DNA from: an uncultured Deinococcales bacterium
GTDB lineage: Bacteria; Deinococcota; Deinococci; Deinococcales; JAAFIG01
Assembly (NCBI GenBank): GCA_964244895.1
Contig: CAXTKV010000006.1
Span: forward strand, 13,519 to 41,732
Length of the DNA: 28,214 nucleotides
Direction: 5' to 3'
The notes beneath the pieces are model-generated. The model did not search any database. It saw nothing but the letters and a program-made list of their open reading frames with translations, and had not been told where the DNA came from. Shown one piece after another: positions 1 to 28,214 of the stretch (position 1 is its first letter; every line of letters starts with the position of its first letter). The translations under genes were made by a program, and so were the position numbers.

Positions 1-56
1 GCAGCGTCGCCTGAAAAAAGCGATTGGTCGGTGTCTCGAGTGAAATTCTTACGCCT

Positions 57-203
57 TCATTTCGTTGGTGAAAACAACTGCCCTTGGATAGGCGTCGCGG
101 CCAGGCCGCCGCCACCGAGCGTGCTCGGACCGGCGAGAACCACACTGGAGGCGACAACCAGAACGGCACCGACAACGACCGAAACGCGCCTGAAATTCTT
201 CAT
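57..203 (-). CDS. Small secreted peptide precursor, 48 aa: MKNFRRVSVVVGAVLVVASSVVLA-GPSTLGGGGLAATPIQGQLFSPTK
   Basis: Translated by hand (below the ORF-track cutoff). ATG at 203 has a strong RBS (AGGAGGAG) just upstream, and TGA is at 57-59. Basic N-region, hydrophobic core and a V-L-A signal peptidase I site. Confidence 0.8.
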   Translation of the reverse strand: MKNFRRVSVVVGAVLVVASSVVLAGPSTLGGGGLAATPIQGQLFSPTK

Positions 204-384
204 CGTTCTCTCCTCCTGATGTCACGACAGACCGTAGGAGTGAGCAACGTTGGGTTCGTAGAGGGAGAACGCCAGAAACGCTTAGGAACGCGTCCAGAAA
301 AGAGTTTTCGTCACGTGGAGGCTCGAATTCTTCCGAGACTCGATCCTTCAAAACGGCCCGATCCGAAAATGCAAACCCGACAGC

Positions 385-430
385 AACACCGTCCGCCACG
401 CAATGTTGCTGTTGCGCGCTGGACGATGCT
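385..430. repeat. REP-like palindromic element copy
   Basis: AACACCGTCCGCCACGC...GCGCGCTGGACGATGCT. Confidence 0.75.
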
Positions 431-633
431 GCCGAGAAGTGATTCAGTTTTGCGTTGGCACAGTTCTTTCATCACGAAGTTCTGTGCAGACCACGTGCGA
501 TGGTTGTCCCGATTTTTTCTGGAACTCTCGTGTCAGCCGCGCCGAGTGAGTTCAAAACCCCTCGAGAGCCGGAGCTTGAACCAAAGATCCGATGCCTGGC
601 CAAAAACGGGCCGCTCAAACCGCTAGCAGTACT

Positions 634-639
634 TATAAT
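634..639 (+). promoter_or_regulatory. Putative -10 box (TATAAT) for the TPR-BTAD regulator
   Basis: Perfect TATAAT about 32 nt before the TTG start, with RBS GGAGG at 662-666. No clear -35 box. Confidence 0.5.
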
Positions 640-671
640 GTTGGTGCCGCGAGGTTTGATCGGAGGCGCCA

Positions 672-2594
672 TTGAATTCGATCCTTGAGAGCGTGCTTGC
701 CGCCCGCTACGACGATGGATGGCGACTCTTCCAGGGTTTACCGAAGCCCACGCCGACGGATGAACGGTGGGCTGGACTTTGCCTGTTCAACCTCCAGCGC
801 CCGCTCGAGGCGCGCGAATTGCTGTTGCAGGCGCGCGGGCATGGTTGTGAAGCATCGGCAATCGAGTTGGCGACCGTATACCGTCATCTCGGTCAGAACG
901 ACACCGCAGGGGCGGTTCTTTTAAGCTTCGATAGCCTGCAAGCTACGGCTTTCGACCGGGCGCTCGCGGCCCGCGAACGAGGCATGATCGAATACGCTGC
1001 CGGTCATCTTCACAACGCGGCGGACGCGTTTGAAACCGCATGGGCTGCGGCCATGGGTGCACCTCAGAGATCATCCCTCGTTTCCGGCATCGCCTTCATG
1101 CTCGGTCGCGTTCTGTCCGAACAGGGTTGCTCGGATCGGGCATTGCACCATCTCGAGACTGCTCTTTCGCATGCCAATCCTGCCCGGCGCATCAGCGTTT
1201 TGGCGGTACGCGCCGAATGCCTGATCTACCTTGGACACTTCGAGGCTGCCAACGACGACCTCGAGCAGGCGCTCAACGGCGTGCTTCAGGTTCCGGCGGC
1301 GCTTCCGGGCTTGAGATACGTAAAAGCGCTCCTGTTTCGAGCGCGCGGCCAGTATCGGGCTGCTGAAGACCTCCTGCGCTCAGCTGTGCTGTCCGCCCAC
1401 AATGCCAACGAGTCGGAAACAGAGCTTTACGCGGAACTCGAGGCGTGCGTCGTGGCTGCCTGTCTCGATCAGATTGCAATGGCACGAGCGCATCTTGCGC
1501 GTGCGAAGATTCTCGCCTCAAACGCAAAATGTCGCGCGTTGGTGGACTGGAGGGAAGGTATGCTCCTCGCTTTCTCGGGTGATCCCAGATCGATCCCGAG
1601 GCTCGAGGGCTCACTCGAGGCATTCGAGAATCTGGCACTCGAGCGGGAGTCCGGCTGGATTCGTCTCACGCTCGCAGAGGCCTGTCTGCGCCTGGGGCGA
1701 GAGGCGCAAGCCGAGGAATGGTTGAACGCCGCTACCGACACTCGCTACGGCCTGGGCGAGGGCGCTGGGCTTTGGCTCGAGTTGCGCTCACTCAGATCGG
1801 TTCTCGAATACCTCGAGAATCTACCGCAGGACGCCTACGCCCGTATTCTCTACGACGACCTCAGCGCGCTGAATGGCAGCGCACCGTTGCCGCTCAAGCT
1901 TCTGACGCTCGGGCAGGTGGGATTGCTCGCCGGTCGCCACAAATTGCGCCTGAACGCCGGTATGGCGGTCAGCGCAGAGGTTCTGTCGTACCTCCTGAAC
2001 CATCCGGGGCGCAGCCTCGAGCGCATCTTGGCCGACATTTTTCCGAACGTACTGCCGGATAAGGCCAAAAATTACTTTCACCTCGTTCGCTATGAATTCA
2101 AGCGCGCTGTTCGGGGCGCATCGATCCCGTTTAATGAAACGACGCGCACGTACACCGTCGACTTGGGCGGGCTGCACCTGGACTGGGATCGCGCGAGCTT
2201 GTTGCGCTCACTCGCTCTCGGCGGCAATACGGGTTTGCGCCGCGCCCTGGCCATCTACAAGGGAGCCTTTCTGCCGCAGTCCGAAAACGAGTGGGCCATC
2301 GCGGAGCGCGCGAGCCTCGAGTGGAGGATCATCAAGCTTGGACTCGAGGTGATCGATCAGCATTTTATCGATGGCGAGTTCTCGATCTGCCTCGAGTTCA
2401 CCGAACGCCTTCTCGAGATCGAACCGTTGAACGAGGCGCTGAGCAGCTATTCGATACGCGCGATGAAAGCGCTCAAGGGCACGCTGGCGGCCCAACGGGA
2501 ACTCGAGCGCCTAGAGAGCCGCTTCATCGACGAGGTTGGCGAGATGCCACCGTCCCTCGAACGCCTAAAGCGCGACCTTCTCACGATCCATTGA
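672..2594 (+). CDS. TPR-repeat transcriptional regulator with C-terminal winged-helix and BTAD (SARP-like) domains
   Basis: 640 aa. About 400 aa of Ala/Leu-rich TPR-like helices, then LTLG...EVLSYLL..HP..SLERI..DIFP...KNYFH (OmpR-like wHTH) and RRALAIYKGAFLP...EW...R...LEIEPLNE (BTAD). No Walker A motif. TTG start with GGAGG RBS. Confidence 0.8.
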   Translation: MNSILESVLAARYDDGWRLFQGLPKPTPTDERWAGLCLFNLQRPLEARELLLQARGHGCEASAIELATVYRHLGQNDTAGAVLLSFDSLQATAFDRALAARERGMIEYAAGHLHNAADAFETAWAAAMGAPQRSSLVSGIAFMLGRVLSEQGCSDRALHHLETALSHANPARRISVLAVRAECLIYLGHFEAANDDLEQALNGVLQVPAALPGLRYVKALLFRARGQYRAAEDLLRSAVLSAHNANESETELYAELEACVVAACLDQIAMARAHLARAKILASNAKCRALVDWREGMLLAFSGDPRSIPRLEGSLEAFENLALERESGWIRLTLAEACLRLGREAQAEEWLNAATDTRYGLGEGAGLWLELRSLRSVLEYLENLPQDAYARILYDDLSALNGSAPLPLKLLTLGQVGLLAGRHKLRLNAGMAVSAEVLSYLLNHPGRSLERILADIFPNVLPDKAKNYFHLVRYEFKRAVRGASIPFNETTRTYTVDLGGLHLDWDRASLLRSLALGGNTGLRRALAIYKGAFLPQSENEWAIAERASLEWRIIKLGLEVIDQHFIDGEFSICLEFTERLLEIEPLNEALSSYSIRAMKALKGTLAAQRELERLESRFIDEVGEMPPSLERLKRDLLTIH

Positions 2595-2897
2595 CGCGCA
2601 ACGCCGTGAGCTGACCAGGTTTTCGTAGATGTTCGCGCTCAAGCCGCCGTTTGAGGAATCTCAAATGGGTCTCTCGGCATTGGCATGGAAGATCACGAAC
2701 GCACCTACAGAATCTCGAACGACTTGACGCCACCGGTTTGCCCCGTGGTGCTCCAATGACCGGATGAACGAAGTGCGCTTTTTGATTTCTGGCTTTTCGT
2801 AACACGGGGCACGAATTATGTGCCATGCTAAAGTTCAGCAGGAAAATGCGGCATTCGTTCGCAGCCCGAATGTGGGCATCGAAACAGAGGAGGAGCG

Positions 2898-4013
2898 ATG
2901 GGCAAAGTGCGTGTTCTCGTCGGAACGAAAAAAGGTGCATTCATCCTGAACTCGGATCACCAGCGTCAGCGCTGGGACGTGAGCGGCCCGCATTTCGGCG
3001 GCTGGGAGGTGTATCACCTCAAGGCTTCGCCCGCCGACCCGAACCGAATTTACGCCGCACCTTCGACCGGTTGGTTCGGGCAGTTGATCCAGCGTTCCGA
3101 CGATGGTGGCGAGAGTTGGAACGCGGTCAGCAACCAGTTTGAATACGCCGGGATTCCCGGCACGCACCAGTGGTACGACGGCACGCCGCACCCGTGGGAA
3201 TTCAAACGCGTCTGGCATCTCGAGCCTTCGTTGACCGACCCGGACACGGTTTACGCGGGCGTGGAAGACGCCGCGCTGTTCCGCTCGACAGATGGCGGAG
3301 CCTCCTGGACTGAACTTTCAGGCTTGCGCGGTCACGGCACCGGCCCGGAATGGGCTCCGGGCGCGGGCGGCATGTGCTTGCACACGATCCTGCTCGACCC
3401 GAGCGACCCGCAGAGGATCTACATCGCGATTTCTGCCGCCGGCGCTTTCCGCACCGATGACGGCGGCCAGACCTGGCTGCCGATCAACCGTGGCTTGCGC
3501 TCGAACCACCTGCCAAATCAGGACGCCGAGGTCGGCCACTGCGTTCACCACATCGCCATGCACCCAGAGCGCCCAGGCGTGCTGTTCATGCAAAAGCACT
3601 GGGATGTCATGCGTTCCGACACTTCGGGTGACGCCTGGACTGAGGTCAGCGGCGACCTGCCCTCCGATTTCGGGTTCGTGATCGACGTTCACGCGCACGA
3701 ACCGGAGACGATTTACGTGATCCCGATCAAGAGCGATTCCGAGCACTACCCGCCGGATGGCAAGCTGCGCGTCTACCGCAGCCGCAAGGGTGGCAACGAC
3801 TGGGAGGCGCTCACCAACGGTTTACCTCAGGCGGATTGCTACGTCAACGTGCTGCGGGACGCGATGTCGGTCGATCGGCACGAGCCGTGCGGCGTGTACT
3901 TCGGTACGACCGGCGGGCAGGTGTACGCCTCGGCTGACGCGGGGGACAACTGGATGCCGATCGTCCGCGACCTTCCGGCGGTCTTGTCGGTGGAAGTGCA
4001 GACCCTTTCGTGA
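2898..4013 (+). CDS. BNR/Asp-box repeat beta-propeller protein (often annotated exo-alpha-sialidase-like)
   Basis: Repeated S/T-x-D-G-G-x-S/T-W motifs ([35 protein letters not shown]). RBS GAGGAGG. No signal peptide. Confidence 0.85.
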
Positions 4014-4306
4014 TCAGGATCGTCCTGCCGTACCACCTGCGGAACCTCGCGCGGGTCGGCAAAGAAGTGCTGCTCGAGGTTCCCGCCCCAGCCACCCAGG
4101 CGTCCGTCCTGGATGCCCTAGAGGCAACCTACCCGATGCTCAAAGGCACCATTCGCGACCACTCCACCCAGGTTCGGCGGCCATTCCTGCGCTTCTTTGC
4201 CTGCGAGGAAGACCTGAGCCACGATCCGCCCGACGCGCCGCTGCCCGATGCGGTCGCGACAGGCAAGGAACCCCTGCTGGTGATCGGAGCCATCGCGGGC
4301 GGCTGA
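4010..4306 (+). CDS. MoaD/ThiS family ubiquitin-like protein
   Basis: 98 aa, beta-grasp pattern, C-terminal AIAGG. GTGA overlap with the upstream gene. Confidence 0.85.
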
Positions 4307-4343
4307 GCGGATCGAGCGCGCGGCAGTCGTGCTAGTGGTAACA

Positions 4344-4388
4344 AATACCGTCCAGGACGAGGTTTTACTGATTGCGTCCTGGACGGCC
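4344..4388. repeat. REP-like palindromic element copy
   Basis: AATACCGTCCAGGACG...GCGTCCTGGACGG. Confidence 0.8.
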
Positions 4389-4416
4389 CACCCAAGGTTG
4401 CGGAGCCAGGCTAAGT

Positions 4417-4525
4417 CACGCGGATCGAAGCGGACTCAGCCACGCGGATTGAAGCGGACTCAGCCACGCGGATTGAAGCGGACTCAGCCACGCGGATTGA
4501 AGCGGACTCAGCCACGCGGATCGAA
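4417..4525. repeat. 24-bp tandem repeat CACGCGGAT(T/C)GAAGCGGACTCAGC, about 4.5 copies
   Basis: Units at 4417, 4441, 4465 and 4489, plus a partial at 4513-4525. Overlaps the stop codon of the permease gene. Confidence 0.95.
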
Positions 4526-5413
4526 ATGCTCGCGCAACCACTCGCCCAGCAGGTTGACCCCGAGCGCGGTCAGCGCGATGGCCGCACCGGGTGCGAGCGC
4601 CATCCACGGGTAGACCGTCAGGTACTGCCTGCCCAGCGAGAGCATGTTGCCCCAGGATGGCACTTCGGGCGGAACGCTCAAACCCAGGAAACCGAGACCC
4701 GCCTCGTAGAAGATCATCGCGCTCGTCTCGAAGGTGGCGAGCGTCACCAGCGCCCCGGCGATGTTCGGCAGGACGTGCCTGAGGATGATTCTTCCGTCCG
4801 GGCAACCGAGCGCCTTTGCCGCTTCCAGGTACGGTTGGCCGCGCAAGCGCAGCACCTCGCCGCGCACCAACCGCGCGAACACGGGCGAGCCGGTCACGCC
4901 GAAGAGCAGCACGACGTTGAGCAGACTCCGCCCCAGCACCGCCGCCACCACGATCACGAGCATCAAATAAGGCACGCTCAAAATCAGGTTGGTCAAAGCG
5001 CTGATCACCGCGTCCGTTCGATCGCCATAATATCCGGCCAGCAGCCCGAGAACCCCGCCGATCAGCGACGCCAGACCGACCCCGCCCAGCCCGACGACGA
5101 GCGAGATCCTTGCGCCGTAGATGACCCTGGAAAGCACGTCTTGCCCGAGCGCGTCCGTACCCAACGGGTGCGCCCGCGCGCCGCCCTCGAGCCAGACCGG
5201 GGGCAATTTGGCGCTGCTTAAATCGCCCGCGTCCGGCGCGCTGGGTGCGATCAACGGCGCGAAGATGGCGGCCAGCACGAGCGCCAGCGCGATCAATCCA
5301 CCCGCGATGCCGCCCGCGTTGCGCCGCAGGAATAGAGTCCGAGACTGTCCGGGACGCGATTCAGGAACACCGTCCGGCACGGTGCTTTTGGACTTCGGGC
5401 TCGAGACGGTCAT
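4508..5413 (-). CDS. dppC: Peptide/nickel ABC transporter permease (DppC/OppC family)
   Basis: HPLGTDALGQDVLSRVIYGARISL, the EAA loop (YLEAAKALG...RHVLPN) and PSWG motifs. Start reassigned to ATG 5413, which gives an ATGA overlap with the upstream permease stop. Confidence 0.88.
   Translation of the reverse strand: MTVSSPKSKSTVPDGVPESRPGQSRTLFLRRNAGGIAGGLIALALVLAAIFAPLIAPSAPDAGDLSSAKLPPVWLEGGARAHPLGTDALGQDVLSRVIYGARISLVVGLGGVGLASLIGGVLGLLAGYYGDRTDAVISALTNLILSVPYLMLVIVVAAVLGRSLLNVVLLFGVTGSPVFARLVRGEVLRLRGQPYLEAAKALGCPDGRIILRHVLPNIAGALVTLATFETSAMIFYEAGLGFLGLSVPPEVPSWGNMLSLGRQYLTVYPWMALAPGAAIALTALGVNLLGEWLREHFDPRG
5342..5388. repeat. REP-like element copy inside the 5' coding region of dppC
   Basis: AGACTGTCCGGGACGC...AACACCGTCCGGCACGGTGCTT. 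Confidence 0.7.
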
Positions 5414-6330
5414 TGCGCGCTCGAGACGCGCGGATCGAGCAAGCCGTAGAGCGCATCGGTGAGAAATTGCACCGCGATGGCGAACAGCGAAACAAAAATC
5501 GTGATCGCCTGAACCAGCGGGAAATCGCTGTCGCGCACCGCGTCGTTCAGCAATCCGCCCAGGCCGGGCCAGGCGAAGACCGTCTCGATGTAAACGCTGC
5601 CGCCCAGAAGGTAGGTGAACTGCACGCCCGCCACAGACACGACCGGAATGATCGCGTTCCGCAACACGTGCCGCCAGGCCACCCGGTTCGGCCCCAGACC
5701 TTTGGCGGTGGCGGTGCGCACGAAGTCTGCGCGGCGCACCTCGAGCGTCGCGGCTCGGGTCAGGCGGAGGAGTTGACCCAGACCCGCGAAACCGAGCGCC
5801 ACGGCGGGCAGCACCAATGAAGCGAACGAATCCCGCCCGAAGCTCGGGAACAACCGCCACTGCACCGCGAACAGCAGGATCAGCAGCATCGCCAGCACGA
5901 ACCCTGGAACGATCTGCCCGGAAAAGGCCAGGGTCTGCGCGAAGGAATCCACGATTGATCCCGGCTTCATGCCCGCCGCCAGCCCGAGCGGCACGGCCAC
6001 CGCGAGCGCGAAGGCGAGCGCCGCGAACGCCAGTTCGAGGGTCGCGGGTAAGCGCTCGAGGATCAACGAGAGGTTCGGCGTCCTCGAGCGCACTGATTCG
6101 CCCAGATCGCCGCGCAGGGCGCGCGAGACGTATTCCATTAATTGTGCGATCACCGGACGATCCAGTCCGAGTTCGGCGCGGAAGGCCGCGCGCTGCTGGT
6201 TGCTGGCCTCCTTGGGGAGCATCAATGAAGCCGGATCACCCGTCAGTCGCACGCTGAAGAACACGATCACGACCGCGCCCAGCACCAACAGCAAAGATTG
6301 GGCGGCCCGCAGACCGAGGTAGCGCGCCAC
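5410..6330 (-). CDS. dppB: Peptide/nickel ABC transporter permease (DppB/OppB family)
   Basis: GDPA...GLDRP...GDLGES, ERLPATLEL, FVRTATAKGL, ETVFAWPGLG and DFPLVQ motifs. Start reassigned to GTG 6330 with a GAGGG RBS. Confidence 0.88.
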   Translation of the reverse strand: MARYLGLRAAQSLLLVLGAVVIVFFSVRLTGDPASLMLPKEASNQQRAAFRAELGLDRPVIAQLMEYVSRALRGDLGESVRSRTPNLSLILERLPATLELAFAALAFALAVAVPLGLAAGMKPGSIVDSFAQTLAFSGQIVPGFVLAMLLILLFAVQWRLFPSFGRDSFASLVLPAVALGFAGLGQLLRLTRAATLEVRRADFVRTATAKGLGPNRVAWRHVLRNAIIPVVSVAGVQFTYLLGGSVYIETVFAWPGLGGLLNDAVRDSDFPLVQAITIFVSLFAIAVQFLTDALYGLLDPRVSSAQ

Positions 6331-6338
6331 GTCAACCC

Positions 6339-6403
6339 TCACAGGAACACCGTTCAGCACGGTGTTCCTGTGATACTCGAGCAATGCGCGCTGGACGGTG
6401 ATT
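6339..6403. repeat. REP-like palindromic element copy
   Basis: TCACAGGAACACCGT-TCAGC-ACGGTGTTCCTGTGA...GCGCGCTGGACGGTG. Confidence 0.8.
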
Positions 6404-6486
6404 CTCGAAAGCCTGAATTGGATTTGCAGGGGCGACGCATGCGCCGCCCCTGCGCGAAAGAACCCGCCATCCTGGAGTTGCAACAA

Positions 6487-8007
6487 TCACTTCAGGCTCA
6501 CGGCCTTGAGGAAATACTCCTCGGCGGCGCGCGGCTTGTAATCCACCACGCGGCTCGAGACGGCCTCGAAGATCACGGGCTGGTAGAGGTAAATGAACGG
6601 CGGATCGTCGTACATGGCTTTCTGAAGTTTGGCGTACATCGCAGCTCGAGCCTTGCGATCCACGGTCGTGCGAATCGCGTTGATCTGCTTGACCAGATCC
6701 GGGTCGCTCCAGCCCGCGTAGAAGTTCTCCGGGATGAGCGCACCGAGCAGGCGCGGCAGGGCCTCGCCGACGGTGCTCGACCAGGAATCGACGTACATCG
6801 GGCCGACCGCGCCGTAATTGGGTTTGCTCCAGAAAGCGTTCGAGGTGCGGAACTCGAGGTTGACATCCACGCCGATCTTGTCCAGGTCTCGCTGCACGCT
6901 CAGGCAGACCTCGTTGATGTTGACGTAAGCGTCCGTCGGGCAGCCCATGCTGATCGAGAAACCCTTCAAGAAGCCCGCGTCCGCCAGGAGTTTCTTGGCG
7001 CGCTCCGGATCGTAGGGGTAGGGTTGCACGCTCTTGTCGAAGCCCAGGTTGCCCTGCACCAGGAAGCCCGAGACCAGGTTGGCCTGACCGTTGAAGATCG
7101 CCTTGACGATGCCCGGACGGTTGACCGCCAGGTTCAGCGCCTGCCGGACGCGCTTGTCCTCCAGGGGCGATCCCTTGCCGTTGCCCATGTTCTTGAAGGC
7201 CACGTAGTACACGCGGTCGTTCGGGTAGTTGATGACGTTGACGGAATTCACGCCCTTCAACGGCGCGATCAGGTCGGGTGTGAGCCTGTTGGCGATGTCG
7301 ATCTCGCCGGTCTTGATGGCGGCGACGCGGGTAGTCGGGTCTGGAATGATGCGGAAGGTCAACTTCTGAACCTTCGGCAGGCCCTTCTCCCAGTAATTCG
7401 GGTTGGCTTCGTACTCGATCCGGTCGCCGGAGGTGCGGCGCACGAACTTGAACGGCCCCGTCCCGACCGGGCTCTGCGCGAACTTATCCAATCCAACTTC
7501 CTTGATGTACTTCGGCGGAACCGCCGCCCAGAAGCCCGCCACGTTGGTCAAGAAGAGCGCGTCCGGTTCGGCCAGCACCAGCTTGACGGTGTACTTGTCC
7601 ATAACCTTGACATCTTTGACGACGCTGTAGGTATCCGCGTAATCGTTGGATTTGTCCTTACCAGTCTCCCAGGTGGCGACCACGCTCTGCGCGTCGAAGT
7701 CCTCGCCGTTGTGGAACTTGACGCCCTGACGCAATGTGAAGGTGTACTCCTTGCCATCCTGGGACACGTCCCATTTTGTGGCCAGAGCCGGTGCGACCTC
7801 GCCGTCGTCGTCCACCCACACCAGGGAGTTGTACAGGGGTGAAGACGCGTTCCCGGCGGTGCGATCCGCCGTGCGCGGCATGAACAAGGACTTCGGGTCG
7901 TTGGCGAGCGCGATCCGCAACTCACCCGTGCGCGTTTGCGCGAGCGCCGCCAGTGAGATACCGACGAGTGCGGTCAGCGTCAGGCTGGCGAGGACTTTCT
8001 TGTTCAT
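6487..8007 (-). CDS. ABC transporter substrate-binding protein, family 5 (DppA/OppA-like)
   Basis: Signal peptide MNKKVLASLTLTALVGISLAALA, then PALATKW...YTFTLRQGVKFHNG, PVGTGPFKF and RVRQALNLAVNR. Start reassigned to ATG 8007 with an AAGGGGGG RBS. Confidence 0.9.
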   Translation of the reverse strand: MNKKVLASLTLTALVGISLAALAQTRTGELRIALANDPKSLFMPRTADRTAGNASSPLYNSLVWVDDDGEVAPALATKWDVSQDGKEYTFTLRQGVKFHNGEDFDAQSVVATWETGKDKSNDYADTYSVVKDVKVMDKYTVKLVLAEPDALFLTNVAGFWAAVPPKYIKEVGLDKFAQSPVGTGPFKFVRRTSGDRIEYEANPNYWEKGLPKVQKLTFRIIPDPTTRVAAIKTGEIDIANRLTPDLIAPLKGVNSVNVINYPNDRVYYVAFKNMGNGKGSPLEDKRVRQALNLAVNRPGIVKAIFNGQANLVSGFLVQGNLGFDKSVQPYPYDPERAKKLLADAGFLKGFSISMGCPTDAYVNINEVCLSVQRDLDKIGVDVNLEFRTSNAFWSKPNYGAVGPMYVDSWSSTVGEALPRLLGALIPENFYAGWSDPDLVKQINAIRTTVDRKARAAMYAKLQKAMYDDPPFIYLYQPVIFEAVSSRVVDYKPRAAEEYFLKAVSLK

Positions 8008-8036
8008 GATGAACCCCCCTTGGGCTGAACATCCAG

Positions 8037-8087
8037 GAATGCCTTCCTGGACACGTATTTCCTCGTGCGTTCCGAGGTGTTCTCGAG
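8037..8087. repeat. REP-like element, degenerate copy
   Basis: GCCTTCCTGGACACG...GCGTTCCGAGGTGTTCTCGAG. Confidence 0.5.
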
Positions 8088-8255
8088 CCCCGACATTCGG
8101 GGTGCGCTCGAGCCTCAACATTCCGGGCGAGTCAGAAGTTGAATGGAACCCACGAGAAATAACAGCCTCGCTTCATGGAACTGTCACGCGCGCGGTCTGC
8201 GGCACGCGTTTGAACTGCCGTCGTTGACCCCGAGCTCAAGGTTCGATGCGCGAAG

Positions 8256-8311
8256 AAGACCGTCTGGCACGCAGATCTTAAGGTTCAAGAAAGTGCGTCC
8301 AGGACGGTCTT
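8256..8311. repeat. REP-like palindromic element copy
   Basis: AAGACCGTCTGGCACGC...GCGTCCAGGACGGTCTT. Confidence 0.85.
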
Positions 8312-8435
8312 TTCAGTGATGCCCGGTGGCCAAAGCGATCCGTTGCATCAAGTAACCGAGAGGGATGCTCCCAACGGACGGTGAATTGCGGTTCTCGCTG
8401 CCTCGCCCTCGAGTGTCGGACTCGAGATTGCTTCG

Positions 8436-9233
8436 TCAACGCCGCAAGATCAGGTACGCCGCGATCACCGCGATCACGATCAAGCCCGTGCGGACGCGCT
8501 GGTCAGCCCATAAACTCGAGAGCTTCGGCGCGGATGACCCGGAACCATCCGCGCGCGGTGCGGGCTTGGAGAAAGATTTCATCGCCAGTTTCTGCGAGCG
8601 TTTGAGCGCCGCGACGGATTCCGAACGCTTGCCCTGCTTGCGCAGCGCGGCGGCCAGGTTGTTGTGCGCGGTCGCGTACTCCGGGTTGATGACCAACGCC
8701 TCGCGGTAACGGCCTTCGGCCACGATCAGGTCGCCCGCCTCGAGATCGAGGTTGCCCAGGTTGGTGATCGCGCGGTAGTGGCGCGCATCGGCCTCCAGTG
8801 CCGCCCTGAAGTGCTCCCTCGCTCGTTCGGATTCCCCGCCGAGCGCCGCCAGCACGCCGAGTTGATTCTCCGCCTCGGCGCGGGTGATTGGGTGTGCGGA
8901 AGCCTCCTGGAGCGCGCTAACGGTCATTTCGAGGTCATTGCGCATGGATTTTTCGGCGCGTTCCAGGGCGCTCAGCGCGTTCGGAATGCCGTCCGACTCG
9001 AGCCCCAGGACGCTTGAAAATCCGTCCAGCCGCACGCCCCTGGCGCTGGCGTACTCCTTGGCGCGCAAAGCCCGAACCAGTTCTACCAGCCGCTCGAGCG
9101 CTGACCTGGCGTCCGGTTCGGCCCTGCCAATCAGCTCCAGGGCGCGCATCCGACCGAGGGCTTCCTCGTAAGCGCCGCGGCGCAGGCTGTCGCGCCAGTT
9201 GACGGCCTCGGGGTTGGCCAGGGCTTCGGTCAT
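8436..9233 (-). CDS. TPR-repeat protein with C-terminal membrane anchor
   Basis: TPR motifs (AENQLGVL, AITNLGNL, AHNNLAAAL) and a C-terminal hydrophobic helix followed by RR. Start reassigned to ATG 9233 (ATGA overlap). Confidence 0.8.
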   Translation of the reverse strand: MTEALANPEAVNWRDSLRRGAYEEALGRMRALELIGRAEPDARSALERLVELVRALRAKEYASARGVRLDGFSSVLGLESDGIPNALSALERAEKSMRNDLEMTVSALQEASAHPITRAEAENQLGVLAALGGESERAREHFRAALEADARHYRAITNLGNLDLEAGDLIVAEGRYREALVINPEYATAHNNLAAALRKQGKRSESVAALKRSQKLAMKSFSKPAPRADGSGSSAPKLSSLWADQRVRTGLIVIAVIAAYLILRR

Positions 9234-9799
9234 TCGTGCGCCCGCAATTCCGGGTTGAAAGCCATCTCGCCCGCGCGCACGGGCACGGACAACCAGTTTT
9301 CCGCGGGTGGCACCGGGCAATTCCAGCCGTCCGAGTAGGCGCAACTCGGGTTGTAAGCCATGTTCAAGTCCAGTTCGACCAACTCGCCGTCAAAATTGGC
9401 CTCGATGTACCGCCCGGAACCGTAGGTTTCCGCGCCGCTGGTCGCATCGCGAAACGGCACGAACAGTTGCTCGGGCGGCGTTCCGGGTGGAGCGAACGTC
9501 GCCAGCCTGAAGACCTCGCCCGCGATGCTCAGGTTGACCCAGCCGATGCGCTGGTAGAGCCGCTGGGAACCCGTGGAGGTCTGCATCACGACCTCCTGGT
9601 GTTCAGCATCCGGCTCGAGCCGCGCATGAAAGGCCAGTGCGGGATCGTCCGGGTAATAGCGCAACCCTTCGAAACCGTTCCGTGCGGACGCGGGAATCGG
9701 GCTCTGGCGGTTTGTCCGAAAAAAATCGTCCTTGCGGCGACGGTAATCCAGAATTTCAGGGCGTTCACTCGATGGTTCCACACCGATAGTCTCTTTCAC
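9230..9799 (-). CDS. DUF1684 family protein
   Basis: RRRKDDFF...SP, LFVPFRDATSG.ETYGSGRY and DLNMAYNPSCAYSDGWNCPVPP.EN motifs. Confidence 0.88.
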   Translation of the reverse strand: MKETIGVEPSSERPEILDYRRRKDDFFRTNRQSPIPASARNGFEGLRYYPDDPALAFHARLEPDAEHQEVVMQTSTGSQRLYQRIGWVNLSIAGEVFRLATFAPPGTPPEQLFVPFRDATSGAETYGSGRYIEANFDGELVELDLNMAYNPSCAYSDGWNCPVPPAENWLSVPVRAGEMAFNPELRAHE

Positions 9800-9840
9800 A
9801 CCCGACCCCGCGATTGTGCAACATCAGACAACCCAAAAAC

Positions 9841-9861
9841 GCCCGTGCCAGACGGTATTCC
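9841..9861. repeat. REP-like element, single arm
   Basis: CCGTGCCAGACGGTATTC. Confidence 0.5.
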
Positions 9862-9875
9862 TGGCGTGCGCGGGC

Positions 9876-10397
9876 TCATTTCACCGGTTCGCGCGCCGCG
9901 ATCATGTCGGACATCCGCACGAAAGCGTGCGCCGTGACCTCGGCATCGCCCAGCGCCCGGTGGCGGCTCGAGGGTTGAAGCCCGAGGCGTTCGCAGACCG
10001 CGTCCAGGTTGTGACGCCGCTCCGCCGGGAAGATCCGCCGGGAGAGTTCCATCGTGCAATGCGCCGTCCTGGGCGCGCGCAAGCCCAGGCGTGAAGCGTG
10101 CTCGGTCAGGAAACCCATGTCGAACCCCGCGTTGTGCGCCACCAGCGTGCGATCCCCGACGAATTCCAGGAAGGCGGGCAGGACGGACTCGAGGCTCGGA
10201 GAACCGACCACCATGCCGTCCCGGATGCCGTGAACGCGCGTCACGAACCACGGAATGGGGCGGCCCGGATTGACCAAGCTGTGAAAGGTTTCGTTCGTCA
10301 CGCGCCCACCCTCGACCACGACCGCACCGATCTCGAGGATCGCGTCGGATCGCGGTGAAAGGCCGGTCGTCTCCAGGTCGAACACCACCCATTGCAT
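9876..10397 (-). CDS. Stand-alone DEDDh 3'-5' exonuclease (DnaQ/PolC exonuclease-like)
   Basis: ExoI VFDLETTG, ExoII AHNAGFD, ExoIII HRALGDA. Confidence 0.9.
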   Translation of the reverse strand: MQWVVFDLETTGLSPRSDAILEIGAVVVEGGRVTNETFHSLVNPGRPIPWFVTRVHGIRDGMVVGSPSLESVLPAFLEFVGDRTLVAHNAGFDMGFLTEHASRLGLRAPRTAHCTMELSRRIFPAERRHNLDAVCERLGLQPSSRHRALGDAEVTAHAFVRMSDMIAAREPVK

Positions 10398-10404
10398 CGC
10401 CCAA

Positions 10405-10410
10405 AGATTA
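10405..10410 (-). promoter_or_regulatory. -10 box TAATCT, leaderless exonuclease transcript
   Basis: TAATCT 7 nt upstream of the ATG, with no SD sequence. Confidence 0.6.
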
Positions 10411-10655
10411 ACACGCCCGAATCGGCCCTCAGCTCCGAGAAGGCACGATTCTCGCGTCGTGAAAGCGCCCCGAGACCGTCCAAGACCAGCTCGTCAGACG
10501 CGATCCGCAGGCGCTGCCGACCTGGACTGACGCGAGCGATACGGACGGGCCGGGCGGGCTCGAGCCATCGCAGCTCGGATGCAGCGCCTCGGCGAATCAC
10601 ACGAGGCAGAATCAAACCAAGCGAGCCTCGAGCGAACACGTCTGAACGCTCAGGC

Positions 10656-10700
10656 GCACCGTCCGGCACGCAACCAAAAATCTTCGTGCTGGACGGTGTT
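10656..10700. repeat. REP-like palindromic element copy
   Basis: GCACCGTCCGGCACG...CGTGCTGGACGGTGTT. Confidence 0.85.
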
Positions 10701-10870
10701 CCGCGCGTTCAAGAGATCGCACGAAATGACACAACGCGTTTCCTGGTCGGCGCTCGGCATTCGGGCCAGACCTCGGCGTCACGTTCGGCTCGAGTAAACG
10801 CGAGCAAAATCTTTTTGGAGCAGAATGCTGAACATGCGCCCCTCGATGCGTCTCATTGATCGCTTTTCAA

Positions 10871-10929
10871 GAACGTCGTCCAGGACAGGGTTTTTGTTTC
10901 TACCAGAAACCACGTGTGGGACGGTGTTC
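10871..10929. repeat. REP-like palindromic element copy
   Basis: GAACGTCGTCCAGGAC...CGTGTGGGACGGTGTTC. Confidence 0.75.
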
Positions 10930-10931
10930 CC

Positions 10932-11561
10932 GTGAGCCCATTCGAAGAACTCTGGGATTACCGCTCGCGCGTGCGAGACCTGTACCGCCGCGTGCGCGAT
11001 GACCTGACGCTCGAGAATGCCGATCCGGCTCGTATCCATCGCGCCTTCTGCGATTCCAGGGACGAACTCTTCCGCGCGCACCCGCAATCGGCGCTCGATG
11101 CCTCGCAAAAGGCCAGGTTTCGCGGTCTCGAGTATTTCGAATACGATCCTCGGCTGCGCTTCCTCGCTCCGCTCGAGACCGACGTGCAACCCGATGTGCT
11201 CGAGTTCCAGCTTTCAGAGGACGGCCTCGTGCGGGCCCAGCGCTTCGGACGGGTTCGATTCGCGCTCGACGACCGGGCGCACTCGCTGTCGCTGTTCTGG
11301 CTGCTCGGTTACGGCGGTGGCGTGTTCCTGCCTTTTCGCGACGCGACCGGCAGCCAAGAGACCTACGGCGGAGGTCGTTACCTGCTGGACACGATCAAGC
11401 ACGCCGACCTGGGGCGGATCGGCGATCTGGTGGTGATTGACTTCAATTACGCCTACAACCCGTCGTGCGCGTACAACCCGCGCTGGGTCTGCCCGCTCTC
11501 GCCGCCCGAAAACCGTCTGAACATACCGATCAGGGCGGGCGAGAAAGCCTTCGCGGAGTGA
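10932..11561 (+). CDS. DUF1684 family protein (second paralogue)
   Basis: RDELFRAHPQS, FLPFRDAT...ETYGGGRYLLDT and DFNYAYNPSCAYNPRWVCPLSPPEN. Start probably GTG 10932, since the upstream GTG lies inside a repeat. Confidence 0.87.
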   Translation: MSPFEELWDYRSRVRDLYRRVRDDLTLENADPARIHRAFCDSRDELFRAHPQSALDASQKARFRGLEYFEYDPRLRFLAPLETDVQPDVLEFQLSEDGLVRAQRFGRVRFALDDRAHSLSLFWLLGYGGGVFLPFRDATGSQETYGGGRYLLDTIKHADLGRIGDLVVIDFNYAYNPSCAYNPRWVCPLSPPENRLNIPIRAGEKAFAE

Positions 11562-11632
11562 TCGAAATTCCCTGTGTTCGCTTCGTTTTCGGTGTTGAGA
11601 CAACCCGAGAAGATCGAGTCCCGCGAAGACCG

Positions 11633-11666
11633 AAAAGCGAGAACCCCGTCAGCGACGAGGTTCTTC
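11633..11666 (-). terminator. Probable intrinsic terminator of the tRNA operon
   Basis: Imperfect hairpin GAACCCCGTC-AGC-GACGAGGTTC with a short T-run on the minus strand, directly after tRNA-Arg. Confidence 0.55.
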
Positions 11667-11667
11667 G

Positions 11668-11744
<77 letters not shown>

Positions 11745-11765
11745 ATCTTGGTCGTGCCGTACATC

Positions 11766-11854
11766 TGGCGGAGAGGGAGAGATTTGAACTCTCGGTACCT
11801 TTTGAGTACGCAGTCTTAGCAGGACTGTGGTTTAAGCCGCTCACCCACCTCTCC
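11766..11854 (-). tRNA. tRNA-Ser(GCT)
   Basis: GGAGAGGTGGGTGAGCGGCTTAAACCACAGTCCT-GCT-AAGACTG, long variable arm, GTTCAAATC, CCA end. Confidence 0.96.
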
Positions 11855-11878
11855 ACGGTCTTGAAAGTGCGGCGCGAG

Positions 11879-11968
11879 TGGCGGAGGGTGAGGGATTCGA
11901 ACCCCCGGTGGAGTTACCCCCACTGCAGTTTTCAAGACTGCTGCCTTCAACCGCTCGGCCAACCCTCC
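11879..11968 (-). tRNA. tRNA-Ser(TGA)
   Basis: GGAGGGTTGGCCGAGCGGTTGAAGGCAGCAGTCT-TGA-AAACTG, long variable arm, GTTCGAATC, CCA end. Confidence 0.96.
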
Positions 11969-12006
11969 GTGGGCTGCCACGCTCGAAGGTCTCGAACGCG
12001 TTAGAG

Positions 12007-12035
12007 AGTATACGAGTGGTTTTGGCTCCTGTCAA
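12007..12035 (-). promoter_or_regulatory. Sigma-A promoter of the tRNA operon
   Basis: TTGACA (12030-12035), 17-bp spacer, TATACT (12007-12012), 38 nt upstream of tRNA-Ser(TGA). Confidence 0.9.
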
Positions 12036-12154
12036 TCAGAATTGAACGCCGTGGTGAACGCGAAATCTGTCGGGCGTGGCGTTTCCACGCACCAGATTCG
12101 GTGCCTCGAGGCGCGCCCTGCCTGGCGCGAGCGAGTGGGGTCTGTATTCGAGAA

Positions 12155-12200
12155 AAGACCGTCCAGCACGCGAATTGAACCGTGCGTGCCGGACGGTGTT
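12155..12200. repeat. REP-like palindromic element copy
   Basis: AAGACCGTCCAGCACGC...GCGTGCCGGACGGTGTT. Confidence 0.88.
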
Positions 12201-12234
12201 CTTTTGGAATGTCCGGGGCGTGGTTTCATGCCGT

Positions 12235-13182
12235 GTGGAACCGATCCGTCAGAGCGCTACGCCGGGAAGGTTGGACGTGGTCGTGTCGAAAATCGCGGGG
12301 ATTTCTCGGGCGCTGGCGAAAACCTGGCTCGAGGCGGGCGCGGTCAGGGTCGCGGGGCGGGTCGTGACCAAACCGAGCTTCGACCTGAAAGGCACGGAAA
12401 TTCTCGAGATCGCGCCGCTGGAAGCGCCAGCTTCCGAGGTGACGCCCGAGGACATTCCGTTGACGGTTCTTTACGAGGACGAGTTTTTGATCGCCGTGGA
12501 CAAACCCGCCGGGATGCTGACCCACCCCGCCGCGCACGTCAGCACGGGAACGCTGGTCAACGCGCTGCTGGGTCGCGTGCCCTTGGCGCTCGAGGGTGAG
12601 GAATTCGGGCCGGAAGGCTACAGGCCCGGCATCGTTCACAGGCTCGATCAGGACACGTCCGGCGTGATCGTGGTCGCCAAGACCCGAGCGGCGCACGAGC
12701 GGCTCTCCAGGGCGTTTCAGGATCGGGAGACGCGCAAGTTTTACCTGGCGCTGACGGTCGGCGTGCCACCGCGGGAAGTCAGCGTCACCGCACCCATCGG
12801 GCGGCACCCGGTCGCCAAAGTCAGGATGTCGGTCGGTGGGACTTCGGCGCGTGACGCGCGCACGGATTTCAAAGTGCTGGCGGTCGCTCCAGCGGAGAAC
12901 CCCGTATGCGCGCTGGTGCAGGCCAGGATTTACACGGGCCGCACGCACCAGATTCGCGTTCACTTGCAGCACCTCAAAACGCCAATTCTGGGCGATCTGG
13001 TGTACGGCAAACCCTCCGCGCTGATCGCGCGGCAAGCCTTGCACGCCTGGAAGCTCGAGGTGCCGCACCCGATCACCCGCGAAGCCCTGCGGCTCGAGGC
13101 CAGCCCGCCCGAGGACTTCGTGACGGCCTGGTTGGGCGCGGGCGGCGTGTGGACGTGGCCGATTCCGGGTGCGGACGCGTAA
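12235..13182 (+). CDS. rluD: RluA/RluD family pseudouridine synthase
   Basis: S4-like GRLD, VDKPAGMLTHP, RPGIVHRLDQDTSG, TGRTHQIRVH and RQALHA. Start placed at GTG 12235 because the longer ORF runs through a repeat. Confidence 0.9.
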   Translation: MEPIRQSATPGRLDVVVSKIAGISRALAKTWLEAGAVRVAGRVVTKPSFDLKGTEILEIAPLEAPASEVTPEDIPLTVLYEDEFLIAVDKPAGMLTHPAAHVSTGTLVNALLGRVPLALEGEEFGPEGYRPGIVHRLDQDTSGVIVVAKTRAAHERLSRAFQDRETRKFYLALTVGVPPREVSVTAPIGRHPVAKVRMSVGGTSARDARTDFKVLAVAPAENPVCALVQARIYTGRTHQIRVHLQHLKTPILGDLVYGKPSALIARQALHAWKLEVPHPITREALRLEASPPEDFVTAWLGAGGVWTWPIPGADA

Positions 13183-13233
13183 ACACCGTCCTGGACGCAT
13201 TCTTGAATACGTGTCCAGGACGGTGTTCTCGAG
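13182..13233. repeat. REP-like palindromic element copy
   Basis: AACACCGTCCTGGAC...GTCCAGGACGGTGTTCTCGAG. Confidence 0.9.
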
Positions 13234-13256
13234 GTCGGGTGCGGTTTCCCCGCACG

Positions 13257-13282
13257 AAAAAGGGCGACCGCACGGTCGCCCT
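13257..13282 (-). terminator. Intrinsic terminator after the E2 gene
   Basis: AGGGCGACC-GCAC-GGTCGCCCT hairpin with an adjacent A-run on the plus strand (T-run on minus). Confidence 0.8.
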
Positions 13283-13299
13283 CGAGTGTGCCAACAGGT

Positions 13300-14748
13300 T
13301 TAGATGGCTTCGAGCAGGAATTGATCCGGGCTCTCGAGCAGGTGGACGATCTTTTTGAGGAAACGCGCCCCTTCCGCACCGTCGATCAAACGGTGATCGA
13401 AGCTCAACGACAGGTACATCATGTGCCGCACCACGATCTGACCATCGCGCACGACCGGGCGTTCCTGCAGGGCCTGCACGCCCAGAATCGCGGCGTCCGG
13501 CACGTTGATGATCGGGAAGCTCAACAGCGACCCAGCGGAACCCATGTTGGTGACGCTGAAGCTGCTGCCCGACATGTCGTCCGGGCTGAGCTTGCCATCG
13601 CGGGCTTTCGTTGCCAGCGCCGCAATTTCTCGCGCGATCTCGAGGATGCTCTTGCGATCCACGTCCTTGATGACGGGCACGACCAGCCCGGCTTCGGTGT
13701 CTACGGCGCAACCCAGGTTGTAGTAAAGCTTCTTGACGATCTCCTGGGCGGCCTCGTCAATGCTGGAATTGAGGTTCGGGTGCTGCTTCAGGATGCTGGC
13801 GGTCGCCTTGAAGATGAATGGCAGGTAGGTCAGTTTGACGCCCGCCTTTTCGGCCACGGGCTTCATGCGCTCGCGCAGTGCGACCAGCGCGCTCATGTCG
13901 ACCTCGTCCACGGTCAGGGTGCGCACCGTGTAGAGGTGGCTGGCGAGCATCTGGTTGCTGATCACGCGCCGCAGACCGCGCAACGGCGTGCGCTCTTCTA
14001 AGGTTTCATAACCCTTGGGCGTGCGGTACTGGACGGGCGGCACGGGCAACCCGGAACCCGCTGGAGCCTTCGCCGCCGGGGCTGGTGTGCTCGAGGCCGT
14101 AGGGGCCGGAGCGCTCGAGCCGTTGGATGCGAACGCCTTGACATCGTCCACGCCGACCCGACCCAGCGGCCCGGAACCCGGAACCGCCGCGATGTCGATG
14201 TCCATCTCCCGAGCCATCGCGCGGGCGGCGGGAACGGCCAGCACGCGACCGAACTTGTTTGTGCCAGCGGCGGTTTCGGTGGCGACACCGTTCGCTTTCG
14301 CGCCGGGTTTGGGCGCGTCGAACTTGGCGGCCATCGATCCCATGCCGTAGCTCGAGGACACCGCGCTGTCGGTGGCCGTGACCGCGCCCAACTGCGCTGG
14401 AGCTTCTGCCGGGGCGGGTGCGGCTGGGGTTGGTGCTGGTGTGGCTGAGGTCGGTGCGGCGGGTGCTGGTGTTGGGGCTGCTGCGGCGGGTGCCGGGGCG
14501 CTCGCGCCCGAACCGTCGTCGATGATCGCGATCGGAGCCTTGACCGCCACGACCGCACCTTCAGGCGCGATGATCTTGGTCAATTTGCCCGCGAACGGGC
14601 TGGGCAACTCGACCGTGACCTTGTCCGTCATAACCTCGACGATGGGCTGATCGAGCTTGATCTCGTCGCCCTCTTTGACCATCCACTTGAGGATCTCGCC
14701 CTCCACGACGCTTTCTGCGAGTTCAGGCAGCAGGAATTCTTTGGACAT
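13300..14748 (-). CDS. pdhC: 2-oxoacid dehydrogenase E2, dihydrolipoamide acyltransferase
   Basis: Lipoyl domain (EVMTDKVTVE), Ala/Pro linker, E3-binding domain (AVPAARAMARE...GSGPLGRV) and catalytic DHRLIDG. Pyruvate versus branched-chain specificity not resolved. Confidence 0.9.
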   Translation of the reverse strand: MSKEFLLPELAESVVEGEILKWMVKEGDEIKLDQPIVEVMTDKVTVELPSPFAGKLTKIIAPEGAVVAVKAPIAIIDDGSGASAPAPAAAAPTPAPAAPTSATPAPTPAAPAPAEAPAQLGAVTATDSAVSSSYGMGSMAAKFDAPKPGAKANGVATETAAGTNKFGRVLAVPAARAMAREMDIDIAAVPGSGPLGRVGVDDVKAFASNGSSAPAPTASSTPAPAAKAPAGSGLPVPPVQYRTPKGYETLEERTPLRGLRRVISNQMLASHLYTVRTLTVDEVDMSALVALRERMKPVAEKAGVKLTYLPFIFKATASILKQHPNLNSSIDEAAQEIVKKLYYNLGCAVDTEAGLVVPVIKDVDRKSILEIAREIAALATKARDGKLSPDDMSGSSFSVTNMGSAGSLLSFPIINVPDAAILGVQALQERPVVRDGQIVVRHMMYLSLSFDHRLIDGAEGARFLKKIVHLLESPDQFLLEAI

Positions 14749-14754
14749 GCACCG

Positions 14755-14760
14755 AGTTTA
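14755..14760 (-). promoter_or_regulatory. -10 box TAAACT, leaderless E2 transcript
   Basis: TAAACT 6 nt upstream of the ATG, with no SD sequence. Confidence 0.6.
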
Positions 14761-14871
14761 CCGTCTCGAGCCCTGCCGTGGGCGTCTCTGAGGGCACAGT
14801 TGGGGCGGTCAGGGGTCAGGTTGAGGGATCGGAAGTCAGGAGCGAACAGCCTTGAAAAGACGCGACTCACC

Positions 14872-14923
14872 GACATCGTCCAGCACACGCTTTCAAATAT
14901 GCGCGCTGGACGATGTTCTCGAG
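14872..14923. repeat. REP-like palindromic element copy
   Basis: GACATCGTCCAGCAC...GCGCTGGACGATGTTCTCGAG (compensatory C-G to T-A change in both arms). Confidence 0.88.
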
Positions 14924-14932
14924 AGATACGCT

Positions 14933-15772
14933 TCAGGTGCCGAGCATCTTCTTCATGCCGCTGAAAATGGCATCCCCACTCGTATCCGCGAGCTTCGCGG
15001 CTGCGCGCGCCTGCATTCCGCTGGAGGTCTGATAGCGAAAATGCGGTTGTTCCGCCGTGGCCGCCTCGAGAATCACGCTCGCCACCTCATCCCCGGACTG
15101 CCCGACCTGATCGAAAGACGCGTTGACGACCCGCAAGTACGCCCCAAGGGGTGCGTGATACGGGTTCTCGGCTGGATTGGCCATCAGTGCGCGCCCGCCG
15201 ACGTTTTCAACAAACGCGGTCTGCACCGGGCCGGGCTCGATCAACGACACGCCCACCCCGAAGTGCGACACCACCGGCGCGAGGCTTTCCATCATGCCCT
15301 CGAGCGCAAACTTGGCCGCGCAGTACGCATCGTTGAACGGTTGCCCGATCAACCCACCGACGCTCGAGATGCTGATGATCCGACCCGACCCAGCCTCGCG
15401 CATGGCGGGCAGGACGGCTTGCGTGGTGCGCCAGACGCCGTAAAAATTCACGTCCATGACGCGCTGTAAATCATCCATGGACACCTGCTCGACCGTCCCC
15501 AGATGACCCGCGCCCGCGTTGTTGACCAGCACGTCCACGCGCCCGTGCTGCTCGAGCACGCCCCGCACGCACGCCGCGATGGACGCTGCGTCCGTCACGT
15601 CCAGGGCGCGCACATCCAGATTCACGCCCTCCAATTTCGCACGTTCCAGTAACGCTTCCGCCTTGGTCGTGTCGCGCATGGTTGCGGTCACGGCGAATCC
15701 CGCTCTGGCCAGAACGATGGCGGCTGACAACCCGATGCCTGTGGACGTACCCGTAATCAATGCTGTTTTCAT
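14933..15772 (-). CDS. Short-chain dehydrogenase/reductase
   Basis: TGTSTGIG, NNAG and S...YCAAK motifs. ATGA overlap with the MerR gene. Confidence 0.92.
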   Translation of the reverse strand: MKTALITGTSTGIGLSAAIVLARAGFAVTATMRDTTKAEALLERAKLEGVNLDVRALDVTDAASIAACVRGVLEQHGRVDVLVNNAGAGHLGTVEQVSMDDLQRVMDVNFYGVWRTTQAVLPAMREAGSGRIISISSVGGLIGQPFNDAYCAAKFALEGMMESLAPVVSHFGVGVSLIEPGPVQTAFVENVGGRALMANPAENPYHAPLGAYLRVVNASFDQVGQSGDEVASVILEAATAEQPHFRYQTSSGMQARAAAKLADTSGDAIFSGMKKMLGT

Positions 15773-16194
15773 GATTTCCCCTTCTTGCCCCTGGGCTTCG
15801 ATGATTCCGGCGCGCAGACCGCGCCAACCGACGACTCGCGCGAACGGTAAAACTCCAGCTTCTTCTGAATCGTTCCCAGCGATTCTTGTAAGTCCACGAT
15901 GCGTTCCAGCACGGTTTTTTCGTGCGCTTCAATCAACGCGCGACGACCCGGTAAGGTTTGCTCGCCCAACTGGTACAGCCGGATGTACTCCTGAATCTGC
16001 GCCAACGGCATGCCCGTCGAACGCAAACACACCAGAAACTCGATCCACAGCAAGTCGTCATCGTTGTACCGACGGTGACGGCTCGAGGCGTGCCTCGAAG
16101 GTGCCAGCAGGCCGATGCGCTCGTAGTACCTGAGCGTGTCCTCGCTCAGCCCCGTGCTGGTGGCAACCTGTCGGATGGTGAAACTCGAGTTCAC
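15769..16194 (-). CDS. MerR family regulator (AdhR/NmlR-like)
   Basis: FTIRQVA..TGLS.DTLRYYERIGLL, HRRYND and CLRSTGMPL with the conserved Cys. Confidence 0.92.
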   Translation of the reverse strand: MNSSFTIRQVATSTGLSEDTLRYYERIGLLAPSRHASSRHRRYNDDDLLWIEFLVCLRSTGMPLAQIQEYIRLYQLGEQTLPGRRALIEAHEKTVLERIVDLQESLGTIQKKLEFYRSRESSVGAVCAPESSKPRGKKGKS

Positions 16195-16201
16195 GAGCTA
16201 C

Positions 16202-16232
16202 ACCCTAGAACTTGGAGTTCACTCCAAGTCAA
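16202..16232 (-). promoter_or_regulatory. MerR-type promoter/operator: TTGACT-19 bp-TAGGGT with dyad ACTTGGAGT-GA-ACTCCAAGT
   Basis: -35 at 16227-16232 and -10 at 16202-16207. The 19-bp spacer is characteristic of MerR promoters. A 9-bp inverted repeat spans 16210-16229, and the GTG start lies 7 nt after the -10 (leaderless). Confidence 0.9.
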
Positions 16233-16255
16233 GCTCGATGCACGATCTTTATACA

Positions 16256-16307
16256 AACACCGTCCAGCATGTACTCTCGAAAATGCGTACTGGACGGTGT
16301 TCTCGAG
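16256..16307. repeat. REP-like palindromic element copy
   Basis: AACACCGTCCAGCATG...CGTACTGGACGGTGTTCTCGAG. Confidence 0.9.
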
Positions 16308-16319
16308 GCCATCCTGAAA

Positions 16320-17128
16320 TTATTCGTCGTCTATGTCCGGGTACTGCTCGGGGGCATGGCCCTTCGATTCCAACACCTTCGGGTAACGCACCTTCGGTTC
16401 GCGCGGCTCGAGCCGTAAGAACGCCACCTCGAACGTCCAATCGTCGCCGTAATCGAACAGGTAACACCACTTCGGTCGCGCGCTCGAGAAGACGCTCAGG
16501 ATCGGCGTGCCCTTCACGCCAGTCGCCCCGGCGTCCACCTCGAGCCCACCCGGAACGAATTCCAGATCGTCTAATTCGTCCTCGCTCGGTGCCCAGTACG
16601 CTTCGTGCGCCATCTCTTTGAGCATCAGCTTCGCAGCCTCGTGATGCTCATCTGGGACGTGCGGTAAGAACGCGCCCTGGAAACGGTTGAAGGCGTGCTC
16701 GAAGACGATCTCCTCGAGTTCAGCTTCGATCTCGAGCTGCAAAGCCTCAAAATCCACCTTCTGGGTCGCGTGCGATAGCGACTGTCGCTGGGTCGATCCC
16801 CACGAGTTCCAGCGTTGCGACCTCGTCCAGGCCGGACGGTAACGCATCGAGCACCAGATCACCGAATGGTGACGCGGCCATATCGCTCGCATCGGCGAAC
16901 AACTCGTACTTCGCTTTGGCGCTGTACGGGTTCTTGAGGTTGTCGTAAAAGCCGAACGCGTGATCAAAATCGAAGTCCAACGCGATTGATCGCCTCCGCC
17001 AGCCCCTACAAATCTGTGTTCGCATCGATGGCGATGGTTCGGTGTGGGCGTCGTTTCTCGCCTTCGGGAATGGCGTTGGTGCTGACCTCGAAGATGACGA
17101 CCTGCTTTTGGGCATCGGGTTTTGCCAC
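16320..17128 (-). pseudogene. Disrupted pRiA4b ORF-3 / IS1096-passenger TnpR-like gene
   Basis: Three frames join into one family pattern: RTIAIDANTDL*GLAEAI / LDFDFDHAFGFY...YELFAD / YLFDYGDDWTFEV...YPKVLESKGHAPEQYP. In-frame TAG at 17006-17008 and frameshifts near 16980 and 16770. GTG 17128 lies 7 nt after TAGGCT. Confidence 0.75.
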
Positions 17129-17175
17129 GAGTGTCAGCCTAGCAAGTCCGGTCGCTAAAGGTGCATCACGGTAGG

Positions 17176-17220
17176 GATACCGTCCCACACGCATTCTCGA
17201 TTTGCGTGATGCGCGGTGTT
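17176..17220. repeat. REP-like palindromic element copy
   Basis: GATACCGTCCCACACGC...GCGTGATGCGCGGTGTT. Confidence 0.7.
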
Positions 17221-17233
17221 CTTTTCTGCGAGC

Positions 17234-18121
17234 TCAACGAGCCCACTCGAGTGATCGACCGATCACCAATTCCGTCATGACCTCATGGTGCGTGTTTTTC
17301 ATAGGGATAGGTAACGCCTCGAGCCGATGACCTAGAGCGAACTGTGCCACTTCAGGTGCGTTGTCATACGTCATGACAAAATCACCACGAAGTCTTTCGA
17401 CTATCCTAAATAGGTGTTCGTGGTTCAGTTCAAAATGGTTGTATAGGCGATTCCCGGCCTTCTTACCGCCTGCGCTGTACGGAGGGTCGATGAATGCCAC
17501 GACCCCAGCATCGTCCGGGCGGCGTTCGAGTTCAGCGATGCCATCGCCGTGAATGACCGTGATCTGATCTCGAAGCGATGCGAGCTGCAGAATGCGCTTT
17601 TTAAGGGTTTCTGGATACCACCTCGAACGTAAACCCTTACCGTTCTCGCCTTCTTTGATCATTCCTGCGCCCGATGCAAGGATGCCACCACGGTTGACGC
17701 GGTTTCGAATGATGGTTTGAAATGCTTGATCCTCTAGCGTTATGAAAGGGGCAGCGAGCGTTTCGAGCACGTTCTCGAGCCTCAGATCGAAGGTTACAAT
17801 GCGTTCGGCGAGCGCGTTCGCATTGCCCTGGAAAATAGTTTTCCAAACGCTCACCACCTGTTCGTCCAGTTCAACGAGCGTGACGTGATCAGCCAGATTC
17901 TCGTATAAAACCGTCACACCGACGCTCGCCCCGCCGGCGAACGGCTCAATGAACTCAAGGGGTCGCGCTTGGCGACTCGAGAGCCACCTCTTGAGATACG
18001 GCACGAACCACGTCTTCCCGCCCGGATACCGAAACGGGGAAAGCTGCTTGACCGACGCGACGTTCACGACCCGCTCCGTCAGCGCGGGATGGTCGAACAA
18101 AGGTTGCTCTGTGGCCGTCAT
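17234..18121 (-). CDS. D12-class (Dam-like) N6-adenine DNA methyltransferase
   Basis: SPFRYPGGK, FIEPFAGG (SAM binding) and DPPY (catalytic). ATGA overlap with the endonuclease gene. Confidence 0.92.
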   Translation of the reverse strand: MTATEQPLFDHPALTERVVNVASVKQLSPFRYPGGKTWFVPYLKRWLSSRQARPLEFIEPFAGGASVGVTVLYENLADHVTLVELDEQVVSVWKTIFQGNANALAERIVTFDLRLENVLETLAAPFITLEDQAFQTIIRNRVNRGGILASGAGMIKEGENGKGLRSRWYPETLKKRILQLASLRDQITVIHGDGIAELERRPDDAGVVAFIDPPYSAGGKKAGNRLYNHFELNHEHLFRIVERLRGDFVMTYDNAPEVAQFALGHRLEALPIPMKNTHHEVMTELVIGRSLEWAR

Positions 18122-19002
18122 GACGACCTGAACAGCTCATCGAGACTCGAAGCGTCGGGTGCGTTGCCGTCTTCCCCGAGTTTTTCGTCGAGACGTTCCT
18201 GAAGATGTGTCTCGAAAATCCCGAGCGGCCCAGCTTCGGTATGGGTGATTTGAAATAATGCGCGTTCGAATTTCGTGTACACGGTATTCGCGTGGACGAG
18301 GTTGTACCGATTGGTTGCGGAATCGAGCGCGAGATCGTACACGAACCACGCGATGTCGGCGTCTTTCTCGGGCACTTGATCAAGATTTGGCAGCGTATTG
18401 AAAAAAGCCGTGTGCAAGGCCACAGCCATACGTTTTTTCCAGGTGTGCAGAATGCTGCCCTTGTAAATCAATTGCGGAGCCAGGCGTTTGCGGCTCGAGG
18501 ACAGGTAATCCGCCCTCGGATACTCTTTTCCTGTGTAATCGCGCGTTCGGTACTGAACAGGATCGGCGACAAATTGCTCAAATGGGCGACGAATGTTTCC
18601 GCTGATGTACACGCCCTGAATCTCGAGGGAGCCGAAGTCCGTCAATCGGCCTTGATCGTCGTAGGAGACGAGTACCAGATCGATGTTGCCCGCCGATTTA
18701 CCGCGCTTGTCCTTGAGGCGAATCTCGGTCAGCGAAGTCCAGTGCGTTCCCTCAGGAAAGAAGAATCTTGCAGCGTCCTCAGCGATTAGCCAGTGCTGTC
18801 GGAATCGGACGGGGCAGGTGATGGCGAGCGTTTCGCCATCGATGACGCTGCACACGCCGAGCGGATCGTTTGCCTTGTCTTTGGTGCAATTTGGAACCTT
18901 GTTGCCGAATGGACACAATCGTAGCGTGCGATGGCGTTCCGCGTTCAAACTTGTGTTGTCGATGGGGAAGCCGTAGACCTCGGCGATGGGTTGTTTGGGC
19001 AT
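18118..19002 (-). CDS. NotI-family type II restriction endonuclease
   Basis: N-terminal Cys4 motif (CPF...CTK...GVCS...CPVRF) and PD-(D/E)xK-like GNIDLVLV...SLEIQ. Start reassigned to ATG 19002 (MPKQPIAEVYGF). Confidence 0.8.
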   Translation of the reverse strand: MPKQPIAEVYGFPIDNTSLNAERHRTLRLCPFGNKVPNCTKDKANDPLGVCSVIDGETLAITCPVRFRQHWLIAEDAARFFFPEGTHWTSLTEIRLKDKRGKSAGNIDLVLVSYDDQGRLTDFGSLEIQGVYISGNIRRPFEQFVADPVQYRTRDYTGKEYPRADYLSSSRKRLAPQLIYKGSILHTWKKRMAVALHTAFFNTLPNLDQVPEKDADIAWFVYDLALDSATNRYNLVHANTVYTKFERALFQITHTEAGPLGIFETHLQERLDEKLGEDGNAPDASSLDELFRSS

Positions 19003-19035
19003 CCTGACGCGAGTATCGCACAGATGGAAAGAAAT

Positions 19036-19093
19036 CTCGAGAACACCGTCCCACACACGATCTAGAGAATGCGTCGTGGACGGTGTTCTTGAG
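19036..19093. repeat. REP-like palindromic element copy
   Basis: CTCGAGAACACCGTCC...GGACGGTGTTCTTGAG. Confidence 0.9.
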
Positions 19094-19100
19094 TAGTCAC

Positions 19101-19130
19101 AAAAACAGGAGCGGCAACCATTGCCGCTCC
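19101..19130 (-). terminator. Intrinsic terminator after E1beta
   Basis: GGAGCGGCAA-CCA-TTGCCGCTCC hairpin followed by TGTTTTT on the minus strand. Confidence 0.85.
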
Positions 19131-19152
19131 CGTTCGTCTCGAGCATTCTTTA

Positions 19153-20181
19153 TTACGCGCCCAACACCTTCTTGATCCCCTCCGCGACGTGCGCGGGTTC
19201 GGGCCTGGAGAAGTGGTTGACGGCGTTGAACGGACTGGCCATCGTGTCGAAGCTTGCGACGCGCACGATCGGCGCTTCGAGGTGGTAGAGGGCGTGTTCC
19301 GCGATCAGCGCGCTGACTTCCGCGCCGAATCCTGCGGTCAGTTGCGCTTCGTGAACGATGACCACGCGCCCGGTTTTCTGGACGCTTTCCAGTACCAGAT
19401 TCAGGTCGAAGGGCACGATGGTGCGCATGTCCAGCACTTCGCAACTGATTCCGGCTTCACTGGCGGCGTTGGCGGCTTCGATGGCGGTGTGAACCATCAT
19501 GCCCCACGCGACGATGGTCACATCCGTGCCCTCGCGGGCCACGCGTCCCTTGCCCAGGGGCACGGTGTAGTGTTCCGTCGGCACTTGCCCGCGACCTTCA
19601 GCGCCCCGGTACAGCTTGATGTTCTCGAAGAACACGACTGGGTCGGGGTCTTCTACGGACGCCAGGATCAAGCCTTTGGCGTCGTAGGCGTTGGACGGGA
19701 TGGCGATCTTGATGCCGGGCGTGTGCGCCATCAGCGCTTCCGGGCTGTCCGCGTGCTGCTCGAGCAATGACAAACCGCCGCCGTAGGGAAAGCGAATCAC
19801 GATCGGCGTGTTGAACCGCCCGCGCGTGCGGTAGCGGTAGCGCCCGACGTGGCTCATGATCTGGTTGTACCCGGCGTACATGAACCCGCCAAATTGCAGT
19901 TCCACGATGGGTTTCATGCCGGTCGCGGCCATGCCGACTGCCGTGCCCAGGATGCCGGATTCGGTCAGCGGGCAATCGAACACGCGGTGGATGCCGTGCT
20001 TGGCCTGCAAGCCGGTCGTGACGCGGAACACGCCGCCCAACACGCCGACGTCCTCGCCGTACATGACGACTTTTTCGTCCTGGGTCAGGGCGATGTCGAG
20101 GCCTTCCTTGATGGCGTCCAGGAGCGTGATGGGTTTTTCCGGGTCGCGCGCGGCCTTGGTGCGTTCGGAGGTCTGCGTCAC
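19153..20181 (-). CDS. pdhB: 2-oxoacid dehydrogenase E1 beta subunit
   Basis: GEDVG..GGVFRVT.GL, ELQFGGF, PSNAYDAKGL and DPDPVVFFE. Start reassigned to GTG 20181 (GTGA overlap). Confidence 0.92.
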   Translation of the reverse strand: MTQTSERTKAARDPEKPITLLDAIKEGLDIALTQDEKVVMYGEDVGVLGGVFRVTTGLQAKHGIHRVFDCPLTESGILGTAVGMAATGMKPIVELQFGGFMYAGYNQIMSHVGRYRYRTRGRFNTPIVIRFPYGGGLSLLEQHADSPEALMAHTPGIKIAIPSNAYDAKGLILASVEDPDPVVFFENIKLYRGAEGRGQVPTEHYTVPLGKGRVAREGTDVTIVAWGMMVHTAIEAANAASEAGISCEVLDMRTIVPFDLNLVLESVQKTGRVVIVHEAQLTAGFGAEVSALIAEHALYHLEAPIVRVASFDTMASPFNAVNHFSRPEPAHVAEGIKKVLGA

Positions 20182-21359
20182 GATTGCCCCCCCGCGAGCT
20201 TGATGCGCGCCTCGAGTTCCTGCATTTGCGCCTTGACGGCGGGCGGCGGGTTGGTGAAGGCGTATTCCAAGAGGGCGTGCGGGTCGGGCGCGGGCACGGC
20301 GTCCGCGGCCTCGAGCGCGCTCGAGAATTCGGATTCGATCTCGGCGATCATGGCGGCCTCGCGGTCCTCGTTCCAGGCTTTTTGCTTCTCCAGGAAGGTT
20401 TTCACGCGCGCGATCGGGTCGCGGGTGGCGGCCCATTCTTTGGTGACGGTCTCGTCGCGGTAAGCCTTTGGGTCGTCGCCCGTGGTGTGCGGACGCAGGC
20501 GGTAAGTCATGTTCTCGAGCAGGCTCGGGCCGTTGCCCGCGCGGGCGTGCTCGACGGCTTTGGTGGCGATGTGATGCACGGCCAGCACGTCGTTGCCGTC
20601 CACCAGGTAACCGGGAATGCCGTAGCCTTCGGCGCGGCGCACCAGGTGATCGACCCTGGATTGCACGGCGCGCGGCACGCTGATCGCCCAGCCGTTGTTT
20701 TCAATCACGAACACGGCGGGTGCGCCCGTCGCGGCGGCGAAATTAATGCCCGCGTGAAAATCGCCCTGGCTGGTGCCACCCTCGCCGATGTAGCTCATGG
20801 CGACGTTCGGCAGGCCCTGCATTTTCAGGCCCATCGCGCAGCCCGCCACGTGCGGGAATTGCGCGGCGATGTCGATGATGATCGGCAGCATGTTCAGGTT
20901 GTCCGGGATGCGCCAGCCCTCGGGGTGGCCGCGCCAGTACATCAGGACGTTCTTCATGTTCCAGCCGAAGGTCAGTAAAGCGCCCGTCGAGCGGTACATC
21001 GGCGCCATCCAGTCGCCCTGTTTGAGCGCCATGGCCGTCCCGATCTGGGATGCTTCCTGGCCGCCGAACTGCGCGTACTTGCCCATGCGATTCTGCTGCA
21101 CGAGCTTTTCCATGCGGTCATCGAAGTGCCGCGCGCGGGCCATCGCGCGGTAGAGTTCCTCGATCAGTTCCAGGTCGGGCGCGAGTTTGGGTTGGGTCAG
21201 GGTTCCATCCGGCGAGAGGATCTGGAAGGGCTCGAGTTCTTCTCTGACGGGGCTCGAGGCTGAACTTGAGGTCGCGTTTGGGGCGGGCTTCGGAGCCTTG
21301 CTCGCCTTCGGATTGGGTTTCGGCTTCGCTGAAGCCGTATCTTTCCGGGTCAGTGCCAT
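20178..21359 (-). CDS. pdhA: 2-oxoacid dehydrogenase E1 alpha subunit
   Basis: GQEASQIG, TPP motif GEGGTSQGDFH...ENNGWAIS, VDGNDV and TYRL.PHTTGDDP. Start reassigned to ATG 21359 (MALTRK). The 732-aa ORF over-extends upstream. Confidence 0.9.
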   Translation of the reverse strand: MALTRKDTASAKPKPNPKASKAPKPAPNATSSSASSPVREELEPFQILSPDGTLTQPKLAPDLELIEELYRAMARARHFDDRMEKLVQQNRMGKYAQFGGQEASQIGTAMALKQGDWMAPMYRSTGALLTFGWNMKNVLMYWRGHPEGWRIPDNLNMLPIIIDIAAQFPHVAGCAMGLKMQGLPNVAMSYIGEGGTSQGDFHAGINFAAATGAPAVFVIENNGWAISVPRAVQSRVDHLVRRAEGYGIPGYLVDGNDVLAVHHIATKAVEHARAGNGPSLLENMTYRLRPHTTGDDPKAYRDETVTKEWAATRDPIARVKTFLEKQKAWNEDREAAMIAEIESEFSSALEAADAVPAPDPHALLEYAFTNPPPAVKAQMQELEARIKLAGGQS

Positions 21360-21587
21360 GCGTCTCATCTTGCCACTTCCCGCGCTTTTGCAACAGGGGT
21401 ACGACTCCACAATGGGCGTCCTGTAGCCCTGGGCACGTGTCAGCCGAGTGTGAGCCGCCTTGCGGCTCGCGAGCGGTGGCTTGGGTTTGCGAGCCCGCGC
21501 AGTCTGGTGCAAAGGATTGCGACCTGCGGACAGCCAGCAAGTACGCCTCGTTCCACCCGGTGTCTGGGCGGCGCGTAGAGTGAACCG

Positions 21588-22235
21588 ATGAACGATTGGC
21601 ACTGGATTGCGGGTTCGGACGCCGCAGACGCGCTGCTCAACCCGCAGGTGTTCCGGTTTTTCGCGGTGTTCGTCGGGCAACGGCGCACGCTCGCGGAAGC
21701 CGCGCGGCGGCTCGAGATCAGCCCGACCACCTTGCGCTACCACGTGGAGCGTTTCGCGAAGTGGGGTTTGCTGAGCGTGTCCGCAGGGGAACGCAACGGG
21801 CGCAGGCGCAAGGTTTACACCGCCGTCAGCGAGCGCTTCTACGTGCCGTTCGCGGTCTCGAGCCTGGAAAACCCGGAGGCGCTGGTGCGCGAGGCGCAAG
21901 CCAGCCTGCAAGACGAATTCGTCGCGGATTTGATCGCGGGCACACTGCGCGCCCTGCCCGACGCGGAGCGCGGTGGCATCGCAATTCACCTGCGCGGCCC
22001 GGACGTGGTCAGCCTGGATTTCACGCCCACACCGCCCCCGGAGGTGGACATCCTGCCAGTCACGGCTTGCGGCTTGTGGAATTCGTGGACGACTGTGCAA
22101 CTCACCCCCGCAGAGGCCCACGATCTCGAGATGCGTCTGCGGGCGTTGTGGGATGACTCGTTGCGACGCAGCCTGGTTCCTCGAGCGCACACGAAACCGT
22201 TCACGCTGCGGCTCGGGCTGGCCCCGCACCGCTGA
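21588..22235 (+). CDS. Winged-helix (ArsR-like) DNA-binding protein
   Basis: TLAEAARRLEISPTTLRYHVERFAKWGLL...GRRRKVY. TAGAGT (21576-21581) lies 6 nt before the ATG (leaderless). Confidence 0.8.
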   Translation: MNDWHWIAGSDAADALLNPQVFRFFAVFVGQRRTLAEAARRLEISPTTLRYHVERFAKWGLLSVSAGERNGRRRKVYTAVSERFYVPFAVSSLENPEALVREAQASLQDEFVADLIAGTLRALPDAERGGIAIHLRGPDVVSLDFTPTPPPEVDILPVTACGLWNSWTTVQLTPAEAHDLEMRLRALWDDSLRRSLVPRAHTKPFTLRLGLAPHR

Positions 22236-22300
22236 CCGAGCACCAACGAACCACGAAAACGCGGTCGTTTTCGCGGTTGCGAACGCGCTAAAACGGGTGC

Positions 22301-22966
22301 ATGACGATTCCCGAATACTGGCTCGCCCGACCGGAGTTCGATCTCGAGCCGCACCGGAAGGACTTTGGGGTCGCACTCCAGGAGGCGCTCGGGACAGGTG
22401 TGGGGCGAGCCCCGAACGCCCCCGTGTGGGCGTGGCTGAGCTGGCTGTGCGACACGCAAGGCTTCGTCGCGCACGGCACCGGGCGGGGCGACATCGGCCT
22501 CTTCGAGCCGCGCCAGTCCAATGACGTGGGTTGGTTTGGCAACCGCAAAGCCGTGTACGCCGCCTCTGACGCCCTGTGGGCGATGTTCTTCGCGATCATG
22601 AACCGCCCGATGGTGCCGATGACGATCGTTAATGCTGCCATCAACGTGCGGCTCCAAGACAACTTCGAGCCACGCTACTTCTTCGGTGCGAGCCGCGCGG
22701 CGCTGGAGCGTGGTGCGTTCCGCGACGGCTGGGTTTACCTGCTCCCGGGCGCGGGTTTCGAGCGCGAACCGGGCGGTACGCGGCTCGGTGTGGTCTTCGA
22801 AAGCCACCATCTGGCTCGCCTCGAGCCGGTGCGACCCGCGTTTCGGGTCGCGGTGCGCTCCGGCGACTTTCCGTTTCTCGGGCGCATTCACGCCTACGAC
22901 GAGGACGCGCTCGCGGCGGCGGTGGCTGGCGACCCGGACTGCTTTCCCTGGCTCGAGGACGCCTGA
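22301..22966 (+). CDS. Hypothetical protein, possible ADP-ribosyltransferase-like fold
   Basis: 221-aa ORF with plausible composition. Motifs AHGTG...FEPR, AVYAASD..WAMFFA and GWVYLLP...FE. Confidence 0.7.
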   Translation: MTIPEYWLARPEFDLEPHRKDFGVALQEALGTGVGRAPNAPVWAWLSWLCDTQGFVAHGTGRGDIGLFEPRQSNDVGWFGNRKAVYAASDALWAMFFAIMNRPMVPMTIVNAAINVRLQDNFEPRYFFGASRAALERGAFRDGWVYLLPGAGFEREPGGTRLGVVFESHHLARLEPVRPAFRVAVRSGDFPFLGRIHAYDEDALAAAVAGDPDCFPWLEDA

Positions 22967-23199
22967 GGAACCCGCCGCAAGGGTTCCGCGTTCATCCTTT
23001 TTGCTGGAGGCAAGGTCTCCGAGAAGCTGAAGCACACCCGCTCATGGTTCACGTCTGGCGCGCGTCGTCCGGCCTCGAGCGTGATGCGGCAGCGCTGAAC
23101 CTGACATCGCCGCTGTTCCGCATCCGATCCGCATAGACTTAAAACCGGTAGCAGCGCAGACATTCCGTCAGGTACGAATCTTTTCTCGTCTCGCCGTGC

Positions 23200-23280
23200 A
23201 AAAAGAGTGTGACCTGCGGGGAGGTCATCCGCAGGTCACTGAAGGAGGGGGGGAGGCACGGCGCGCAATTCCGTATCTCT
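23200..23280 (-). ncRNA. Candidate CU-rich small regulatory RNA
   Basis: -10 TAGACT (23287-23292), a 5' hairpin, unpaired CCUCCCCCCCUCCUU, an 11-bp stem GUGACCUGCGG/CCGCAGGUCAC with loop AUGACCUCC, then a U-tract. No ORF inside. Confidence 0.5.
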
Positions 23281-23392
23281 GAAATCAGTCTAGGAAATAG
23301 TGTCTTACAAAATCGTTACAAGGTTCAGGCCTGGAAAGTCGTGATCCTCGAGCGCCGGACGCGAGCCCGTTCTCGCGGCTCGAGATCTTACG

Positions 23393-23450
23393 AAGACCGT
23401 CCGGCACGGTGTTCTTTGTGTTCAAAAAAAATCGTGTCCCAGACGGTATT
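23393..23450. repeat. REP-like palindromic element copy
   Basis: AAGACCGTCCGGCACGGTGTT...GTCCCAGACGGTATT. Confidence 0.8.
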
Positions 23451-23470
23451 CCTCGATGTGCGAGTGCATA

Positions 23471-26200
23471 TCAGACCAGCCGCAGACGCATTTCTGGTGA
23501 GGGCTCGAGCCCGAATTCGCGCCGCAAACGATCGGCAAATTCCTGGTAGCGGCGTTGCGCGCTGACGCGTCTGCCGGAGCGCAGCATCAGATTGAGCAAC
23601 CCGGCGAATGCCGCTTCGTGGGTGGGATCGCGCGACAGCAACCACTCGAGGGCGTCCTCGGCGGCCTGGGGTTGGCTGGCCTCGAGCCCGGCGGTGTGGT
23701 CGAGAACCGCCTGGAATACTCGCTTGCGAAGATCAAATCGGGTTTCCTCGATCGCCTCGAGGTCAAATCCGGGCAGCAATTCGGCGTACAGGCTTCGCAC
23801 CGCATCGATCCTGCCCGCCCTGAGCGCCTCCTCGAGATCCCACAGGTCGACCCTGGCGCGCGCCAGTCCCGACTCCAGAAGGTGCGTCGGAATGCCCCAC
23901 GGCTCGAGCGCCTTGCGCAGGGCGTTCAGGTTGACGTGCAGGTTGTTGCGGCTTTTTTCGGCGTCCGCCTCCGGCCAGAGCATCTCCGCGATGCGTTCCC
24001 TGGGCAAGCGCAGCGCCAGCAGCGCCAGAATGTCTTTCGGACGGGCTGTCAGGCTGACGGATTCCCCGAGTGACCGCACCTCGAAGCCGCCCAGCACGCG
24101 CAACTCGAGCGGCGGGATGTCCGGGTGACGGTGTTGGATCGCCTCGCGCCAACCGGAGCGCAGCACGGTTTCAATCGGGTACGCGCTGGCGTGTTCGGGA
24201 CGGTTCTTGGGGAGTTCCTTCAAATCCAGCAGCGTCGGCAGGATCCGTGCACCGGCGTCGGTGACGCGCAACAGCGCCTCGAGGTGGGCTGGTTTACGCG
24301 TGATTCGGTATTGGGCGGCCAGCGCCAGCATCCGCAACCAGCGTTGGGTCGCCTCGAGCGCCGGGGCGAGAACTTCCAGGGCGAGCTGCGTCTGTTTGAG
24401 TTGGTGCAAGCACAACGCCATCTCGACGCGCAACAGCGGCGTGTCGAGGCGTTCGAGGGTGCCTTCGAGCATCGCTTGGGCTTCCGCGATTCGGCCCGCT
24501 TCGCGCAGGCAACGCGCCCAGTGCGCCCGCACCAGACCCAACGGGTGATCCTCGCCCTCTCGTGGCGCGCCCTGCGCCTCGCGTTCGAGCGCCGGGAAGG
24601 CCGCCAGCTGGCCCCGCAGGGCCGCCGCCTCGATCCGTCCAGCCAGCGCGCTGGCCGGGTTGTGTTCGCTCATGCCCTCGAGTTGCTCGAACGCCTCGAG
24701 CGCGAGTTCGTTTTCGCCCAGGAGCGCCCGGATGCGGGCCACCCAGCCGATCGAGCCCGCCCGGTTGAACAAGAAGTGATCCGGTGATTCCAGGCTGGTT
24801 TGCAGTTGCTCGAGGTGCCCGAGCAGCTTGCCGTGAAGCTCCCAGCGCACCAGCGCCAGGTTGATGATGCCCGACTGACGGCGTTCCGGCCTGATCGACG
24901 GCACGGCCCGTTCGAGCAAGCTCTCGGCCTCCGCCCAGCGCCGAGCCTCGATGTAGAAGGTCGCGGCGTTGGTCAAGAACACCGCGCGCGAATGCTCCGT
25001 GACCCGCTCGAGCCACGGCTGAGCCTCGACGAACAGGCCGTCCGCCCGATCGAACTCGCCGGGTTGCAGGTCGAACAGCGCCCAACCGAGCGCCTCGAGC
25101 CGCTGGTTCGGGGTCGCGTCCGGGTGTCGAGCCGCGCCCAGGTAGGCCGCCATCGCCGCCTCGTGCTGGCCCGTGACGGAATAGGCCCAACTGAGCGTCA
25201 GCAGGCGTTTCGGGTTGAGTTCAGCAGTCTTCTGCGCGGCACACAGCGCGTGCCAGCGCATCACCCCGACCGAATCCTGGTGGGCCAGTTCAATGTTCTC
25301 CAGGAGTACGTGCAGCTTTTCCAGCAGGCCGCTGCGGGCGCAGGCCTCGGCCTGCAAGCCGATCGGCAGGCGTTCCAGACCCGCCGCGACGGCATCCCGA
25401 ACGCCATCGGCGTGGTGCGCCAGCACCGATTCCGCCGCCAGCGGGTGCAACCGAAAACCGCTCTCGAGCGCCTGCACGAAGCCCAGACCGGCCAGCTTGA
25501 AGGTGTTCGCGTCGGCGGCGGTATTGGGCAGGTACGGCAGGGCGCAGAGGAACATCACCTCGCGCCATTCCTCACCTTCCAGGCTCTCGCGCACGCCGTC
25601 CCAGAGGGATTCTTCGTCGGGTAGTTCTCCGGTCAAAGCCGCCATGTGCAACGGCAGCGACCAGCCGCGCGTTTTGTGCCAGGCCGGGCTGGCGTCCCGA
25701 TCGCCGAACAGCGCGGCGGCTTCCTGGGGCGTGAAGGCCAGGTGTTCGGCCTGCAGGTGAATCAATCGGCCTTCGGTGCGGGTGCGCAACAATTCCGGCG
25801 TCCGCAGGCGCTTGCGGCTGGCCAGCAAGACCAGACCCTGCGCGTATTTCAACAACGGCCCCAGCGATGCCCCGACCTCCGGGTCGTTTTCCAGGTCTTC
25901 CAGGATCACCAGCGTTTTTTCCTGTTTGAGCGCGGTCAGCACCGCCGTCCACGACGCGGATTCCGCCAGCCCGAGCGCGAGCGCCAACGGTTCGCGCGGG
26001 TCGCCATCCACCAGCGCCAGCCAGATCACGCGCCAGGCGTCCGCTTCCAGTCTGGACGCCCACTGGGACACCAGCACGCTTTTACCGTAACCGTAGGGCG
26101 CTTCCAGCCAGACGACGTAACCCGGTTCCTCGGGCAGCAGGCGCAGCAGCCGGGGGCGTTCCAGAAACAGTGCGCTGGGTTTGGGACGGAAACCGATCAC
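23471..26200 (-). CDS. Large MalT-like ATPase/TPR/wHTH-BTAD transcriptional regulator
   Basis: LERPRLL, Walker A APYGYGKS, LAFTPQEA and TRGW (MalT-like N-terminus). C-terminal LRVLGGFEV...LWPEAD...NLHVNLNALRKAL and DPTHE...GLEPSPE (BTAD). Confidence 0.85.
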   Translation of the reverse strand: MIGFRPKPSALFLERPRLLRLLPEEPGYVVWLEAPYGYGKSVLVSQWASRLEADAWRVIWLALVDGDPREPLALALGLAESASWTAVLTALKQEKTLVILEDLENDPEVGASLGPLLKYAQGLVLLASRKRLRTPELLRTRTEGRLIHLQAEHLAFTPQEAAALFGDRDASPAWHKTRGWSLPLHMAALTGELPDEESLWDGVRESLEGEEWREVMFLCALPYLPNTAADANTFKLAGLGFVQALESGFRLHPLAAESVLAHHADGVRDAVAAGLERLPIGLQAEACARSGLLEKLHVLLENIELAHQDSVGVMRWHALCAAQKTAELNPKRLLTLSWAYSVTGQHEAAMAAYLGAARHPDATPNQRLEALGWALFDLQPGEFDRADGLFVEAQPWLERVTEHSRAVFLTNAATFYIEARRWAEAESLLERAVPSIRPERRQSGIINLALVRWELHGKLLGHLEQLQTSLESPDHFLFNRAGSIGWVARIRALLGENELALEAFEQLEGMSEHNPASALAGRIEAAALRGQLAAFPALEREAQGAPREGEDHPLGLVRAHWARCLREAGRIAEAQAMLEGTLERLDTPLLRVEMALCLHQLKQTQLALEVLAPALEATQRWLRMLALAAQYRITRKPAHLEALLRVTDAGARILPTLLDLKELPKNRPEHASAYPIETVLRSGWREAIQHRHPDIPPLELRVLGGFEVRSLGESVSLTARPKDILALLALRLPRERIAEMLWPEADAEKSRNNLHVNLNALRKALEPWGIPTHLLESGLARARVDLWDLEEALRAGRIDAVRSLYAELLPGFDLEAIEETRFDLRKRVFQAVLDHTAGLEASQPQAAEDALEWLLSRDPTHEAAFAGLLNLMLRSGRRVSAQRRYQEFADRLRREFGLEPSPEMRLRLV

Positions 26201-26326
26201 GGGTCAACCTCGGTTTGAAGCGCTGGGGCGAAATGCTGCGTCGAAGAATCGTGTTCATTATGAAGCGCTTTCCTCAACATCGCATCAAACCCGCCGATCG
26301 GTCGGTCAAGACGAGCCTGAAATGGG

Positions 26327-26382
26327 AAGACCGTCCCACACACGGATTCCTAAGGCGAGAAAATACTGTCCTGGACGGTGTT
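26327..26382. repeat. REP-like palindromic element copy
   Basis: AAGACCGTCCCACAC...GTCCTGGACGGTGTT. Confidence 0.8.
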
Positions 26383-26529
26383 TTTTGGATTTGAGTCCGA
26401 TTAAGCCACCGCTAAGACCCGCTCCTCGAGACTGACCCACAGAGCGGTCGCCGCTCGAGCCCTCCATTCCCGATCCCGCCACGCTCGCCCGATGCTCGAA
26501 ACGCGAGCAATTCAAAACACAGGAGCCCC

Positions 26530-26979
26530 ATGAAACACCTGATCTTCACGCTCGGACTCGCGCTGGTGCTGACGGCCTGCCCGTCTCAGAACGGCAACCC
26601 GCCGATCTCGAGCGGCATCTGGCGGGCCACGCTCACCCCCGATCCCGGCCAGAGCCTGCCGACCACCGCAGACACCACCAATCTTTACGAGCTGAACTTC
26701 GGCAGCGCCAGCCTGACGGGCTGGCATTACGCCTGCGATGCGGGCTGGATCAACTGCGCGCCGAAAGGCTACGGGCTGGCGGTCACGGGCGCGCTGTCTG
26801 CGGGCGCCGCCGATTTTCAGTTCACGTACAACTCCACGCCCTCGATCCCGCCCGTGACCGTCAAGATCACGGGTGCGTTCACGACGGGCGGCTTCACGGG
26901 TCGTTTCCAGCGAACCGCGCCGTCCCTGTCGCCCGTGGTCGGTTCGGCCACGATGGTCTGGGTTTCGTCTCAACGCTGA
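26530..26979 (+). CDS. Lipoprotein of unknown function
   Basis: AGGAG RBS. MKHLIFTLGLALV followed by lipobox LTAC. Beta-rich mature region with a Cys pair. Confidence 0.85.
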   Translation: MKHLIFTLGLALVLTACPSQNGNPPISSGIWRATLTPDPGQSLPTTADTTNLYELNFGSASLTGWHYACDAGWINCAPKGYGLAVTGALSAGAADFQFTYNSTPSIPPVTVKITGAFTTGGFTGRFQRTAPSLSPVVGSATMVWVSSQR

Positions 26980-27005
26980 ATCCCGAAGGCACTCCAGGAG
27001 GCCAG

Positions 27006-28193
27006 ATGCTGAAACTCACCCGTTCCACCGTCCGCACCGCCCTGCTGATCGGGCTTTTGTGCTCGAGCGCCGCCGCCCAAAACCTGCCGTCGCGCGCCGC
27101 GCCGCGCGGCATGAGCAGCCTGCCGACGGGTGGTTCCGGGCGCGTGCTGGCCACCCGACTTTCCGGCAGCCGCAGCGCCACCAAGATGTTCCAGGCTTTG
27201 ATGATCGGCATTGACGGCTATTTTGACGCCAAGCCGCGCGTGCTGAACGCCTTCCGCGACCCGGCGGACGCGCAGCTGCAGGCGTCCTTCAGAACCAGCC
27301 TGCGCGGCGTGCCCGTGATGGGCCTGATCGGCGTGGCCACGCAGGGTACGAACGCCAGGACCGTCGTGCTGTTCGATCAGACTCGAGCCTTCGCGGATTC
27401 CGTGGATCGGCTCGTGCGGGTCGCCACAGGCCAGAATGGGGGCGCGGCGGGTGCCCCGGCGAACATCCCGATGACCCGCACGCCCCTGCCGGACGGTTCG
27501 GGCAGCATCGACCTGGCGGCGGGCTGGGTCATCAAGTACGCCAACCAGGGCGCGACCGACATCGCCGGTCCCGTTCCGGGCAGCGGCATGAGCCTGGGCG
27601 CGGTGCTGACCGTGCCGTACACCTCGAGCGACCCCGCGCAGGCGCTGGTGATGATGGCCCAACAGATGGCGCGCACCCAGGGCAAAACCATCCGCGTCAC
27701 GATCATCGACAACCAGCCGACGCCGTGGGCGCAGGGCGGTCGGGCATCGTTCTTGCGCTACCGGGTGGTGACGGGCGCGCAGAGCATGGATTACTTCGGG
27801 TTGATCGGCATCACGCCGTTCGAGCAGAACAGCGTGTTTTTCTACAGCTCGTTCATTCAAGCCCCGACCGCCAGCTTCGCGCGAATCCTTCCTGCGGGCC
27901 TGAAAAGCTGGGCGAGCTGGAGCATCAACCCCGCCGTGTTCGCCAGACGCCTTCAAGAGACCGCCAGAACCATGAAGGAAACCGGCGATCTGCTCTCCGG
28001 TGCGAACACCGACCGCCAACGCGCCTTCGATGGCGTCAACGCCGGTTGGAGCCAGTACGTCCGTGGTGTCGCCACGCTCGAGGACACCGAGCGCAACCGT
28101 TCGGAAGTCGATCAGGTCTTCGCCGATAACGTCGTGCGGGACGATCCGAACAATTTCCGGATCGTGCCACCCAGCGAGTTGCTGCCGCGCTGA
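27006..28193 (+). CDS. Secreted protein of unknown function
   Basis: AGGAGG RBS, signal peptide ending AAA-Q, 395 aa. Confidence 0.8.
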   Translation: MLKLTRSTVRTALLIGLLCSSAAAQNLPSRAAPRGMSSLPTGGSGRVLATRLSGSRSATKMFQALMIGIDGYFDAKPRVLNAFRDPADAQLQASFRTSLRGVPVMGLIGVATQGTNARTVVLFDQTRAFADSVDRLVRVATGQNGGAAGAPANIPMTRTPLPDGSGSIDLAAGWVIKYANQGATDIAGPVPGSGMSLGAVLTVPYTSSDPAQALVMMAQQMARTQGKTIRVTIIDNQPTPWAQGGRASFLRYRVVTGAQSMDYFGLIGITPFEQNSVFFYSSFIQAPTASFARILPAGLKSWASWSINPAVFARRLQETARTMKETGDLLSGANTDRQRAFDGVNAGWSQYVRGVATLEDTERNRSEVDQVFADNVVRDDPNNFRIVPPSELLPR

Positions 28194-28214
28194 ATTCCGG
28201 GCACACCGATAGAA

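Follow-up and report, generated by a model that had tools for sequence, protein, structure and literature searches.

A conserved pro-peptide gene and TPR-SARP regulator form a candidate peptide-signalling cassette in Deinococcales

Introduction

In RRNPP(A) systems such as Rap-Phr, NprR-NprX, PlcR-PapR and AimR-AimP, a small pro-peptide with a Sec signal is encoded beside a cytoplasmic TPR protein. Reviews, in the portions available to us, place cytoplasmic-receptor peptide quorum sensing in Bacillota. Repeated copies of the pheromone are described for Phr pro-peptides in the accessible sections of PMC11343458 and PMC9765709, and for Phr/AimP in the former. RRNPP_detector, as far as its available description goes, discards receptors with N-terminal TPRs. 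Leaderless communication peptide (LCP) ORFs are 8–9 aa long, and the leaderless peptides of streptococci are still secreted (both from the available part of PMC10518010).

Two classes of transcriptional regulator are also relevant here. The first is represented by MalT, whose domain III is a sugar sensor. The second comprises the SARP activators; the direct repeats bound by one of them, AfsR, stop 8 bp short of the −10 element (PMC11301090, accessible part).

For Deinococcus, the available text of PMC6300522 covers AHL and AI-2 systems only and mentions neither BTAD nor SARP proteins. Our search of the full-text literature, mostly outside subscription papers, found no paper describing the peptide-regulator pair reported below and no description of peptide signalling in Deinococcus-group bacteria. 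The pair is not described in the accessible part of PMC4007540, the part of the D. deserti supplements that was searched held no family peptide motifs, and the available text of bioRxiv 2023.09.19.558401 mentions neither MalT nor Deinococcus. Here we analyse a 28,214-nucleotide stretch of DNA (the window) from an uncultured Deinococcales bacterium, with a locus that shares features with each of these systems. An initial annotation, made from the sequence alone, had read the locus as a candidate pair of secreted peptide and TPR receptor.

Results

A pro-peptide gene lies divergent from a TPR-SARP regulator gene

The features of the locus are as follows.

57..203, minus strand: pro-peptide gene, 48 aa (ATG at 203, TGA at 57-59)
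60..131, minus strand: predicted mature peptide, 24 aa, Gly-rich (from alignment with relatives)
132..203, minus strand: predicted Sec signal peptide, aa 1-24, cleavage between V-L-A and G (from a heuristic)
210..217, minus strand: ribosome-binding site AGGAGGAG, 6 nt upstream of the pro-peptide ATG
231..236, minus strand: predicted peptide-gene −10 box, TACGGT (73 family promoters have TAnnnT at about this distance)
248..286, minus strand: imperfect direct repeats, predicted wHTH sites (leave-one-out matrix score 5.8)
634..639, plus strand: likely −10 box TATAAT of the regulator gene (from the sequence; the sigma-70 scan gave no paired −35)
662..666, plus strand: ribosome-binding site GGAGG ahead of the regulator TTG
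672..2594, plus strand: regulator gene, 640 aa, TTG start (ORF)
672..1871, plus strand: predicted peptide-sensing domain, an N-terminal TPR superhelix spanning aa 1 to ~400 (Pfam TPR, model and fold matches)
1884..2594, plus strand: C-terminal SARP module, wHTH plus BTAD, aa ~405-640, predicted DNA-binding activator output (PF03704 and fold matches)

The two genes are divergent, with 469 bp between them. The initial annotation had proposed an overlooked 48-aa ORF with a ribosome-binding site and a signal peptide making up half its length, and both points were confirmed by the sequence and by an in-house heuristic that looks for a basic N-region, a hydrophobic core and A-x-A. The heuristic assigns residues 1-24, MKNFRRVSVVVGAVLVVASSVVLA, to the signal and leaves a 24-aa mature part, GPSTLGGGGLAATPIQGQLFSPTK; hydropathy over 10 residues reaches a maximum of 3.2. 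Among 36 aligned pro-peptides, the invariant columns are the Met and the Ala preceding the mature part. The window peptide's active core is likely its first ~10 residues, GPSTLGGGGL, with boundaries taken from the alignment, where this segment can be matched to DPGTVGGGGL and DPGSLGGGGI of relatives and the tail of the mature peptide is not conserved. The search motif first proposed for the mature part, GP directly after the cleavage-site Ala, is too specific: the commonest starts in the family are DP or G after that Ala (+1 is G in 38 of 96 and D in 30 of 96).

The window peptide has no match in Pfam, NCBIfam or the Atlas, and a search of its genome gave no homologous sequence. A 180-aa plus-strand ORF (84..626) that overlaps the peptide gene was left aside as a probable shadow frame, with no ribosome-binding site flagged. 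The window starts directly after an assembly gap; past the gap, a gene on the strand of the peptide encodes a 391-aa PAS protein, probably a sensor kinase.

The two genes are paired across the family

Flanks of homologous regulators were scanned with a strict test, a divergent 30–85 aa signal-bearing ORF upstream of the regulator. Among 140 scanned loci with an intact N-terminus, 133 have at least 700 bp upstream, and 110 of these 133 carry such an ORF, as the proposed pairing had predicted. The same test applied to long ORFs of this genome was positive for 38 of 1774; five of the 38 belong to the family, leaving 33 of 1769 others. Other placements were rare (same-strand upstream 3/133, downstream 2/115). 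The 23 misses include five loci (L016, L065, L068, L075 and L155) where a peptide is found by eye or with looser settings, one where it lies downstream (L055), one where it is degenerate (L059) and one where it is frameshifted (L118). About 15 of the 133 loci are without a peptide even by eye and appear to be orphans.

Of five additional regulator copies in this genome, one has an internal stop and another is truncated. All six copies have a divergent 37–48 aa signal ORF, and each mature part is different; with its own peptide for each paralog, the genome would hold several parallel channels. Its 22 BTAD matches comprise four family members, all with a peptide (4/4), two without a readable ORF and 16 other readable regulators, for which the test gave two nominal matches, neither with a Gly-rich mature part. 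Conversely, a genome-wide search with a peptide pattern taken from the family found four peptides, all four beside family regulators. For two Deinococcus plasmid records, the gene tables list none of the homologous peptides, but such tables are known to be incomplete.

Selection acts on the peptides as proteins. All 25 close peptide pairs that were compared have pN lower than pS (pooled pN 0.135, pS 0.49, uncorrected), so the peptide ORFs are constrained as protein and conserved as the initial annotation required; the window's own ORF, having no close partner, was omitted from this comparison. The pro-peptide and regulator genes are thus a conserved two-gene cassette and a trait of the family.

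Peptide types follow receptor clades and include signal-less forms

Three peptide types were distinguished, and they track the receptor clades: the DP/GP-Gly-rich type of the window, 33-aa peptides ending in about seven residues such as GxxxSQR, and peptides with NDYG/DFG cores. An exact block of 5–11 residues is present two to four times in 19 of 115 pro-peptides, tandem peptide genes (two each) occur at loci L009, L063 and L064, and some mature parts end in CxxC. At four loci of a subclade nested in the NDYG group (L152, L164, L166 and L168), the regulator is divergent from RBS-led 10-aa ORFs without a signal (MSKAIKDFGN, MTEAIRDFGI, MTQGIANYGI and MTEAIRNYGS), present as two copies at three of the four. 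These share the core of their signal-bearing relatives, which suggests, at the level of sequence, that the core acts in the cytoplasm and that its target is located there.

The regulator combines a MalT-like TPR domain with a SARP module

The predicted architecture of the regulator, a 640-aa protein with an N-terminal TPR array, a C-terminal wHTH/BTAD and no ATPase, was borne out: Pfam places BTAD (PF03704) at aa 522-637, no ATPase family match or Walker A motif was found in the protein, and the AlphaFold model (pLDDT 95.5) is all helix to about aa 400, followed by wHTH and BTAD. The best fold match of the model is MalT domain III (1hz4; Z 30.9, rmsd 3.5, 342 residues aligned), and the second is Rap105 with peptide (Z 27.5, rmsd 3.3 over 323), followed by eukaryotic APPBP2 (Z 26.6), NprR (26.2), RapI (24.7) and AimR (23.1). 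The C-terminal part matches the SARP domain of AfsR (Z 17.0, over model residues 376-640) and EmbR (Z 15.7). The family profile has an unbroken alignment of 525 columns to the C-terminal half (residues 502-1063) of a STAND-SARP protein of the MalT-like kind (probability 99.9). Foldseek matches to the whole model are dominated by generic eukaryotic TPR proteins. In sequence-profile searches of the PDB, NprR and RapJ rank below generic TPRs, and sequence profiles therefore give no proof of RRNPP ancestry.

Intact relatives of the regulator are about 520–660 aa long, with a shortened BTAD in a subgroup of ~540 aa. The predicted groove positions of the TPR domain hold R, E, Y, H and W. In the window's subgroup, Asn makes up at most 31% of any TPR column; in the NDYG subgroup, one predicted groove position holds Asn (59%).

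Predicted regulator sites adjoin the peptide promoter

The repeat units in the window are CCCAACG (248-254), CTCTACG (257-263), TCTGGCG (270-276) and CCTAAGCG (279-286). They adjoin the peptide promoter and lie about 390 bp from the regulator start. Their matrix score of 5.8 is reached by 2 of 120 control promoters, all drawn from this genome; as a stand-alone repeat the site is weak (score 3). A repeat finder returned only pairs at chance level, and a sigma-70 and terminator scan of positions 1-900 found nothing.

Among 69 loci of the window's subgroup, exact 6-mer repeats upstream of the peptide genes are enriched at lags of 11, 12, 22, 23, 32 and 33 bp (observed 11, 11, 13, 10, 8 and 5, against 1.4–2.1 expected; 13 against 1.8 at lag 22), an enrichment not seen in the other two subgroups. 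A TAnnnT box is present in 56 of the 69 promoters, or 40 after dereplication. Anchored on this −10 box, the 40 promoters share a tandem CT(A/C)A(A)CG-like motif at −27..−21 and −17..−10, with summed information of 5.56 at −28..−13 against a null maximum of 1.82 (1000 draws from the 120 control promoters). The motif is placed as AfsR sites are reported to be (PMC11301090). When each was left out in turn, 33 of the 40 scored in the top 5% of controls. By eye, recognition-helix sequence and repeat type go together. At one locus (L114), this same repeat-plus-−10 unit lies directly ahead of a lipoprotein gene, with no peptide. Judged from these predicted sites, the regulator likely controls and activates the peptide gene, and the cassette very probably pairs a regulator with a gene under its control.

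Mature peptides show modest co-variation with the TPR domain

The initial annotation had called for a test of receptor/peptide co-variation, and in the window's subgroup (54 gene pairs) the mature peptide and the TPR domain do vary together beyond the signal-peptide control. The correlation of mature-peptide similarity was 0.44 with TPR identity, given that of the DNA-binding domain (DBD), and −0.05 with DBD identity, given that of the TPR domain; the control, signal peptide against TPR, gave 0.008. The other two subgroups do not discriminate, since their signal controls follow the TPR domain as well (0.57 and 0.36). The matrices share ancestry, and linked genes co-diverge anyway.

Across 32 sister pairs, peptide change follows groove change: the mature peptide gave −0.40 against change at 42 positions that the TPR register, rather than coordinates, predicts to line the groove, with the rest of the TPR domain allowed for. 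This figure was reached by 13 of 1000 random position sets, and the controls gave +0.19 (signal) and +0.10 (outer positions). One pair of loci, L017 and L018, has DBD identity of 83% and TPR identity of 45%; 69% of the groove positions differ and the repeated cores are unrelated. Co-variation lends modest support to the pairing.

Distribution and genomic neighbourhood

Of 251 genomes from the order searched with the family profile, 105 gave a match at E<=1e-40, spread unevenly over families (17/18, 38/71, 44/70, 0/23 and 5/68). Scores above 350 bits were obtained for at least 150 clusters (50% identity), most of them with near full-length matches. Every species-named homologue is from Deinococcus, the named cultured carriers being D. 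murrayi DSM 11303, D. phoenicis, D. taeanensis and D. alpinitundrae, and the nearest Atlas cluster is mostly Deinococcota, in agreement with the host phylum first proposed. Pseudomonadota, Chloroflexota and Actinomycetota also have TPR-BTAD clusters of similar length. When the regulator protein by itself served for pattern scans, no relative was found in the genome-contig or metagenome-contig collections. There was no family match in phages, and none in viral contigs with the NDYG subgroup as query, so within those searches we see no sign of a phage system.

Of 103 neighbouring ORFs extracted, 50 were scanned; their products include proteins with GGDEF, HD and PAS domains, peptidases of families S8 and M23, and many without a Pfam match. 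Neighbours across the family include c-di-GMP enzymes, PAS proteins, secreted proteases and lipoproteins. As these vary by locus, no single output is evident, and outputs are likely local and variable. This genome encodes 22 family-5 peptide-binding proteins, a count of presence, not of use.

Discussion

The cassette is likely a receptor and its peptide ligand. We propose that the C-terminal SARP module would bind the direct repeats before the peptide gene and activate its transcription; the pro-peptide would be exported by Sec and trimmed to a short Gly-rich core of its first ten or so residues; the core would be re-imported by an oligopeptide transporter, perhaps using one of the 22 family-5 proteins, and bound in the TPR groove, switching the SARP module. 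We consider this loop, taken as a whole, probable. Ligand binding activates MalT, and positive feedback operates in PlcR and NprR; inhibition is the rule for AimR or Rap. By analogy, the peptide would be an activator rather than an inhibitor by the slightest of preferences.

The main reading has to account for the fact that the best match of the modelled fold is MalT domain III and not an RRNPP receptor. The peptide could be merely an output, with the regulator sensing some other small ligand through its MalT-like domain and activating a secreted microprotein with its own job at the surface, in metal binding or as an antimicrobial. The fold match fits this; the promoter repeats speak for regulation of the peptide gene, not for binding of its product, the L114 unit lies directly before a lipoprotein gene with no peptide, and the CxxC ends of some mature parts would also fit. 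However, the peptides differ among paralogs and follow receptor clades, L017 and L018 combine closely similar DBDs (83%) with divergent TPR domains (45%) and different repeated cores, and neither the groove-position signal nor the signal-less 10-aa forms would be expected of an independent secreted product. We regard this alternative as unlikely. The SARP-type output and repeated cores could also recall a RiPP or bacteriocin precursor under a cluster-type SARP regulator, and redoxin or protease genes are occasionally adjacent, but the 50 of 103 neighbouring ORFs scanned (about 1.1–1.3 kb past the peptide) include no recurring tailoring enzyme or dedicated exporter, the Sec signal is an ordinary one with A-x-A, and the neighbours change between loci; such a precursor is very improbable.

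A different question is whether a ligand-receptor pair would act between cells. Deinococcales have an outer envelope layer of the diderm type, so release of the peptide to the medium is not assured. The pair might cycle only through the cell's own periplasm, as a timer or a gauge of export, protease activity or uptake. Besides the envelope, the many peptide ABC transporters are consistent with this, and signal-less variants could act without leaving the cell. Yet allele diversity, paralog expansion, tandem genes and multi-copy cores match cell-to-cell RRNPP systems (PMC9765709 and PMC11343458, as far as available), and the leaderless streptococcal peptides are secreted even so (PMC10518010, in part). 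We think periplasmic self-sensing distinctly unlikely, and the proposed receptor-peptide loop remains our preferred reading.

A broader proposal is that peptide signalling between cells arose in Deinococcales separately from that of Bacillota: a MalT/STAND regulator would have lost its ATPase, its TPR sensor would have become a peptide receptor, and it would have come to drive its own pheromone gene through SARP boxes. The family would later have diversified into many private channels and arrived anew at devices known from RRNPP systems, namely repeated cores, peptide genes in tandem and leaderless signals of 10 aa. We hold this tentatively, as falling a little short of an even chance. Should the pair act as proposed, it would add a second, probably convergent receptor family in another phylum, provide the first ligand class for ATPase-less TPR-SARP regulators, and offer natural receptor-peptide-promoter triples, more than 100 in number, for studying specificity and building orthogonal biosensors. 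The length and domain-order filters of RRNPP_detector would drop the family.

Comparison with known systems

As in RRNPP(A) systems, a small Sec pro-peptide is encoded adjacent to a cytoplasmic TPR protein, cores are repeated, peptide genes occur in tandem and one genome holds many paralogs; the TPR fold is close to those of Rap105-peptide (27.5), NprR (26.2) and AimR (23.1). The 48-aa pro-peptide falls within the 10–100 aa given for RRNPP(A) (PMC10075063, available part), a Sec signal is indicated by the heuristic and by family conservation, the genes are adjacent at 110 of 133 loci, and the receptor contains TPRs. In contrast, the receptor of 640 aa exceeds the range of 250–500 aa (same source, likewise in part). 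According to the accessible descriptions, RRNPP(A) receptors have the TPRs at the C-terminus and an HTH or 3-helix bundle at the N-terminus, whereas here the TPRs span aa 1-400 and the wHTH-BTAD aa 405-640. The Asn conserved on the concave TPR surface (available part of PMC4794775) has no counterpart in the window's subgroup. Judged by length, domain order and groove Asn, the receptor is therefore not an RRNPP member. The core directly after the signal peptide in most members, the divergent genes and the Deinococcales host also set the family apart. The receptor likely works like an RRNPP system yet lies outside RRNPP membership.

MalT-like STAND regulators provide the best fold match (Z 30.9), a colinear profile and a DT3-type TPR sensor preceding the DNA-binding domain; unlike them, the regulator is without a nucleotide-binding oligomerisation domain (Walker A), and a dedicated peptide gene adjoins it, which the STAND-BTAD regulators of this genome do not have. 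The idea of a reversed RRNPP system is supported for the logic of a TPR receptor with a secreted peptide, and its architecture is better described, from fold ranking and profile, as MalT/STAND-type without the ATPase module. The family probably has a separate origin, from a STAND regulator, for which loss of the ATPase from a MalT/STAND protein would be the simplest route.

SARP activators such as AfsR and EmbR share the OmpR-type wHTH followed by BTAD and, at family level, predicted direct-repeat sites that stop about 9 bp short of the −10 box. AfsR has its SARP module at the N-terminus, ahead of an ATPase and TPRs, whereas here the module is C-terminal and the ATPase is absent. The 10-aa ORFs at L152, L164, L166 and L168 resemble the leaderless communication peptides of the RopB-SIP clan, but the receptor family and peptide chemistry are different and the form in the window has a signal. 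What the family encodes is likely signalling of a known kind, built from different parts.

Candidate targets of the regulator

At one locus of the family (L114), the repeat-plus--10 unit upstream of the regulator immediately precedes a lipoprotein-like gene, and the peptide gene is absent. L114 is thus an orphan regulator, with the lipoprotein-like gene as its plain predicted target. Elsewhere in the window's own genome (G000), CCTAAGCG occurs on the minus strand of contig C63, near position 1890, spaced from a -10 box as in the family. It is the sole exact site genome-wide at the family spacing before a -10 box, and the gene behind it, encoding a 235-aa secreted TPR-like protein, is a candidate distant target. 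A PAS-domain gene immediately precedes the window, on the same strand as the peptide gene and after it, across an assembly gap:

C6 12184-13359, minus strand: PAS-domain gene

It likely encodes a histidine kinase and is possibly co-regulated with the peptide, as a target.

Other genes of the window

Further features noted in the window:

4417-4525: 24-bp repeat unit, 4.5 copies with 97% identity, flanked by a pair of convergent genes
4508-8121, minus strand: Opp/Dpp-type ABC transporter, with genes for a family-5 binding protein and for permeases
11668-11968, minus strand: three tRNA genes, Arg(ACG), Ser(GCT) and Ser(TGA)
17234-19146, minus strand: D12-class adenine methyltransferase adjoining a NotI-family endonuclease
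23471-26200, minus strand: second BTAD regulator, STAND type, 909 aa, with Walker A
26530-26979 and 27006-28193, plus strand: lipoprotein and secreted protein genes, divergent from the second BTAD regulator

The transporter genes lie ~2 kb beyond the regulator, and their family-5 binding protein is one of 22 in the genome. The methyltransferase and endonuclease form a restriction-modification pair. No small peptide gene was found at the STAND-type regulator, and the secreted protein divergent from it has no Pfam match.

Peptide and regulator variants

Regulators of the f2 subgroup (L093-L124 and L153-L158) are ~540 aa long with a shortened BTAD; they lie 350-600 bp from the peptide, and a GGTTGGGAGAC-like word recurs upstream of the peptide start. 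Mature peptides at L087, L090, L091, L092, L098, L029 and L002 end in CxxC, a tail that may form a disulfide or bind metal.

Four loci (L152, L164, L166 and L168) carry 10-aa ORFs that lack a signal, have a strong RBS and lie on the opposite strand upstream of the regulator, mostly paired as tandem copies. These ORFs, which share the DFG/NYG core with sister pro-peptides, are a leaderless version of the peptide-regulator system.
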